Below, one piece after another: positions 1 to 64,000 of a stretch of DNA of 64,000 nucleotides (position 1 is the first letter of the stretch; the number at the start of each line of letters is the position of its first letter). This DNA is from an uncultured Bacilli bacterium (GTDB taxonomy: Bacteria > Bacillota_I > Bacilli_A > RF39 > UBA660), in contig CAKPHZ010000001.1 in the NCBI GenBank assembly GCA_934162265.1, positions 3,547-67,546 of the forward strand. Reading direction: 5' to 3'. The position numbers and the translations under genes are program-made. Below the pieces are notes generated by a model. The model worked only from the letters and a program-made list of their open reading frames with translations. It made no database searches and was not told where the DNA came from.

Positions 1-28
1 TCAATTTTTTTGGATGGTTTTAAAATAC

Positions 29-1180
<1,152 letters not shown>

Positions 1181-1256
1181 TTATATCATTTTTTAACTAT
1201 TCTGTAAAATAGAACAATACATAATAAAAAGTTAATATTTTGTTAGATTAAAAATA

Positions 1257-3719
1257 TTAACTTTTAGTATTTTTTGTAAGAGATTTTTTCTTACTTTCAT
1301 TTAGGACTTGTAAATAATTATAATTTTTTTGATATTCATCTCTTGCCCTTTCATCATAAGAAAGACATGCAGATATGATTTGATAATTTTTATTAATTCC
1401 TACAAACCAATCTTTATTTCCAGTGATAACTAAGAAATCTTTTACCTCTAAAGGAATATAAAATTCTTTTTCTTCTCTCTTTTCTTTTTCACTGATTGCT
1501 TTTTCCTCTATGCTACTGTAATAAATACTATTGATAAGCATATGTAATCTTTCTTGATCAAGTTCTGTTGTAGGATCAAAAATATATGGTTTATTTCTTT
1601 TTTGAGGAATTCTTACTGGATTATCATAATACTTAGGAAGAGCATTTTCTTTTTTTGCTATAATATAATTCGTTACTTCTTTTTTCATATAATCATTATA
1701 GCAAGTACTTCTTAAAGGAATATAATGTTTGAAATCAATTTTTTCATCAGTTGTTTGACTCATATATTCTGGATAATGAATATCTGTCATGGTAACTAAA
1801 TCAATATCACATCTTTTATCTTCTATAATTTGGTTACTCATCTTTTTCAGTATTTTTAATATCATAAAAAATAAGTTTGGATCTTTAATGACAGGATCAA
1901 TACTATTAAGATTTAGCATATTTCCATTTACTGTTGCAGGAATTACATATCTTACTTCTAGATAATCAATATAAAATACTGTCCCACATGGATTTAATAA
2001 GCAATAATTTAAAAACTCTTCTCCCTTTCCTCCTACTTTAAAGCAAGATCCTGTATCAATACCACTTACTAATAAATATTCATCCTCATAGTCTGCTGAT
2101 TGATAAGAGGCAGATTCAAATGAACCATAAATCTTAGGAAGAGCTCCTGCTATTTTTCTTTTTCTCTTTTTATGTAATTCTAATGTTCTTCTTAATATTT
2201 CTTCTGGTGGTTCTGTACAATATTTTCTTGATTTTAATATTTTTGAAAAAGTAGAAAGGGTAATATCTGTTTCATCTGGTTTTTCTTGATATAAAAATAA
2301 TTTAGAAATATCAATAATATCTAAAATAGAATGAATAGATAGAGAATTATCATTAATAATCTTTTCTTCTATACTAGCATAATTTTTGATAATCATAGGA
2401 AAACATTCTTCAATTCCTAATGCTTCATGATTGAATACCATTCTAAGTAAACAGTCGTTATCTTTTTTATAATTTCCTAATAAGAAGCTAGAAAACTGTT
2501 GATTGGGAATTGCTTTTCCTTGATGATTAAATTGATAGTCCATTTCTATATTTGAAAATATAGTATACAATTCCTTTAATTTTATTGAATCTTTTCTTTT
2601 TACTTCTTTGTAATGTTTAATATTTCTTGTAATTTCTTTTTGTTCATAATAGTCTTCTCTTTCTTTAATCACTTTTAGAATTAAATTTTTAAGTTGTTCC
2701 TTTCTTTCTTCTGGATAAGGAATTTTTCTAACTTCTTTTAAAGCACTCATAAAAGGAAAAGCATTTTTTCTTAAATCATAGCCACAAAAATTTTCAAAAA
2801 AGAGGATATCATTCTTATCTAAAGCACTAAGAATATCTTTTTCTATTCCAAAGTAATAAAATTTTTCTTGATTTTCTAAACGGAATTCTCTTCTTTTATC
2901 CTTAATTAAAGCGATACTTGCTCGTTTGATTGAGGCTGGTGTAGCATAAGTAAAATAATCTTCTAATATTTTTTTTGTATTATCATACCCTAGTGCTATA
3001 TACATCTTAGAAAGAGTAATTAATAATTCTTCATGAGAAATATCATGATCTTTTGATAAAGCAATTTCAATTAAAGAATTCATTTGTTTTCTAGATACTT
3101 TTTGAAAGTATTCTTTTGTAAATGTTTTTCCTAAAATAGTAATTTTATCTTTATTAATAGAATTTACTTTTACTAAAAGATGAAATTTTGTATAGATTAA
3201 TAATTCCCATTCATTTTCTATTTTTAAAAGAGCAAGAGAAGAAAAGTTTTTATCTTGTTTTGCGTTTTCTACTAATCCTTCTAAATAAGAGTCTAAAGGG
3301 ATATGTTTATCTTCTAAAATTTTATCATTAAAAATAGTATTTAAATTAGAATTACTTAAAAGAGAATAGAACTGATGAAGAGGAAGTTTTTCTAAATATT
3401 TTTTTACTTTTTCTTGAGCAATTTTAGAATGGTTTAAAGTTTCGCTATTAAAAATAAAATTTCTTATCTCTTCACTGACTAAATCTAATATTTCTTTTTT
3501 TAAACGATTAGGGGGAAGGGAGAGAATTTTTTCTAATAAACTACAATCAGATAATAATATTTTCTTTTTATCATCCGATAAATTTAGAAAAATGATATTT
3601 AATTCTGTCATACTTATCTTTGCAAATTCTTGATTGTGAATTAATTGTTGTAATTCTTCTAAAGATATGTTTTGAAAATACTGACGAAGTTCTACTATGT
3701 TTTTAGTTTGATTGATCAT
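1257..3719 (-). CDS. Large hypothetical protein, about 820 aa, no recognisable domain
   Basis: Long uninterrupted ORF. The preferred start is the ATG at 3719 (MINQTKN), preceded by an AAAGGAG RBS; the ORF-track start at 3779 would place that RBS inside the coding region. The protein is Asn/Lys/Ile-rich and matches no family I recognise. Confidence 0.5.
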   Translation of the reverse strand: MINQTKNIVELRQYFQNISLEELQQLIHNQEFAKISMTELNIIFLNLSDDKKKILLSDCSLLEKILSLPPNRLKKEILDLVSEEIRNFIFNSETLNHSKIAQEKVKKYLEKLPLHQFYSLLSNSNLNTIFNDKILEDKHIPLDSYLEGLVENAKQDKNFSSLALLKIENEWELLIYTKFHLLVKVNSINKDKITILGKTFTKEYFQKVSRKQMNSLIEIALSKDHDISHEELLITLSKMYIALGYDNTKKILEDYFTYATPASIKRASIALIKDKRREFRLENQEKFYYFGIEKDILSALDKNDILFFENFCGYDLRKNAFPFMSALKEVRKIPYPEERKEQLKNLILKVIKEREDYYEQKEITRNIKHYKEVKRKDSIKLKELYTIFSNIEMDYQFNHQGKAIPNQQFSSFLLGNYKKDNDCLLRMVFNHEALGIEECFPMIIKNYASIEEKIINDNSLSIHSILDIIDISKLFLYQEKPDETDITLSTFSKILKSRKYCTEPPEEILRRTLELHKKRKRKIAGALPKIYGSFESASYQSADYEDEYLLVSGIDTGSCFKVGGKGEEFLNYCLLNPCGTVFYIDYLEVRYVIPATVNGNMLNLNSIDPVIKDPNLFFMILKILKKMSNQIIEDKRCDIDLVTMTDIHYPEYMSQTTDEKIDFKHYIPLRSTCYNDYMKKEVTNYIIAKKENALPKYYDNPVRIPQKRNKPYIFDPTTELDQERLHMLINSIYYSSIEEKAISEKEKREEKEFYIPLEVKDFLVITGNKDWFVGINKNYQIISACLSYDERARDEYQKNYNYLQVLNESKKKSLTKNTKS

Positions 3720-3838
3720 ATGAATACTCCTTTTTACTAAATATAGATAAATTGTATCAAAAGATAAAGATTTTATCAATCTATTTTATTTTATTAAATA
3801 CTAAAAAAATTAGAGATAATCCCTAATTTTTGATATTT

Positions 3839-5248
3839 TTATTGTTCATTTATTACTTCATTTATTTTATCATGAGCCAATGTAACAGAAGGCATATTAG
3901 GATTCATCACATATAATTTAACACTAGGCATAGAATAAGTTTCACTCATACTTCCAGTACCATCTACATATTGACGTTCTATTTCAAAACTATTCATCTT
4001 ATTTAATTGATTTTTTACTAATAGAGTAATCAATTCTTTAGGCATGTCTGTTCTATATAAATCACTAAATGAATTTAGTAGACTATCATATTTTAAAAGA
4101 ATACTTCTATCTTTCATTATCTTTTCTAAGACTGCTGCTAATACTTGTTGTTGATTCTGTACTCTATGAATATCTCCATTACTGTATGCATATCTTTCTC
4201 TAGCATATGCTAAGGCTTGTTTTCCATTCATATGATTAATTCCTTGATTAACAGTCCATCCTTTAATATGAAATGACTGAAAAGTAATATCACTATCTAT
4301 ATCTATACCACCTACTAAATCTACTAATTCAACAATAGATGACATACTAACTTTAATAGAATAATCAATTTTAATATTAAATAAATCTTCTAATGTTTCT
4401 CTACTCATATCAACACCATATATACCAGCATGAGTTAGTTTATCTTTAAGTCCACTTGTACCATGTAACTGAACATAATAGTCTCTTGGAATACTAGTTA
4501 ATAAAATTTTATTTGTATTAGGATTAATACTAGCAATCATATTAACATCACTTCTAGAATTAGCAACAACACTATTACTTCTACTATCACTACCAGATAT
4601 ATAGATATTAAAAGAAGATAATTTTTCTATCTTTTTACTATTCGTTTTATTCTTCTTTTCGATAGGATAAGAATCAATAATTCTAATAGAAGAATTAAAA
4701 TCTTGATATTGTTCTTCTAACATATCTATATAACTATCTTCTATAACAATAGCATCTAATTCCTTATCCATAAGATTATAATATAACTTACTAATATCAT
4801 ATTCTTGATAATCAGCTTTAAGTTTATTTTCAATAACCTCTAAATAATTATAATAATCTGTCTCAATAGATAGATATCCTATTTTTTTATTTACTAAGTC
4901 ATCAATCTTCTTATATTGACTTTTCTTAAGTACAATAACATTATATTTTAAAGTTTCTATCTTATTATTATTAAAACTATGATTTAAATAATTAATCGTC
5001 TTGCTACCATACCAAATTCCTATTATAGATATAATCAATATGAAGATATATATTATGATGCTTAAAACTTTAAATACTTTTTTCTTCAGATGAATAAATA
5101 TAAATCCTAATATATTTAAAAGAATTAATATTCCTAAAAAAACATATAAATATTTATTAGGAATAATATTTATATCATTCACTATCTTATAACAATAAAT
5201 AGATAATAATAGCATTATTATTGCAATAATATTTTTTACTACTTTCAT
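3839..5248 (-). CDS. LytR-CpsA-Psr (LCP) family cell-envelope polymer transferase
   Basis: N-terminal transmembrane helices followed by the LCP core motif SGSDSRSNSVVANSRSDVNMIASINPNTNKILLTSIPRDYYV. The gene lies at the edge of a capsule/exopolysaccharide locus, like cpsA/lytR. Confidence 0.8.
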   Translation of the reverse strand: MKVVKNIIAIIMLLLSIYCYKIVNDINIIPNKYLYVFLGILILLNILGFIFIHLKKKVFKVLSIIIYIFILIISIIGIWYGSKTINYLNHSFNNNKIETLKYNVIVLKKSQYKKIDDLVNKKIGYLSIETDYYNYLEVIENKLKADYQEYDISKLYYNLMDKELDAIVIEDSYIDMLEEQYQDFNSSIRIIDSYPIEKKNKTNSKKIEKLSSFNIYISGSDSRSNSVVANSRSDVNMIASINPNTNKILLTSIPRDYYVQLHGTSGLKDKLTHAGIYGVDMSRETLEDLFNIKIDYSIKVSMSSIVELVDLVGGIDIDSDITFQSFHIKGWTVNQGINHMNGKQALAYARERYAYSNGDIHRVQNQQQVLAAVLEKIMKDRSILLKYDSLLNSFSDLYRTDMPKELITLLVKNQLNKMNSFEIERQYVDGTGSMSETYSMPSVKLYVMNPNMPSVTLAHDKINEVINEQ

Positions 5249-5344
5249 TCTTAATCTTACTCCTTATTAATTTTTATTGATTTTTTTCTTAATACAACTT
5301 TATTTTTATTTATATTTATGTATAATAAGATTAGGTGGTTAAGT

Positions 5345-5860
5345 ATGAATAAAAAGAAAGTTATTATTTCGTGGTTAATGGTAATGATATGGATGGGTAC
5401 TATTTTTTATTTATCGAATATGAATACTGGTGAATCTAATGGTAAAAGTAAAAAAGTAATTGATAAAGTGATTACTACTACTATTGATACTACTAATCAG
5501 ACTGGTATTACAGATGAGCATCCTACTAATAGAGAAAAAGAAAAATTAGTAGATACGTTAAATAAACCTTTAAGAAAATGTGCTCATGCTAGTGTTTATT
5601 TTATATTAGCAATATTAATACTATATTCTTTATTAAATACTTTTAATCACTTAACTCATCAATATTATCTTGCAATTATAATCACGATAGTGTTATGTTT
5701 TATTTATTCTTTAAGTGATGAATATCATCAAACATTTGTTCCTGGTAGAACAGGACAATTTAGTGATTGCCTAATAGATACAGGAGGTTCTTGTATAGGA
5801 ACTCTTTTCTATACATTAGGTAATAAAGTATATAAAAAAAGAAGAAAAAGGAAAGGATAA
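5345..5860 (+). CDS. VanZ-like family membrane protein
   Basis: Carries the VanZ-family motif DEYHQTFVPGRTGQFSDCLIDTGGSCIG. The start at 5345 (MNKKKVII) follows an AGGTGG RBS, whereas the track start at 5318 would contain that RBS. Confidence 0.7.
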   Translation: MNKKKVIISWLMVMIWMGTIFYLSNMNTGESNGKSKKVIDKVITTTIDTTNQTGITDEHPTNREKEKLVDTLNKPLRKCAHASVYFILAILILYSLLNTFNHLTHQYYLAIIITIVLCFIYSLSDEYHQTFVPGRTGQFSDCLIDTGGSCIGTLFYTLGNKVYKKRRKRKG

Positions 5861-5864
5861 TTGA

Positions 5865-5969
5865 ATGAAATATTTACTAATATTTGGGCTACTAGTTTTC
5901 ATCTTCTTCATCTTATTATTCATCTATTGTGCCCTAGTAGTATCATCTAGAAGTAATAATAAACATTAA
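5865..5969 (+). CDS. Possible 34-aa hydrophobic small membrane peptide
   Basis: ATG preceded by a GGAAAGGA RBS. The product is MKYLLIFGLLVFIFFILLFIYCALVVSSRSNNKH, and the ORF is immediately followed by a strong terminator hairpin. It is too short for the ORF track. Confidence 0.25.
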   Translation: MKYLLIFGLLVFIFFILLFIYCALVVSSRSNNKH

Positions 5970-5970
5970 A

Positions 5971-6001
5971 CTATTAACAAGTATTTGTTAATAGTTTTTT
6001 A
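5971..6001 (+). terminator. Rho-independent terminator
   Basis: ctattaacaa / ttgttaatag forms a 10-bp perfect stem with a 5-nt loop, followed by a TTTTTT run. Confidence 0.7.
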
Positions 6002-6232
6002 TCCTTCAAATATTTAATTGATACTATAATTTTTAAGACATTATTTCTAATTTAGAAAATTTAACCTACCTTGCATTCATCCATATATTGTAAATAATCC
6101 TCCATATTTATATTACATTTTTCTATTATTTCGTATTCATCTATATCACTTTTGTAACTTAAAATAATTTTTTATTATAAATATAAAATGAATTTTCTAG
6201 TTGTAAAAATACTATTTTGTTCAAAATTTATT

Positions 6233-7399
6233 TTAATCTCTAGCAAATAAATCTCTAGTATAAACTTTATCCATAACATCTTGAATATTATTGTCTAATC
6301 TATTTACAATAATAACATCAGATATTTCTTTAAATTCATCTATATCTTTAATCACCCTACTATTAAAGAAATTATCTTCTTTTAAAGTTGGTTCATAAAC
6401 AACAACTTCAATTCCTTTAGCTTTAATTCTTTTCATTACTCCTTGAATAGCACTTGCTCTAAAATTATCTGAACCAGATTTCATTGTTAATCTATAAATA
6501 CCAACAATTTTTGGATTTTTCTTAAGAATCATATTAGCGATATGATCTTTTCTCGTTTTATTAGATTCAACTATAGCACTAATAATATTTTCTGGAACAT
6601 CTTTATAATTAGCTTTTAATTGTTTACTATCCTTAGGAAGACAATATCCACCAAATCCAAAACTAGGATTATTATAGTGATTTCCTATTCTAGGGTCTAA
6701 ACATACACCATCAATAATATCTTTAGTATTTAATCCTTTTAATTCTGCATATGTATCTAATTCATTAAAGTAAGCAACACGAAGTGCTAAATAAGTATTA
6801 GCAAACAACTTCACAGCTTCTGCTTCAGTAGAACCCATATATTTAATTATTACATCATCTTTTAAACAATTATCCTTTAAAAGATTAGCAAAAACTTTAG
6901 CTCTATCACTTATCTCTCCTACAATAATTCTAGAAGGATATAAATTATCATATAAAGCTTTACCTTCTCTTAAAAATTCTGGACTAAACATAATATTATC
7001 AATACCATATTTTTCTTTCATTGATTTAATAAATCCAACAGGAATGGTAGATTTAACAACCATAGTTGTATCAATATTCATTGAAATAACTTTTTCGATA
7101 ATATCTTCAACAGAAGATGTATCAAAATAATCTTTTTCAGAATCATAATTAGTAGGTGTACTAATAATAATAAATTTAGCATTAGTAAATGCTTCTTTGT
7201 AATCTAAAGTTGCTTTTAAATTTAATTCTTTTTCTTTAAAATACTTCTCAATATATTCATCTTGAATAGGACTAATTCTATTATTAATTTTTTCTACTTT
7301 CTCTGGAATAACATCAAGTGCTACTACCTCATTATTTTGACTTAATAAAGTTGCTAAGGATAATCCAACATATCCTGTTCCTGCTACTGCTATTTTCAT
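6233..7399 (-). CDS. ugd: UDP-glucose 6-dehydrogenase
   Basis: N-terminal Rossmann motif [19 protein letters not shown], a GGYCLPKD catalytic-Cys region, and the 388-aa length typical of UDP-glucose/GDP-mannose dehydrogenases. Confidence 0.85.
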
Positions 7400-7429
7400 T
7401 TTAAATTCCTTCTTTCAAATTATTTATTT

Positions 7430-9457
7430 TTATTTTATATACTTTAAACATTCAATAAAGTAATTGTTATTTACTATATCACTATGATTAAATTTATCAA
7501 GATTAAACTTTATATTACTATCTTTTTCTTTTAAAAAGTATACTTTTTTAAAGGTATAGTTAATTATACCATTTACTTCATTTCTATCCATATTAATAGA
7601 ATCAATATAGAATATATTATTAAAATCTTTATCAATAACATATTTCATAAAACTATGATTATTACTTAATATAGTGGGATACTTTCCATTTCTTAAATAA
7701 TCTTCATTATTAAATTTATAATTATATATTTTTATTTCTTCTAATATTAAATCTACTATATTAAAGTTATAATTATAGTTAAAATTTATATTTCTAATAT
7801 AACTATTATTATTTCTAATTGCATTAGATAAAGATTCTCTATCTGTATATATTTCTTCTTTTGGAATAATATCTTCTTTAGGTAATATAAATTCTTTTTC
7901 ATTTATAGAATTAGATGATATTATGTTGTCTGTATTAATTGTAGGAATAGAAACAACATCTAAAGAACCATCATTATCAATATCTTCTAATACATATTTA
8001 TTCTTCTTTACTCCTAGTTTTTTCAATACTTTATTTAAATCTATAACTGATAATATATATTTAATATTTAAAATACAATAAATACTTCCACCTATTAAGA
8101 CTTGCAAAAGCAATCTTAATATAGGAGATAAACTAATATTATTTAATGGATATATACATAATAACATTATTATTCCTTTTATAAAGAATGGAAATACCTC
8201 TTTTATATATTTTCCTACTGGTAATTCTTTTCTTACTGCAAATGTTTGATATAACATTACAGATACTTCAGCAGCTATTGTTCCTATACATGCACCTATA
8301 CTTTTTAATCTTGAAATAAATATAAAATTTAAGATTAAATTAATTAATGCTCCTAAAGAAACAGATATAATATAAACTTTATCTTTTTCCTTTGGAATTA
8401 AATACTGAGTTCTAAGAACATTAGCAAAAGATAAGAAAGGTAAAGTTGTTGCTAACATTATCATTAAGATCCCTGTTTTTTGAAATTCTTTTCCAAAATA
8501 GAATGGAGCAAAATGATAAGATATGCCTATTAATCCAAAACACATTGCAAAAGACATAAACATTACAAATTTTATAGATTTTTTTATATACTGTTCAACC
8601 TTACTTAATTCCCCTTTTGCAATAATGTTTGATATCCTTGGTAGCATTACTGTACCAAGTGCTGTAATTAAAGTCATTGGCATACTTATAATTTTTTCAG
8701 CATTCTCATAATAACCAACTTCTGTAACGCTTGTCATAGCACCAAGCATAACTTTATCCATCATTTTATATAAACTAACAGCAACTACTGGTATAAATAA
8801 AATTAAATTGGGTTTTATATGTTTAATAATATCTTTTTTATTTATAGGCACAAAAGATATTTTTTTCTTTAAAAATCCCCATAAAATTAATTGACTTAAG
8901 CATGTCATACCAGACATTATTAGTGTATACTTCCATAAATCATTTTTTCCTTTTACTAGTAAAAATATTAATAAAATATTCCCTAGTTTCACAAAAGTAT
9001 TTCTAGTAATTGTTTTTTTAAATTCTTCCATTCCAAAGAAGAACCAGTTAACATCTAATATTGCTGATAAAACAAACAAAGTTTGTATTATTGCTATATT
9101 TTTGTATTTTATATCAAACAAACATATATATCCAATATAAGCAATTAACATTATAATTCCCATTAACAATTGAAATAAATATATACTCCAAAAAGTTTTT
9201 GATAATTCTTTTTTATTATCTCTAACTTTTGCTATTGAGCGATTACCATAATTATTAACCCCTAACAATGTTAATAGCATAAAGTAATATACTATTGAAT
9301 ATGTATATGAATAAGTTCCTACCCCTTTAGCGCCAACTACCCTAGCAAGATAAGGTGCTGTAATCAATGGTATTAGTAAAATTAAAATTTGATATATAAG
9401 ATTATATATAAAATTCTTTTTTGCACTATTCACAATTATCAGCATCCTTTTTTGCAT
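7430..9457 (-). CDS. wzx: Wzx-type polysaccharide flippase (MOP superfamily) with a C-terminal soluble extension of about 200 aa
   Basis: The first ~480 aa are polytopic membrane protein with the polysaccharide-biosynthesis (Wzx) topology. Residues ~480-675 are hydrophilic and Asn/Asp/Tyr-rich, with no transmembrane segments. Confidence 0.7.
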   Translation of the reverse strand: MQKRMLIIVNSAKKNFIYNLIYQILILLIPLITAPYLARVVGAKGVGTYSYTYSIVYYFMLLTLLGVNNYGNRSIAKVRDNKKELSKTFWSIYLFQLLMGIIMLIAYIGYICLFDIKYKNIAIIQTLFVLSAILDVNWFFFGMEEFKKTITRNTFVKLGNILLIFLLVKGKNDLWKYTLIMSGMTCLSQLILWGFLKKKISFVPINKKDIIKHIKPNLILFIPVVAVSLYKMMDKVMLGAMTSVTEVGYYENAEKIISMPMTLITALGTVMLPRISNIIAKGELSKVEQYIKKSIKFVMFMSFAMCFGLIGISYHFAPFYFGKEFQKTGILMIMLATTLPFLSFANVLRTQYLIPKEKDKVYIISVSLGALINLILNFIFISRLKSIGACIGTIAAEVSVMLYQTFAVRKELPVGKYIKEVFPFFIKGIIMLLCIYPLNNISLSPILRLLLQVLIGGSIYCILNIKYILSVIDLNKVLKKLGVKKNKYVLEDIDNDGSLDVVSIPTINTDNIISSNSINEKEFILPKEDIIPKEEIYTDRESLSNAIRNNNSYIRNINFNYNYNFNIVDLILEEIKIYNYKFNNEDYLRNGKYPTILSNNHSFMKYVIDKDFNNIFYIDSINMDRNEVNGIINYTFKKVYFLKEKDSNIKFNLDKFNHSDIVNNNYFIECLKYIK

Positions 9458-10601
9458 TAAACAATTGACTAGAGAAATACATCAACATCCAAATGAAAAA
9501 AAGTGCAAATGTTCCAGAATAACTAAATGGCTCAGTTATCCACATAAAAGCATAAGAAATCATTGTTGAAATAAATATATTTTTGATTTTAGTATCCGTA
9601 CATTTTAAAATTCTTTTACTAACAACAAAAATTAAAGCAAATATATAAAGTAATAATAAAACTCCTCCTTCAAACAAAAAATTTAAAAATTGATTATGTG
9701 TTGATGATGCCCCTAACATTAATGTTCTTTTAATTGAATCAACTCTACCAATTCCTATAATTGGGTGAAGTTTAAAATATATTAATGCTTTATTCCAAAT
9801 GTCTATCCTTCCAGAAAATGTAATATCTTTATGCAATATATTTTCAATAAAATTTCTAAAATAAATTTGAATGTTTGCACCTATTATGAGAAATGACATT
9901 ATACCAGAATAACAAAAAGCTTTGAATGGTGTAATTATTTTTTGAAATAGTTTTTTAGTCATAACAATATATGAAAGAATAAATATTAAATATCCTAACA
10001 ATCCGGTTATTGGTTTGGTAATTAGCAGTGTAATTAATACGCAAAAAATATAAAAATATGATCGCAATCCAATTTTTTTATTCTTTATATAATCAGCAAC
10101 TAATATCAAACATGTTCCTGGTAATAAATATCTAATGGCTACATTAACATGATCAAATAAATAGTAATTTCTTACTGTTGAAACATGATATAAGCCATCT
10201 GGGAAAAATATTACAATAAAAAAATTAATATATGTAAGAACTTCAAAAGCAAAGGCTGGTGCTCTCAAATATTTTAAAACCTTATTTTTATCAAAATATC
10301 CCCATAATAAAAAACTCATAACAGAAATTCCATTTTCAAACACTAGTGAATATAACGAACCATTGTTCAATATTGTAGGAATTAATAACAATAAGTAATA
10401 GCCACAAATATACTTAACAAACTTGCTAAAAACTATTTTTTTATTTAACAAACTTACAGAAATAAAAGTAAATAAACTTCCTATAAAATAGTAAATAGAT
10501 ATTTTTTCTATATAATGACCCAAGCATGGAATATATATGGTGCAAATAAAATTAAAAAATAAGAAAAACATTATTATTTTATCTTTCACATCTTTTATCA
10601 T
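9426..10601 (-). CDS. wzy: O-antigen/capsule polymerase-like (Wzy / O-antigen ligase family) membrane protein
   Basis: 391-aa polytopic membrane protein with a large loop region, located in the capsule locus between wzx and the glycosyltransferases. Confidence 0.55.
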   Translation of the reverse strand: MIKDVKDKIIMFFLFFNFICTIYIPCLGHYIEKISIYYFIGSLFTFISVSLLNKKIVFSKFVKYICGYYLLLLIPTILNNGSLYSLVFENGISVMSFLLWGYFDKNKVLKYLRAPAFAFEVLTYINFFIVIFFPDGLYHVSTVRNYYLFDHVNVAIRYLLPGTCLILVADYIKNKKIGLRSYFYIFCVLITLLITKPITGLLGYLIFILSYIVMTKKLFQKIITPFKAFCYSGIMSFLIIGANIQIYFRNFIENILHKDITFSGRIDIWNKALIYFKLHPIIGIGRVDSIKRTLMLGASSTHNQFLNFLFEGGVLLLLYIFALIFVVSKRILKCTDTKIKNIFISTMISYAFMWITEPFSYSGTFALFFIWMLMYFSSQLFNAKKDADNCE

Positions 10602-11757
10602 ATATGTTTTCCCCCTCTATGTAAGATAAATATTGCTTTGACATATCGTATTCATTATATTCAAGTGCAGTTTTTATTGCATTTCTAGAAAGTTTATCTA
10701 TTTTTGTTTTATCTAATTTTTTAATTTTTTTTATGCATTCTACTAAAGAATTTATATTAGGACTAACCAAAAATCCATTATCGCTATCGACAATAATTCC
10801 ATCTATTCCTTCTTTCAGAGTGCCAATAGTAATACAACCTTTCGACATTGCTTCTAAATAAACCAATCCTAATGTTTCTTTTACACTTGGCATACAAAAG
10901 ACATCACTTTCTTCCATTGTTTTTAAAACTTCTTTGCGAGATTTTTTTCCTAAAAAGCAAACATTTTTTTCAATTTTTAAATCAGATACTAGTTTCTTAT
11001 ACTCATCATTCATTTTTCCAACACCAATAATATCTAACTTCCAAGTATTTCGATCAAAAGTAGATAGGGACTTTATTAATAAGTCTAAATTTTTTCTTTT
11101 AATTAATTTTCCAACATACAAAAATTTTAGCATTTTAGTATCTATGACTTTTTTATTTTTTAGTTTTATAGTATTAACCCCTGAATTAATAATTCTATCA
11201 TCTAAATTTTTTAAATTAAATTTTTTAACTTCATCATGAATAGCCTTACTTCTACAAAAAACTTTTTGAAAATTTTTTTCTAAAAACTTTTTGAATTTAG
11301 TCGGATGTTTTTTTAAGTACTGCAAATCAGTTTGATGTAAAATGGCATATTTATTATTAGAAAATATATTAACTAAAAATTGTGAGGTCGAAGGTAAATG
11401 AAAAACAATAAATTTATAATTTTTTAACATGTTATTTTTTTTCAAAATTCTCTTACTTACATAATAATCAAATGAATTTCCATTTATTTGATTGGGAATT
11501 AAGTTTTGTCTTTCAGATATGACGACATTAACATTATCACAATCATAATTATATCCATTTAAAATTTTTTTCATCTTATTAGGAGTTATAATATTTTTTA
11601 TTTTTGAAAAACCATTAATATAATTAAAAAGAACATTAACATTATAATCATTAGTCCAATATTTTACCAAAGTATGAACACAATCAGAATCTTGTATCAA
11701 ATCATTTCTTCCCATGATTTTATATAAAGGCGTTACTACTAATACATCATCCTTCAT
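10579..11757 (-). CDS. Glycosyltransferase family 4 (GT-B, GT1/GT4 fold)
   Basis: C-terminal motif EAMSKGCITIGTLKEGIDGIIVDSDNGFLV, typical of GT4 EX7E glycosyltransferases. Confidence 0.8.
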   Translation of the reverse strand: MKDDVLVVTPLYKIMGRNDLIQDSDCVHTLVKYWTNDYNVNVLFNYINGFSKIKNIITPNKMKKILNGYNYDCDNVNVVISERQNLIPNQINGNSFDYYVSKRILKKNNMLKNYKFIVFHLPSTSQFLVNIFSNNKYAILHQTDLQYLKKHPTKFKKFLEKNFQKVFCRSKAIHDEVKKFNLKNLDDRIINSGVNTIKLKNKKVIDTKMLKFLYVGKLIKRKNLDLLIKSLSTFDRNTWKLDIIGVGKMNDEYKKLVSDLKIEKNVCFLGKKSRKEVLKTMEESDVFCMPSVKETLGLVYLEAMSKGCITIGTLKEGIDGIIVDSDNGFLVSPNINSLVECIKKIKKLDKTKIDKLSRNAIKTALEYNEYDMSKQYLSYIEGENIYDKRCER

Positions 11758-12923
11758 TTTTTTTCTCCTTGAATTTTCATATATATGTCAAAGACATTTT
11801 TTGCATTATTTTTTGAAGTATATTTTTCAGAAGATACTCTCTTAGCCTCGTTACCGATTTGATTTATTTTTTTCCTATTCTTTATACACCATTCTATTTT
11901 ATTTCTTAAACTTTCAATAGATGGATATTCAAAAAATAAACCAGTTTCATCTTCTACTATCAATTCCTTATTTGCACCTGTATTAGAGGCAATAGTGCAT
12001 AACCCAGCCATCATATATTCAACTGTAACACGACCAAATCCTTCAGAAAATGAACACATAAATCCAATATCATATCTATTTAACATTTGTCTAATGTTTG
12101 GTTGGTACCCCAAAAAATTAACCATAGAATTCATATTATTTTTATTAATGTATTTTTTTAAAGTTCTAACATAGTCACTAGGACCATCTCCAATAATATC
12201 AACTTTTATAAATTTTTTATATTTTTCTTCTAAATTATTAAGCGCTTCTAACATTATATACTGGCCTTTAGATTTGCTTATTGAGCCACTAAAACAGCAT
12301 TTAAGCAATTGAGAATTTGTTTTTATATCATTATATTCAATTTGTTCTACTCCATTATACACTCTTACAATTTTGTTTTCGTCAAGACCTTTATTTACCC
12401 AATGATTTTTTACTGCATCAGAAATAGCAATAAAATAATCACAGTGCTCATTCATAAATTTTATATAATTTTTTCTAAAAGCAATTCTATTATAATCTAA
12501 ATCACCAAATTCTCTCAAATGCCAAACGTGGGGAATATTATATTTTTTTGATAATATAGCCCCTATATCACAAACATTAACGTTAGTATGAATTATATCA
12601 AAATCGTTAATATCTAAACTTGATTCTATTTTTTTTAAGGCTATCAAGTTTTTTATTTTATATTTTAAATAAAATAATGGCAATAGTGTATTTCTTATGA
12701 ATTGTTTCTTTTTGGTTCCAGCTCCCATCATAAAATTACCATGTCCTGTCACAACATATTTCCAACCATTTTTTTTACAATAATCTGTAACATTTCCCAG
12801 TTTACTTACTAGTAAAACTGGTTCTATTCCATAGTCTTTATTTAAATTTGTTAGCATTTCTAACATAGAATGCACGGCTCCATACATTTCATCTCTATCA
12901 GAATGTACCATTAATAACTTCAT
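11754..12923 (-). CDS. Glycosyltransferase family 4
   Basis: C-terminal motif GRVTVEYMMAGLCTIASNTGANKELIVEDETGLFF. Confidence 0.8.
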   Translation of the reverse strand: MKLLMVHSDRDEMYGAVHSMLEMLTNLNKDYGIEPVLLVSKLGNVTDYCKKNGWKYVVTGHGNFMMGAGTKKKQFIRNTLLPLFYLKYKIKNLIALKKIESSLDINDFDIIHTNVNVCDIGAILSKKYNIPHVWHLREFGDLDYNRIAFRKNYIKFMNEHCDYFIAISDAVKNHWVNKGLDENKIVRVYNGVEQIEYNDIKTNSQLLKCCFSGSISKSKGQYIMLEALNNLEEKYKKFIKVDIIGDGPSDYVRTLKKYINKNNMNSMVNFLGYQPNIRQMLNRYDIGFMCSFSEGFGRVTVEYMMAGLCTIASNTGANKELIVEDETGLFFEYPSIESLRNKIEWCIKNRKKINQIGNEAKRVSSEKYTSKNNAKNVFDIYMKIQGEKK

Positions 12924-12937
12924 TATTTAGCCCTCCT

Positions 12938-13966
12938 TTAATTCCTAGTTGGTTTTAATTTACTTTTTTGAAATAACGGTTTTAAATACGAATGTACTAT
13001 TCCACAGCCTAATATCATAATTCTTCTAGGAAAAAGCTTTATAATAATATTTCTAATTTTTTTCTTACTAGTTATGACTTCTTCTGATAAAGGTTCAGAT
13101 GCCCACTTTGTATTTTTATATATTTCAATATAGTGATTTACTAATGGATGATTACATTCCTGTATCCAAGGTCTTCCCTTCATAAGAAAACAAGTGGTAA
13201 AATGGACTATTGATGGATTTTCTATTGCATCTTTATACTCTGAAAAACTAACCTTAATATGCGGCTTTCTAAGTCTATTTAACTCTTGATAATTTGTCAT
13301 AAAGAATACCGATGTAACGTTAAATTTTAATGGTAATAACTTTATTTCATCTTGAGCAATTTTACAAATTGCATCATTATCTGGAAATTCCAATATTCCA
13401 TTATACTTTTTTATTGCATCTACTAAAAGTTTTTCCATCTTTTCTTTTCTATATTTTTCTAGATCAATCAATAACACACCAGAATTGATGTAACAATTTT
13501 CATCTTTTATTCCCAAATTTTTTTGATATGCTATACTTCTATAGTCATTAATTGCTCCAAAGATTTTTCCATTTAAGGGATACTTCCACATATCCAACAA
13601 TGACTTTACAACCATTGTATCACAATCTAAATATATAACTTTTTTAATATCTTTAGGTAACAACGTATCTATTAAAATTCTCGAAAACATAGATGCAGAA
13701 TATCTCTTAATATCAACTTTTTCACCAATCAATTCATCAAAACTTGGCATTTCAATAAATTTAATTTTATCTTTCACATTAAATTTTTTTTCAATTGCAA
13801 TTAATCTTTTTTTATTTTGGGCAGATATTTGTTGAGAAATAATAAAAACATTGCAAATATTATCATTATTTGTTTCAAAAAGAGAATACAAAGATACTCC
13901 TAAAACTTTTGCGAAATTATCATCTGAGGCATATAAATAATTTATTGCTTCTTTATTTTTATTCAT
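12938..13966 (-). CDS. Glycosyltransferase family 8 (RfaJ/GspA-like)
   Basis: N-terminal motif YASDDNFAKVLGVSLYSL and the DxD motif YLDCDTMVV. Confidence 0.7.
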   Translation of the reverse strand: MNKNKEAINYLYASDDNFAKVLGVSLYSLFETNNDNICNVFIISQQISAQNKKRLIAIEKKFNVKDKIKFIEMPSFDELIGEKVDIKRYSASMFSRILIDTLLPKDIKKVIYLDCDTMVVKSLLDMWKYPLNGKIFGAINDYRSIAYQKNLGIKDENCYINSGVLLIDLEKYRKEKMEKLLVDAIKKYNGILEFPDNDAICKIAQDEIKLLPLKFNVTSVFFMTNYQELNRLRKPHIKVSFSEYKDAIENPSIVHFTTCFLMKGRPWIQECNHPLVNHYIEIYKNTKWASEPLSEEVITSKKKIRNIIIKLFPRRIMILGCGIVHSYLKPLFQKSKLKPTRN

Positions 13967-14008
13967 AAAACCACCTCATCAAACTATTTTTATTATTTGA
14001 ACTAAACA

Positions 14009-15394
14009 TTACTTAGCCCCCTTCTTCATCACTACAACTGCAATTGTTTTAAAGAAACATTTTATATCTAATAATAGAGAACAATTTTGTGCGTAGAAAT
14101 ATTCTAAATTTAATCTTTCTTCGTAATCAATATCACTTCTACCGTTAGCAGCCCACCATCCAGTAATTCCTGGTCTAACACTCTCATATATTTCATGATT
14201 TCCATTATGAGAATCTAATTCTCCAACAACAAGAGGTCTTGGGCCAATAAAAGACATATCTCCTTTTAATACATTAATAAACTGGGGCATTTCATCTAAT
14301 GATGTTTTTCTTAATACTTTTCCTATTTTTGTAATTCTAGGATCATTTTCTAATTTTTGATTAGCTTCCCATTCTTTTCTATACTTTTTCTTTTTTAGTA
14401 ATTTTTTTAATTCTTCATCCGCATTTGGTACCATACTTCTAAATTTATAAATATAAATTAACTTTCCATTTCTTCCTACTCGTTTTTGTGTATAAAAGAT
14501 ACTATTGGTATCTTTAGTTATTAAATACATTAATTTAACAATGATAGTAATAGGTAATAAAAATATAATTCCTATTAATGCGAAAAATATATCAACCATT
14601 CTTTTAACCCCAAAATATAATTTCTTTGAAATTGTAATACTATTTTCTAATTCTAACACTTCACTCTCATTCACTACATTCACTCCTAATATATTATTAA
14701 TGACTTTATCAGTATTATTTACTAATAAATCTTCTACTACCTTTTTACTTTTAACAATTTTAAATAAATCTTTTTCTATTTCTCTATTATAGATATTACT
14801 ACTACCATGATGAATATCACTTCCAATAAAATGAATCATTCCTCTTTTTAATAATTCTTTTATCATTTTTTGACTTTTTTTGCCATAATCTCCATATATA
14901 CTTCCTATATTTCCTTGTAATAAGCATCCTTTTTTAATTAAATTTTCAAAGAATGAATAATCTTTATCATAAGAAGTATATCTTTCTGGATGGGCAATAA
15001 TTGGGATTATATTTTTCTGTTTTAATTGATATAAGACTTCTTCTAATATTAAACATTTATTATTTAGTGGCAATTCTATTAAGAGATATCTACTATTATT
15101 TAGGGTAGATATACTTCTTAATTTTGAAGATAGAGAAGAATCAATATAGACTTCATTTCCTAAGTATAGATTGATATTAATATTTAATTCTTTTAATTTT
15201 TGATTAAGTTTTTTTAATCTTTGTTTTTTTTCTGTAATATTTGCTGTATAAATAGAACCTAGAATATAATGAGGAGTTAAGATAATGTCTGTAACCCCTC
15301 TTGCACTTGCTTTTTTTAATATTTCTATACTTTCTTCTAATGATTTTGCTCCATCATCTATGCCATATAATATGTGAGAATGGATATCTTTCAT
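14009..15394 (-). CDS. Fusion protein: CpsB/Wzh PHP-family tyrosine-protein phosphatase (N-terminal) plus initiating phosphoglycosyl transferase (bacterial sugar transferase, PglC/CpsE-like) (C-terminal)
   Basis: The N-terminus MKDIHSHILYGIDDGAKSLEES...AHPERY is CpsB PHP phosphatase. The C-terminus has a single re-entrant helix and the hallmarks YIYKFRSM and DEMPQFINVLKGDMSFIGPRP of PF02397 sugar transferases. Confidence 0.75.
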   Translation of the reverse strand: MKDIHSHILYGIDDGAKSLEESIEILKKASARGVTDIILTPHYILGSIYTANITEKKQRLKKLNQKLKELNININLYLGNEVYIDSSLSSKLRSISTLNNSRYLLIELPLNNKCLILEEVLYQLKQKNIIPIIAHPERYTSYDKDYSFFENLIKKGCLLQGNIGSIYGDYGKKSQKMIKELLKRGMIHFIGSDIHHGSSNIYNREIEKDLFKIVKSKKVVEDLLVNNTDKVINNILGVNVVNESEVLELENSITISKKLYFGVKRMVDIFFALIGIIFLLPITIIVKLMYLITKDTNSIFYTQKRVGRNGKLIYIYKFRSMVPNADEELKKLLKKKKYRKEWEANQKLENDPRITKIGKVLRKTSLDEMPQFINVLKGDMSFIGPRPLVVGELDSHNGNHEIYESVRPGITGWWAANGRSDIDYEERLNLEYFYAQNCSLLLDIKCFFKTIAVVVMKKGAK

Positions 15395-16074
15395 TAGTAT
15401 GTTTCGTAATAGTTTTTATAATATTTGCTATTTGTTGCATCTACTCTATTTAGAATAATACCAGAAATATTTGCATTAACATTCTCTAATGCTTCTTTTG
15501 TGGCTTCTAGAGTTTCCATAGAAGTCTTTTTTGCTCTTGCTACAATTAATACAGTATCGGCAAGTCTAGTCATCACTAAGGCATCAGTCAATCCAATTAC
15601 TGGAGTTGTGTCAAAGATGATAATATCGTATTTCTCTTTTAAATGTTCAACAACGGTTTCTATTTTTTTACTTTCTAATAAAGCACTTGGATTTGGTGGC
15701 ATAGATCCTGTTGTTAAAATATCTAAATTATAAACTTCTGTTGGTTTGATATATTGTTTTAAATTCTTTTTCCAATTATCATCAATTAATAAATTAGATA
15801 ATCCTAATGTAGGTTCACTGCTATTTGTAAATAATTGGGATTGTCTTCCTCTTCTTAAATCACAGTCAATTAATAATACTTTATCTGTACTTGTGGCAAA
15901 TGAAGCAGCTAAATTAGCTGAAATAAAACTTTTTCCTTCATTTGCTACTGAACTTGTAATTAAAATTGTTTGAATTTTTTTATTAATAGATGAAAATTTT
16001 AAGTTTGTACGAACGGTTTTAATAGCTTCCGTTACCGAAGATTTTGGATAGCGATTAATTAATATTTCATTCAT
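15394..16074 (-). CDS. cpsD: BY-kinase cytoplasmic ATPase (CpsD/Wze tyrosine-protein kinase)
   Basis: Walker A motif SSVANEGKS, Walker A' motif, and a C-terminal tyrosine cluster KYYKNYYETY. Confidence 0.85.
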   Translation of the reverse strand: MNEILINRYPKSSVTEAIKTVRTNLKFSSINKKIQTILITSSVANEGKSFISANLAASFATSTDKVLLIDCDLRRGRQSQLFTNSSEPTLGLSNLLIDDNWKKNLKQYIKPTEVYNLDILTTGSMPPNPSALLESKKIETVVEHLKEKYDIIIFDTTPVIGLTDALVMTRLADTVLIVARAKKTSMETLEATKEALENVNANISGIILNRVDATNSKYYKNYYETY

Positions 16075-16076
16075 GA

Positions 16077-16976
16077 CTATTCCTCCTCTTTCTTCGTTCT
16101 TTTTCTTGTTGTCTTTGTTGTTTTAGTAGTTTTTGCTGTTGCTTTTGCTGCTGTTTTTGTTGTTTTAGTAGTTTTTGTTGTTTTTTTAGTAGTAGATTTA
16201 GGAGATTCTACTTTCTTATCAATTTTTTCAAATTCTTCATCTGCTACTGTAAGATTATTCTGAATGTGTACTTCTTTCTCTTCCTTATTTTTTTGATTCA
16301 CTAATTTTTTAGCAATAGGAACTTCTCCTAATACTGGTAAATTTAGCTTGTCCTCTACTTCTTTTTTACTCTTTACTGTTCCATCAAAATAGTACATTAC
16401 AAAAACAATACCACAAGATAAAACTAATCCTAAGCAAGTAAAGATAATCATTTGTTTGACTAAATTAACATTATAAGGAATATCTTCTACTACTGCTTCA
16501 TCTATAATTGTTACATTCTCTAAGTCATAAATTTTAACAATTTCTGCTTTAAATACACCAGCAATTTGATTAGCAATAGATGCTGCTTTCTTTTTACTAG
16601 CATCACTTACCGTGATTTTAATAATTGAAGTATCACTAGCCGATGTTACTGTAATGTTTTTCGCTAACTCACTTTCTGTTAAATCTAACTTTAAGTTTTG
16701 AATAACTTGGGATAAAATCCTTCTAGATTTAATTAACTCACTATAAGTTGATACCAACTTTTCACTAATGGTTAACTCATTTTGTGTTTCGTATGCGGTT
16801 GTTGCCCTGTTATTTTTTTGTACCAAAATAATTGTTGTTGTACCATGGTACATTGGTACTTGAATTTCCTCTACATAATAGTAACCAATTAAAGCAACTA
16901 AAATAGTCATTAAGATAATAATATATGATTTTTTTAAGTAATACTTTAATAGATCCATTAAATTTAATTCTTCCAT
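16077..16976 (-). CDS. cpsC: Polysaccharide co-polymerase / chain-length regulator (CpsC/Wzd, Wzz domain) with a Lys-Thr repeat tail
   Basis: N-terminal transmembrane helix, a periplasmic-type Wzz region and a second transmembrane helix, followed by a KTTKTTKTTKTAAKATAKTTKTTKTT low-complexity tail. Confidence 0.8.
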   Translation of the reverse strand: MEELNLMDLLKYYLKKSYIIILMTILVALIGYYYVEEIQVPMYHGTTTIILVQKNNRATTAYETQNELTISEKLVSTYSELIKSRRILSQVIQNLKLDLTESELAKNITVTSASDTSIIKITVSDASKKKAASIANQIAGVFKAEIVKIYDLENVTIIDEAVVEDIPYNVNLVKQMIIFTCLGLVLSCGIVFVMYYFDGTVKSKKEVEDKLNLPVLGEVPIAKKLVNQKNKEEKEVHIQNNLTVADEEFEKIDKKVESPKSTTKKTTKTTKTTKTAAKATAKTTKTTKTTRKRTKKEEE

Positions 16977-17150
16977 AACTCCTCCTCTTTCAAAATTTGG
17001 TTTTTATCTTACCACCAAAATTAATTTTTGTCTACTAAATAGTTAAGTTTTTAACTTCATTTTTTAGATTTGTTATATTCTGATTATTGATTAGTATTTT
17101 AAGCAAAAAAAAAGATTGATATTTAAAGTTAAATATCATATCTTATTATC

Positions 17151-17930
17151 TTAAAATGTATATCCACCATCTACACCAATATTTTGAGATGTAATATATC
17201 TTGCTTCTTCACTACATAAGAATGCTACCATATTGGCAATATCAATAGGATCTTGAGGTTTACCATTAGGAGTTCCTTTATTCCATTCTTTCCATACTTC
17301 TTCTCTTTTTTGTAAATCACTTCCTGCAATTTGATCAAGTATTTCTTCCCACATACTGGTTCTAATAATTCCTGGACAAATACAATTGACTGTTACATTA
17401 TCTAATGCGGCTTCTCTACCTAAAGATGCTGTTGCTGCTAGAACAGCTGCTTTAGTAGCACTATAAACACTGAATCCTCCTAAGCAAGCTTTTGCTGCGA
17501 TTGAAGACATATTAACTATCTTTCCAAATTTTTGTGGTCTCATTAATGCTAGTGCTTCACGACAAGAATATAATGTTCCTTTAATATTAACATCTATTGA
17601 TAAATCTATATCATGTAGGCTTTGTTTTGTAATTTCTTCCGTTAAGCAAACTCCAGCACTATTTACTACAAAATCTACTCTTCCCCATTCTTCAATTATT
17701 TTTTCATACATTTCATGTACACTCGTTGGATTAGTCACATCTAATGGATAAGCGATTGCTTCTTGACCTAGTTTTCTGATTTCATCGCAAACTTCTTCAC
17801 ATCTTTCTGGAATTTTATCTGCAACTAATACTGATGCACCATTTTTGGCAAAAAGTAAGGCACATTCTCTACCAAGTCCACTACCGCCTCCTGTTACTAA
17901 TGCTTTTTTTCCTTTAAAATTAAATTCCAT
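17151..17930 (-). CDS. Short-chain dehydrogenase/reductase (SDR) family oxidoreductase
   Basis: TGGGSGLG cofactor-binding motif and a YSATK catalytic motif. Confidence 0.8.
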   Translation of the reverse strand: MEFNFKGKKALVTGGGSGLGRECALLFAKNGASVLVADKIPERCEEVCDEIRKLGQEAIAYPLDVTNPTSVHEMYEKIIEEWGRVDFVVNSAGVCLTEEITKQSLHDIDLSIDVNIKGTLYSCREALALMRPQKFGKIVNMSSIAAKACLGGFSVYSATKAAVLAATASLGREAALDNVTVNCICPGIIRTSMWEEILDQIAGSDLQKREEVWKEWNKGTPNGKPQDPIDIANMVAFLCSEEARYITSQNIGVDGGYTF

Positions 17931-18017
17931 TTATCTTACCTCTTTTCTATTTTCTTTTTAATTATATCATAAATTAGTATAAATATATGAATAATCTTTA
18001 AAATACTTATTATTTTT

Positions 18018-20180
18018 TTACTCTGGTAATCCTCCACTTAGTGTTAAATGGACGGTTGCATCATCTCCTACGATAATTCCTTCTGGAATACTTTGAGAGA
18101 CAACATAACCTTTTCCTTCTAATTCATATTTTACCCCCATTAGTTTTAAAATATTCATGGCATCCTTATAAGATAATCCTACTAAATTGGGCATTGCTTT
18201 ATTATATTTATCTGTTAATAATGCTACAACGCTTCCTTTATAAAGTTTTCGATTAGCACTTGGATATTGAGAGATAATTTTTTCTCCTGTACCTAAAACA
18301 TATAATTTTGTATAACTTTCTAATTCACTTTTAATATTACTTGTATTTTTATTTCTATAATTTTTTACTTGATAAGTAGTTGTTTTATTATTATCCGATA
18401 CAATATTTAAATATTTACTAGTATTTACAACAACATCTTTTACCGCAGGTGCTACATAATTTGTTGTATCTTTTGGTTTCTTTAATCCTGTATAAATAAT
18501 AATTTCTGGATTATCAGCAGGATAAATTCCGGCAAAGGAATAAATATAATCTGATGCGCCTTTCATATAAGTTCCTGTTTTTTCATCATAGATTTGTGCT
18601 GTACCAGTTTTTCCCATCATAGGATATCCTTCCATATAATAAGGACTTCCTGTACATTGTTTAGAATCATTACAAACCACACTTTTCATTAACTCTTTAA
18701 TTTTTTCTATACTTTTTGCATCACTTACTTCATCAATAACTTCTGCCATTTCTTCTTGTTTTACTTTCTTAGTATTAGAGTCAACTATCTTAGAAACGAT
18801 ATAAGGTCTTAATAATTTTCCATCATTACTGATTGCCGTTAGAGCTTGAACCATTTGAATTGGCGTAATGGTAATTGCTTGCCCAAAAGTTGCCGATGCG
18901 GCATCAACATCATAATTAAATCTGACTTTACCACTCACTTCTCGATTCAAAGTAAAACCTGTCTTTTTTCCAAATCCATAATTACTGTAGCAACTTTTTA
19001 ATGTTTTTTTATCTATCATATTACTTCGAAGTAATCCAGCTGCTCCCACATTAGAACTCATTGCAAATCCATAATCATAAGTAATAGTTCCCCATCCTAC
19101 TTTATTCCAATCATGGACAACTGTTTTACTTCCATCATTTGCTACATACTCAATTTCTCCAGATTGATAAGTACTATTTCCCTCATAATTTCCTTTATCC
19201 ATAGCACATAAATAACTAAATATTTTCATTGTACTTCCTGGTTCATAAGAAAGTCCTGTCATTAAATCTACATAACTAGTCATATTCTTTTTATTAGGAT
19301 CAAAAGAAGGAGAAGTACTATAAGATAAAATTGATCCTGTCTTGGCATCAGCAACAATCATAAATCCCCATTCTGCTTTACTATCAGTCATCATTTTTTT
19401 TACAGCATTTTCCGTAAATAATTGAATGTTGCTATCAATGGTTAAATAAATGTTATCTCCATTTTCTGCCTCTTCTATATATTCTCGTCCATTAGCTATT
19501 TTATACCCATTCCGATCTTTTTCATACGTTTTATACCCACTTCGACCAGTTAAGTTTTCATTAAAGTATTCTTCTATTCCCAGTTGTCCTACCTTCCATA
19601 CATTTCCATCAGAATCTTTCTCATTAATAGTATAACCTACAGCATATGAAGCAAAGTCTCCGTTTGGATAGTATCTTTTTGTACTTGCTACAAAGTCTAT
19701 TCCAGGAAGGTTTAGATTTTTTATTTCTTCCATTTGTATTTGACTTAAATTTCTTCCTCCAGGTCCAAGTTCTACTTGATAAGCATCTTTTTTTAATAAA
19801 ATTTTTAATACTTCGACATCCATATTTAAATAAGGGGCTAATTTTTCGGCAGTAATATCTGGATCTACTACATGAAGTGGTTTTTCACTTCCCTTACTTC
19901 TACTTTTATCTAAATAAGCAATTACAGTATAACTTGCAACATCTTCTGCTAAAACATTTCCTGATTTATCTAGGATACTTCCTCTTTTTGGTAGTAGTGT
20001 TTCTTCTTTGGTATTTCTATTTTTAATAAATGCTGTAATGGTTTCGTTTCCTACTTGATAGTCTGTTGTACAAAGATAAATGATTCTTCCTGCAAAGATA
20101 CAAAAAAGGAAGATAGTTAGAGGAAACATGATATAATTTGGTTTTATTTTATTTATATTTAATTTCTTTTTCCTCGCCAT
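18018..20180 (-). CDS. pbpB: Class B penicillin-binding protein with C-terminal PASTA domains (PBP2B/PBP2x/FtsI-like)
   Basis: Transpeptidase motifs STMK, SSN and KTG, plus two C-terminal PASTA repeats. It lies downstream of rsmH-ftsL, which is dcw-cluster order. Confidence 0.85.
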   Translation of the reverse strand: MARKKKLNINKIKPNYIMFPLTIFLFCIFAGRIIYLCTTDYQVGNETITAFIKNRNTKEETLLPKRGSILDKSGNVLAEDVASYTVIAYLDKSRSKGSEKPLHVVDPDITAEKLAPYLNMDVEVLKILLKKDAYQVELGPGGRNLSQIQMEEIKNLNLPGIDFVASTKRYYPNGDFASYAVGYTINEKDSDGNVWKVGQLGIEEYFNENLTGRSGYKTYEKDRNGYKIANGREYIEEAENGDNIYLTIDSNIQLFTENAVKKMMTDSKAEWGFMIVADAKTGSILSYSTSPSFDPNKKNMTSYVDLMTGLSYEPGSTMKIFSYLCAMDKGNYEGNSTYQSGEIEYVANDGSKTVVHDWNKVGWGTITYDYGFAMSSNVGAAGLLRSNMIDKKTLKSCYSNYGFGKKTGFTLNREVSGKVRFNYDVDAASATFGQAITITPIQMVQALTAISNDGKLLRPYIVSKIVDSNTKKVKQEEMAEVIDEVSDAKSIEKIKELMKSVVCNDSKQCTGSPYYMEGYPMMGKTGTAQIYDEKTGTYMKGASDYIYSFAGIYPADNPEIIIYTGLKKPKDTTNYVAPAVKDVVVNTSKYLNIVSDNNKTTTYQVKNYRNKNTSNIKSELESYTKLYVLGTGEKIISQYPSANRKLYKGSVVALLTDKYNKAMPNLVGLSYKDAMNILKLMGVKYELEGKGYVVSQSIPEGIIVGDDATVHLTLSGGLPE

Positions 20181-20219
20181 ATATTCCCTTCTTTCTTCTT
20201 TTAAAATACTTATTTAGAT

Positions 20220-20528
20220 TTATTTTATTGTTTTAATGTTTTCACTGTGATAAGTTAGTCCATATCTTTCACTAATTTCTTTAATATTATCTAAAGATGT
20301 CATTTCATCTATTTTCATATTTAAACTTTCAATTCTTTTTCTTTGTTTTTCTACTTCAGCTTCTTGTTTTTGGATATCTAAATTCATTTGGGCTAATGAA
20401 GTTTCGCTGCAAACTATTCCTACAATTAAAAGTATGATAATTACTGCGAATAATTTATAGATAAATCTTTCTAAACTACTTAAGAATGTTTTTTTCTTCT
20501 TCTTTTTCATTTTATTTAATCCTTTCAA
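20220..20528 (-). CDS. ftsL: Cell division protein FtsL
   Basis: Small bitopic protein with a poly-Lys N-terminus, one transmembrane helix and a coiled coil, positioned between rsmH and the PBP gene. Confidence 0.6.
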   Translation of the reverse strand: MKGLNKMKKKKKKTFLSSLERFIYKLFAVIIILLIVGIVCSETSLAQMNLDIQKQEAEVEKQRKRIESLNMKIDEMTSLDNIKEISERYGLTYHSENIKTIK

Positions 20529-21444
20529 TTACTCTAAGTCGTGCACTATGGGCTCTTGTATTTTCATTTAATTCTTCCCTACTTGCTATAATTCCTTTAG
20601 AAATAATTTTATATTTTGGTAAATACTCTTCTGGAATAAATGGTAAATTTTTAAATTCTTTAGGAATGCTACTATATTCTTGAAACATATTTTTTACTAT
20701 TCTGTCTTCTAATGAATGAAAGCTAATGACACAGCATCTTCCTCCTATATCTAATAAATCTAAAGCTTGTTTTAATCCTGTTTTTAAAACATCTAATTCA
20801 TGATTTACTTCAATTCTTATTGCTTGGAAGGTTTTTCTTGCTGGGTGTCCATCACGCATTGCTTTCATTGGCATACTCATTTTAATGATATCTACTAGTT
20901 GAAAAGTTGTTTCTATGGGTTGTTTTTCTCTTTCTTTAATGATATTTTTAGCAATACTTGTTGCATATTTTTCTTCTCCATAATCTCTTAATATTCTTAC
21001 TAATTCAGGGTAAGAGTATGTATTTACTACATCATGAGCAGAAAATGGTGAAGTAGTATCCATTCTCATATCCAATTTTGCATCCTGATGAAAACTAAAA
21101 CCTCTTTTCGCATCATCAATTTGTACAGATGATACCCCTAAATCAAAAAGAATGCCATTTACTTTATCCACTTGATAATTGGCTAATTTTTCTTTCAACT
21201 TAGAAAAGTTACTTCTAATGATGGTGTAATGATTTGAAATTGTCTTTAATTTTTCATTACTTTTCTCAATCGCAAAATCATCTTGATCGAAGCCATATAA
21301 ATGTCCATTCGTTAATTTTTTTAAAATCTCACTGCTATGTCCTGCATAACCTAGGGTAGCATCCACATAAATACCATCTGGTTGAATATTCAAGTTTTCA
21401 ATCACTTCGTTTAATAAAACACTTTTATGATACATCAGCATCAC
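20512..21444 (-). CDS. rsmH: 16S rRNA (cytosine1402-N4)-methyltransferase RsmH (MraW)
   Basis: N-terminal motif HKSVLLNEVIENL...DGIYVDATLGYAGHS and the 310-aa length typical of RsmH. Confidence 0.9.
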   Translation of the reverse strand: MMLMYHKSVLLNEVIENLNIQPDGIYVDATLGYAGHSSEILKKLTNGHLYGFDQDDFAIEKSNEKLKTISNHYTIIRSNFSKLKEKLANYQVDKVNGILFDLGVSSVQIDDAKRGFSFHQDAKLDMRMDTTSPFSAHDVVNTYSYPELVRILRDYGEEKYATSIAKNIIKEREKQPIETTFQLVDIIKMSMPMKAMRDGHPARKTFQAIRIEVNHELDVLKTGLKQALDLLDIGGRCCVISFHSLEDRIVKNMFQEYSSIPKEFKNLPFIPEEYLPKYKIISKGIIASREELNENTRAHSARLRVIERIK

Positions 21445-21521
21445 CTCATACTATTTTTATTATATCATGAATTTATATGATTTCAAAAAAAAGAATGAAC
21501 TTTACATTTAAGTTAACATTC

Positions 21522-21794
21522 TTATTTAATAAATTCTTTTAATTTATTTTCAGGAATAAATCCTACATTTCTTTTTAATTCTTTTCCTTTATCAAAAAGA
21601 ATTAAACAAGGGATGCTCATTACTCCATATTTTCTAGCAAGTTCTGGATTTTCATCGACATTCACTTTCAGTACTTTAACTTCTTCTAATTTTTCTAAAA
21701 TAGGACTTAACATTTTGCATGGTCCACACCAATTGGCATAAAAATCAACTAATACTTTTTCTTGAATAAGTTCATCAAAATTATTTATCATCAT
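21522..21794 (-). CDS. trxA: Thioredoxin
   Basis: WCGPCK active-site motif; 90 aa. Confidence 0.8.
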   Translation of the reverse strand: MMINNFDELIQEKVLVDFYANWCGPCKMLSPILEKLEEVKVLKVNVDENPELARKYGVMSIPCLILFDKGKELKRNVGFIPENKLKEFIK

Positions 21795-22539
21795 ATCTCT
21801 CCTTTAACTCTTGATATAAATTTTTATTTTGTTGATATTTATCTATCAAAGACTTATCTTCAATAGATATTTTATTGGATTCTACTAATTTTTTGGCACT
21901 TTCTGGGGTAATTAATTTGTGGTCTAATAAACTAGTTAAAACAAGTGTATTAATTTCGTCGTTACTTCTTCCTTTTTTGTTTTGAATAATCTCCCATACG
22001 TCACTATAAACTTCTACTGTATCATCAGCCATTTCTGATAAAATAGGAGTATTTTTTAATATTATTCCTCCAAATTTTGAATTACTGATGAAAGTTAAAT
22101 TGAAAAGTGGCATATTAAGAATGTAGAGAATGAAAAAGATATAAACATAATATTCAATAACTCCAATAAACAAGCCTATTAGTTTGGAAGGTAAACTTAA
22201 AAATACTGTCATTTTCACTAACCACTCTACTAATCCTGTTATTACAATTAACACTCTTAGTATGAAATATATGAAGAAAAATATAACCAAAAAGGAGATT
22301 AATTGATAAAGTAAAATATTTAAGGAATCAAGCCCACGAATAATCCCAAAAAAGTTATAGAACGGTAAATTCTCGTATAAAGTTACCATTAATTTGTCTT
22401 TTAAGTAAAATGCTACTAAAACAACTAGAAAAAAGCCAATAAAACGGGTTAATTCTTTAATTGCCCCACTTTTAAATCCAATCAAACCACCTAATGCTAA
22501 AAAGACGAGAATAAATACATCTACTAATCCAATTACCAT
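21781..22539 (-). CDS. cvpA: CvpA family membrane protein
   Basis: Four to five transmembrane helices and a CvpA-like N-terminus (VDVFILVFLALGGLIGFKSGAIKEL). Confidence 0.55.
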   Translation of the reverse strand: MVIGLVDVFILVFLALGGLIGFKSGAIKELTRFIGFFLVVLVAFYLKDKLMVTLYENLPFYNFFGIIRGLDSLNILLYQLISFLVIFFFIYFILRVLIVITGLVEWLVKMTVFLSLPSKLIGLFIGVIEYYVYIFFILYILNMPLFNLTFISNSKFGGIILKNTPILSEMADDTVEVYSDVWEIIQNKKGRSNDEINTLVLTSLLDHKLITPESAKKLVESNKISIEDKSLIDKYQQNKNLYQELKERYDDK

Positions 22540-22629
22540 AATACCTCTCCTCTACTAGTAATATTATATAACAAAATATTTTAAAAATAAATAAATTTAT
22601 GTTAAAATAAGAAAAGAAGAGGTGAAGAT

Positions 22630-23565
22630 ATGCAACAAACTACAATTACTCTAAAGGTATGTGAAGAAACCAAGAGACAAATGATTGATTTTTTTACTGA
22701 TTTAAAAAGAGAAAAAACTCCTCCTTATGCTGTATTTCAAGCAAAAGATGGAGATACTGTTGTTACTTTATATGAATCAGGTAAAGCTGTTTTTCAGGGA
22801 AAAGATGCAGATTTAGCTTCAGCATTCTGGATTGAAACAGAAAAAATTCATAACGGTTCTGCGGTTACTACAGACAGCAGGGAAAAAGAGAAAAAAAAGG
22901 TGGAAAAAATTCTTCCTATTCGTATTAATTCGATTGGTTCAGATGAGGTTGGAACGGGAGATTATTTTGGTCCTATCGTTGTCACTGCTTCTTATGTTAG
23001 TAAAGAAAATATTGATTTTTTACTTGATTTAAAAGTAAAAGATTCTAAGAAGTTGAGTGATGAACAAATTATTCAAATTGTACCAAAGATAATTCAAAGA
23101 ATTCCTTACCAAACTTTTATTTTAAAAAATAAAGAATATAATCTTCGAAAAAAGGAAAATATTAATATGAATCAAATGAAAGCTATTTTACATAATAAAG
23201 TATTATATGAACTAAAGAGCAAAAATTATCCTTATCAATATATTGTTGTTGATCAGTTTGAACCAGCGGCTAGTTACTATAAACATATTCATGCTTCCAC
23301 GAAAAAAGTAAATGATATTTTCTTTTTAACGAAAGCTGAGGATCAATGTTTATCTGTTGCTTGTTCTTCTTTAATTAGTCGATATATTTTCTTAAAGGAA
23401 ATGAATTCTTTATCTAAAGAAATTGGAATGAATCTACCTAAAGGTGCTGGTCCTATGGTTGACGAGGTGGCAAAAAAAGTTGTAGAAAAATATGGAAAAG
23501 AGAAACTAGATGAGATTGCAAAATTGAATTTTAAAAATACTGATAAAATTTTATCTAATATTTAG
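22630..23565 (+). CDS. rnhC: Ribonuclease HIII
   Basis: N-terminal TBP-like domain and the RNase HII/HIII catalytic motif IGSDEVGTGDYFGPIVV; 311 aa. Confidence 0.85.
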   Translation: MQQTTITLKVCEETKRQMIDFFTDLKREKTPPYAVFQAKDGDTVVTLYESGKAVFQGKDADLASAFWIETEKIHNGSAVTTDSREKEKKKVEKILPIRINSIGSDEVGTGDYFGPIVVTASYVSKENIDFLLDLKVKDSKKLSDEQIIQIVPKIIQRIPYQTFILKNKEYNLRKKENINMNQMKAILHNKVLYELKSKNYPYQYIVVDQFEPAASYYKHIHASTKKVNDIFFLTKAEDQCLSVACSSLISRYIFLKEMNSLSKEIGMNLPKGAGPMVDEVAKKVVEKYGKEKLDEIAKLNFKNTDKILSNI

Positions 23566-23607
23566 TATAAAAAAAAAATACTTACTCATATTATTAATGG
23601 TGATACT

Positions 23608-23820
23608 ATGAATAATATCGATGTAAGGAAGTATATCATTAATAATTTTAAAGATGATTCTATTGAAGAAATAGAAAAATCTATTGATTCTTCTATTGAA
23701 TCTAAGAATGAAGATCCTTTGATTGGATTGGGAGTTTTATTTGAACTCATGTGGAATTACTCTAATAATGATACCAAAAATACAATTTTATCTAACATAA
23801 AAAAAGGCCTTACAAATTAA
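23608..23820 (+). CDS. sspI: Small acid-soluble spore protein SspI family
   Basis: The central motif PLIGLGVLFELMWNY matches the SspI core (PGLGVLFE); 70 aa. Confidence 0.6.
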   Translation: MNNIDVRKYIINNFKDDSIEEIEKSIDSSIESKNEDPLIGLGVLFELMWNYSNNDTKNTILSNIKKGLTN

Positions 23821-23822
23821 GG

Positions 23823-25019
23823 CTATTTTTTTATTCGTTTTTTGGCAATGCTTTTTTCATAATCGTAATTACCTTTTAATAAATGATAGAATTTATTCAT
23901 CTCTTCTTCTATTTCTTCTTTTACCCATGAATATTCTTCATCGTCTACAACAAAAATATCACTCATATATTCTAGTAAGTTATTTTTAATTACTTGAACT
24001 TTTTCATTATCTTGATGATAATTTATCTTTTCCCATTGACTAAGGAAATCTGTTATTGCATTTTTTTGCCTTTGAGCTGATCTTGTAGATTGATATCTCA
24101 AGATAAAGTTATCAATATCTGTCTCTTCTACTCCTAATTGATATAGTAAGGAAAGACAATATATCATCTCTTCGTTGGTTAATTCTTTTAATAATTCATT
24201 GTGGTAAAGATTATAGTATTTTCCTAGTTCTTTTCTGATTTTTTTATATTCTTTATCATTTAAGTATTTCTTTTTTGGTTCTAATTTTTCAAATGATATC
24301 TTACTTTTATTTTGTTCTTTATTTCTTTTTTGATAATTTTTATTTAAAGTTATTTCTATATATTTTAATATTTTTGTGGATACTTCCATATCTTTTAAAG
24401 AAAGAAGAATATTTTGAATATCTTGTTCATCAAAAGTATTTTGTTTTTCAAAATATGATGAAAGAATTATTGCATTACTTTGACGGAATTTAGTAATATT
24501 TGTTGCGTGTTTTTCAGAGAATGAGAAAATTTCTTCTATTTTTTCCGTTAATTCTGGATTTGTTTTTGCTTGCTCACTTAAAGGTCTCATTTCATTCTTC
24601 AAAATAAGCTCGTAGACTTCTTTTTTTGACATTGTTTTAAATTGGTGATTTTTGACATCATTTATGTTAACATAAATGGTATCTTCTTCTAAAACATTTA
24701 CCTTGATATTTCTTTGGACAAGCATAAGAATAATTGATGTACATTCTTTTGCGTTTAAACCAGATTTCTCTAACAAATCTGATAAAATTTTAAAATCCAA
24801 AAAAATATTTTCGCTAGGTTGTTCTAAATTTTTTAGTAAATTTAAAAAGCTACTAGCAATTATATATTCTTTATCTAATTGTTTTAAGGCTTTAATATAT
24901 TTTTGTGGTTTTTGTTCATCTAGTGCAAGTAGAGCTCCAGCTAAGAATCCATCATATGTTTCTTTTCTGCTCTGTTCCAAATAATTAGAAAACTTCTGTA
25001 CGGCTTTTGCTGTATTCAT
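23823..25019 (-). CDS. Hypothetical all-helical protein, about 398 aa
   Basis: Long ORF. The preferred start is MNTAKAV at 25019, which follows an AAAGGGGGAG RBS. No recognisable domain. Confidence 0.45.
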   Translation of the reverse strand: MNTAKAVQKFSNYLEQSRKETYDGFLAGALLALDEQKPQKYIKALKQLDKEYIIASSFLNLLKNLEQPSENIFLDFKILSDLLEKSGLNAKECTSIILMLVQRNIKVNVLEEDTIYVNINDVKNHQFKTMSKKEVYELILKNEMRPLSEQAKTNPELTEKIEEIFSFSEKHATNITKFRQSNAIILSSYFEKQNTFDEQDIQNILLSLKDMEVSTKILKYIEITLNKNYQKRNKEQNKSKISFEKLEPKKKYLNDKEYKKIRKELGKYYNLYHNELLKELTNEEMIYCLSLLYQLGVEETDIDNFILRYQSTRSAQRQKNAITDFLSQWEKINYHQDNEKVQVIKNNLLEYMSDIFVVDDEEYSWVKEEIEEEMNKFYHLLKGNYDYEKSIAKKRIKK

Positions 25020-25136
25020 AAAAAATCTCCCCCTTTTTCCTCTGTATTTTATCATAATCATTAAACTCTGTCAAAAAAAATTTGACCTTAAATAAAATAT
25101 AATATACAATATTATTGTTAAGGGGAGGAATGAAAG

Positions 25137-25631
25137 ATGAAACAAATCATTCAAAAAAATGAACAAGAAATCGAATTAAGATTACAAGAAATTGAAATAG
25201 AAAAAGAAAATATTAGAAAAATATATGATTATTATTTTGATGCAGAAGAAAAATTTACACCTGATAAAATTATGAATTTAATTGTTATTTTAAGTCGAAG
25301 AAATCATCAATTGATGGAAAAAATTAATTTAGAAAAAAGAAATTTTTTAAATACCTATCATATTATTAATCATAAGTATATTTCTGCTTTAAATGAGTGG
25401 ATAAATGGGAACAAGGCTAGCTATGATATATTAATTAATGAACCAAATTTTTTCTTTTTTGAAAGTGCTGTTGCTGAATTGTTAAACGAAAAGGAAGCTA
25501 ATAAATTATTGCTATCTGAGGTAAATAAAATTATAGAAGAAGAAAAATTATTGTTAAGTCAAAAGAGGGCTAATGAAAAAAGGAAAAAGAAAAGATTGCT
25601 ATTTAAACCAAAAAATGATAAAATGGAATAG
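25137..25631 (+). CDS. Hypothetical coiled-coil protein, 164 aa
   Basis: AGGGGAGG RBS upstream of the ATG; Lys/Glu-rich helical protein. Confidence 0.4.
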   Translation: MKQIIQKNEQEIELRLQEIEIEKENIRKIYDYYFDAEEKFTPDKIMNLIVILSRRNHQLMEKINLEKRNFLNTYHIINHKYISALNEWINGNKASYDILINEPNFFFFESAVAELLNEKEANKLLLSEVNKIIEEEKLLLSQKRANEKRKKKRLLFKPKNDKME

Positions 25632-25644
25632 TAAAGTTTAAAAT

Positions 25645-25721
25645 GTCCTCGTAGCACAGCTGGATAGTGCAATCGCCTCCTAAGCGATAGGTCGTGTGTT
25701 CGAATCACATCGGGGACGCCA
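25645..25721 (+). tRNA. tRNA-Arg (anticodon CCT)
   Basis: 77-nt cloverleaf: 7-bp acceptor stem GTCCTCG/CGGGGAC, anticodon loop CTCCTAA, T-loop TTCGAAT, and an encoded CCA end. Confidence 0.85.
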
Positions 25722-25776
25722 TTTTGAATTTTATTATTTTGTTTAGTTATTTTTTGTGAATAATATCAATCTCTTG

Positions 25777-25808
25777 AACCTTATATTTTAATATGAGGTT
25801 TTTTATTT
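25777..25808 (+). terminator. Rho-independent terminator (possibly bidirectional)
   Basis: aaccttata / tatgaggtt forms a 9-bp stem with one G-U pair, followed by TTTTTTATTT. Confidence 0.55.
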
Positions 25809-25864
25809 GTCGTTCAAAAGGACCATCAGAAATAAGTGATGATCCTTTGTGTTGCTATTCGACT

Positions 25865-27124
25865 TTATATTCCTTTTTTTCCTTTATTGTGCTTTGATCT
25901 TTGATATTGATCTTCAAACTCAAGTGCTTCTGGACTTCCCCAGCAAAATTTTTCATGTTCTACTAATTTTTGATAATCTTCCTCTTTATATAAATAATCT
26001 GTATCTAAAATAACAATATCTCCTGGTTTTAATGTTTCTTCTTCTAAAGTATTTTGAATTCCTCGATTTTCATTATCTAATGATATATTTTTATTCCAAT
26101 GAATTTTATTTTCTTTTAAAAGAACACCTAAATTTTGTGATTTAATATCAGCAAAAACAATACCCCTTTCTCTAAGTGAAACATAAAATTCATATAAATC
26201 CTCCTTTGAAATAAAAATACTTGTATCTACATTTTCCATTACTTCGATAGTTGTTTCAAGATTTGATATTTTGGATAAATCAATTCGAATAATTGGTTGT
26301 AAAATAGTTTTATCATAAGGAATGTTATAACTTCTTCTTTTTTTGCCAATTTTTATTATTTTACTCCCTATTTTTATTACTTCTGAGTAAGCTCCTCCTC
26401 CTATATGTTTTATATCTTTATATTCTAAATTTTCATGATTTAATATTTCTTCAATTAAATCTAGTACTAAATCAGTTAAATTTTCTAGTTCTGTTTCCTT
26501 ATTTTCTTTTGGATTTACATCTACTTTTTCTGTCTTGGTGTATTCTATTTTTTCGGTTGTTTCATTTCCAAAATTTTTTATTATTGTATTTGATTTCTGT
26601 TTATTTGGAAAAAATAAGAACTCTATGTATTCTTTTTTGTTTTCTATCAAAAATTGATTTATTATATCCTGATTTTTTTCTTTGAAAAAATTTGTCCTTT
26701 TTTTTATTAGCTTCTTATCTAATCCGTTTCCTGTTAATAAAGTAAAAATATATTCATTTGGAATATTTCCTAATATTATTTCTAAATTATCATTAAAGTA
26801 TCGTTTATTGTTTAAATAATTCATTCTTAATAATTCTTTAAATTCTCCTAGAGTTTTGCATTTTTGAATTAATAATAAATAATTATCTTTAATTGTTTGT
26901 CTTATTTCTTTATCTTGATACAGTACATTTACCATAGGAATTAAATCTGTATCACTACATTCTCCTATTAAAGTAGTATAATTTCTTCTTAATAATTCAG
27001 TAACTGGAACGTGTTGTAAAAAACTTACTTTATCATTTTTATATAAATCTGAAACCCATTTTGGGGTAACAGATTTTAAATGTATTGCTTTTTGAAGCTC
27101 TAATTCAAATTTTTTTGCATTCAT
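25865..27124 (-). CDS. Hypothetical protein with a C-terminal protein-kinase-like fold
   Basis: Kinase-like elements are a glycine loop IGGGAYSEV, a Lys in IIKIGKK, a catalytic-loop-like ADIKSQNLGV (D-x-K-x-x-N) and a DFG-like ILDTDY. The N-terminal ~230 aa are helical. The start at 27124 has an RBS. Confidence 0.45.
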   Translation of the reverse strand: MNAKKFELELQKAIHLKSVTPKWVSDLYKNDKVSFLQHVPVTELLRRNYTTLIGECSDTDLIPMVNVLYQDKEIRQTIKDNYLLLIQKCKTLGEFKELLRMNYLNNKRYFNDNLEIILGNIPNEYIFTLLTGNGLDKKLIKKRTNFFKEKNQDIINQFLIENKKEYIEFLFFPNKQKSNTIIKNFGNETTEKIEYTKTEKVDVNPKENKETELENLTDLVLDLIEEILNHENLEYKDIKHIGGGAYSEVIKIGSKIIKIGKKRRSYNIPYDKTILQPIIRIDLSKISNLETTIEVMENVDTSIFISKEDLYEFYVSLRERGIVFADIKSQNLGVLLKENKIHWNKNISLDNENRGIQNTLEEETLKPGDIVILDTDYLYKEEDYQKLVEHEKFCWGSPEALEFEDQYQRSKHNKGKKGI

Positions 27125-27168
27125 AATTCTTTTTCCTTTCATGAAAATACTGATTCAGTATTTTTCTC

Positions 27169-29352
27169 TTATAATCTGCTTGGATCTATGTCAATTTCTA
27201 GTGATACTTTGCTATTGCCTTTATAGTGTGTATCTAAGTTTAATAAAGTACTTTTTAATCTATCATCCTTTTTATATTTTATAATACATTGTTGGTAATA
27301 AACATTATCTATTCTAAAGATATTTGCCATAGCAGGGCCTAATATGTAAGTGGTGGGACTTAGATTTTTTCGTAGATAATCCCCTACTTTTTTTGCTTCT
27401 TGGAAACTTAATTCATAATCTTTTGTAGAAATTCTAATTAAAATAATATAATAGTAAGGACTATAATTTAGTTGTTTTCTTATTTTCATTTCTTCTTGAT
27501 AAAAAGCTAAATAATTTTGCTCTTTGGCTAAGGTAATGCTATAATGATTGTTGTTATAAGTTTGAATGACAACTTCTCCTGATATCTCTCCTCTTCCTGC
27601 TCTTCCTGATACTTGGCAGAGTAATTGAAAAGTTCTTTCACTACTTCTAAAGTCTGGTATATTTAAACTGGCATCTGCGTTCATTACTCCTACTAAAGAT
27701 ACTTTAGGAAAATCTAATCCTTTAGCAATCATTTGGGTTCCTACTAAAATATCATATTTTTCTTCTCCAAAGTCTTTGATAATTTTTTGATGAGCACCTT
27801 TTTTGGAAGTTGTATCCATATCCATTCGAATGATTCTAGCCTCTTTAAAATCGTGATGTAACTCTTCTTCTAGTTTTTGAGTACCTATTCCAAAATCTTT
27901 CATATTATGGCTGTGACATTTTGGACATTCTTCTACTTTTGATGAGGCATAGCCACAATAGTGGCATCTTAACATATTACTTGTTTTATGATAGGTTAGG
28001 CTAATATCACAATTTGGACATTTTATTACTTCACCGCAATTTCCACAACTTGATACTGAGCTATATCCTCTTCTATTTAAAAGTAAAATAATTTGTTCTT
28101 TCTTTGCTAGTTTTTCTTTCATTTTTTGAAATAATAATTCAGAAAAAATAAAATGTCCTTTTTTTACTTCTTCTTTCATATTGGTAATATATACTTTTGG
28201 GAGTTGTCCATTTCCAGCCCTTTTGGTTAAGGTTAAGAGTTCATAGACTTTCTTCTGTGCTCGAGCCATACTTTCTAAGGAAGGAGTGGCACTTCCTAAT
28301 ACTATAGGAGCATGATGATACTGTCCTCTTAAAATTGCAACATCTCTGGCGTGATATCTTGGATGATTATCTTGTTTATAAGTAGAAGAATGTTCTTCAT
28401 CTATAATGATTATTCCGATATTTTTAAGGGGGGCAAATATTGCACTTCTTGCTCCAACAACAATATGTACTTCTCCATTTTTTATTTTTCGATATTCATC
28501 ATATTTTTCTCCCTCGCTTAATCCAGAATGAAGAATAGCGACATCTTGTCCAAATCTTAAAATAAATCTTTCTACAATTTGAGGAGTTAAACTAATTTCT
28601 GGTACGAGCATAATCGCGGTTTTTCCTTGTTCAATTACACCTTTTATTATATTCATATAAACTTCTGTTTTTCCTGCTCCTGTTACTCCATATAATAAAA
28701 ATATTTTTTCTTGATTTAATGAAGATAATACTTTTGATACGGCTTTTTGTTGTTCCTCATTTAAAATAACTTTTTTATCGGTTTTATCCGTTTCATATTG
28801 ATAGCGATAACTTTCTCTTGTTTCTAAATGACATATTCCTTTTTTTAGAATTGTTTTGATACTGCTATCTTGTCTTGTGATTAATAATTCTTTTTTTACT
28901 AAAAAGTTTTCTAGAACTTTTTTTTGTCCTTCATAGCGACATTTTTTTAAGTAATTGGATAAATCTTCTTTGCTCCAATCTAAGATAAGATAATGGTTCA
29001 TTTTTTTCTTAATTTCTGTCTTATTGCTTGCTTTTAATGCTTTGGGAAGCATAGCTTGATAAATGGAAATTCTTGAACATAATATTTTATTGGCAATAAT
29101 TTTTCCTAGCCATAACATTTCTTCATTTAAAATAGGTGTTTCATCTACTAATTCTTCTATTTCCTTTAATTCATAGTCTTCTTCTAATTGATTAGTAATT
29201 TCTATGACAAACCCCTCTAGTTTTTGATATCCAAAAGGGACTTTTACTCTGGATCCTATCTTTATTTTTGATATCATATTACTAGGAATTTGATAGGTAA
29301 ACATTTTATCTACTGCTTTTGCTGTAATTTCTACAATTACCTTTGCATACAT
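27169..29352 (-). CDS. priA: Primosomal protein N' (PriA helicase)
   Basis: Walker A motif GVTGAGKTEVY, a DEEH box and a Cys4 zinc-finger cluster (CGNCGEVIKCPNCD...CHYCG); 727 aa. Confidence 0.9.
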   Translation of the reverse strand: MYAKVIVEITAKAVDKMFTYQIPSNMISKIKIGSRVKVPFGYQKLEGFVIEITNQLEEDYELKEIEELVDETPILNEEMLWLGKIIANKILCSRISIYQAMLPKALKASNKTEIKKKMNHYLILDWSKEDLSNYLKKCRYEGQKKVLENFLVKKELLITRQDSSIKTILKKGICHLETRESYRYQYETDKTDKKVILNEEQQKAVSKVLSSLNQEKIFLLYGVTGAGKTEVYMNIIKGVIEQGKTAIMLVPEISLTPQIVERFILRFGQDVAILHSGLSEGEKYDEYRKIKNGEVHIVVGARSAIFAPLKNIGIIIIDEEHSSTYKQDNHPRYHARDVAILRGQYHHAPIVLGSATPSLESMARAQKKVYELLTLTKRAGNGQLPKVYITNMKEEVKKGHFIFSELLFQKMKEKLAKKEQIILLLNRRGYSSVSSCGNCGEVIKCPNCDISLTYHKTSNMLRCHYCGYASSKVEECPKCHSHNMKDFGIGTQKLEEELHHDFKEARIIRMDMDTTSKKGAHQKIIKDFGEEKYDILVGTQMIAKGLDFPKVSLVGVMNADASLNIPDFRSSERTFQLLCQVSGRAGRGEISGEVVIQTYNNNHYSITLAKEQNYLAFYQEEMKIRKQLNYSPYYYIILIRISTKDYELSFQEAKKVGDYLRKNLSPTTYILGPAMANIFRIDNVYYQQCIIKYKKDDRLKSTLLNLDTHYKGNSKVSLEIDIDPSRL

Positions 29353-29679
29353 CTTATCACCACACTTTTTGTTTTCTATGATATTTAATAATATTTTTTT
29401 ACTATTCTTAGACCGATACTATTTGTTCATCCATGATAAGCAAATTTATATGATAAATTCTTAGATAAATTCTAAAAATTCTTTTATATTATTATACCTC
29501 TATTTCTCTTTGCTTCTCAATAAGTTAACTAACTTTCTTTCTTTTTTTATTTATAACTATTAGTAAATTTATAGTCGTTTAGAGAATAAATTGCTACGGA
29601 AATGATTATAGATTAGTGTTTTAAAGAAGAAAAAGATAAAATAGCTAGTCGACTAATCTATTCATAACTTTCGGTCCTT

Positions 29680-29796
29680 TTAGCTCGCCTTCGAACTTCA
29701 ACACCTGGAATGCCGATGCGAACGGCTATAACGTCAATCCTTCTGGAATGCTTAATCATTGGGGGTGGACTTCGAATTCGATCGGCGTGCGCCCAG
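29680..29796 (+). repeat. DGR template repeat (TR), 117 bp
   Basis: GC-rich (about 52%) block in an otherwise ~27% GC intergenic region. Aligned without gaps to the reverse complement of 32111-32227, it shows 18 mismatches, and all 18 are adenines in this copy (18 of 26 TR adenines). All 91 non-A positions are identical. The 3' segment tcgatcggcgtgcgcccag is identical in both copies, like an initiation-of-mutagenic-homing (IMH) region. The TR is in frame with the VR and carries 8 AAY codons. Confidence 0.88.
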
Positions 29797-30084
29797 ATTC
29801 CTACTATAATTAGTAAATTACTAATACCACCGAGAATAATTGATCATGGTTGATTATGAGAAGAAGTAATAGCCTAGTTTTAGGCTATAATCTATATATA
29901 GATTGGAAACAAGATTAGTCAGTAAGGAAATAATCCTTAAGTATATAATATAGACGTAATAAAACGGTAGTTTTTGTTACTATTGCTATATTGAAGTTTT
30001 ATCTATTAAATGATAGATAGAACTTTTTCTTATTAAATTTTGTTCTATTCATTGAATAAAATTAATAGGAAAAGAAAGGAAAAA

Positions 30085-30495
30085 ATGACTTTAAAAGATG
30101 AATATCAAAAATTGAAACAAAAATATCCTAAAAAAATCATTCTTATTCAATCTGGAACCTTTTATGTTACTTTCTTTCAAGATGCTGAAATTCTTAATTA
30201 TCTTTTTTCTTATCAAATCCATGACGATAAAGTTGGCTTTCCTATTAAAATGAAAGATAAAATTTTATTTAATTTAAGAAATGAGAAGCTCAATTATTTA
30301 GTGCTAGATAAAGAAAAACGAGAGTTTTCTTTTGATGATAATGATATTTTCTCGTATGAGGAGATATTAAAAATTTCTTCTCAATATGCAAAACAATCTA
30401 GTGATACGCAAGAGCTGTTGGATAGAATAAAGTCTTTGATTGAGATTAATCCTAACTATTATGTTAAAATAAAGGAATTTATTGATGAACTCTAA
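30085..30495 (+). CDS. DGR accessory protein with MutS N-terminal mismatch-binding domain (MutS-I)-like fold (MSL-type)
   Basis: The segment TLKDEYQKLKQKYPKKIILIQSGTFYVTFFQDAE aligns with the MutS domain I consensus [35 protein letters not shown]. The mismatch-intercalating Phe is conserved (GTFY) but the Glu is replaced by Val. The start at 30085 has a GAAAGGA RBS. Confidence 0.6.
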   Translation: MTLKDEYQKLKQKYPKKIILIQSGTFYVTFFQDAEILNYLFSYQIHDDKVGFPIKMKDKILFNLRNEKLNYLVLDKEKREFSFDDNDIFSYEEILKISSQYAKQSSDTQELLDRIKSLIEINPNYYVKIKEFIDEL

Positions 30496-30823
30496 TTTTC
30501 AGTTATTACAAAAAACAGAGAAAACTATTCAATACATTCAAAAATTTTTACAAAATTATCCTAAAAAGGAATATATTTTAAAAGGAAATATAGAAAAAAA
30601 TACTTATTCGTTAATTGAATTGATTTTTTCGTATCAAATTAATCATACTGAACGTATTCGTCAAAAATACTTAAAGGATTTTTTAATTCAGTTATCTATG
30701 TTAAATTTTTATATGGAAATTAGTTTTAATAAAAAATATATTAGTACAAGGCAATATGAAGTGATTGGTAAATTTTTAATTGAAATTAGAAAAATTACTT
30801 ACGGAATTTTAAAAAGTGAATAA
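30485..30823 (+). CDS. avd: Accessory variability determinant (Avd)-like four-helix-bundle protein
   Basis: About 112-aa helical protein immediately upstream of and overlapping the RT start. Its size, position and YP-K/R pattern fit Avd (a 23S rRNA intervening-sequence-protein-like four-helix bundle). Confidence 0.6.
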   Translation: MNSNFQLLQKTEKTIQYIQKFLQNYPKKEYILKGNIEKNTYSLIELIFSYQINHTERIRQKYLKDFLIQLSMLNFYMEISFNKKYISTRQYEVIGKFLIEIRKITYGILKSE

Positions 30824-31939
30824 TCAATTCAATTACCAAACAATTCTAACGATTAAAAATTTACAAATTATTTATCATCAAATAAAATTAAATAGTAGAC
30901 ATAAAGAAAAATTTTTAAATTATGAATTATTTTTAACCTCAAATTTATTTACTATTTTTTTTATTTTAAAATCAAAAAAATATCATCACTCTTGCTATAA
31001 TATTTTCTTAATTGTTGATCCAAAATTTAGAATTATTATGAGTGAAAATATTAATGATAAAATTGTTAATCATTTTATTAGTCAATACTTGTTATTCCCA
31101 ACGTTAGAACCAAAAATGATTCCTATGAGTGTTGCTACTAGAAGAGGTAAAGGGACAGATTTAGGCATTCGTTATATAAAAAAATATATTCATTCATTAA
31201 AAGAAAAATATGATACGTTTTTTTTTTGAAATGTGATGTTCATAAATTTTTTTATTCTATTGATCATCAATGTTTAATTCATAAATTAGAAAAAATTTAT
31301 GAAAATAAAGATACAATGACCCTATTAACAGAAATTATTAATAGTACTAATCAGCCGTATATTAATCAAAAAATCAATTTAGAAATTGAAAAAATTAAAA
31401 AAAATATTTTAGCTTCTCACTCTTCTTTGAAAGAAAAAGAAAGAAAGATAAAAGAATTAAAACGATTACCACGATATGAATCAGGAAAAGGATTACCAAT
31501 AGGAAATATGAGTAGCCAAATATTAGCAACCTTTTATTTAAATGATATTGATCATTATATCAAAGAAAAATTACATATTAAGTATTATGTGCGCTACATG
31601 GATGATTTTATTTTATTTCACCCTAATAAAGAATATTTAAAGTTTTGCTTAAAAGAAATTGATGCTAAATTAAAAGAAATAAAATTACATTTAAATAATA
31701 AAACACAATTAGCAGACATACATCAAGGATTTAATTTTTTAGGATATCGCTTTTTATTAAAAGAAAAAAAATTAATTACAAAAATAAATAAAAAAACAAA
31801 AAGAAAAATATATCATCGTTGTAAAAATAAATCTCTTAAAGAAAAACAAAGTATATTAAAAAACTATAAGGGAGTATTTAAATATGCAGATGTTAATGGA
31901 TATATTTTTCATTTACAATTTCAAAAAAAGAAAAAATAA
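30816..31939 (+). CDS. DGR reverse transcriptase (reading frame interrupted by a -1 frame change at the T10 tract 31218-31227)
   Basis: RT motifs appear in order across two ORFs: motif 1 IVDPKFRII...DKIVNHFI and the SVATRRGKG region (30816-31229 frame), then motif 2 CDVHKFFYSIDHQ, motif 3 GLPIGNMSSQILATFYLNDID (the DGR-specific IGxxxSQ), YVRYMDDFILF (YxDD) and FNFLGYRF (31226-31939 frame). An eleventh T, or a -1 ribosomal slip on T TTT TTT next to TGA, fuses the two frames. Confidence 0.85.
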
Positions 31940-32033
31940 TTTTTCAATTATTTGGTATATGTAGTAGGAATATCAACCAAAAATTGCCCACAAAATGATG
32001 AGTCATTTTGTGGGTTTTCTTTCTTTTCGATGA

Positions 32034-34283
32034 TTATTTTGAAATAATATAAGGGTTTGCTGCCGTTCCATTTCCTTCGCTTATCAGAGAATCAGCATTC
32101 AGATTGATAACTGGGCGCACGCCGATCGAAGACGAAGGCCACCCCCAAGGAAAAAGCAGTCCAGAAGGATTGACGTAAGAGCCGAACGCAACGGCAGACC
32201 AGGTGAGGAAGCGCGAAGGCGAGCTAAGCCAATAGTAAGCTCCTGTATATAAATAATATTCTTTATTGTCATACCCTTGCTTTCCTCCGGCGTATGCTAC
32301 TTCATCTGCTGTTAATAATCCTACTGGATAGGTTAATTCTCCGTTACCTAATGTTGAAGTACTAGATACAGTAAATTGATCCACTTTTCTTGGACATTTA
32401 TAAGAAGGTGTTTTATTTGTTACATTTCTTTGATAAGAACCATAATAGGTAGTGCTATTTAAAGTAAAGCCATCTCCTGAAGCAATGCTTCTATCATTGC
32501 AAAATATATTATCAGTTAAATATTTTGAATATCCCTTATCCTGAATATTGGTTTTATACCAACTATCTATTTTTTGTTTAATAGCGCTATCATATTCATC
32601 TGTATAGGTGGATTCATAGCTTTTTGAAAGATAAGAATGATATGCTTTTACTTTTACTTGGCTTATATTTACGTAAGAAGCTATTTCTACTAATGTTGTA
32701 CAAGTTCCTGTTTTAGAGGTACTAAAACATGTGTATTTATAATTGCTACTATTACTTCCCCAAACACTTTCTAGTGTTCCACTTGTTATATTCCCCGATA
32801 ATGATAATTTTTTTGTTGAATCATTTGTCGTATAACTATCCGAAAAATAATAAGTATTATTGGCATTTATATTATTGTAATTTAAATTTGTTGCTGTTGT
32901 GTGTTGTAATGTTTTGGATAACCCATATTTATAACCTACCATCGCTGAATCATACGGGTCAGAATTAAAGGTTGAATTTCCGATGGTTACATTACCACCT
33001 GTATCTGATGTAGAAGTTCCAGAATATATCATTCTTATGCTCCCATCTCCGTTAATTCTAACAATTCTCCATATATATCCTGCAAATGATACATAATTAT
33101 TTAACACTCTACCTCTATAATAATAACTTTCTCCATAGTCATCATCTGCAACATATAAGGCACTACTAGATAAATTTACTATCTCTTTTGTTGAACTATA
33201 TTGATCTACTTTCGTTGCTTTATATGTTGTTGTCGTTCCTGATGTAGAAGTAGTCGCTGAGTAGATTACATACATTGTACTACAACTTCCAGTATCTGTT
33301 CTAACACAGGTGTAATACTTTTTATCACTTGTAGATAAATTATCTGTCATGTTTGTTCTAGTTGTATTAGAAATACTATATTGTCCTGTATTTGCATTGA
33401 ATGTATAATTTGTACCAAAATATATTTTATCTGTAGTACTTACTAAACTACTTCCTGTTAAATTAAAAGCATTTGTTTGTGTATATGTAATCATTGGAGA
33501 TGTTTCGTTAAAATTAGCTACTCTTGTTTTGATTTCTTCTTTTGCTTGTTCTACACTACTAGCATATTTGTCTGTTATTAATAAACAATCACTTAGTTTG
33601 GTGATATTATTATTTGTACAATAATCACTATCAAAATCACCAAATGTAGCTGTTGTTCCTGTTCCGTTGCTTGAATAAAATTCTACTAATCCTCCATATA
33701 CTCCTGTATCTGTTTTTATTTGATCTTTTCCATTTTCACTAATCCATAAAGCGATATAATATTCTTTTGTTTCATTTGGGGAAATTGAAAAGTTTTTTTC
33801 TAAATTAGATTTTTCCATACCATTTGTTTTATATTCACTTTTTCTAGTTGTTGCATTATCAAGTAATTCCCATTTTAAATTTTGATAAATGTTATTTGCT
33901 CCACTTGCAACAAGAGTGATGGAACCAGTTAACTTTAAGGTTGCTTTTCCGGTATTTTTAAGTGTTATTTTATAAACTTCACAGGAAACATTCTGATTAG
34001 AATCTACACAACTTCCAACCCCACCTGTTCCTTTTAAAGCATTTTTCAATGCATCATCCAACAGAGGAACTAACTTGGACGTCCCATTACTAGATGATGG
34101 AGTAACTTTATTTACTATTAAACTTACATTAGAAGTTGACATGTTTCCAGCAAATGTATTTGTATTTTTTCCTTCTGTATATAAATAAGCATATGTAGCA
34201 CTTGTCATTATTATAGTATAAATTATTATGCTAAAAGTGAATATTAAAATCTTTCTTTTCGATATTTTTTTTAAACTTCTCAT
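32034..34283 (-). CDS. DGR target (variable) protein: signal-anchored, Ser/Thr/Asn-rich surface protein with a C-terminal VR-encoded ligand-binding region (probable C-type-lectin/FGE-like fold)
   Basis: 749 aa. The N-terminus has a signal or transmembrane anchor (MRSLKKISKRKILIFTFSIIIYTIIMTSATYA), and the protein has many N-x-S/T sites. The C-terminus ...SSPSRFLTWSAVAFGSYVNPSGLLFPWGWPSSSIGVRPV is encoded by the VR, followed by 26 further residues. Confidence 0.8.
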   Translation of the reverse strand: MRSLKKISKRKILIFTFSIIIYTIIMTSATYAYLYTEGKNTNTFAGNMSTSNVSLIVNKVTPSSSNGTSKLVPLLDDALKNALKGTGGVGSCVDSNQNVSCEVYKITLKNTGKATLKLTGSITLVASGANNIYQNLKWELLDNATTRKSEYKTNGMEKSNLEKNFSISPNETKEYYIALWISENGKDQIKTDTGVYGGLVEFYSSNGTGTTATFGDFDSDYCTNNNITKLSDCLLITDKYASSVEQAKEEIKTRVANFNETSPMITYTQTNAFNLTGSSLVSTTDKIYFGTNYTFNANTGQYSISNTTRTNMTDNLSTSDKKYYTCVRTDTGSCSTMYVIYSATTSTSGTTTTYKATKVDQYSSTKEIVNLSSSALYVADDDYGESYYYRGRVLNNYVSFAGYIWRIVRINGDGSIRMIYSGTSTSDTGGNVTIGNSTFNSDPYDSAMVGYKYGLSKTLQHTTATNLNYNNINANNTYYFSDSYTTNDSTKKLSLSGNITSGTLESVWGSNSSNYKYTCFSTSKTGTCTTLVEIASYVNISQVKVKAYHSYLSKSYESTYTDEYDSAIKQKIDSWYKTNIQDKGYSKYLTDNIFCNDRSIASGDGFTLNSTTYYGSYQRNVTNKTPSYKCPRKVDQFTVSSTSTLGNGELTYPVGLLTADEVAYAGGKQGYDNKEYYLYTGAYYWLSSPSRFLTWSAVAFGSYVNPSGLLFPWGWPSSSIGVRPVINLNADSLISEGNGTAANPYIISK
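32111..32227 (-). repeat. DGR variable repeat (VR), 117 bp, at the 3' end of the target gene
   Basis: Reverse complement of the TR, with 18 substitutions located exclusively at TR adenine positions. It encodes residues SSPSRFLTWSAVAFGSYVNPSGLLFPWGWPSSSIGVRP. Relative to the TR there are 13 changed codons (for example N to R/L/S/F/Y, H to P, T to P). Confidence 0.88.
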
Positions 34284-34610
34284 CCTTTTACCTTCTTTTC
34301 TAAAGATGGGATTTCGAATAGTTACATCAATTTATATCACCATGTTCAATCAAATTCCTTACTACCATCTTACTATCTATTTTTATTCTACTATAAATTA
34401 GATAAAATGAAAAGATGTAACTCTAAATAACTTCAAAAATTCACTTCGGGCTATTGATCTCAAAAAGCACACATTTAAACCACCAGTAAACTCCTTATCA
34501 TTTAATTTACCAAACTACTCGAATGCAAATTTTTAGAAAAATTATTTGCTTTTTATTTTAGAATATTCATTGGCTGTTTAGAATTTTTCTAAATGGTCAC
34601 TACTACCAAA

Positions 34611-34638
34611 ACCAGTCTTATCAATTGATAAGACTGGT
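34611..34638. terminator. 28-bp perfect palindrome, a likely bidirectional terminator downstream of rpmF
   Basis: accagtcttatcaa / ttgataagactggt, flanked by T-runs on both strands. Confidence 0.55.
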
Positions 34639-34675
34639 TATTTTTTGATAATAAAAAAGCCCTTAAAGATAGGAC

Positions 34676-34849
34676 TTACTTTGAAACTACTTGTTCTCCC
34701 TTATAAAATCCGCATTTTGGACATACTCTGTGAGGACGAATCATTTCGCCACAATTTGAGCATTTTACTAATCCATTAGCTACTACTTTATAATGAGTTC
34801 TTCTCATATCTCTTCTAGTTTTACTTACTTTTCTAAATGGAACTGCCAT
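34676..34849 (-). CDS. rpmF: 50S ribosomal protein L32
   Basis: [21 protein letters not shown]... with a CxxC...CxxC zinc ribbon. The start is set at MAVPF; the track ORF begins at an upstream Met. Confidence 0.9.
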
Positions 34850-34853
34850 GTTC

Positions 34854-35354
34854 TCACTCCTTCCTTGAATCAAATATTTTACTTAACTCACTAAATGGAG
34901 AATTATTACCTTCTTTTAGTTCTTCTTCTGTAACAAGACGCCATCCATCTCCCTTTAATGTTAAATTTTCTGTCTTTTCAGATTTCACTTTTAAAGGAAT
35001 TTCCACTAATATATTTTGCCATAAAAAGTCTTGAATATCAAGTCTATTTCGAACAATTTCTAAATTATTTTCATCATTTTTTCCTACTCCACAAAACTTT
35101 TCTGAAACATTACTTTCAAATGGATAATCAACATCTTCTAGGGTAATATCATCTGGTAAAACCATAATTCCTGATATTTTCCCTTCTATTTCATAATTTC
35201 CATCACATAATTTTGTAATTGTTCCCTCAAATTTTGTGTTTTTTAGCGAGCGAATTGTTGTTTTTGAAAATAATTCTTTATCTAATTCAAATGAATCATT
35301 TATAGTGATTTCTTCTTCTATATTGGTAATTAGTTTTGTTAAATCAATATTCAT
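34854..35354 (-). CDS. yceD: YceD/DUF177 family protein (large ribosomal subunit accumulation protein)
   Basis: 166 aa, immediately upstream of rpmF as in the conserved yceD-rpmF pair. Acidic protein with a CxxC motif. Confidence 0.7.
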
Positions 35355-35386
35355 CTTTCTCTCCTGTAAAGAAAAAAAGGATTTCC

Positions 35387-35944
35387 TTATTTTCTTGATA
35401 CGTATTTACCATCTTTGGTAGATACAATTATTTCTTCTCCTTCATCAATAAACAAAGGTACACGTACTAATAATCCAGTTTCAATAATCGCATCTTTTGT
35501 TGCATTAGTTGCTGTATTTCCTTTGATTGCTGGTTCAGTAGATGTAATTTTGTAGTCAATTTTTTCTGGTAGCTCTAATCCTAACATTTCGTTTTCATAG
35601 AAAGTAATATAAACATTTAAACCTTCTTTTAAGAATTTTACTTGATCCTTAATTTGACTTTCATCTAGTTCAATTTGTTCATATGTTTCCATATTCATGA
35701 AACTATAGCTACTACCTGTTGCATACAAATATTGCATTTGTTGCTTATTGATGTGAGCTTTTGGAACTGTTATTCCAGCATTAAATGTCTGCATAGCAAT
35801 TGCACCAGTTCTCAAATTTTTTAATTTGGCTTTAACAATTGCTGCTCCTTTACCAGGTTTTACATGATCAGACTCTAATACTTGATAGATATTTCCATCA
35901 TAACTAATGGTTACCCCATTCTTAAAATCATTTACGTTAATCAT
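35387..35944 (-). CDS. efp: Elongation factor P
   Basis: N-terminal segment NDFKNGVTISYDGNIYQVLESDHVKPGKGAAIVKAKLKNLRTG; 185 aa. Confidence 0.9.
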   Translation of the reverse strand: MINVNDFKNGVTISYDGNIYQVLESDHVKPGKGAAIVKAKLKNLRTGAIAMQTFNAGITVPKAHINKQQMQYLYATGSSYSFMNMETYEQIELDESQIKDQVKFLKEGLNVYITFYENEMLGLELPEKIDYKITSTEPAIKGNTATNATKDAIIETGLLVRVPLFIDEGEEIIVSTKDGKYVSRK

Positions 35945-35960
35945 TTTACTTCCCCTTTAA

Positions 35961-36131
35961 CTATTTTGTTTTTGTTTCTTTAAACTCACATACTTTACGG
36001 CAATTACTACAATACTTGTTTAAGCTTAATTTTTCTTTTGTATTATCACTGTTCTTTGGAGTTCTATAAGTAACTTTCTTACATTCTTGACAAGTTAATG
36101 TTACTAAAGTTCTACTATCTTTCTTAGCCAT
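35961..36131 (-). CDS. rpmG: 50S ribosomal protein L33
   Basis: My own translation of the minus strand gives MAKKDSRTLVTLTCQECKKVTYRTPKNSDNTKEKLSLNKYCSNCRKVCEFKETKTK, with the zinc ribbon CQEC...CSNC. It is below the ORF-track length cutoff. Confidence 0.8.
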   Translation of the reverse strand: MAKKDSRTLVTLTCQECKKVTYRTPKNSDNTKEKLSLNKYCSNCRKVCEFKETKTK

Positions 36132-36171
36132 AATGCACCTCCTTTTAAAGCACTAGATGTATTATACCACA

Positions 36172-38415
36172 TCATTTATAAATTTCAAAGTATTTATTAA
36201 CAATTTCTGAGGATAATCTCTTGTTAATACCGCTTGTTGTCTCTGCACTAGCGTCTGCTACGTCAGGACTAATTACAACAATACTCATTCTCGGATCATC
36301 ATATGGAGCATAGCCAACGAAGCTTGTGGTGATGGTTTCTGTATCAACCACTCCATCTTTATTAGTATCTATAAAACTTTGACTAGTTCCTGTTTTCCCT
36401 GCACCAATGGATTGATATGAACCCATATATTGTGTTCCTAATCCATAACTAACTACAGCTCTAAATCCTTCTTTGACACGATTTAAGTATTTTTCTTCAA
36501 CATCTACTTTTCCTAATTCTTTTGCACTAGCTTCATAAATTTTTGTCCCAAAACCATCTTTATTTTCTTTTGATGATTCATAAACTTCTTTTAATAGATA
36601 AGGTTGTAATCTAGAGCCACCATTAGCAATGGTATTGATATATTGAGAAATTTGAATTGGGGTATAGGTATCATATTGTCCTATTGAAAAGTCTAATAAA
36701 TGTCCTGGTAAAGTAGATTTTCCAGAATATCCATGTCCCTCTGATGGTAAGTCTATTCCTGTTTTTACGCCTAAACCAAAGGAAGAATACATTTGCCTAT
36801 ATTTATCAAAGGCAGATTTATCTAGGGCTAATGGTTGATCGTAGCGATAATTTCCATTTCCTACAGCAATAGCTATTTTATATTGATAAACATTAGAAGA
36901 ATATGCTAGAGCATTGATATCGTTGATATATCCTAATGTTCTCCATGAACATTTTTCTGGAGTACTTCTGATTTTGATACATTCATCCATCTGATACTGA
37001 CCAATATTAATAGCTCCATATTTGTATCCTACTAGCATAGAAGCACCTTTTACGATTGATCCTGGAGTTACTGAAGTAGTAATTACCCCTGGAGTATAAT
37101 CAGTTACTTTATATTGTCCATTTTCCTTTTTGACTTGTTTTCCTGCCATTGCTAATATTTCTCCTGTTTTAGGATTGGCAACAACAGCAAAGCTATGGTC
37201 ATAATATGCTGTATGTGCTTCTGATTTGGTCGATAAGACTTCATTAGCTAATTGTTCTTCTAAATATTTTTGAAGATCAATATCGATGGTTAAGACAATA
37301 TCATTTCCTCTTTTTCCTGCATCGATTAGTTCATAATTATTTCCATTTGTTACTTTATATTTTGCTTTTGTTCCTTTTAAGTATTTTTCGTATTGAAACT
37401 CTAAATAACTGATTCCAACTCGATCGTTCATGCTATATCCTTCTTTTAAATACTCTTCTACTAATTCAGAAGGAATTCCTTGGGTAGAACTAGAAACATT
37501 TCCTAAAACAGATTTAAATACGTCTCCATAAGGATAAGTTCTTTCCCAGTCCAACTTAGTATTTACTCCCTTTAGCGTATCGATATTTTCACTGACAAAA
37601 GCATATTCATCATCAGTTACCCCACTATTTTTAATGATTTTTTCTGCATAAGAATAACCTTTATTCATTAAATAATAAATATATGCTGTTTTTTTATCGA
37701 TTTCGTTATATTCTGCTAAATCTTCAGCAGTAATTCTTTCATAAATTAAATCTTCTAAATCATCATCATCTAATTTTCTTTCGTTATATTTTTCTCTTTC
37801 TTCCTTGGTAATTTTTGCTGCTGCTTCTTTTTCATGGTTCTTATACCAAAAAGTTTTTAACATTTTTTCACTTAATTTACTATAATCAAGATCAATCTTT
37901 TCGGCTAAGATTCTAGCTAATTTGATCTCTTCTTTACTGCTTACGCCACTTTCTTTTTTGTAATAAATTGTTTTTACTGCTTCATTATCTACTAATAATT
38001 TATAATTTCTATCATATATTCTTCCTCTTGGTGTAGATTCTCCCTCTACTACTTTTTCGGTTGCCGCAACTAATTTTTCTTCATAGCTATCAGCTTCTAA
38101 TACTTGTAATTGAAATAATCTTACTGTGATTGCACTGAAGACAATAGTGGTTAAAACAAGAAGAAATAAATAGCGTTTTTCGATTATATCTGGTAAGTAT
38201 CTTCCTGATGAAGAACTTGATTTTTGATTATTGCTATATGGTCTTAAATTATTTCTTTTGGTAACTTGTTTTACTTTTGCTACTTTATTAATTGGTTTTT
38301 TATGTGTAAAACTTTGTTCTTTATGAGAAGTGAATTTCGTTTTTTTAACCTTATTAATTGGCTTATTTTTATCGAAAAAATTAGATCCTTTTAATTTTAT
38401 TTTTTTCTTTGCCAT
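36172..38415 (-). CDS. Class B penicillin-binding protein (transpeptidase)
   Basis: N-terminal Lys-rich cytoplasmic tail plus one transmembrane helix, then a PBP dimerisation region. Transpeptidase motifs SIVK, SSN and KTGT are present. Confidence 0.8.
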   Translation of the reverse strand: MAKKKIKLKGSNFFDKNKPINKVKKTKFTSHKEQSFTHKKPINKVAKVKQVTKRNNLRPYSNNQKSSSSSGRYLPDIIEKRYLFLLVLTTIVFSAITVRLFQLQVLEADSYEEKLVAATEKVVEGESTPRGRIYDRNYKLLVDNEAVKTIYYKKESGVSSKEEIKLARILAEKIDLDYSKLSEKMLKTFWYKNHEKEAAAKITKEEREKYNERKLDDDDLEDLIYERITAEDLAEYNEIDKKTAYIYYLMNKGYSYAEKIIKNSGVTDDEYAFVSENIDTLKGVNTKLDWERTYPYGDVFKSVLGNVSSSTQGIPSELVEEYLKEGYSMNDRVGISYLEFQYEKYLKGTKAKYKVTNGNNYELIDAGKRGNDIVLTIDIDLQKYLEEQLANEVLSTKSEAHTAYYDHSFAVVANPKTGEILAMAGKQVKKENGQYKVTDYTPGVITTSVTPGSIVKGASMLVGYKYGAINIGQYQMDECIKIRSTPEKCSWRTLGYINDINALAYSSNVYQYKIAIAVGNGNYRYDQPLALDKSAFDKYRQMYSSFGLGVKTGIDLPSEGHGYSGKSTLPGHLLDFSIGQYDTYTPIQISQYINTIANGGSRLQPYLLKEVYESSKENKDGFGTKIYEASAKELGKVDVEEKYLNRVKEGFRAVVSYGLGTQYMGSYQSIGAGKTGTSQSFIDTNKDGVVDTETITTSFVGYAPYDDPRMSIVVISPDVADASAETTSGINKRLSSEIVNKYFEIYK

Positions 38416-38555
38416 AGTTTTTCCTCCTCACATATCAGTATCATTATAGCAGAAATGTGTATCATTTGAAATAGATTTTTGTCATTAAAAATAATTATTT
38501 TAAAAAAAATACTTCTATTTTTTCTTCTTTTTGTAAAGTATTTACATATAATAAA

Positions 38556-38834
38556 GTGGTGGTGCTGATGAATCAATTTTTTATTCTTAATTATATTAAG
38601 AAATTAACTAAAAATGATATTGTTAATTTTGCTAATAAGCAAAATATTTCTCTTCGTGATGATGAAATTGATGTTATTTATTCTTATATTAAAACAAGAT
38701 ATTCAGATTTTTTTGCTGGTAGAGAGAAAGAATTACTGTTAGAGATTAAAGAGCAAGTTTCCTCTTCTACTTATTTAAAAATCTTGGAGTATTATCAATT
38801 ATATTTAGAGAAAGTGAAAAATAAGAAACTATAG
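38556..38834 (+). CDS. Hypothetical small protein, 92 aa
   Basis: Isolated ORF in the gap between convergent genes; no recognisable domain. Confidence 0.3.
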   Translation: MVVLMNQFFILNYIKKLTKNDIVNFANKQNISLRDDEIDVIYSYIKTRYSDFFAGREKELLLEIKEQVSSSTYLKILEYYQLYLEKVKNKKL

Positions 38835-38862
38835 ATAAAATCTAGAAAGTTTCTTATTTTTG

Positions 38863-39786
38863 TTATATTTTTAAGTATTTTTTTACCGCTCTCCATGAAC
38901 CAAACATTCCTACTAATATTCCAATTATCATTAATAGTAATGATGCTAAGTAGACAAATGGTGTTGGTGAGATTAATTTTGCTAGAGATGAAGAGAATAG
39001 TTTTCCGTGGAAGAAGTTATATAGAGATGTATATCCATAAATAGTAATAATGATAGGAATGATAGAACCTAATAGTCCTAAGAATAGTCCTTCAATTACA
39101 AATGGGATTTTTATGGAAATATTTGAGGCTCCTACTAATCTCATGATTTCGATTTCTCTTTTTCTAGCATAGATTGCTAATTTAATGGTGTTTGCAATTA
39201 GAAATGCTGTTACGACAATTAAAGCTACTACTGCTCCAATAGATACTTTTTTGACAACATCAAAAATGGTAATTAATTGATCTACCATATCTTCTCCATA
39301 GCTGACTGTATTTACTTTATCTACTGCTTTTATTGTTTTAGCAGTTTCTTTGATTTTTTCTACATCTTTTACTTTTAATTCAAAACTATCTAATAGTGGA
39401 TTAGTATCATCTGTCCAACTATTAATAATTGTTTCAAAAACTTCATTTCCTTTGGCAGTTTCTTCTGCTGATTGTTGTTTCGTTTTAAAAGTTAATTTTT
39501 CTACGTTACCTGTTCCTCTGATTGCTTTTTCTATTCTGGCATAATCTGATTTTCCTGCATCTTTATTTAAAAAGATTACCATGGTAACATCTTTTCGAAT
39601 GGATTCGGTGAAGTTTTCTACGTTATAAGAAATTACTAAGGAAAAAGCAACTACTATTAATGTAATCGCAATACAAGAGATAGAGGCTAAGGATAATGAA
39701 AAATTTCTAATTACACTTTTGAAAGCATCTCTGATATATCTTTGAATTGTTCTAATACCTCTCATTATAATATGTTCCTTTCTCAT
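38863..39786 (-). CDS. ftsX: Cell division ABC transporter permease FtsX
   Basis: FtsX topology (transmembrane helix, extracellular domain, three transmembrane helices). It overlaps the 3' end of ftsE. The start may be the internal Met (MRGIRTIQ) at about 39765. Confidence 0.8.
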   Translation of the reverse strand: MRKEHIIMRGIRTIQRYIRDAFKSVIRNFSLSLASISCIAITLIVVAFSLVISYNVENFTESIRKDVTMVIFLNKDAGKSDYARIEKAIRGTGNVEKLTFKTKQQSAEETAKGNEVFETIINSWTDDTNPLLDSFELKVKDVEKIKETAKTIKAVDKVNTVSYGEDMVDQLITIFDVVKKVSIGAVVALIVVTAFLIANTIKLAIYARKREIEIMRLVGASNISIKIPFVIEGLFLGLLGSIIPIIITIYGYTSLYNFFHGKLFSSSLAKLISPTPFVYLASLLLMIIGILVGMFGSWRAVKKYLKI

Positions 39787-40447
39787 AGTCTTTCTTTAAT
39801 CTTCCTGATTCGATTAAGATTACTCTTTTTTTCATTTTATCGACGATTTCTCTATCATGTGTTGCCATAATAATTGTTGTTCCTAAATTATTGATATTTT
39901 CTAATACCCTCATAATTTCCATAGAAGTATCTGGATCAAGGTTTCCTGTTGGTTCATCACAAATTAATAATTTTGGTTTATTGACAATTGCTCTTGCAAT
40001 AACTACTCTTTGTTGTTCTCCTCCTGATAGTTGATCAGGATATTGTCTTACTTTATTTTTTAATCCAACTAAATCAAGAACTTCTAATACTCTTTTTTGA
40101 ATTTCTCCTTTTTCATAGCCAAATACTTCCATTGCAAAAGCAACATTTTCAAATACAGTAAGCTTAGGAAGTAATTTAAAGTCTTGGAATACAACCCCAA
40201 GTTTTCTTCTTAAGATATATACTTTTCTATTTTTTAGTTTAGCAACATTAATTCCTCCAATAAAAATAGAACCTTTATCTGGTCTTTCTTCACGATATAA
40301 CATTTTAATTAAAGTTGATTTTCCTGAACCACTTGCTCCAATAACGAAGACAAATTCACCTTTTTGAATACTTAGATTAAAATCATACAGTGCTACAACA
40401 CCATTTTTATATGTTTTTTGGACGTTATCTACCCTGATTAATTCCAT
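39752..40447 (-). CDS. ftsE: Cell division ATP-binding protein FtsE
   Basis: Walker A motif GASGSGKST, ABC signature LSGGEQQR and Walker B motif LLICDEPT. Confidence 0.9.
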   Translation of the reverse strand: MELIRVDNVQKTYKNGVVALYDFNLSIQKGEFVFVIGASGSGKSTLIKMLYREERPDKGSIFIGGINVAKLKNRKVYILRRKLGVVFQDFKLLPKLTVFENVAFAMEVFGYEKGEIQKRVLEVLDLVGLKNKVRQYPDQLSGGEQQRVVIARAIVNKPKLLICDEPTGNLDPDTSMEIMRVLENINNLGTTIIMATHDREIVDKMKKRVILIESGRLKKDYEKGTYYNERY

Positions 40448-40524
40448 TTTACCACCTTTTTCTATTTTTTATTATATCATAGTTATTGTTTTTAGGTTTG
40501 TCTTTTCTGTACTTTTTTTGCTTT

Positions 40525-41403
40525 TTACACTCCACCGTAAATTTCGTAAGTATCTGTAATTAGAAAAAATACTTCTTTATCTATTTTTTGTACAACATCT
40601 TTTAATTCATAATAATTTCTAGTAGGAACAGCGCACATTAATATTTTCTTTTCTTGATTACTATATCCTCCTACTGCATTAAAAGCAGTTACTCCATAAC
40701 CAAAATTTTCAACAATATACTGACTGATTTCTTTTTCTTTTTCTGTGATAATATAAAATGTTTTGGTAACAGAAGACTCTAACATTACTTTATCTGTTAC
40801 AACAGAAGAAATGTATAATCCAATTATCGCATACAAAGCACTAGAGAATCCAAAAATTATTCCACTGAAGAAGACTAATATTCCATTTACTAAAAGAGTT
40901 GATTTTCCAATAGACATTCCAAAATATTTATAGAATATTTGATAAATGGTTTGAAAACCACCTACTGAAAATCCACTTCTAATAATCATTCCATTTCCTA
41001 ATCCCATAATTATTCCACCGAAGAAAATCGTTAAGAATAACGAAGAGATTTCTAGGTGAAACATGATTTGAAAGATGCTCGTAAATTCTAAAAATATTGG
41101 TAATAAGATAACGCCAAAGATTGTTTTAATGGTATTTTCTTTTCCAAGTAAAAAATAACCAATAACTAGTAGTGTAAAAGATACTATAAATACAAAAATA
41201 CTGGTATCTATTTTTAGAAAATTATCAACTAATAAAGAAAGACCAGCTGTTCCTCCTGTTACAATATTTTGTGGGGAAAAGAATACGCTAAAAGCTGTAG
41301 CATAAGCAAAAACGCCCCAGATAAAAATAGCTATTCTTTCACTGCGATTTCTAGTTGTAAGATTATTAATAATTTCATCGATTCTTGTATCTCTTTTTTC
41401 CAT
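40525..41403 (-). CDS. YitT family membrane protein (DUF161/DUF2179)
   Basis: Polytopic membrane protein with the GGT(A/D) motif and a C-terminal DUF2179-like domain. It is a tandem paralog of the next gene. Confidence 0.65.
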   Translation of the reverse strand: MEKRDTRIDEIINNLTTRNRSERIAIFIWGVFAYATAFSVFFSPQNIVTGGTAGLSLLVDNFLKIDTSIFVFIVSFTLLVIGYFLLGKENTIKTIFGVILLPIFLEFTSIFQIMFHLEISSLFLTIFFGGIIMGLGNGMIIRSGFSVGGFQTIYQIFYKYFGMSIGKSTLLVNGILVFFSGIIFGFSSALYAIIGLYISSVVTDKVMLESSVTKTFYIITEKEKEISQYIVENFGYGVTAFNAVGGYSNQEKKILMCAVPTRNYYELKDVVQKIDKEVFFLITDTYEIYGGV

Positions 41404-42293
41404 TATTCCTTACTCCTTGAACTTACTTCATAGGCATCACATGCTAGAAAGAAAATATTTGGATCTAATTCTTTTAATCCTTCTTTGACAATAAAGTATT
41501 GTCTTGTTGGTACTACACCTAGTAATAGTGTTTCTTTGGCATTCGTGTATCCTCCTCTAGCATTTACTAGAGTAACTCCTCCATCTGTTATGGATAGTAA
41601 AAAGCTTCTGACTTCTTCTTCATTTTTAGTTACAATATAGAACGCTTTACTTTGAGAAATTCCTAAAACTACTCTATCTGTCATAAAGCTAATAATATAT
41701 AGAACTAAAAATCCATATAATACAACTTCCCATGAAGAAACTAATAATCCTGATAATACAACTATGCCATCAGAAACCCACATTGCTTTTCCTAAGCTTA
41801 CTTTTGTATATTTGGCAACAATTTCACAAAGAATATCTGTTCCTCCAGTATTAAAATTGGTTTTAAAGATTAGCCCATAACCTAATCCTGATAAAACGCC
41901 TCCAAAAATTGCAATTACTAATAGTTCGACATCAGCAAAACGAATATAAGGAACTAGTGGTTCAGTTAAGGCAACAAAAATAGGAAATATTAAAGAACCT
42001 ACTATTGCGTTTCTGGTTTTCTTCCAACCTAATGTAAAATAACTTAATATTAATAAAAGAATATTAAATATCAAAATAAATAAAACACTTGGTATTCCGA
42101 AATGTTCTGCTACAATTGATAGACCTGATACACCGAAACAAACTATTCCATATTGTTTAAAAAAGACATTGAAAGCAAGTGCTACAATGAAACAACCTAA
42201 TGCTAATAAAAAATAACGTTTTACTAAATTCTTTTTTTCTACATTTTCTAATATTTTTTCAATCCTTTTTCTTCTTAATTTTTTAAAAAACAT
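41403..42293 (-). CDS. YitT family membrane protein (DUF161/DUF2179)
   Basis: Same architecture as the 40525-41403 gene; the two are tandem paralogs. Confidence 0.65.
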   Translation of the reverse strand: MFFKKLRRKRIEKILENVEKKNLVKRYFLLALGCFIVALAFNVFFKQYGIVCFGVSGLSIVAEHFGIPSVLFILIFNILLLILSYFTLGWKKTRNAIVGSLIFPIFVALTEPLVPYIRFADVELLVIAIFGGVLSGLGYGLIFKTNFNTGGTDILCEIVAKYTKVSLGKAMWVSDGIVVLSGLLVSSWEVVLYGFLVLYIISFMTDRVVLGISQSKAFYIVTKNEEEVRSFLLSITDGGVTLVNARGGYTNAKETLLLGVVPTRQYFIVKEGLKELDPNIFFLACDAYEVSSRSKE

Positions 42294-42297
42294 CTTA

Positions 42298-43387
42298 TCA
42301 CACCTTTAAACCAGATTTTATTAATTCTTCTAACTCCCCATCTAAAACTTTTTCTACATTACTTGTTTCATAGCCACTTTCATTATCTTTCACTAATGTA
42401 TATGGACACATTACATAACTTCTTTTTCCTGAACCAAAAGCTATTGCTTTTTGGCCTTTTTTCATCTCACTAATCTCAGCATTCTTTTTTTCTAATTCTA
42501 ATTGATATAATTTACTTCGAAGAATTTCTAAGCAATGCTCCTTATTTTGGATTTGGCTTCTTTCATTTTGGCATGTTACGACAATTCCTGTTGGTAAATG
42601 TGTTACACGTACTGCACTATCTGTTGTGTTTACCCCTTGTCCCCCTGGACCACTACTGCGATAAATATCAATTTTTAAATCTTTATCTTGAATATCTACT
42701 TCTACATTTTTATCAATTTCTGGAACTACTTCTACAGCTGCAAATGATGTATGCCTTCTTTTGTTTGCGTCAAATGGACTAATTCTAACTAGTCGGTGAA
42801 TGCCTTTTTCATGTTTTAAATATCCATAAGCATTTTTTCCTATGACTTTTAAACATACACTTTTGATCCCTACTTCTTCTCCAGATTGATAGTCTAATTG
42901 TTCTACTTTATAATGTTTCTTTTCAAAATATCTTTGATACATTCTAAGGAGCATATTTGCCCAATCACATGCCTCTGTTCCTCCTGCTCCTGAGTGAATT
43001 TCCATAATGCAATTATTTTTATCGTATTCTCCAGATAAATAAGTTTGTAACTTTAATTCTTCTAATGCTTTTTTATCTTCTTTTTGTTCTTCTTCGATTA
43101 AAATACTTAATTCACTGTCTTCTTCTGTTAATTCTTCTAATGTAGTTAAGTTATTTTCTATTCTTTTGGATAAATTTTGTATTGGTTCTACTACTGTTTT
43201 TAATTCATTTGTTTGAGTAATTTTTTGATTGGCTTCATTTTTATCTAGCCAAAAATCATCTTTTGATTGTTCTTGTATTAATTTTTTTAATTCGTCTTCC
43301 TTTTTTTCGTAGTCAAAGTGACCTCCTAATTTGTTCTAATTCTTGTTCTATTTCTTGATATGACTGTTTTAGTTCTTTTATTTCCAT
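42298..43387 (-). CDS. prfB: Peptide chain release factor 2, with a programmed +1 ribosomal frameshift
   Basis: The first 25 codons (MEIKELKQSYQEIEQELEQIRRSL) end at an in-frame TGA within the canonical site AGGAGG-TCA-CTT-TGA-C (internal Shine-Dalgarno, then CUU UGA C; minus strand about 43327-43311). The +1 frame continues into the track ORF 42298-43005, which carries the SGPGGQ (GGQ) motif. Confidence 0.85.
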
Positions 43388-43506
43388 TTCTACCACTTCC
43401 TTATTTTTATATTATATCGTAAAATAGCAAAAATTAAAAGTACTAATTTTTAAGAATTTATTGTAATTAAAAATGAAAAATGATATGATATTATTCGAGG
43501 TGAAGT

Positions 43507-43947
43507 ATGAAAAACAAGATAGTTTATATAGCCCTTGCTATATTTGTATTGATTATTGCAATATTATTAGTCAATTATGCTAATACACCAAAACCAGGAA
43601 GTTTTATTCAACTTGATTATAAAACTTTAACTAAAAAAGTTGAAAATAAAGATAGTTTTATTTTGGTTGCTAGTAAAAGCACTTGTTCACATTGTGCCAG
43701 TTATAAACCAAAGATTGAAACTATTGTAAAAGAATATGGAATTGATGTTTATTACATTGACTTTGATGATGAAGATGAGAATACACAAAAAGAATTTCTT
43801 GATAAATTTAATTTAGATGGTTCTACTCCTATTACTTTATTCTTTAAAAAAGGTAGTGAGGTAAGTGTATTAAATCGTATTGAAGGAGATTTATCTGAGG
43901 AGAAAGTTATTTCTACGTTTAAAAAGATGGGATTTATTGCGGATTAA
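43507..43947 (+). CDS. Membrane-anchored thioredoxin-fold protein with a CxxC motif
   Basis: N-terminal transmembrane or signal-anchor segment, then a thioredoxin-like fold with CSHC. Confidence 0.55.
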   Translation: MKNKIVYIALAIFVLIIAILLVNYANTPKPGSFIQLDYKTLTKKVENKDSFILVASKSTCSHCASYKPKIETIVKEYGIDVYYIDFDDEDENTQKEFLDKFNLDGSTPITLFFKKGSEVSVLNRIEGDLSEEKVISTFKKMGFIAD

Positions 43948-44012
43948 ATCTCATTTTTTTCTTGAAAAACTATTGTTTTTTTTTGATTTTTATTATATAA
44001 TGTATACATCAA

Positions 44013-44089
44013 GCGCCCATAGCCCAATTGGATAGAGCGTCTGGCTACGGACCAGAAGGTTTGGGGTTCGAATCCCTATGGGCGCACCA
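44013..44089 (+). tRNA. tRNA-Arg (anticodon ACG)
   Basis: Acceptor stem GCGCCCA/TGGGCGC, anticodon loop CTACGGA, T-loop TTCGAAT and an encoded CCA end. It is followed by a terminator. Confidence 0.85.
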
Positions 44090-44099
44090 TTAGATTATT

Positions 44100-44127
44100 A
44101 ACCCTTATTTTATAAGGGTTTTCTTAT
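44100..44127 (+). terminator. Rho-independent terminator
   Basis: aaccctta / taagggtt forms an 8-bp stem, followed by a T-rich tract. Confidence 0.6.
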
Positions 44128-44239
44128 ATTCAAATATTTTTTTTCCTTGTTTTTATGGGATTTATTAAGAGCAATTAAATAATTGTTCTTTTTTATTATG
44201 CATAAAAAAAGAAGTTTTTTTCACTTCTTTTTCAAAATT

Positions 44240-45700
44240 TTATATTAAAGACACTACCATTAAAACAATTAATATTAAAATTAATAATTCAACAATAAAT
44301 CTCCAAATATATTTTAACCAAGTTTTATATGGTACTTCTAAGTAAGATAATCCTGCGATTAGAAGAATACTTGTTGGTCCTACTAATTGAACTAATCCAT
44401 ATAAACTTTGGAACATAATTGCATATACGGATAAATTTGCTTTATCTGGTAATGCTGATACCATTGATGTAAATACACCTGCTGTTACATAGTAAGTGTC
44501 AACATTTAATAAACTTCCTAAAATGGTAATTAGAGAGTTAATGATTGCATTGTCACCAAAGCTCTTACTAGCATTTGTAATAATTGTTTCTACAAATCCA
44601 TTGTTGTAGCTACAAACTAATACACAATAGGCAAATCCTGCAAGCATTGCTCCTGGAAGCATTTTTTTCATTCCATATAAGAAACCATCCATAGCTTCTT
44701 CAAATTTAATTTTATAAATAAGCATTAAGATGAAAATAAATAATGTAATGAAGAAAATTGCCATCATGAAGTTTCCTAAATTTCCCCATGTACCAAATGC
44801 TGTAATGCTACTTGAAACAAGACTAGTAAATACTACATATTTTCCAATCTTTAGTCCTGTTAACCAAGTATGGAAATTATTAAAACATTTAATTCCAAAT
44901 AAATCAGACCATGGTAAATATCCTAATACTAATATTACTAATAATAATCCAAGTACAATACCTAAAGGCCATATAAGTATTTTCTTTGTTGAATTGTCTT
45001 TCTTTTCTTTCTTGTCTTTTTCTTTTGTTTCAATAAATAAGTTATCATGTTTTGTTAAATTATACTTTTCACCATTGTTTTTCTTAATATGATTAAGAAT
45101 TGTATAAATTAACAAAGTAACAGCTATTACTAATAGCAAAATCTTTGGAAATAAATTACTCCAATTACTTTTCAATCCAACTAATTTATCAAAAGTCGTA
45201 TAACTTGATGCATATTGATTGCTAGCATCTTTAAATGTTAAAAGAATACCTCCGATATATCCGACCAAAACACCACCAATTGTTGTAGATAATGCTACTA
45301 ATTTATCGTATCCAAGTAGTAAAATAATTGAAACTACAAATGGAACAAATAATAGTAAAATTGTATTTAATCCTGTTAATGATGCAAGTAAAGCAAATAC
45401 AATTGTCATTACAATTATAAATGTTTTTTCTTTTTCTTTGTTACTAATTTTAGTAGAAATTGCTTCTACCATTTTTTTGTAAGCAGGTACTTTATTCAAA
45501 AAGCCATAGAAACCACCTACTACTAAAATAAAGATAATTGTATCAAAGAAATAATAAAATGACTGTACATAATTAAGGAAGACATCTCCTAATGCTAAAT
45601 AGCTAATAGAACCTTGTCTGCCTTTAATGCAATAACTTGCAACAACTACAAGTAGTAGCAATATAGACAACACTTTAAATAATCCATATTTCTTTTTCAT
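44240..45700 (-). CDS. YfcC-family (AbgT/DcuC-like) putative transporter
   Basis: About 12 transmembrane helices. The N-terminal motif VVGGFYGFLNKVPAYKKMVEAI resembles the YfcC family. Confidence 0.5.
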   Translation of the reverse strand: MKKKYGLFKVLSILLLLVVVASYCIKGRQGSISYLALGDVFLNYVQSFYYFFDTIIFILVVGGFYGFLNKVPAYKKMVEAISTKISNKEKEKTFIIVMTIVFALLASLTGLNTILLLFVPFVVSIILLLGYDKLVALSTTIGGVLVGYIGGILLTFKDASNQYASSYTTFDKLVGLKSNWSNLFPKILLLVIAVTLLIYTILNHIKKNNGEKYNLTKHDNLFIETKEKDKKEKKDNSTKKILIWPLGIVLGLLLVILVLGYLPWSDLFGIKCFNNFHTWLTGLKIGKYVVFTSLVSSSITAFGTWGNLGNFMMAIFFITLFIFILMLIYKIKFEEAMDGFLYGMKKMLPGAMLAGFAYCVLVCSYNNGFVETIITNASKSFGDNAIINSLITILGSLLNVDTYYVTAGVFTSMVSALPDKANLSVYAIMFQSLYGLVQLVGPTSILLIAGLSYLEVPYKTWLKYIWRFIVELLILILIVLMVVSLI

Positions 45701-45839
45701 TTCTTAACCTCCAAATTCATTATAACACGAAATGCTTTAATTACTATATTTTTAGCCCATTGTTTACTTGATTTTTTCAAAATACTTCTCTTAATTTTAG
45801 ATAATTTATCTATTTATAGAAAAATTATAAATAAGTATT

Positions 45840-47822
45840 TTAATCTAATAAATCCATTTCTTCTAAATATTTCTTTAACTCTAAATATTCATCTTTTTTT
45901 TGGTTTAAAAAATCAAATAAATCTTGTTGAACTTTTACAATCATTTGATAATCTTGTTTTATATTAGCTAGTTTAAATAATGCATCACCACTTTGCCTTA
46001 TCCCAAATAAATCTCCTTGCCCTCTTGTTTTAAAATCATATTCACTGACTAAAAATCCATCATTTGTTTTCTCTAGAAAGGACAATCTTTCGCTGGGTTC
46101 ATTAGAAATTAAGATGCAATAACTTTGAATATCTCCTCTTCCTACTCTACCTCTTAGTTGATGAAGGGTGGATAATCCAAAGAGATTGGCTTGAAAAATG
46201 ACCATCATAGAGGCATTTGGTACATTCACCCCTACTTCGATTACTGTTGTGGAAATCAAAATAGAAATTTTTCCTTGTTCAAAATCGCTCATTACTTTTT
46301 CTTTTTCGGGAGCTTTCATTTTTCCATGTACCATTCCTATAGTGGCTATTTTTCCAAATGCTGATTTCATTTTTTGATGGATAATTTGAACATTATTTAA
46401 ACCTTCTTCTTCCTCAATTGATGGTGCTATAACATAGATTTGATGTTTTTTTAATAATTCTTCTTTCATCTTATATAAAACTTCTTTTATTTGTTTTTCC
46501 TGACGAAATATTGTTATAATTTCTTTTCTTCCTTTAGGTTTTGTTTTAATGCTTGAAATATCCATATCGCCATATAAAGTTAAAGCATAAGTTCTTGGGA
46601 TTGGGGTTGCACTCATTGATAATACATCTGGACTAATCCCTTTGTTTCTTAATAATTCTCTTTGCTTTACCCCAAAACGATGCTGTTCATCTGCAATAAT
46701 TAGACCTAAATTTGAAAAATGGAGATTATCTTGAATCAAAGATTGAGTTCCTATAATAAAATCTAGTTCGCCATTTTCTAATTTTTGATAAGTATTTTCT
46801 CTTTCTTTTTTAGAAACACTTGAAGTTAATAACCCTATATTTATTTTTATTTCTTTAAAAACTTCTTTGGCATTTTGATAATGTTGAACTGCTAGAATTT
46901 CTGTTGGTACCATTAGAGCTGTCTGGTGATTGGATAAAAAATTCATGTATGCGGCAAGAAAAGCTACAATTGTTTTTCCACTTCCTACGTCTCCTTGAAC
47001 AAAACGATTCATTCTTTTTTTGGTGGTTAAATCTTTAAAGATAGATTTTACGGTTTCCATTTGATCTTTAGTTAATTCAAATGGTAAAGTACTGATAAAG
47101 TTTTCTACTTCTTGATAAGAAATATTTCTCATCATTGCCTGTTCTTCTGTTTGTCTTCTCTTTTTTAAATACTGAATTTTTAATAAGTATAAAAAAATTT
47201 CTTCATATTTTAATCTTTGCTTTGCTTTTCTATAATTTAATGTGCTTGTTGGATTGTGCATTTCTTTTATTGCTATATTTTTGGGTAAAAATTGATATTT
47301 TTCTTGAATTACTTTTGGAATATAATCTTGAAGAGAGATATTTTGTTTTAGAACTTCTTGAATTGTAGTAGAGATCGTTTTTTTATTTAATCCTTCTGTT
47401 TGGAGATAGACTGGTTCTACTATTGTTTTTGCAGGTAATAATCCTATTCTTATTTCTTCTGCTGTAATGGTGTTTCTTTTTAAGTCAAACTTTCCTATTA
47501 CAATTACTTTGGTTCCTGGATATAATTCGTGACAAAGATATTCTTGATTGAATACACATACTTGATAAATATTAGTTGATGTTGAAATTCTAAATAATAA
47601 TCGTTTCATTCGATTAGAAGAAACTGTTATGGTTGGAGAATTTTCTACTACTCCATCAATTATTATTTTATCTTTATCTTTAGCATTTTTCATTTCACTT
47701 CTTCTTATTATATTGTATTTATAAGGATAATAGGTAATTAAATCTTCAATTGTATCAATTCCTAATTTATGAAAGAGAAGAATTTTTTTTGGTCCTAATC
47801 CTTTTACATCTGCTAACTCCAT
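45840..47822 (-). CDS. recG: ATP-dependent DNA helicase RecG
   Basis: N-terminal wedge domain, Walker A motif GDVGSGKT, a DEQHRFG box and helicase C-terminal motifs; 660 aa. Confidence 0.9.
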   Translation of the reverse strand: MELADVKGLGPKKILLFHKLGIDTIEDLITYYPYKYNIIRRSEMKNAKDKDKIIIDGVVENSPTITVSSNRMKRLLFRISTSTNIYQVCVFNQEYLCHELYPGTKVIVIGKFDLKRNTITAEEIRIGLLPAKTIVEPVYLQTEGLNKKTISTTIQEVLKQNISLQDYIPKVIQEKYQFLPKNIAIKEMHNPTSTLNYRKAKQRLKYEEIFLYLLKIQYLKKRRQTEEQAMMRNISYQEVENFISTLPFELTKDQMETVKSIFKDLTTKKRMNRFVQGDVGSGKTIVAFLAAYMNFLSNHQTALMVPTEILAVQHYQNAKEVFKEIKINIGLLTSSVSKKERENTYQKLENGELDFIIGTQSLIQDNLHFSNLGLIIADEQHRFGVKQRELLRNKGISPDVLSMSATPIPRTYALTLYGDMDISSIKTKPKGRKEIITIFRQEKQIKEVLYKMKEELLKKHQIYVIAPSIEEEEGLNNVQIIHQKMKSAFGKIATIGMVHGKMKAPEKEKVMSDFEQGKISILISTTVIEVGVNVPNASMMVIFQANLFGLSTLHQLRGRVGRGDIQSYCILISNEPSERLSFLEKTNDGFLVSEYDFKTRGQGDLFGIRQSGDALFKLANIKQDYQMIVKVQQDLFDFLNQKKDEYLELKKYLEEMDLLD

Positions 47823-47864
47823 TAAACTTCACCTTTTCTTATTTTAGTATACACTAAATTAGAT

Positions 47865-48419
47865 TTATTGGGTAGTCTCTCCTAAATAATCTTGATAATT
47901 TAATACTTCATTTTTTTTTGTTACAACAAAATAGATTTTTTCATCACATGATTCTCCTAAATATGAACCTCTGGGAACTTGGTCATACATTTTTACCATT
48001 GTATTACAAATATTTCCATACCAATAATCAATTTTGTCATTTCCTTCTATAATAATTGTATAGCCATATTTTTCTTTTTGTCCAGAGTATACTACGATTC
48101 CTTCTTGTAAGTTAGGAACTAAATAGTTTTTAGTTACTTTTAACACGGCTCCATCTTGATATGGTTTAATTTTTTGATAAATAAATTTTTCATTGAATAC
48201 ATAATTGGTTTGATAGCTTGTAATATTGGTCAGTGGAAATATTCCTCCTAGATAATGATTATAAAAATCTTTCATTAGGGAAAAATCTATATGATCTTGA
48301 TAAAGATATTTTTTTATTTTTTCTTTATATTGCTGATTTGTTTTAGATAAAATAGCTAAAACTAAGAAAATAATGCAGCAAATAAATAATTTCGTCAAAA
48401 ATTTATAAATTTTTTTCAT
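47865..48419 (-). CDS. Membrane-anchored protein with a degenerate LytM/M23-like domain
   Basis: N-terminal transmembrane helix. The C-terminus has a beta-rich, M23-like pattern (GIVVYSG...YGYTIIIEG...YWYGNI) but lacks the catalytic His residues. Confidence 0.35.
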   Translation of the reverse strand: MKKIYKFLTKLFICCIIFLVLAILSKTNQQYKEKIKKYLYQDHIDFSLMKDFYNHYLGGIFPLTNITSYQTNYVFNEKFIYQKIKPYQDGAVLKVTKNYLVPNLQEGIVVYSGQKEKYGYTIIIEGNDKIDYWYGNICNTMVKMYDQVPRGSYLGESCDEKIYFVVTKKNEVLNYQDYLGETTQ

Positions 48420-48484
48420 GGTATTCTCACCACTTTATTATATCGTTAAATTTTACAAAATATACTAATCATGTTATAATTTTT

Positions 48485-48799
48485 TTGGTGAAAAAGATGA
48501 AAAAATTTAATATGATTGATGAAGATTTTATTTGTGAAAATTGTTCTAATAAGGTAGAAAAACTAAACTATTCTGCTAGAGATCATTGTCCTTTTTGTCT
48601 ATATTCTAAGCATGTTGATATTAATCCAGGGGATCGTCTTAATCCTTGTCATGGTCTTTTAGCGCCAATTGGTGTAGAGAAATTTAAAAACACTTATAAA
48701 ATTATTTATAAGTGTGAAAAGTGTCATCAACTTCATAAAAATATTATGGCTCGTGATGATAATTATGATGAAATTGTTAAATTATCTACTAAGGGATAA
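48485..48799 (+). CDS. RNHCP-domain zinc-ribbon protein
   Basis: Cysteine pairs CENC and HCPFC with an RDHCP motif resembling RNHCP (PF12647), then CHG and CEKCHQ. Confidence 0.5.
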   Translation: MVKKMKKFNMIDEDFICENCSNKVEKLNYSARDHCPFCLYSKHVDINPGDRLNPCHGLLAPIGVEKFKNTYKIIYKCEKCHQLHKNIMARDDNYDEIVKLSTKG

Positions 48800-49408
48800 T
48801 TGCAAATTTTTAAAGAAATCATAAATATATGGCATAATTAATACAAATATTAGTAAGAGGAAAACAATAAATCCTGTTATTTTTACTTCAACGGGAATTT
48901 TAAATGTTTTCTTTTCTTTTCTCTCTTCCATAGTTGGTTCATATTCTACTCCACTTGAATAAGAAGATGATGTAGGAACATAAGATGTATTTAAATTTTG
49001 AGGATTGTTTGTTGGAATAAAACTATCCTCTTGATAACTTTGACTACTATATAAGTTACTAGGGGTTATATTTTGATTCTCGTATAAATTATCTTCTTTA
49101 AAATTCGAATTTGATATGTCGTTATAATTGGTTGGATTTTGGGGATTTTGATATGGGTTATTGGAACTTGCATAATAATTTTGTTTAATGGGTTTTTGAT
49201 TAGAATAATCTTTATAAAAATCATCAGAACCATTAAAAGAATCATCAAGATTTGGAGAAAAATTATTTTTTTGATTGACGTCTTTTATATTCATGCCAAT
49301 AGCACTATTCATATGTATCTGAGGATTTTCCATATCGATATTTAAATTTGTTGTAGCTCGATAAGTATTTTTAGGTTTACTATCTGTGTTTAATTCGTTC
49401 TCGTTCAT
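48782..49408 (-). CDS. Asn/Ser/Tyr/Gln-rich low-complexity protein with a C-terminal transmembrane anchor
   Basis: 208 aa with extreme N/S/Y/Q/P bias and a C-terminal hydrophobic helix ITGFIVFLLLIFVLIMPYIY. Confidence 0.4.
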   Translation of the reverse strand: MNENELNTDSKPKNTYRATTNLNIDMENPQIHMNSAIGMNIKDVNQKNNFSPNLDDSFNGSDDFYKDYSNQKPIKQNYYASSNNPYQNPQNPTNYNDISNSNFKEDNLYENQNITPSNLYSSQSYQEDSFIPTNNPQNLNTSYVPTSSSYSSGVEYEPTMEERKEKKTFKIPVEVKITGFIVFLLLIFVLIMPYIYDFFKNLQLSLSR

Positions 49409-49427
49409 AATGATTCCTTTCTAAAAT

Positions 49428-50621
49428 TTATTTATTATTGGCAAACATACTATTAATGTCAAATGGTTGTGAACCATTTGTAGTAAAAATTTGATTTCCT
49501 TGATTAGTAGTATTTTGAGCTGCTTGCTCCATTGGGGTTACTTCTGGAATTGGATTGATATTTTGTACTGGTTGTTCCATTGGGTTTATTTGTGGTACTG
49601 GATTAATGTTTTGTACTGGTTGCTCCATTGGATTTACTTCTGGAATTGGATTAATGTTTTGTACTGGTTGTTCCATTGGATTTACTTGTGGGACTGGATT
49701 AATATTTTGAATTGGCTGCTCCATTGGATTTATTTGTGGGACTGGATTAATGTTTTGTACTGGTTGTTCCATTGGACTTACTTGTGGGACTGGATTAATA
49801 TTTTGTACTGGTTGTTCCATTGGATTTATTTCTGGAATTGGACTAATATTTTGTACTGGTTGCTCCATTGGATTTATTTGTGGCACTGGATTGATATTTT
49901 GTACTGATTGCTCCATTGGATTTACTTCTGGAATTGGATTAATATTTTGTACTGGTTGTTCCATTGGATTTATTTGTGGGACTGGATTAATATTTTGTAC
50001 TGGTTGTTCCATTGGATTTATTTCTGGAATTGGATTAATATTTTGTACTGATTGTTCCATTGGATTTATTTGTGGGACTGGATTGATATTTTGTATTGAT
50101 TGTTCCATTGGATTTATTTGTGAGACTGGATTGATATTTTGTACTGATTGCTCCATTGGATTTACTTCTGGAATTGGATTAATATTTTGTACTGGTTGCT
50201 CCATTGGACTTACTTGTGGGACTGGATTAATATTTTGTACTGGTTGCTCCACTGAACTTACTTGTGGCACTGGATTAATATTTTGTACTGGTTGCTCCAT
50301 TGGATTAAGAGAACTGTTATCCATTCCATTATTTTGTGGTAATGGAGATATACTATTTAAACTATTCTCTCCCATATTATTATTTGTCATGTTATTTGAA
50401 TTTAACATGGTATTTAAAGTTACATTATTATCTTTAGTATGTTCAGTATTTTGGATAGTTTCTGAAAACTGAACAGGGGCAACAGTCTTTTTACTCTCCT
50501 TACTCTTTTCTTTTCCTTTACTTTTTGAATCTACTAAAACCCCAATTACAATTAAAATTAAAAGTATCAACACACCTAAAATCCAGATGTAATATTGTAA
50601 TAAAAAATCTATAAAACTCAT
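49428..50621 (-). CDS. Membrane-anchored proline-rich tandem-repeat protein
   Basis: N-terminal transmembrane helix, then about 17 tandem copies of a 16-residue unit (NPMEQPVQNINPVPQI and variants). Confidence 0.5.
   Translation of the reverse strand: MSFIDFLLQYYIWILGVLILLILIVIGVLVDSKSKGKEKSKESKKTVAPVQFSETIQNTEHTKDNNVTLNTMLNSNNMTNNNMGENSLNSISPLPQNNGMDNSSLNPMEQPVQNINPVPQVSSVEQPVQNINPVPQVSPMEQPVQNINPIPEVNPMEQSVQNINPVSQINPMEQSIQNINPVPQINPMEQSVQNINPIPEINPMEQPVQNINPVPQINPMEQPVQNINPIPEVNPMEQSVQNINPVPQINPMEQPVQNISPIPEINPMEQPVQNINPVPQVSPMEQPVQNINPVPQINPMEQPIQNINPVPQVNPMEQPVQNINPIPEVNPMEQPVQNINPVPQINPMEQPVQNINPIPEVTPMEQAAQNTTNQGNQIFTTNGSQPFDINSMFANNK
49500..50320. repeat. About 17 tandem copies of a 48-bp coding repeat
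   Basis: Near-identical 48-bp units (for example ttttgtactggttgttccattggatttacttgtgggactggattaata), in frame within the 49428-50621 CDS. Confidence 0.8.
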
Positions 50622-50689
50622 TATGATCCTCCTCTTTATTCTATTTATCTTCTATTAAGAGATTACCATAAAAGAGAAAAAAAGTAAAG

Positions 50690-52390
50690 TTATTTACTAA
50701 ATTTACTCATAGGATTTTCTTCTATTAATTGAATGGTTTGAATTGATTTTTCTAAAGATTTTTCATATTGACCTTTGTAAAATAACGCTGTTGCTTGCTC
50801 TAATCCTTGATCAACTTCCGGATAAATACTTCGGTATCTATTCCCATAAAGAATCATTTTTTCACTTAAGCTAGAAATTTTAATCATATCATTTGTTTTG
50901 TTATAGATTTTAAAAACTAAGTCTCTTGCTGTATCTACTCTTATGTTTAAAATTTTAATCACAATGGGTTTTTTATCTAATTCTTTTACGATTTCTCTAA
51001 TTGCGTCTTGAGCTTCTTTTAATTCAACATAATAACTACTTGGAATGACTGGCAACTTATAATCTTTTAACTTCATTTTTGCTTTATGCAACAATTCTTG
51101 AATGGTATTTAATTGTTCCTTAGCTCTATACTCATCATCCTGCATGCTTGTGATTGACTTTAATTGATAATCTAAATCATCTTGTAATCTAGATAGTTTT
51201 ACTCCAAGTCCATCTAATTCATCCATTAATTTAGAATAAGCAAAAGTTTTACTTTTACCATGCTCTAATAGTAATTTAAAATCTTCATTAATGACTTCTA
51301 GATTACGGTTTAAAATACTGAATCTATTCATTTCCTCTTCGGTTAGGTCATAGGTTACCTTGATATCATCTATTTGAATATAAATATCATAAACTACTTT
51401 ATTTACTTTTTCTAATTTGTAACGGAACTTTTTGCATCCTTCTTTAAAATTATCTTTGCATTCTCTTTCTTTATCAAAATCTCTAAATAAAGAGTTAAAA
51501 TATTCTAGAATTGTTTTTAGTTCAATATCAGCATCTTTAGCTTCTAATTGTTTTAAGTTTTCCATGATTCCTTTGGTCTTTTTCTCAATTTCCGATAAAT
51601 TATATTCTACATTTAAATAATCTAGTGGATAGCCATCTCTTTGCATTCTAGAGTAAGCTACTTTTGCTTCTTCTATTTTTCCAGGGATTAAGATATTAGC
51701 CATTAATAAGATAGAAGGGAAATTGTCCAAAATACTTTTTAGTTTTTGTAAATCTTCTTCAATTAGAATTACAATTTCTTCTACTTTAACATAATCATTA
51801 TTTTCCATTGCATTTTCAAAATCAATAAATTTTTCATCTATTTTGGTAAATTCTTTTGCAATGATATCTTTTAACTCTCCATAATCCTTCTCGCAGCGAT
51901 TAAATTTGGCTTGAAGCTCTCTATAGGTTACTTTTAATTTTGTAATTAAAGCTCTATTTCTTTCTTCAGAATTGGTAATGATTTGAATTTCATCAATTAG
52001 TTTTTGGCTTTTTCTTCTTAAAGAACCAATTTCTAATTCAATTCCTGCCATTTTTTTAATTGCATTTTTATAATCTTTTTTATCAATTAAAAAGTCTACA
52101 TCACTAATTTGATCAGTAATCTTAGGGAGCATATCTTCTTTAATATAATTAAATGTTTTGTCCCAGTCTTCTAATTTATGTTTTAAATTGTCTGTTTTTA
52201 CTAGGCCTCGAACTTTTGTAATTTCCGACAAAATTTTTACGTTAATGAGTTGATTTTTTTCGACATCTAATTCATTAATATATTCCTTGTATTTTTTGCT
52301 GGTTTTTCTTCTTGTTAGGGCAAAAGTTAAAAATACAAGGCCAACTGCGATAAGAAATGTTGTTATAACAATTCCAAATACATTGTCCAT
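50690..52390 (-). CDS. ezrA: Septation ring formation regulator EzrA
   Basis: N-terminal transmembrane helix followed by about 540 aa of spectrin-like coiled coil. The length and architecture are typical of EzrA. Confidence 0.8.
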   Translation of the reverse strand: MDNVFGIVITTFLIAVGLVFLTFALTRRKTSKKYKEYINELDVEKNQLINVKILSEITKVRGLVKTDNLKHKLEDWDKTFNYIKEDMLPKITDQISDVDFLIDKKDYKNAIKKMAGIELEIGSLRRKSQKLIDEIQIITNSEERNRALITKLKVTYRELQAKFNRCEKDYGELKDIIAKEFTKIDEKFIDFENAMENNDYVKVEEIVILIEEDLQKLKSILDNFPSILLMANILIPGKIEEAKVAYSRMQRDGYPLDYLNVEYNLSEIEKKTKGIMENLKQLEAKDADIELKTILEYFNSLFRDFDKERECKDNFKEGCKKFRYKLEKVNKVVYDIYIQIDDIKVTYDLTEEEMNRFSILNRNLEVINEDFKLLLEHGKSKTFAYSKLMDELDGLGVKLSRLQDDLDYQLKSITSMQDDEYRAKEQLNTIQELLHKAKMKLKDYKLPVIPSSYYVELKEAQDAIREIVKELDKKPIVIKILNIRVDTARDLVFKIYNKTNDMIKISSLSEKMILYGNRYRSIYPEVDQGLEQATALFYKGQYEKSLEKSIQTIQLIEENPMSKFSK

Positions 52391-52541
52391 ATTATCACCA
52401 CCATCTAGGTACTCAATAATATTGTAACATATTTTGAATACTTTTTAATCATAAATCCATCATTTTACAAAATAATTATTTTACATCAGTAAAATATTAA
52501 TAAGTATTTTTCTTCAAAAAAAGAGAATAGACAATGCTATT

Positions 52542-54350
52542 CTACTTCTTACTATCATGTTTCTTTCTTAATTCTGTATTTAAAATTTCTTTACGAAGAC
52601 GGATATTTTCTGGGGTTACCTCTACTAATTCATCCATATTGATATATTCTAGGGCATATTCTAAAGTAATTGGACGAGGACGTTTTAAAACAACAGTATG
52701 ATCTGATCCAGCAGCACGAGTATTGGTTAATTGTTTTCCTTTTACAACATTTACGGCTAAATCATTTTCACGATTACATTCTCCAACTATCATTCCTTCA
52801 TATACATCACATCCTGGTTCAATAAACATAATTCCTCTATCTTCTAAATTTCCAATGCTATAGGCAGTAGATTTTCCATTTTCCATAGAAACTAAAACTC
52901 CTAGTTTTCTTTCTCCAATGTTTACATTTTCGATTGGAGCGTATTCTTTGAAGGTGTGATTAATAATACCGTATCCCTTAGTCATGGTCATAAAGTCTGT
53001 CATAAAGCCAATTAATCCACGAGAAGGAATGGTATAATTTAATCTAACTAATTCATTTTCGTTCGTCATATTTTCCATTTTTGCTCCTCTGTTTCCTAGT
53101 GCTTCAATGACATTTCCAACACTTGCTTCTGGTACTTCTACTTGTAAATCTTCATATGGTTCACATTTGATACCATCGATTTCTTTAATAATAACTTCTG
53201 GTTTTGATACTTGTAATTCAAATCCTTCACGGCGCATATTTTCAATTAAAATAGATAAATGTAATTCTCCACGACCAGATACTGTCCAAGATTCATTTCC
53301 TGATTGCTCTACTTTTAAACTTACATCTTTTTGTGTTTCTCTAAATAAGCGATCTGCTATTTTGCTTGCAGTTACAAATTTTCCTTCTTTTCCTGCAAAT
53401 GGGCTATTGTTAGTCATGAATGTCATTTTTAGGGTTGGTTCATCTATTCTTAAAATTGGTAATGCTTCTTCTTTTCCGACATTACAAACAGTTTCTCCTA
53501 CGGAAATATCTGGTAATCCTGCTATGGCAACAATATCTCCAGCACTGGCTTTATCAATTTCGATTCTTTTTAATCCATCGAATCCAAATAATTTTTGAAT
53601 TCTAAATTGTTTAATACTTCCATCTAATCTTACGCATGATACCATTTCATTAACTTTGATATTTCCACTAGAAACTTTTCCTATTCCAATTCTTCCAACG
53701 AAATCATTATAATCTAATAAAGCTGGTTGGAATTGTAAATTTCCTTCTGGATTTACTTTTGGTTCTGGAATTTCATCAATAATCAAATTGAATATATCAT
53801 CATAACTTTCTTGTTGTGTAGATACATCTGGATCTAGACTTGCCGTTCCATTTAAAGCAGATACATAAGCTGTTTTAAATTCTAGTTGATCATCATCTGC
53901 TCCTAATTCAATAAATAAATCTAATACTTCATCTACTACTTTTTCTACTCTGGCTGTTGGTTTATCTACTTTATTGATGATTACGATTGGTTTTACTCCT
54001 GCTTCTAGGGCTTTTTTTAGAACGAATCTAGTTTGTGGCATAGTTCCTTCATAAGCATCTACTACTAGTAAAACACCGTCTACCATGTTCATGATTCTTT
54101 CTACTTCTCCTCCAAAGTCAGCATGTCCTGGAGTATCTAGGATATTAATTTTATAGCCATTATAATGAATTGCTGTTGTTTTAGCTAAAATGGTAATACC
54201 TCTTTCTTTTTCAATATCATTTGAATCCATTACTCTGGTTTCTACTTCTTCATTTTCACGGAATGTTCCTGATTTTCTTAATAATTGATCAACTAAAGTT
54301 GTTTTTCCATGGTCAACATGGGCTATGATTGCAATATTTCTAATCTTCAT
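52542..54350 (-). CDS. typA: Translational GTPase TypA/BipA
   Basis: G1 motif AHVDHGKTT, plus DTPGH and NKVD motifs; 602 aa. Confidence 0.9.
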
Positions 54351-54482
54351 TTTTACACCTCTTTTTTTCTAACTTTGTCTATTATATCATAAATTTTATA
54401 GATTTAAAGACTTTTTTAGCAAAAAAATTACTTGGTGGTTATTTCTTTTTGAAATGAAAAGTACTGAATTAGTATTTTCCTT

Positions 54483-55436
54483 TTATTCTTCTTTTTCTAG
54501 GTAAGAGTTTTCTCCTAATTTATTAATTCTTTTTAAAGAAACTAAGAAACTTTGATATTCAGCACTAATTGTTCCTAAGACTTCGAAGTTTGTAATAATT
54601 TTATCGTAATAGGTGTAGACTAGGATAATTGTTCCTACTTCCATTTTTCCTATACTAATTAAATATACACTATAAATGATAATTCCATATTTGGTTAATT
54701 CAATAATTCCTAAAATTAAATAAATTAATGCTTGGGCTAATAAATTAAATCTTTTATTGGATCTTAAATATTCAATGTTACTTTGATGAAATTTTTTGAA
54801 AGTTGCTTCATCTATTGTTTTATCTTTTAACTTATCATAAATTTGATGAGCAATTACAGTTTTTTTATCTAGTGATGTTTTTCTTTTGATATTTTCATTT
54901 TTTATTTGACTACTAGAAATTATCATTAGGATAATCATTAGACTAGAGATTAAAAGGGTAATTAAAAAGATATAAATATTTTGGGTAAGAAAATAAAAGT
55001 AAATAAAAATAAGTTCTAAAACTTGGATAACTCTTGCAACTCCATTTCCTAAAAAATTACAAAGAATATCAATGTCACTATTCATGACGTTAGTATATTC
55101 ACCGAGGGTAATTTTTCCTATATTTCCATGATTATTTTTGGTAATTAAAGAGGTATAACCTAAATATAATTTATCATAAAACCTAAACCAACTTACTTGA
55201 TTTAGGTATTGCCAAATATAATAAAAACTACTGATAATAATGATAACAATAATTAAGGAATAAGTTTTTTGATAATTTGCTTCACTTAAATAATTGATGG
55301 TATTACTCCAAAATATAGGAATGATTAATAATAATCCTCTGATAAAAATTGAAGTAATAGTTTTATAGAATAATTCTTTTTTTGCTTCTTTTATAACAAT
55401 ATTAGTATAATTATCTTTATTTTTCATCTTATTCAC
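54483..55436 (-). CDS. ABC-exporter-like transmembrane domain protein lacking a nucleotide-binding domain
   Basis: About six transmembrane helices with the type-I exporter TMD pattern. No Walker or ABC-signature motifs, and no nucleotide-binding-domain gene adjacent. Confidence 0.4.
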   Translation of the reverse strand: MNKMKNKDNYTNIVIKEAKKELFYKTITSIFIRGLLLIIPIFWSNTINYLSEANYQKTYSLIIVIIIISSFYYIWQYLNQVSWFRFYDKLYLGYTSLITKNNHGNIGKITLGEYTNVMNSDIDILCNFLGNGVARVIQVLELIFIYFYFLTQNIYIFLITLLISSLMIILMIISSSQIKNENIKRKTSLDKKTVIAHQIYDKLKDKTIDEATFKKFHQSNIEYLRSNKRFNLLAQALIYLILGIIELTKYGIIIYSVYLISIGKMEVGTIILVYTYYDKIITNFEVLGTISAEYQSFLVSLKRINKLGENSYLEKEE

Positions 55437-55478
55437 CTATTGTTATTATAGGTGATTTTTTCTTATTTTATGTAATGA

Positions 55479-55979
55479 TTAGTTATATTCATTTGTTTTT
55501 GGACACGAAGAATTAGTAGTTGATTTTGATTCTATTTTATAATTTACTTTTCCTGTTGTTATGTTTGTTTCTTTTTTGATTTCTATTTGACAACTTCCTA
55601 TATTTTTGCCATCTACTGGGTTGGTTAAAATTAATTTTTTTTCTCCTTCTTTTTCACTAGTGGTTCCTTTTAGATAACCATTACTGACTAAGGTTTGAAG
55701 ATTTACTGTAATGCTAGAATTTGTTATTTCTACTGGTGTTGCTGTTTTTGTTCCAGAATTGTCATAGGTATATACTTTTCCTTTCATGTAATTTACTTCT
55801 TCATATAATGATTGACTTGCTGTTTTAATATTAGATATCATAATGTTATAGCTACTTTTTTTGCTATTATTGATGGAATTTAATACTCCTGGTACAGCGA
55901 TTAATCCTAATATTGCAATGATAGCAATTACGGCTAATACTTCTATTAAAGTAAAACCTTTGTTATTTAATTTTTTCAT
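55479..55979 (-). CDS. Type IV pilin / competence pseudopilin (ComGC-like) with a class III signal peptide
   Basis: MKKLNNKGFTLIEVLAVIAIIAILGLIAVP is a prepilin leader with the G-FTLIE cleavage motif. The track ORF starts further upstream at 56072. Confidence 0.6.
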   Translation of the reverse strand: MKKLNNKGFTLIEVLAVIAIIAILGLIAVPGVLNSINNSKKSSYNIMISNIKTASQSLYEEVNYMKGKVYTYDNSGTKTATPVEITNSSITVNLQTLVSNGYLKGTTSEKEGEKKLILTNPVDGKNIGSCQIEIKKETNITTGKVNYKIESKSTTNSSCPKTNEYN

Positions 55980-56154
55980 CTTACCACCTACTTTAAGTAA
56001 AGTATATAATAAAAAGATATTCTTTTCAATGGAAAGGTTACTATTCACAGCTGAATAATAAAAAATATACACAGATTATGAGAAATTAAGTAAAAATAGC
56101 TCATAGTCTTTTTATAATGCAAAATATTTGATACAATAAAAAAAAGAAGGATAC

Positions 56155-56847
56155 GTGATGAAAATGGCAGAAATAAGTTTATCAAAATTACAAAAAAGAG
56201 TGACAAAATTAGAAAAAGATAATGCCGTGTTAAGAGATTTGTTAGAAGAAAGAAAACAAAAGCAATATAATGCAGAAAAACAATTAGAGTATTATAAAAA
56301 AAATCTAGAAAAAATAGTAAATACTGCTGTAAAAAAAGTAACTGAAGAACTAATGAAAGAAGTAAATAAATTAAAAGAAGAAAACGAACATTTAAAGAGA
56401 ATATTAAATCATGATAGTAGTAATAGTGGAATACCAACAAGCAGGACAAAAATTGGAGAAGCAAAAAGAGTTCCTAACTCTAGAAAAAAGAGTGAGCTGA
56501 AGAAAGGTGGACAACCAGGACATAAAAAACATAAATTAGAAAAGTTTGCAGATGATGAAATAACAGATACATATACATACGAAATAAAGAAACCAAAATG
56601 CAAAGAATGTGGAGGAAAATTAGAATTAATTGGAAAAAGATGTAAAGATGAATTTGATATCGAAATAAGATTAGTCAAGAGAAGAAATGAATTTTGTGAA
56701 TATAAATGTAGTTGCTGTGATAAAGTGATAAAAGTACCAATACCAGATAGATTAAAAGAGGAAAATCAATATGGAAGTAATGCTCAAGCATTAGCAATAT
56801 CACTAGTAAATGAAGGATATGTTTCATTTAGAAGAACAAGAGATTAA
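56155..56847 (+). CDS. IS66-family transposase, N-terminal part (leucine zipper plus zinc finger)
   Basis: Heptad-Leu coiled coil followed by the zinc-finger motif KCKECGGKL...CSCCDKV. Confidence 0.75.
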   Translation: MMKMAEISLSKLQKRVTKLEKDNAVLRDLLEERKQKQYNAEKQLEYYKKNLEKIVNTAVKKVTEELMKEVNKLKEENEHLKRILNHDSSNSGIPTSRTKIGEAKRVPNSRKKSELKKGGQPGHKKHKLEKFADDEITDTYTYEIKKPKCKECGGKLELIGKRCKDEFDIEIRLVKRRNEFCEYKCSCCDKVIKVPIPDRLKEENQYGSNAQALAISLVNEGYVSFRRTRD

Positions 56848-56870
56848 TAAGTGGTTTTACTGGTGGAGAA

Positions 56871-57722
56871 ATGGTAATGAGTGAAGGCTTCATATCAAAG
56901 TTACAAAAAAGATGTTACGACAAACTAGAAAATTTTGATAATGAAATTCATAAGAAAATACTAAGTCAAAGTATTTTGCATTGGGATGATACCGCTATAA
57001 GTATAAATGGAAAACAATCATGCTTAAGATTTTATGGAAATGAGAAAATAAAATATTACAAGGCACACGAACAAAAGAATAAAGCTGGAATTGATGAAGA
57101 TGGTATATTAAAGTTTTTATCAAAAGATACAGTTGTGATGCATGATCATAATTTAGTTAATTATAATGAGGATTATGATTTCACAAATGTAGAGTGTTGT
57201 GTTCATCTAATTAGAGATTTGAAAGAACTAAATGATTGTTTTCCAAGAGAATGGATTAATAAACTTATATCATTACTAGTAAATACTAATAATTTGAGAA
57301 AAGAATATATTAACAAAAATATATTACAATTCGATTATGAAGTATCAGACAATGTAATAAGAGAATATGATAAAATAATCGAAGAAGCTCAAAAAGTAAA
57401 TTCTAATGATTATAATGAGTATTACAGTAAAGATGAAAGTAGACTAATAAAAAGACTAATTAGATTTAAGGAAAATTACTTATTATGGGTTCTTAGATTT
57501 GATATTCCATTTTCTAATAATCTCAGTGAGAGAAGTTTAAGAAGTAGCAAAACGAAAATGAAGGTATCTGGACAGTTTTCAAATATTAAAAATGCAGAAT
57601 ATCTTGCTAGAATAAAATCGTATATTGAGACTTGTAAAAGTAATGATATAAATCCTCACGAAGCATTGATTAAACTTATAGAAGACAATCCATATACTTT
57701 AAGAGATATGAAAATAAACTAA
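56871..57722 (+). CDS. IS66-family transposase, C-terminal catalytic part
   Basis: CCVHLIRDLKEL matches the IS66 CWAHARRKF motif. It is in a different reading frame from the N-terminal part, in both IS copies. Confidence 0.75.
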   Translation: MVMSEGFISKLQKRCYDKLENFDNEIHKKILSQSILHWDDTAISINGKQSCLRFYGNEKIKYYKAHEQKNKAGIDEDGILKFLSKDTVVMHDHNLVNYNEDYDFTNVECCVHLIRDLKELNDCFPREWINKLISLLVNTNNLRKEYINKNILQFDYEVSDNVIREYDKIIEEAQKVNSNDYNEYYSKDESRLIKRLIRFKENYLLWVLRFDIPFSNNLSERSLRSSKTKMKVSGQFSNIKNAEYLARIKSYIETCKSNDINPHEALIKLIEDNPYTLRDMKIN

Positions 57723-57774
57723 GAAATCTTAGTTTATTTTGCGTGCAAGTTATTATTCAGCTGTGAATAGTAAC

Positions 57775-57984
57775 GATTAATTTTACTTTTACAGTATTTA
57801 CATTTTCCTTTTAGAGTGATATAGGATAGAAGAGGAATTAAGTCTTCAATAGCTAATTCATGTTTGCAAGCATCACAATAACTACAAAGTTTTCTCCTTT
57901 AATTAATCTTAGTCCTACAACACAAAAGAAAGAGCCCATTACTAAGCCCAGAATAAAGAAACTTATTAAATATATTATTTCCAT
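57775..57984 (-). pseudogene. Truncated prepilin peptidase (PilD/ComC) N-terminal fragment, frameshifted and cut by the IS copy 1 end
   Basis: MEIIYLISFFILGLVMGSFFCVVGLRLIKGENF..., then in another frame SYCDACKHELAIEDLIPLLSYITLKGKCKYCKSKINR (the CxxC-x21-CxxC zinc site of the prepilin peptidase N-terminal domain), ending exactly at the IS terminal inverted repeat. Confidence 0.6.
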
Positions 57985-57993
57985 ACTATCACC

Positions 57994-58258
57994 TACTGAA
58001 TCTTTAAATCTGTACTAGTTACTACAAAACATCCCATTGCTACTATACAAGAATCAGGATTAGTTTTTCTAAAACGATTAATCATCTTTCTACTCTTGAC
58101 ATCTGCTTGGTTTGTTACAGTACAGGTATTTATAATATAAACATCACATAAATCAGTAAAAGAAGCTATTTGATAGCCACTTTTTTTAATTCTTGTTCAA
58201 TATATTCACTTTCATAGGTATTAACTTTACATCCTAGAGTACAAATACCAACCTTCAT
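57994..58258 (-). pseudogene. Radical-SAM methylthiotransferase (MiaB/RimO-like) N-terminal MTTase-domain fragment, frameshifted and truncated
   Basis: MKVGICTLGCKVNTYESEYIEQELKK, then a frame change in an A7 run, then SGYQIASFTDLCDVYIINTCTVTNQADVKSRKMINRFRKTNPDSCIVAMGCFVVTS and a stop. All three MTTase Cys residues are present, but the radical-SAM core is absent. Confidence 0.6.
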
Positions 58259-58263
58259 TTTTA

Positions 58264-58917
58264 TCACTTCTTTCGGTTTAAAGTATAATATAATTTTTTA
58301 CAATCAGCACTTTTAGTTTTAGTTGTTGTTATTTTATCTGTTATATAATCTTTAGTTAAATCACTTGCCGTCATCATCTCTACCTTAACAAATTTTTCTA
58401 ATTGATTATTTCTTGTATCTATTTTTTCTCCATCAATTCTTCCTATTTGATAAGTATTTTTTAAAGTAGTAGAAGAAGCATAATAAGTACCATCGCTATC
58501 ATAAAATAAATAATTATTAAGCATATCAATACTTAAAGGTACTTCAAATGATAAACTTCCTCTTTCTTTCTCTAAAAACTCTAAAACAGCACTATCATGA
58601 GCATAACGATACTTTGCTATTTCCATACTATTTGTTTTACTTTTAGAAACAATATAAAGTAATTGCTCAGCATCATACATTCTTTGTTCTATCTCTTTTT
58701 TAGAAAAAGAAAGAAAATCTTTAAATTCTAATATTTCATCTCTTGATGATATAAGTTTTACATTATCTTCTCCTTCAACTAAAATAAAATCCTTTATTTT
58801 CTTTTCATTTAGTAATTCATCAGTAACAAATTCTAATGAAAACATATCTCTTAAATATAAAACATCTTTTTTTTGTATATAAATTGCATCACTTTTTAAA
58901 CTATCTGTAATTTTCAT
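58264..58917 (-). CDS. Hypothetical protein, 217 aa, carried between the two IS copies
   Basis: Intact ORF; no recognisable domain. Confidence 0.4.
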   Translation of the reverse strand: MKITDSLKSDAIYIQKKDVLYLRDMFSLEFVTDELLNEKKIKDFILVEGEDNVKLISSRDEILEFKDFLSFSKKEIEQRMYDAEQLLYIVSKSKTNSMEIAKYRYAHDSAVLEFLEKERGSLSFEVPLSIDMLNNYLFYDSDGTYYASSTTLKNTYQIGRIDGEKIDTRNNQLEKFVKVEMMTASDLTKDYITDKITTTKTKSADCKKLYYTLNRKK

Positions 58918-59117
58918 GTTATACCTCCTAAAGTGATTATTAGTATAACATATTTCTTATTAAGTTACTAGGTTAAATTAAGAATTTGGATCTCTGTCAG
59001 TTACTATTCACAGCTGAATAATAAAAAATATACACAGATTATGAGAAATTAAGTAAAAATAGCTCATAGTCTTTTTATAATGCAAAATATTTGATACAAT
59101 AAAAAAAAGAAGGATAC

Positions 59118-59810
59118 GTGATGAAAATGGCAGAAATAAGTTTATCAAAATTACAAAAAAGAGTGACAAAATTAGAAAAAGATAATGCCGTGTTAAGAGA
59201 TTTGTTAGAAGAAAGAAAACAAAAGCAATATAATGCAGAAAAACAATTAGAGTATTATAAAAAAAATCTAGAAAAAATAGTAAATACTGCTGTAAAAAAA
59301 GTAACTGAAGAACTAATGAAAGAAGTAAATAAATTAAAAGAAGAAAACGAACATTTAAAGAGAATATTAAATCATGATAGTAGTAATAGTGGAATACCAA
59401 CAAGCAGGACAAAAATTGGAGAAGCAAAAAGAGTTCCTAACTCTAGAAAAAAGAGTGAGCTGAAGAAAGGTGGACAACCAGGACATAAAAAACATAAATT
59501 AGAAAAGTTTGCAGATGATGAAATAACAGATACATATACATACGAAATAAAGAAACCAAAATGCAAAGAATGTGGAGGAAAATTAGAATTAATTGGAAAA
59601 AGATGTAAAGATGAATTTGATATCGAAATAAGATTAGTCAAGAGAAGAAATGAATTTTGTGAATATAAATGTAGTTGCTGTGATAAAGTGATAAAAGTAC
59701 CAATACCAGATAGATTAAAAGAGGAAAATCAATATGGAAGTAATGCTCAAGCATTAGCAATATCACTAGTAAATGAAGGATATGTTTCATTTAGAAGAAC
59801 AAGAGATTAA
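59118..59810 (+). CDS. IS66-family transposase, N-terminal part (copy 2)
   Basis: Identical to 56155-56847. Confidence 0.75.
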   Translation: MMKMAEISLSKLQKRVTKLEKDNAVLRDLLEERKQKQYNAEKQLEYYKKNLEKIVNTAVKKVTEELMKEVNKLKEENEHLKRILNHDSSNSGIPTSRTKIGEAKRVPNSRKKSELKKGGQPGHKKHKLEKFADDEITDTYTYEIKKPKCKECGGKLELIGKRCKDEFDIEIRLVKRRNEFCEYKCSCCDKVIKVPIPDRLKEENQYGSNAQALAISLVNEGYVSFRRTRD

Positions 59811-59833
59811 TAAGTGGTTTTACTGGTGGAGAA

Positions 59834-60685
59834 ATGGTAATGAGTGAAGGCTTCATATCAAAGTTACAAAAAAGATGTTACGACAAACTAGAAAATTTTG
59901 ATAATGAAATTCATAAGAAAATACTAAGTCAAAGTATTTTGCATTGGGATGATACCGCTATAAGTATAAATGGAAAACAATCATGCTTAAGATTTTATGG
60001 AAATGAGAAAATAAAATATTACAAGGCACACGAACAAAAGAATAAAGCTGGAATTGATGAAGATGGTATATTAAAGTTTTTATCAAAAGATACAGTTGTG
60101 ATGCATGATCATAATTTAGTTAATTATAATGAGGATTATGATTTCACAAATGTAGAGTGTTGTGTTCATCTAATTAGAGATTTGAAAGAACTAAATGATT
60201 GTTTTCCAAGAGAATGGATTAATAAACTTATATCATTACTAGTAAATACTAATAATTTGAGAAAAGAATATATTAACAAAAATATATTACAATTCGATTA
60301 TGAAGTATCAGACAATGTAATAAGAGAATATGATAAAATAATCGAAGAAGCTCAAAAAGTAAATTCTAATGATTATAATGAGTATTACAGTAAAGATGAA
60401 AGTAGACTAATAAAAAGACTAATTAGATTTAAGGAAAATTACTTATTATGGGTTCTTAGATTTGATATTCCATTTTCTAATAATCTCAGTGAGAGAAGTT
60501 TAAGAAGTAGCAAAACGAAAATGAAGGTATCTGGACAGTTTTCAAATATTAAAAATGCAGAATATCTTGCTAGAATAAAATCGTATATTGAGACTTGTAA
60601 AAGTAATGATATAAATCCTCACGAAGCATTGATTAAACTTATAGAAGACAATCCATATACTTTAAGAGATATGAAAATAAACTAA
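59834..60685 (+). CDS. IS66-family transposase, C-terminal part (copy 2)
   Basis: Identical to 56871-57722. Confidence 0.75.
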   Translation: MVMSEGFISKLQKRCYDKLENFDNEIHKKILSQSILHWDDTAISINGKQSCLRFYGNEKIKYYKAHEQKNKAGIDEDGILKFLSKDTVVMHDHNLVNYNEDYDFTNVECCVHLIRDLKELNDCFPREWINKLISLLVNTNNLRKEYINKNILQFDYEVSDNVIREYDKIIEEAQKVNSNDYNEYYSKDESRLIKRLIRFKENYLLWVLRFDIPFSNNLSERSLRSSKTKMKVSGQFSNIKNAEYLARIKSYIETCKSNDINPHEALIKLIEDNPYTLRDMKIN

Positions 60686-60754
60686 GAAATCTTAGTTTAT
60701 TTTGCGTGCAAGTTATTATTCAGCTGTGAATAGTAACATGGAAAGAGTATCTTT

Positions 60755-60991
60755 TTAACTTTTTTTACTATCAATTAAGATAATGTCATCTCCTATTTTT
60801 ACTAGTTGCTGCCAATCTAGATAAACTTCATCTTTATTTGTACTTAAAAATCTTCTACTTCCTCTTGTTTCTTCTAGAACAATTTTGGAAATATTTCCTG
60901 ATGAAGAAATAATTACATCAATAATTGAGCCTATTCTTTTTCCACTTGCAACATCTACTACTTCTTTAGTTTGTAAGTCAGATAAGTTCAT
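60755..60991 (-). CDS. ylmC: YlmC/YmxH family sporulation protein (PRC-barrel-like)
   Basis: 78 aa. MNLSDLQTKEVVDVASGKRIGSIIDV matches the YlmC/YmxH N-terminus. Adjacent to sigG. Confidence 0.7.
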   Translation of the reverse strand: MNLSDLQTKEVVDVASGKRIGSIIDVIISSSGNISKIVLEETRGSRRFLSTNKDEVYLDWQQLVKIGDDIILIDSKKS

Positions 60992-61010
60992 TATACCACC
61001 CTACTTCATT

Positions 61011-61787
61011 TTATTCCTTAATGTTCTTTTTCAGTACTTTAATCGCATTTTTTTCAATTCTAGAGATTTGGGCTTGGCTAATTCCTAGTTCACTTGCTAT
61101 TTCCATTTGTGTTTTTCCTATCATAAACCTTTCTTCTATAATTTGTTTATCTCTTGGTTTTAAATTACTCATTGCTTTTGCGACTGCTAATTTATAATCT
61201 ATGTCATATTCTTCTTTTTTGTTACTAATTTGATCAAAAAGATAGATGGTATCTCCTCCGTCGTTATAAATTGGTTCGTACATACTCATTGGTTCTCTTA
61301 ATGATTCTAAGGCATTAGAAATTTCAAATTCTGTTACTCCTAATATTGTTGCAATCTCTTTATCTGTTGGTTCTATTCCATTTGTCGTTACTAATTCTTC
61401 TTTTAATTTTAAGGTTTTATAAGCTAAATCTTTAATACTTCGACTTACTCTTAAGGAAGAATTATCTCTTAAATATCTTTTAATTTCTCCTAATATCATG
61501 GGAACTGCATAGGTAGATAGTTTTACATCATAACTGATATCAAAATTATCGATTGCCTTTACTAATCCTAAACAGCCTACTTGAAATAGATCATCTAAAT
61601 TATCCGTTTTGCCATTAAATTTTCTTAAAATTGATAAAACTAATTTTAGATTTCCACTGATTAAATCCTCTCTGGCAAAGGGATCTCCTTCTTTTAATTT
61701 TTGAAATAATTCTTTGTTCTCTTCATTAGTTAAAACCTTCATATTCGCAGTATTCACGCCACAGATATCTACTTTATGACGTGCCAT
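61011..61787 (-). CDS. sigG: Sporulation sigma factor SigG (sigma-70 family)
   Basis: Near-collinear match to the SigG signature: KVDICGVNTANMKVLTNEE, DDLFQVGCLGLVKAIDNFD, STYAVPMILGEIKRYLRDN, and the region-4 helix-turn-helix GKTQMEIASELGISQAQISRIEK. Confidence 0.85.
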   Translation of the reverse strand: MARHKVDICGVNTANMKVLTNEENKELFQKLKEGDPFAREDLISGNLKLVLSILRKFNGKTDNLDDLFQVGCLGLVKAIDNFDISYDVKLSTYAVPMILGEIKRYLRDNSSLRVSRSIKDLAYKTLKLKEELVTTNGIEPTDKEIATILGVTEFEISNALESLREPMSMYEPIYNDGGDTIYLFDQISNKKEEYDIDYKLAVAKAMSNLKPRDKQIIEERFMIGKTQMEIASELGISQAQISRIEKNAIKVLKKNIKE

Positions 61788-61840
61788 AAAAAATCTCCTT
61801 TCTACTCTTCATCTTGAGGTAGTTAGGAGATTTTTATACA

Positions 61841-62743
61841 TTAATCTTTAATTTTATATTCTTTTTTAAATGTTTTATATGACATTTCTTCTTTTAATTC
61901 TGGATGAATTGTTTTTAAAAGAGGTAGAGGATTGTTGTTTGGTTTAGAAAGATAGATGGTATTAAATATTTTTAGTAATTCTTTATCTATACCAATATCT
62001 TTTAAATGGAATAAATATTTATAAAATATATCTAATTCTTTTTTATACATTTCTTCTTCTGCTAGAGTATTTAATAATATCATATTATAACAATATAAAT
62101 CTGTATCATTACTTGGAATCATTATTCCAGATTGTGTTAATTTATATTTATCGGGAATAGATTCTAAATATTTATTTTTTAAAAGATAGTATGCTGTATG
62201 AGAGGGTTCATCTTGTCCTACATAGACACTATCTAAATCAATAGCCCGAACAATATCAGTTTTATCGATAATAAAATTAAATTCATTGAAGTCTCCAAAA
62301 TTCATTTTAAAGCTTTCTTCTTTTACTTCTTGAACTTGATGAAGAATTTTTCCTACTTGTTTTAAATATTCTAATTTTTTGCTGAATTTATTTTCTTCTT
62401 TGGATAGAAAAATTCCTAAATTGGTATGATTTTCTATTAATGGTAGGGCAAATCCTGCTATTTTATTATCTACTACTATAATTGTATCGGGAATGATTAA
62501 TTCTTTTATTTGTTTATAATATCTTGAACTATTTAATAAATTTAGTGCATACATTTTTCTGCCCATAATTTTTTCATCATCTTGTGCATCTAAATATTTA
62601 AATAGCATTCTTTCTCCATTTTCGGTTTTAACCTGATGTTTGTTTAAGACTAACATTAAGGCTTCTGTATTTAATGTTCCTCTTTCTAATACTAATTCTT
62701 TTAATTTTCTTAATTGGTGCATTCTTAAATTAACGATTTTCAT
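61841..62743 (-). CDS. Hypothetical phosphotransferase-fold (APH/CotS/choline-kinase-like) protein
   Basis: NFGDFNEFNFIID...IDLDSVYV resembles the HGDxxxxN...IDFE catalytic and Mg-binding loops of the APH/CotS family; 300 aa. Confidence 0.4.
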   Translation of the reverse strand: MKIVNLRMHQLRKLKELVLERGTLNTEALMLVLNKHQVKTENGERMLFKYLDAQDDEKIMGRKMYALNLLNSSRYYKQIKELIIPDTIIVVDNKIAGFALPLIENHTNLGIFLSKEENKFSKKLEYLKQVGKILHQVQEVKEESFKMNFGDFNEFNFIIDKTDIVRAIDLDSVYVGQDEPSHTAYYLLKNKYLESIPDKYKLTQSGIMIPSNDTDLYCYNMILLNTLAEEEMYKKELDIFYKYLFHLKDIGIDKELLKIFNTIYLSKPNNNPLPLLKTIHPELKEEMSYKTFKKEYKIKD

Positions 62744-62791
62744 TGGTTCCCCCTATTTGATATTTTTAAATGAAAAAACATGTAATAAATA

Positions 62792-64000
62792 TTACACATT
62801 TTTAATATCATTTACTAATTGTTCTATATTATCAAATGAATATTCTTTATTAGTTGATGTTTTCATATTTTTTAACATAAAATTATTTGTTTTAACTTCA
62901 TTTTCACCAACTACTATTACATATGGAATATTTTGTTTATCTGCCCATTCAAAGCATTTTTTGATTTTTCTTTTGTTCATTTCTATTATAACGCAAATAT
63001 TTTTCTTTCTTAATTCATTGGCTATTTTTAATGTATATGCTTCTGTTTCCATAGGAATTAAATAAATTTGAATATCTGGTTCATTGGAAACTTTTTCATT
63101 ATTCTTTTGTAATTCATATATTGAAGATAAGCCAAAACTGATCCCTACTGCTGGATAGATATTTCCATCCCCTATATAATTGGTAATCATATTGTCATAT
63201 CTTCCACCTCCACCAATACTGCTACTTAGTTTTCTTGTTTTTTCATATACTTCAAAAACGTTTCCTGTATAATAATCTTGTCCACGAGCTAGTGTTGGTG
63301 TAAACTTACAATACTTATCTATATTTAGGCTATTGATATAGCAATTTAGAGAGTTAAGTTCTTCTAATCCTGTTTTTAATTCTTTAATATTTGTATCTTG
63401 ATATTTTTCATTTAATTCTAATAATGATAGCTTAAATAATTGAAGTAATTTTTCTGTTTGTTCATCATTTAATCCTACTTTTTGTAAGGTTTCTCTAAAT
63501 TCTTCTTTACTTAATTTATCCATTTTATCAATAATGGTAATTACTGAGCTAATTTTATTTTCTTCAACTGAACAATCTAATATTAATCCTCTCATTAAAT
63601 TTCTGCTGTTATACTCTATTTCAATTTCTATTCCTAGTTTTTGGAAGGCATTGACATATAAGTTTAAGCACTCTGCTTCTATCATTTGCCCAGATAATCC
63701 TACAACATCTACATCACATTGGGTAAATTCTCTATCTCTTCCTAATTTTACTGGACCATCACGAAATACTTTAGCTATTTCATATCTTTTAAAAGGTAGT
63801 CTGATTTGATTTTTATTTAAAGCAATAAATTTAGCAAAAGGAACAGTTAAATCATAACGAAGTCCTAATTCTCTTTTTCCTTGGTCGGTTAATTTATAAA
63901 TTTCTTTTACTAAATCATTATTTTCATCATATTTATCAATTAACATATCATAATAGCATAAAATAGGAGTTTCAATTGGTTGATATCCAAATTCTTTAAA
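62792..64000 (-). CDS. hisS: Histidine--tRNA ligase (5' end lies beyond the window edge)
   Basis: Class II aaRS motifs LRYDLTVPFAKF, FRDGPVKLGRDREFTQCDVD and GGGRYDNMI, plus a C-terminal anticodon-binding domain. The reading frame stays open upstream of the track start to position 64000 (FKEFGYQPIETP...). Confidence 0.85.
   Translation of the reverse strand, partial: FKEFGYQPIETPILCYYDMLIDKYDENNDLVKEIYKLTDQGKRELGLRYDLTVPFAKFIALNKNQIRLPFKRYEIAKVFRDGPVKLGRDREFTQCDVDVVGLSGQMIEAECLNLYVNAFQKLGIEIEIEYNSRNLMRGLILDCSVEENKISSVITIIDKMDKLSKEEFRETLQKVGLNDEQTEKLLQLFKLSLLELNEKYQDTNIKELKTGLEELNSLNCYINSLNIDKYCKFTPTLARGQDYYTGNVFEVYEKTRKLSSSIGGGGRYDNMITNYIGDGNIYPAVGISFGLSSIYELQKNNEKVSNEPDIQIYLIPMETEAYTLKIANELRKKNICVIIEMNKRKIKKCFEWADKQNIPYVIVVGENEVKTNNFMLKNMKTSTNKEYSFDNIEQLVNDIKNV

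Follow-up and report, generated by a model that had tools for sequence, protein, structure and literature searches.

This locus, part of a 64,000-nt stretch of DNA (hereafter the window) from an uncultured, AT-rich gut Bacilli bacterium, raises two questions: whether the sequence at 32111-32227 is the variable repeat (VR) of a diversity-generating retroelement (DGR), and whether such an element could still diversify its target when the reading frame of its reverse transcriptase (RT) is broken. We are highly confident of the first point, that 32111-32227 is the VR of a chromosomal DGR in this organism. The second is more finely balanced, and is addressed below by comparing natural strains.

A template and a variable repeat that differ only at adenines

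A repeat search of the window returned one inverted pair, 29680-29796 and 32111-32227, 117 nt in length and 85% complementary. Base-by-base alignment identified 18 mismatches over the 117 nt, all of them (18/18) at adenines of the plus-strand copy at 29680-29796, the template repeat (TR). Of the 26 TR adenines, 18 differ in the minus-strand copy, the VR, where they are replaced by T (9), C (8) or G (1). The probability that 18 of 18 mismatches would land on 26 adenine positions among 117 is 2.4e-15 (hypergeometric), which bears out the adenine-specific TR/VR pair proposed in the initial annotation. A simple duplication, or a repeat arisen by chance, has nothing to recommend it beyond the existence of the repeat; against it stand this adenine bias, the location of the RT, Avd and MSL genes between the two copies, and strain data showing a one-way TR-to-VR pattern (see below). 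We consider the probability of that explanation negligible.

The TR is non-coding and lies in the priA-msl intergenic region, with a G+C content of 52% compared to 26% for the genome. The VR, a copy of the TR, lies at the 3’ end of a coding target, so that the arrangement is that of a DGR, with the TR outside genes. No second VR for this TR was found within the window. With up to two mismatches allowed, the TR and VR were also the sole sites in the window matching GGCGTGCGCCCAG, for which the chance expectation was 0 matches.

Mutable codons and the conserved 3’ end

The VR is in frame inside a 749-aa ORF (32034-34283, minus strand), of which it encodes residues 687-724. The frame assigned in the initial annotation is correct: frame 2 yields exactly the two peptides it gave, SSPSNFNTWNADANGYNVNPSGMLNHWGWTSNSIGVRP and SSPSRFLTWSAVAFGSYVNPSGLLFPWGWPSSSIGVRP. 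It is also the case that the TR has eight AAY codons and that seven of the eight are altered in the VR. The amino acid changes listed in that annotation were recovered as well, although not its count of 13 variable residues; 12 residues differ in the repeat, and the higher figure arose because the unchanged Asn705 was counted in. Mutable TR codons, those with an adenine at position 1 or 2, number 16: the eight AAY codons together with AGC, ACC, GAT, TAT, ATG, CAT, ACT and ATC. In the GGA and CCA codons of the TR the only adenine is at the third position, where changes are silent. The ORF of the target stays open in all natural variants.

The GC-rich 3’ end shared by the two copies is present as described, but is 20 nt long rather than 19 (TTCGATCGGCGTGCGCCCAG, at 32111-32130 on the minus strand), with the 19 nt originally noted lying inside it. 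This stretch holds two adenines, both unmutated, and TR/VR homology ends abruptly just past ...CCCAG in both copies, beyond which the flanks diverge. The identical GC-rich sequence and the abrupt loss of homology fit an IMH-like end; the likeness to an IMH/IMH* pair does not extend to an internal difference between the two, as none is visible. The VR is followed by 25 sense codons, and not 26, and then the stop. Among strains, the GGCGTGCGCCCAG end was identical in 9/9 VRs. A hairpin or cruciform 3’ of the VR, as in phage BPP-1, was considered and rejected, folding of this sequence being no better than that of shuffled sequence (z = +1.5).

The variable repeat lies in an enlarged C-type-lectin-like domain

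The full-length model of the target (pLDDT 87.7) consists of a beta-sandwich and beta-rich middle parts ahead of the C-terminal domain. A hydrophobic helix at the N-terminus (residues 9-39, nt 34167-34259) could serve as a signal or an anchor, and the target is probably a secreted or surface protein. A SipW/TasA-type signal peptide was tried here and dropped, since no such family was found at E values up to 10. Because Foldseek matches for the full-length model were weak, Ig-like and confined to the N-terminal sandwich, we modelled the C-terminal domain separately (residues 371-749, 379 aa; 32037-33173, minus strand; pLDDT 95.3). It adopts an enlarged C-type-lectin-like fold, about twice the size of a CTLD, with a beta insertion of ~100 residues, in agreement with the fold class proposed at the outset. 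The VR spans the last strands of this domain, and mutable positions alternate (i, i+2) along the strands at 684-693 and 698-704.

The suggested comparison with DUF1566 (PF07603) and FGE-sulfatase (PF03781) domains was not upheld, as the target matched neither significantly, and neither the C-terminal 148 aa nor the 379-aa domain matched any Pfam or NCBIfam family at E values up to 10. A search of PDB chains with the C-terminal domain, as a single sequence or as a 73-sequence profile, gave nothing relevant. The target nevertheless has more than 1700 homologues, which form a family without Pfam annotation. In comparison to Treponema denticola TvpA (PDB 2y3c) and other C-type-lectin-fold DGR proteins, the domain here is larger and lacks the FGE-sulfatase/DUF1566 match. 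In fold it is closest to the domain at the N-terminus of the IgA protease from Thomasclavelia ramosa (PDB 9qa6), to which no match was found at the sequence level, even by profile. The IgA protease domain binds zinc and is not needed for cleavage of IgA; it is not known as a DGR target (PMC12237041).

A complete cassette of the MSL/Avd type

All parts of a chromosomal DGR of the known MSL/Avd type are present at the locus, in the order TR, conserved structured RNA, msl, avd, RT, terminator and convergent 749-aa target. DGR machinery lies next to the VR: an Avd homologue, a MutS_I-like MSL, and an RT with IGNMSSQ and YMDD motifs. The msl gene (30085-30495, plus strand) encodes a small accessory protein, 136 aa long and similar to MutS domain I (Pfam MutS_I, 1.4e-7). 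It adjoins avd and RT in 23 related cassettes, all with the same msl-avd-RT layout. The product of avd, the accessory variability determinant (30482-30823, plus strand), belongs to the Avd family expected of a DGR, matching Pfam bAvd (PF22296) at 6e-12 and 46.4 bits, over the cut-off of 40; its match to NCBIfam DivGenRetAVD (NF033474; 4.6e-13) scored 49 bits, under the curated equivalog cut-off of 80. No HRDC match was found among the ORFs scanned against Pfam and NCBIfam, and the combination of a MutS-like gene with avd and without HRDC is that of the MSL type.

Directly 3’ of the TR is a conserved structured RNA (29797-29916, plus strand), a multi-hairpin junction closed by UUCC (29798-29801) paired with GGAA (29905-29908). 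An alignment of seven species supports this structure, with compensatory changes on both sides in 8 of the 25 predicted pairs; the RNA has no Rfam match. By analogy it is likely the counterpart of the DGR spacer (Sp) RNA, and we presume that its function is that of the Bordetella phage DGR RNA. Promoter-like matches near the TR were not above chance for AT-rich DNA. A bidirectional intrinsic terminator (31986-32015), with a 13-bp stem and T-runs on both strands, separates the convergent RT and target genes.

This organization matches Architecture D of Wu et al. (2018; PMC5758913), the MSL accessory class of DGRs, which includes that of Legionella. Shared features are a MutS-domain-I-like gene with avd and RT, a TR on the RT-gene strand, adenine-specific mutagenesis, and a target gene that carries the VR at its 3’ end (PMC5758913). 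Differences from Architecture D are that the target gene here converges on the cassette, that it belongs to an uncultured AT-rich gut Bacilli bacterium, and that the RT frame is broken in all sampled strains.

The DGR of Bordetella phage BPP-1, with its Mtd, bRT, Avd, TR-Sp RNA and IMH, provides a second reference. In both elements the TR and VR differ by A-to-N changes, Avd is encoded, the VR has a GC-rich 3’ end identical to that of the TR, a structured RNA follows the TR directly, and AAY codons provide mutable positions within a lectin-type fold. The GC-rich hairpin that follows the VR in BPP-1 is missing here. This and the lack of a visible IMH/IMH* difference are the points against the core reading; nothing contradictory to it was found.

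The reverse transcriptase gene is split at a T10 run

The RT is encoded in two frames. The N-terminal frame (30816-31229, plus strand; 137 aa) ends ...YDTFFF at a TGA that directly follows a run of ten Ts (31218-31227), and the C-terminal frame (31226-31939, plus strand; 237 aa) carries motif A, IGNMSSQ and YMDD (Pfam RVT_1, 2.4e-14). The DGR-type RT signature, [ILV]GxxxSQ and YxDD, is present, though the gene is split at 31218-31227. Joining the frames by a -1 shift restores the RT motif ...FFFLKCDVHKFFYSIDH, which is continuous in all other species, where a single RT ORF occupies the same place; RTs related at 47-69% identity are whole and belong to cassettes that contain avd. The T10 run is a slippery sequence at the junction of two frames that encode one protein. 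An intact 374-aa RT would result from one extra T, from a -1 ribosomal slip on UUU-UUU-UUU-UGA, or from +1 U in the mRNA. An alternative genetic code was dismissed as the reason for the split; TGA is the stop codon of five further ORFs of the window, and table 11 gives normal long ORFs.

Some sequencing technologies are error-prone in homopolymers, and the break could in principle be a sequencing or assembly error in a gene that is really intact (T11). However, the same T10 is present on seven contigs that stem from different samples and were built with different assemblers (names of MEGAHIT-style k141 or SPAdes-style NODE type, and scaffolds), and it recurs in independent assemblies of several ENA datasets, including Hadza MAGs. 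Among nine strains the run was T10 in seven and T9 in two, all out of frame, and a T12 allele is present among protein records; T9 and T12 are resolved as distinct alleles. No in-frame allele was found in the nine strains or in the protein records: split RT proteins occur on at least ~80 contigs and the in-frame protein on none. Among 5.8 billion protein clusters there was no RT longer than 238 aa at >70% identity. A JGI metagenome scan matched no allele of the T-run context of any length, and therefore has no bearing on T11. An error is very unlikely on this evidence.

Diversification in natural strains

We compared the nine strains for evidence that the element has been active. The TR was near-constant and the VRs differed, the pattern of retrohoming, and VR columns were hypervariable among near-identical homologues of the target. 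In the seven T10 strains there were 86 TR/VR mismatches inside the repeat, of which 0/86 were at non-A positions. VRs also bear the private TR substitutions of their own strain. Strains L006 and L090 share a G>T change at index 45 in both TR and VR; L087 and L088 have A>C at index 89 plus a new adenine at index 92, itself mutagenised; and L092 has C at index 89. Between L087 and L088, 0/2133 nt of the target differ outside the VR and 15/117 nt inside; between L006 and L090 there are no differences outside the VR and seven inside. VRs have diversified recently in natural strains, and apparently this continues while the RT gene is frameshifted in every strain sampled.

It could be argued that this species has a dead DGR, in which the RT frameshift is a plain loss of function and the TR/VR differences are relics. 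The RT is indeed out of frame in every strain, the run varies between T9, T10 and T12, in some strains the RT is cut short by a second A-run as well, and the two T9 strains are clearly decayed, with indels in msl, avd and RT. A dead element does not readily explain why, between strains whose targets are otherwise identical, 7 to 15 adenine-templated positions of the VR differ, or why lineage-private TR substitutions turn up in VRs; it would require that T10 arose independently and very recently in each lineage. Moreover, all four cassette frames (msl, avd and the two of the RT) are intact in 7/7 T10 strains, with an excess of synonymous changes: comparison of the window with L006 over these four frames gave 14 synonymous and 7 non-synonymous changes. 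For the RT alone, the two T10 clades differ by 6 synonymous and 6 non-synonymous changes (pN/pS ~0.2, from small counts). We regard a dead DGR as unlikely.

Homing could instead be real but directed in trans by a second intact DGR RT elsewhere, with the local RT a pseudogene; our view covers 64 kb of the genome. Related genomes have paralogous targets at loci without an RT. A paralogous target from the same sample (L086) was tested as a product of this TR and rejected, with 45 mismatches of which 19 were at A. Since the VRs of paralogous targets are not templated by this TR, there must be other TRs, and possibly other RTs, in the lineage. Against action in trans, a pattern-based scan gave no second RT locus from the species representative MAG, CAKOUR01, among the 80 loci listed; the T9 strains, whose local cassettes carry lesions, are also the ones whose VRs depart from the TR; and both local RT frames are intact in the T10 strains. 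A trans-acting RT is, in our judgement, as improbable as a dead element.

Because T10 strains with identical target genes differ in their VRs, in step with private TR changes, expression of the local RT by slippage or -1 frameshifting is suggested. In the two T9 strains, with their cassette indels, the VRs have ceased to follow the TR, and 8/40 mismatches are at non-A positions. Bacterial RNA polymerase slips on runs of nine or more A or T, and genes with homopolymers are expressed in this way in Thermus dnaX, IS elements and endosymbiont poly(A) tracts (PMC5009743). As in those genes, the run of ten Ts joins two frames of one protein, with a stop codon directly after. In the literature searched we found no report of a DGR RT expressed via slippage or frameshifting. 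We give roughly even odds that small amounts of full-length RT are produced, either through transcriptional slippage or because tRNA-Phe slips by -1 at UUU-UGA. The fuller proposal, that the RT is made only in this manner and that the run acts as a throttle or a length-variable switch on hypermutation, is one we hold tentatively, at slightly less than even odds. Reading the sequence around T10 revealed no evident Shine-Dalgarno-like or hairpin stimulator. The occurrence of T9 and T12 alleles is what a decaying gene would show, and counts against recoding, as do the small numbers of substitutions and the possibility of a second intact RT in trans; since changes in homopolymer length are frequent, T10 could have arisen more than once.

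A model for diversification of the target

In the mechanism that we propose for the DGR, the TR (29680-29796) would be transcribed together with the structured RNA behind it. The RT with Avd, and probably MSL, would copy the TR to cDNA, placing random bases opposite template adenines. This cDNA would replace the VR (32111-32227), anchored at the GC-rich identical 3’ end, such that up to 16 codons, eight of them AAY, could be rewritten in the last beta-strands of the enlarged C-type-lectin-like domain, with ~1.3e14 protein variants possible. From the Bordetella phage DGR we infer, by analogy, that the RNA has a priming role, that integration takes place at the 3’ end, and that the variable face binds ligand. 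Under the slippage proposal, the T10 run would keep the RT scarce yet permit VR turnover among otherwise identical strains.

Implications

By itself, the VR is a textbook DGR variable region, and adds one more member to a known class. Its target represents a family of more than 1700 homologues without a Pfam entry, predicted to be secreted or surface proteins of uncultured human-gut Bacilli, and the fold link to the N-terminal part of the IgA protease from T. ramosa is a lead on what such domains bind in the gut. Mutagenic retrohoming is recorded with unusual clarity in these natural populations, in which the RT is always out of frame. Were the RT expressed by slippage, DGR surveys would be affected too, since active elements of this kind would be discarded by pipelines requiring an intact RT ORF. 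Slippage, if true, would throttle DGR activity, and expression of the RT in this way would be a new means of controlling a hypermutation system.

Template and variable repeats

The template repeat (TR; 29680-29796, plus strand, non-coding) and the variable repeat (VR; 32111-32227, minus strand) form an inverted pair of 117 nt with 85% complementarity, the sole long one that a repeat search found nearby. On the coding strand of the 749-aa target ORF (32034-34283, minus strand), of which the VR encodes residues 687-724, the two repeats differ by 18 mismatches, and 18/18 fall at a TR adenine. The chance that 18 mismatches would all lie on the 26 A positions among 117 is 2.4e-15. These 18 of the 26 TR adenines read T (9), C (8) or G (1) in the VR. 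The TR and VR peptides of the initial annotation were reproduced exactly in frame 2, and base-by-base comparison bore out its statement that seven of the eight AAY codons of the TR are changed. Its smaller counts needed correction: 12 residues differ rather than 13, the identical 3’ end spans 20 nt rather than 19, and 25 sense codons rather than 26 lie between the VR and the stop.

The TR contains 16 mutable codons (8 AAY and 8 others with a non-silent A), which allow ~1.3e14 protein variants. Its GC-rich end, GGCGTGCGCCCAG, occurs at only two sites within the window, the TR and VR copies, and the G+C of the two repeats is 52% and 60%, compared with ~26% for the genome. No difference between IMH and IMH* was visible between TR and VR. 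The hairpin that follows the VR in the diversity-generating retroelement (DGR) of Bordetella phage is absent here.

Cassette and genomic setting

Directly 3’ of the TR lies a conserved structured RNA of ~120 nt (29797-29916), a hairpin junction closed by UUCC/GGAA; it is conserved across species, and an alignment of just 7 sequences holds 8 compensatory pairs. An Rfam search of this interval returned no family; the RNA probably corresponds to the spacer RNA known from the DGR of Bordetella phage. Three plus-strand genes lie between TR and VR: a MutS-like gene (msl; 136 aa, MutS domain I match 1.4e-7), avd (PF22296, 6e-12; NF033474, 4.6e-13) and the reverse transcriptase gene (RT; RVT_1, 2.4e-14; motifs IGNMSSQ and YMDD). 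The convergent RT and target genes are separated by a strong intrinsic terminator acting on both strands (31986-32015), with a 13-bp stem and T-runs on each side. By architecture the element is of the MSL/Avd class; its MutS-like gene matches the MSL accessory class, and Architecture D, as described by Wu et al. (PMC5758913). This gene is kept next to avd and RT in 23 related cassettes, and MAGs with such cassettes are labelled Bacilli, Tenericutes, Acholeplasmataceae, CAG:822 and CAG:451.

The adjoining genes (priA, rpmF, yceD, efp, rpmG and a PBP2B-like transpeptidase) and more distant neighbours (RNase HIII, FtsX, RecG and BipA) place the locus on a cellular chromosome, not in a phage. The window is 100% identical to one ENA gut-metagenome contig and shares 96% identity with a Hadza MAG that bears the label ‘uncultured Bacilli bacterium’. 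It also holds two 1678-bp copies of an IS66-family element (56045-57722 and 59008-60685), 100% identical, with ORFs of 230 aa and 283 aa (DDE_Tnp_IS66, 1.6e-16) and a 217-aa ORF between the copies, as well as large ORFs with no Pfam match at 1257-3779 (840 aa), 23823-25061 (412 aa) and 25865-27142 (425 aa).

Recent retrohoming among strains

The locus was recovered from eight more contigs of the same species (L006, L085 and L087-L092). Among these strains the TRs are near constant and the VRs are all different. In the seven strains whose RT gene carries a run of ten T (T10; the window, L006, L087, L088, L089, L090 and L092), 86/86 mismatches inside the repeat fall at TR adenines. The VRs also bear the private TR substitutions of their own strain: L006 and L090 share G>T at index 45, L087 and L088 share A>C at index 89, and the VR of L092 has the C found at index 89 of its TR. 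The TRs of L087 and L088 have also gained an A at index 92, which has in turn been mutated, to C or G, in the VRs of these two strains. Between L087 and L088 the target gene differs at 0 of 2133 nt outside the VR and at 15 VR positions; between L006 and L090 there are 0 differences outside and 7 inside. Such VR differences between otherwise identical genes are the result of recent mutagenic retrohoming.

In L085, L091 and L092, G>A at TR index 88 (window position 29768) creates a TGA codon in the frame in which the VR is read, so that the target would be truncated if the TR were copied faithfully. In L092 the VR reads TGG there; the mutable A was therefore altered during homing.

Target protein and its relatives

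The 749-aa target had no match in Pfam or NCBIfam, and its more than 1700 homologues are almost all unnamed metagenomic proteins. In close homologues the sequence is nearly invariant on either side of the VR and scrambled at those columns for which the template codon contains an A. In the AlphaFold model of the full-length protein (pLDDT 87.7), a helix at the N-terminus (residues 9-39) is followed by a beta-sandwich, a middle part rich in beta structure and a C-terminal domain. Structural relatives of this last domain, with their scores, are the T. ramosa IgA protease 9qa6 (13.8; 182 residues, 20% identity), the Bacteroides fimbrial protein 4eps (7.3), the Legionella Lcl C-terminal domain 8q4e (6.2), the DGR variable protein TvpA 2y3c (5.2), dozens of animal C-type lectin domains (4-5) and FGE-like proteins (about 4); Foldseek again gave 9qa6, as its sole significant match (E 8e-4). 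The N-terminal domain of the IgA protease is described by the authors of the structure as an enlarged C-type-lectin-like core, Lcl-like and not needed for IgA cleavage (PMC12237041). The VR occupies the last strands of the C-terminal domain, with mutable and other positions alternating in strands 684-693 and 698-704. The C-type-lectin-type fold proposed initially for the VR-bearing domain thus holds, as judged from the relatives of the modelled fold (9qa6, Lcl, TvpA and lectin domains). The target thus has the lectin-type fold that DGR variable proteins typically show, yet fits no described Pfam family.

Target paralogues (60-82% identity) are present at other chromosomal loci that lack an RT (L002, L003, L004 and L086); in L003, two more large ORFs without a Pfam match flank the paralogue and are possibly paralogues too. 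The GC-rich VR-like ends of these genes are not templated by the window’s TR, which suggests more TRs, or remote targets, in the lineage. The cassette-side target of L092 (L092:98-2704) is a recombinant between paralogues: its N-terminal portion, and the HTH_3 gene upstream of it, are those typical of the paralogous locus. Two database homologues, P0044 and P0050, end in ...GLRLRSASAQLSI, a different reading frame of the VR sequence; both carry frameshifting indels inside the VR.

A frame break in the RT

The RT is encoded in two plus-strand frames (30816-31229 and 31226-31939) joined at the T10 run (31218-31227), which is followed by TGA. One added T or a -1 shift gives ...YDTFFFLKCDVHKFFYSIDH, an RT motif uninterrupted in other species, where the RT was a single ORF in 20/20 examined. 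Seven strains have the T10 run, L085 and L091 have a T9 run, and the protein collection holds a T12 allele ending ...FFFFEM. N-terminal RT fragments, among those listed, are on ~96 contigs. When this collection was searched with the fused RT, the sole match above 70% identity was a 237-aa fragment cluster, and no in-frame allele of this species was on record. An assembly error is an unlikely source of the break, as different samples and assemblers yielded the contigs and T-runs of three lengths are resolved. At a separate site (31760-31771), variation among database proteins P0251, P0254 and P0244 either leaves a C-terminal RT fragment of 182 or 187 aa or removes 12 nt in frame.

Neither msl, avd nor either of the two RT frames is disrupted in the T10 strains. 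A comparison of the two T10 clades over the four reading frames of the cassette gives 14 synonymous versus 7 non-synonymous changes, with a pN/pS of ~0.2 for the RT alone. T9 strains carry frameshifting indels in msl, avd and RT, their TRs have changes absent from their VRs, and 8/40 mismatches lie at TR positions other than A. In this natural comparison, loss of homing thus accompanies a damaged local cassette, and ongoing homing accompanies T10. The simplest reading, to which we give a nearly even chance, is that the T10 run permits synthesis of some full-length RT. This could occur by transcriptional slippage on T10, a process known in bacteria for runs of at least 9 A or T (PMC5009743), or the peptidyl-tRNA-Phe could slip -1 at UUU-UGA. 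Under rival readings, an intact RT outside the 64-kb window may act in trans, or T10 may have arisen repeatedly and recently. In the literature searched, we found no description of a DGR RT expressed by slippage or frameshift.

The element has the defining features of a DGR, and because these fit the known class, the initial annotation was a correct reading of an ordinary member. The unexpected part, which merits attention, is an RT that is frameshifted yet apparently working.

Follow-up and report, generated by a model that had tools for sequence, protein, structure and literature searches.

A probable compound transposon of paired, frameshifted IS66-family elements around permuted chromosomal debris in an uncultured Bacilli bacterium

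Between a pilin gene and ylmC of an uncultured Bacilli bacterium from the human gut, two copies of an insertion sequence (IS) enclose a short stretch of other DNA, which raises the question of whether this 4.7-kb unit was inserted as one piece or came about in some other way. The features relevant to the question are collected in Table 1 for the window, that is, the whole 64-kb stretch of contig CAKPHZ010000001.1 that was analysed. The original prediction had proposed a composite transposon of two identical IS66-family copies with perfect terminal repeats, an 8-bp repeat at the outer edges of the unit and unrelated inner junctions, and on re-examination each of these held. The copies show 0 mismatches, their identity extending precisely to either terminus of each copy and no further, and each carries the 25-bp perfect terminal inverted repeat GTTACTATTCACAGCTGAATAATAA. 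The flanking octamer ATGGAAAG occurs on the + strand of the window at its two outer positions only, identity of two 8-mers by chance having a probability of about 8e-5 at the base composition of the window, and the sequence to the right of copy 1 (GATTAATT) is unrelated to that to the left of copy 2 (CTCTGTCA). The two copies are in direct orientation, and no further copy or end of the element was found within the window. We consider it quite probable that the unit is a real compound transposon, in which two direct IS66-family copies around chromosomal debris in permuted order were moved as a block, and which is now non-autonomous; as such it would be a textbook kind of mobile element, ordinary overall.

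Table 1. Coordinates of the features of the unit and its flanks in the window
Feature	Position	Strand	Description
Prepilin-type pilin	55479..55979	-	Pfam and NCBIfam matches; start codon 50 bp from insertion point
Left target-site duplication	56029..56036	.	ATGGAAAG, 8 bp; single in empty sites L001-L004, L006-L010
IS copy 1	56037..57774	+	1738 bp, IS66 family, ISBst12-like single-ORF type, frameshifted; IRL 56037-56061, IRR 57750-57774
ORF1, copy 1	56155/56158-56847	+	Transposase N-terminal 229/230 aa: coiled-coil region and CxxC...CxxC zinc-finger region
1-nt deletion splitting transposase	56842..56843	+	Intact GAGAATTAA, window GAGATTAA; one A missing, both copies
ORF2, copy 1	56871-57722	+	Transposase C-terminal 281/283 aa, whole DDE catalytic part
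Cargo	57775..58999	-	1225 bp, native-locus alignment
Prepilin peptidase 5' fragment	57775..57984	-	About 73 codons, 10-nt deletion, cut by IS copy 1
pilC 3' end and intergenic spacer	57985-58009	-	
MiaB-like radical-SAM 5' fragment	58008..58258	-	About 84 codons, internal frameshift, ends at non-IS junction 58008/58009
orf217	58264..58917	-	217 aa, sole intact cargo gene
IS copy 2	59000..60737	+	1738 bp, identical to copy 1; IRL 59000-59024, IRR 60713-60737
ORF1, copy 2	59118-59810	+	
ORF2, copy 2	59834-60685	+	
Right target-site duplication	60738..60745	.	ATGGAAAG, 8 bp
YlmC/YmxH sporulation protein	60755..60991	-	NCBIfam match
Sigma-70-family factor	61011-61787	-	258 aa; called sigG in the original prediction

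The empty site that had been predicted for relatives was compared with 10 related gut-metagenome contigs encoding an identical YlmC, and in 9 of them the uninterrupted version of this site (site a; ...TTTTCAATGGAAAGAGTATC..., with one ATGGAAAG) was present base for base. In uninterrupted genomes, a 66-bp spacer separates ylmC from the pilin gene, which lies downstream of it. A promoter-like sequence (TTGAAA-17-TATACT, 56029 to 56001, - strand), a consensus match only and of a kind whose count is not above chance, abuts the duplication and is undamaged.

The cargo was also found, with 1224 of 1225 nt identical, between two IS copies at a second chromosomal locus (site b) downstream of an iPGM gene, in five complete contigs from other samples (L012, L013, L014, L016 and L017); three partial contigs (L015, L019 and L042) hold one outer flank of site b plus cargo, and a fourth (L041) has this flank with nothing but the IS. 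Site b has an 8-bp repeat of its own, TTTTCTTT, different from that of site a, and site b is uninterrupted in L079-L081 (flank identity 98.7%), where it differs from the reconstructed empty site by one T in a T-run. The presence of the unit at a second site with its own repeat and an empty version implies that it moves as one block, and with the empty site a it upholds the proposed en-bloc insertion between the pilin gene and ylmC. The transposase would have worked on the two inverted repeats at the outer edges (the IRL of copy 1 and the IRR of copy 2), bringing the 4701-bp block in one piece into the 66-bp ylmC/pilin spacer and duplicating the 8-bp ATGGAAAG.

All the sequences used are metagenome assemblies, those carrying the unit look short-read, and over 11,246 nt the window shows no difference from metagenome scaffold ERZ28614475 MERR22-1_SAMEA4766111 scaffold_563, whose naming leads us to infer a de Bruijn graph assembly of short reads. 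A repeat of 1.74 kb, which exceeds typical short-read inserts, is too long to be bridged by paired reads of a few hundred bp, and the order flank-IS-cargo-IS-flank is what loop traversal by an assembler gives, the same output being obtained from a solo IS and a free circle of IS plus cargo. If the scaffold is a short-read one, the perfect identity of the copies, shared frameshift included, may therefore reflect one collapsed repeat path used twice, so that the identity stressed in the original prediction is real in the sequence but would be weak evidence. On the reading of the unit as an assembly artefact, site a would hold a solo IS only, the cargo loop having come from site b or from a free circle and been threaded through the collapsed IS node. 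MEGAHIT assemblies of other samples do give a separate 1738-bp IS contig (L026) or loop-like contigs (L024), and the flanks of related IS copies in L082 and L083 do not match, which may point to chimeric joining across the IS and hence to possible errors of this kind in the present data. However, the flanks of site a are linked through the IS into the cargo in three samples (on both sides in the window, at ylmC in L018 and at the pilin gene in L020), and both the 281-aa ORF2 and the sigma factor are found again in a second NCBI record of the contig (74,627 bp). No contig joins flank a to flank a through an IS or mixes a and b flanks; across all recovered contigs of the IS only four junction types were seen, two outer pairs and two cargo junctions, with neither site-a nor site-b flanks joined to anything else. 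Moreover, the frameshift allele of the window appears only with site-a flanks or without a chromosomal flank, whereas site-b contigs have the intact allele or another frameshift allele. An artefact of assembly is in our judgement very improbable.

Relative to a native locus with the gene order pilC / prepilin peptidase / orf217 / radical-SAM, the cargo is circularly permuted. Its positions 14-992 align with 5932-6911 of native contig L030 (96%) and its positions 991-1225 with 5155-5399 (93%); no more than 2 nt of sequence are shared at the join (58008/58009), and the 8-12 nt beside IS copy 2 (TGACAGAG ATCCA, - strand) match no version of the native locus. The product of orf217 had no match in Pfam, NCBIfam or PADLOC, none of its 46 homologue clusters has a Pfam domain on record (one is called 'hypothetical protein'), and its AF2 model, with a pLDDT of 48, was unusable. 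Circular permutation implies a tandem-duplication or circular progenitor: the IS would have entered the prepilin peptidase gene, and tandem duplication or circularisation of the IS-containing segment would then have made the join.

The same permutation bears on another route, in which a 2.96-kb circle of one IS plus cargo integrated and the outer IS ends never acted together. The circle would have entered by replicative transposition, in which the IS is duplicated and the 8-bp repeat arises, or by homologous recombination with a solo IS that already occupied ATGGAAAG. Permuted cargo is expected of a circularised IS-containing fragment, although tandem duplication accounts for it equally well, and the direct orientation of the copies also agrees with this route. 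Contig L024, in which IS and cargo are followed by a repeat of the initial 119 nt of the IS, is loop-like, but this is equally expected from a collapsed tandem repeat. Replicative duplication would give copies identical by descent, frameshift included, and ISDge4 is reported to leave its donor copy behind in a process called 'copy-and-paste' (PMC12898284). The recombination version needs a solo IS at both sites, and none was present at site a or b in the contigs. With its direct IS copies and outer 8-bp duplication, the unit resembles the pseudo-compound transposons and translocatable units of IS26 (IS6 family), in which respect the permuted cargo hints at an IS-cargo circle; in contrast to them, its transposase is of the IS66 and not the IS6 type, and no circle was seen here. 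The literature cited here describes neither cointegrate chemistry nor translocatable-unit behaviour for IS66 elements, and we know of no such report elsewhere. The anatomy fits both two-ended compound transposition and integration of a cointegrate or translocatable unit, the latter being rather unlikely in our estimation.

Taken as a compound transposon, the unit is like the classical Tn5, Tn9 and Tn10 type in its paired IS around unrelated DNA, in the target duplication outside the whole unit and in its occurrence at more than one site, and like Tn9 in having its IS copies as direct repeats. It differs from them in a cargo of one small gene and two pseudogene fragments instead of an adaptive gene set, and in a transposase broken in both copies. 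Tn6097 of Paracoccus is also a compound transposon (PMC3281130), and an IS66-flanked guuH/bguH cluster has been described on Pseudomonas plasmids (bioRxiv 10.1101/2025.04.28.651035).

The division of the transposase into two frames with a 23-nt spacer was confirmed in both copies. ORF1 has a weak Pfam zf-IS66 match and covers positions 1-110 of NCBIfam NF033517, whereas ORF2, in the -1 frame relative to ORF1, matches Pfam DDE_Tnp_IS66 (E 1.6e-16) and positions 120-385 of NF033517, with the motifs WDDT, HDH, NNLSER and CCxH. Residues C148, C151, C184 and C187 in the first part and D277/D278, D330 and E458 in the second are invariant among homologues. Intact copies at site b, aligned to those of the window, are 1739 bp long with one ORF, whose 521-aa product combines coiled coil, CxxC...CxxC zinc finger and DDE domain; an independent second 1-nt deletion allele at site b gives 280+194 aa.

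Of the three explanations offered originally for the split, a shared inactivating mutation stood, and a programmed frameshift and a normal two-ORF organisation of the subgroup did not. A split that is functional by design, through a -1 ribosomal frameshift fusing ORF1 and ORF2 as is programmed in the IS3 and IS1 families or through a subgroup that is normally two-ORF, is hardly conceivable. It would agree with the frame of ORF2, open from 56832 so that a 16-nt overlap window results, and with a split common to several samples. Nevertheless, a single extra A restores one ORF, the 120 homologues listed are all single proteins (465-548 aa, bar one of 422 aa) as are all 3 genome relatives, and the overlap has neither an X XXY YYZ slippery heptamer nor a homopolymer of at least 5; the different second allele indicates that the elements simply gather frameshifts. 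On these sequence comparisons the two-frame transposase is thus a mutation and not a design. The deletion separates the DNA-binding N-part from the catalytic part and leaves the IS ends intact. With its transposase split, the window element is probably non-autonomous, movable only with transposase supplied in trans from an intact copy, and such a helper would have been needed for the insertion at site a if the deletion is the older event.

Membership of the IS66 family was corroborated by the DDE_Tnp_IS66 match and by the intact 521-aa protein, which reached 193.2 bits against NF033517 (cut-off 180 bits) over positions 1-385 of 387; the earlier family call could be narrowed to the ISBst12 group, without tnpA or tnpB. 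The closest annotated relatives among the matches listed, compared from Bacillus, Clostridium, Pseudanabaena, Geobacillus and Fischerella, are single-ORF IS66-family transposases with 26-29% aa identity. Judged by sequence against annotated protein relatives, the IS appears to be an unnamed new member of this single-ORF group.

ISBst12 itself comes from Geobacillus stearothermophilus. The ends of canonical IS66 elements usually start GTAAGCG, whereas those of the window IS start GTTAC. Canonical IS66/IS679 elements (Han et al. 2001 and Gourbeyre et al. 2010, both referenced in PMC12898284) carry tnpA-tnpB-tnpC in about 2.5-2.8 kb and make an 8-bp duplication. The window IS shares with them a transposase homologous to TnpC, a zinc-finger region upstream and the 8-bp duplication, but lacks tnpA and tnpB and measures 1.74 kb. 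IS66/ISBst12 copies are present in Geobacillus kaustophilus (PMC8024623), 8-bp duplications accompany ISPpa5a and ISPpa7 (PMC3281130), and ISDge4 of Deinococcus geothermalis, also of the ISBst12 group, is a single-ORF element with an 8-bp direct repeat and the terminal repeats GTGACTACTCAGCA (PMC12898284). Like that group, the window IS has a single DDE transposase ORF, a protein that passes the NCBIfam IS66 model, an 8-bp target duplication and inverted repeats starting GTnACT...TCA..AGC (GTTACTATTCACAGC in the window); unlike that group, it resides in a sporulating gut bacterium that is uncultured and low in GC. Compared with ISDge4, its intact transposase is of 521 instead of 449 aa and its 25-bp repeats are perfect. 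A solo relative, 93% identical to the IS, is likewise bounded by an 8-bp duplication, GACTAATC.

The two IS66-family copies, predicted to be identical, are the same at every one of their 1738 bases, and the identity stops exactly at all borders. As had also been described, each copy ends on both sides in a perfect 25-bp inverted repeat, GTTACTATTCACAGCTGAATAATAA, and the octamer ATGGAAAG is found left of copy 1 and right of copy 2. On the + strand of the 64-kb window this octamer has two occurrences only, both flanking the 4701-bp IS-cargo-IS unit, and the chance agreement of two given 8-mers at this base composition is about 8e-5. The duplication is thus placed outside the IS pair and not around the individual IS, as is typical of a compound transposon. 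Two independent IS insertions were rejected, as a separate duplication would be expected for each IS and the inner junctions, GATTAATT and CTCTGTCA, bear no relation to each other, in agreement with the earlier reading. No further copies or ends of the IS were found within the 64-kb window. The flanking genes were those originally named, with a pilin on one side and YlmC/YmxH followed by a sigma factor on the other.

Features of the compound unit and its surroundings, in window coordinates
Feature	Position	Strand	Remark
Membrane protein, 317 aa	54483-55436	-	adjoins the pilin gene
Prepilin-type pilin	55479-55979	-
Promoter-like TTGAAA-17-TATACT	56001-56029	-	upstream of the pilin gene
IS copy 1	56037-57774	+
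ORF1	56155-56847		transposase part
ORF2	56871-57722		transposase part
Cargo	57775-58999
orf217	58264-58917	-	sole intact cargo gene
IS copy 2	59000-60737	+
YlmC/YmxH, then 258-aa sigma-70-family factor			opposite side of the unit from the pilin; the factor was called sigG in the original prediction
ORF, 300 aa	61841-62743	-	between sigG and a hisS-like gene

The empty target site (site a) predicted from these flanks was present in relatives base for base, with a single ATGGAAAG, in nine of the ten YlmC-bearing contigs shown (L001-L004 and L006-L010), which were taken from among many contigs encoding an identical YlmC protein; the tenth (L005) is the scaffold of the window itself. In the nine empty-site contigs, the pilin gene follows ylmC 66 bp on. 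Therefore, ATGGAAAG is a real target duplication and, as the site is empty in nine of the ten loci shown, the insertion is a minority allele in this population. Native local DNA was rejected as the source of the cargo, since ylmC and the pilin gene are only these 66 bp apart where the locus is uninterrupted. Site-a flanks continue through the IS into the cargo in three samples, represented by the window and the contigs L018 and L020. As the insertion is polymorphic and most of the related contigs are empty, it is usable as a strain marker.

The same cargo was also detected between two IS copies at a second locus (site b), downstream of the phosphoglycerate mutase (iPGM) gene and near spo0A. 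Complete units were recovered there in five contigs from other samples (L012, L013, L014, L016 and L017), with a cargo identical at 1224 of 1225 nt, and the block is surrounded by an 8-bp direct repeat, TTTTCTTT, that differs from the one at site a. In three contigs (L015, L019 and L042) the iPGM-side flank is joined via the IS to the cargo, and a fourth (L041) holds that flank and the IS only. Site b was found uninterrupted in L079-L081, which include contigs of 1.39 Mb and 155 kb, at 98.7% identity and with one TTTTCTTT. The empty site reads TTTTTTTCTTTTT, against TTTTTTTCTTTT as reconstructed from the occupied site's flanks, a 1-nt difference in a T-run; an exact-pattern scan of JGI metagenomes for empty site b gave no match, and the extra T in the real empty sites alone would defeat that pattern. 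The claim of en-bloc movement was thus upheld by the presence of the same unit at site b with its own duplication, and by the existence of an empty site b. This two-site pattern is what a compound transposon inserted twice looks like. The best-supported reading, which we consider probable, is a genuine compound transposon that went in as one block, duplicating 8 bp of target, and is now crippled.

The window corresponds to the ENA scaffold ERZ28614475 MERR22-1_SAMEA4766111 scaffold_563 (74.5 kb), being identical to it over 11,246 nt, and NCBI also has a 74,627-bp contig with the same ORF2 and sigma factor. Judging from contig names, the window scaffold and most of the related contigs come from Hadza human-gut metagenome assemblies, and the naming also suggests that the unit-bearing contigs are short-read assemblies. 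If so, little weight attaches to the perfect identity of the two copies, since a single collapsed repeat path is traversed twice by a de Bruijn assembler. L079 and L080, which look like long-read contigs, both carry the empty site b. As the data are assemblies, the unit could be an artefact in which a solo IS at site a was joined to a cargo that lies elsewhere, and the mismatched flanks around IS relatives in two contigs (L082 and L083) indicate that chimeric joins or rearrangements may occur across this IS. Such an artefact is nevertheless very unlikely, as it is opposed by the three samples and by the census of junctions, in which all recovered contigs of this IS showed only four types, namely the outer pairs of sites a and b and the two cargo junctions. 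The 217-aa cargo protein was found only between copies of this IS.

The relatives in L082 (2876-4612) and L083 (2441-4177) are both 1737 bp long and have non-matching flanks, the right flank in L082 and the left flank in L083 being the same sequence, TAAACATT; the one in L083 adjoins a phage-type integrase and an IS91-family (Y2) transposase. Assembly may have produced chimeras across the repeat in these contigs, or the IS may have mediated rearrangements. With their flanks mismatched, they were unusable as a source of further solo duplications.

The original prediction had offered three options for the two-frame transposase, of which the shared inactivating mutation stood, whereas a programmed frameshift and a natural two-ORF organisation did not. 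In the site-b contigs L014-L017 the IS is 1739 bp long with one 521-aa ORF, and just two changes set the window IS apart from those in L014 and L017: at 56255 there is an A/G substitution, and one A is missing between 56842 and 56843 (GAGAATTAA to GAGATTAA). This one-A deletion accounts for the split into ORF1 and ORF2 with a 'spacer' of 23 nt. Each of the 120 homologues listed is a single protein, of 465-548 aa except for one 422-aa sequence, and the three relatives found in genomes are single proteins as well. In the 16-nt window where both frames are open, neither an X XXY YYZ heptamer nor a homopolymer of 5 or more was present. Programmed -1 frameshifting in the style of IS3 or IS1 was consequently rejected for the absence of a heptamer and the single ORFs of the relatives, and a subgroup with two ORFs as its natural layout was discarded because the intact copies and all listed homologues have a single ORF. 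The first observation and its main interpretation as a composite transposon were correct, and the question of the split transposase is settled as a shared 1-nt deletion. The two 'transposase genes' of each copy are one pseudogenised gene, and annotation should say so. An exact look-up of the 283-aa ORF2 gave no match, but the 281-aa form, used because gene callers begin this ORF at its second ATG, was matched.

A second, independent 1-nt deletion allele, GATACC to GATCC (equivalent to window position 56991), splits the gene into 280 + 194 aa in L012, L013 and L019 and was found only at site b; with two different 1-nt deletion alleles, frameshift decay has therefore occurred at least twice. Among 12 diverse homologues the invariant residues included the CxxC pairs 148/151 and 184/187, D277/D278, D330, CCxH 347-350 and E458, so that the break at residue 229/230 parts the presumed DNA-binding part from a complete catalytic part. 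Autonomy requires at least one IS copy with a working transposase; both window copies carry the deletion and intact IS copies were found in other samples only, and autonomous activity has thus presumably been lost. The deletion of the window is common to all site-a contigs. The mutation may thus have come first, with the block then moved by transposase supplied in trans; otherwise it occurred at site a itself, and its presence in both copies would be due to gene conversion or to assembly collapse.

The block may also be something other than a classical compound transposon. A single replicative step would account for the private mutation common to both copies in each lineage, and also for the direct orientation of the IS and the permuted cargo described below, if a 2.96-kb circle made of one IS and a circularised chromosomal fragment had inserted by replicative cointegrate formation, as an IS26-like translocatable unit within the IS66 family. 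IS26-type units proper have an IS6-family transposase and a cointegrate mechanism; the transposase here is of the IS66 family. Such an origin is considered improbable. If true, cointegrate-type mobilisation would be hinted at for the first time in the IS66 family, whose transposition mechanism is still poorly characterised.

The window's frameshift was also seen in L018, L020 and L024, which are site-a or flankless copies from other samples. These three show about 8 differences clustered in the initial 300 nt of the IS (window 56138-56339) and a 1-nt shorter A-run, which suggests either that IS variants have recombined or that the insertion is older and shared.

The origin of the cargo could be traced through a 94%-identical homologue of orf217, which lies in a conserved chromosomal order of pilC (T2SSF), prepilin peptidase, orf217, MiaB-like radical-SAM and RecD2 genes. 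Read on the - strand, the first piece of the cargo corresponds at 96% identity to positions 5932-6911 of the native locus (L030), running from the final nucleotides of the peptidase gene through orf217 and into the radical-SAM gene, of which it holds the first 260 nt. The second piece corresponds at 93% identity to native 5155-5399 and takes in the end of pilC plus 220 nt from the start of the peptidase gene. Both gene fragments have been damaged further, by a frameshift and a 10-nt deletion. The two pieces meet at window 58008/58009, outside the IS, where they share at most about 2 nt. They are thus in circularly permuted order, with the IS filling the gap that corresponds to native 5400-5931, which points to a tandem-duplicated or circular progenitor. 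In the simplest history, the IS would have inserted in the peptidase gene, the IS-containing segment would then have been tandemly duplicated or circularised, and the IS-cargo-IS core would finally have become mobile.

The permuted cargo and the direct IS copies also fit the integration of a circle of IS and cargo, whether through cointegrate formation or through recombination with a solo IS, and the structure agrees with this equally as with the use of the outer ends. Integration of a circle is considered unlikely, and no solo IS was seen at site a or site b. The permuted cargo and the loop-like contig L024 would suit a circular molecule of IS and cargo, and are also what tandem duplication or graph collapse would give. 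Under the preferred reading of a compound transposon, the permuted cargo amounts to a minor natural experiment in the birth of such elements, by tandem duplication or from a circle of an IS-containing segment. Mobile segments flanked by IS66 elements have been reported before (bioRxiv 10.1101/2025.04.28.651035).

The 8-12 nt of cargo next to IRL, the left inverted repeat, of copy 2 (58987-58999; TGACAGAG ATCCA on the - strand) matched none of nine native versions, and the next 980 nt are 96% identical to native. This unmatched stretch is about as long as a target duplication.

Nothing in the cargo pointed to a role in adaptation, resistance or defence. The product of orf217 belongs to a small family of homologues without informative annotation; it had no match in Pfam, NCBIfam or PADLOC and a meaningless one in PHROG (E 0.019), and an AlphaFold2 prediction from 27 homologues failed (pLDDT 48.4, pTM 0.31).

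Compound transposons, the IS66 family and its ISBst12 group are all well known. The claimed assignment to the IS66 family held, as ORF2 matches Pfam DDE_Tnp_IS66 (PF03050) with an E value of 1.6e-16. The NCBIfam model 'IS66 family transposase' (NF033517) is matched by ORF1 over positions 1-110 and by ORF2 over positions 120-385, each falling below the cut-off of 180 because the gene is split, and the intact 521-aa protein reaches 193.2 bits on the full model. The IS66 family is characterised by terminal repeats of about 15-30 bp starting with GTA/GTnA and by an 8-bp target duplication; here the perfect 25-bp repeat starts with GTTACTATTCACAGC, and 8-bp duplications were found at site a (ATGGAAAG), at site b (TTTTCTTT) and around a solo relative (GACTAATC) in L037, which is 93% identical, 1736 bp long and has one 519-aa ORF.

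Canonical IS66 elements (IS679-type) have tnpA and tnpB upstream of the transposase, whereas the window IS has neither, nor any other family-matched ORF in its 1738 bp; with 118 nt from IRL to the transposase start and 52 nt past its stop, there is no room for them. In the ISBst12 group, a single transposase ORF is the only gene, as in the intact 1739-bp copies. A member of this group, ISDge4, has a single ORF, an 8-bp direct repeat and the terminal repeats GTGACTACTCAGCA and GTAACTGCTCAGCA (PMC12898284), and shares with the present IS the one ORF, the 8-bp duplication and the GTnACT..TCA..AGC form of the ends. Among the matches listed, the best annotated relatives reach only 26-29% identity and are IS66-family transposases from Bacillus, Clostridium, Pseudanabaena, Geobacillus and Fischerella plasmids, those of the first four being single-ORF. 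More than 1300 metagenome homologues of the transposase were found, and only three in species-representative genomes, all of them uncultured MAGs. The IS appears to be a new divergent element in the ISBst12 group, as placed by ORF layout, duplication and ends. A scan of metagenome contigs with a 19-mer of the IS end returned 30 heterogeneous loci, in which simple pairing of the ends yielded neither clean elements nor clean duplications. For this new IS66-family (ISBst12-group) element from an uncultured Hadza-gut Firmicute, the ends, the duplication, an intact reference copy and two independent frameshift alleles are now defined; the value of this is mostly housekeeping, with the circularly permuted cargo as a modest mechanistic footnote.

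Regarding the host, the GC content is 26.8%, no rRNA was found in the window, and sporulation genes of the lineage are represented by ylmC and the sigma factor in the window and by Spo0A on the site-b contigs. The pilin start codon lies 50 bp downstream of the insertion, which would interrupt any read-through from sigG-ylmC into the pilin gene. The promoter-like sequence upstream of the pilin gene, a consensus match only, begins with the first base of the left copy of the duplication and was left whole by the insertion; the count of such matches in the region was not above chance. The 317-aa membrane protein showed only a weak ABC_membrane match, and the 300-aa ORF, with no Pfam family on record, is kept in all related contigs.
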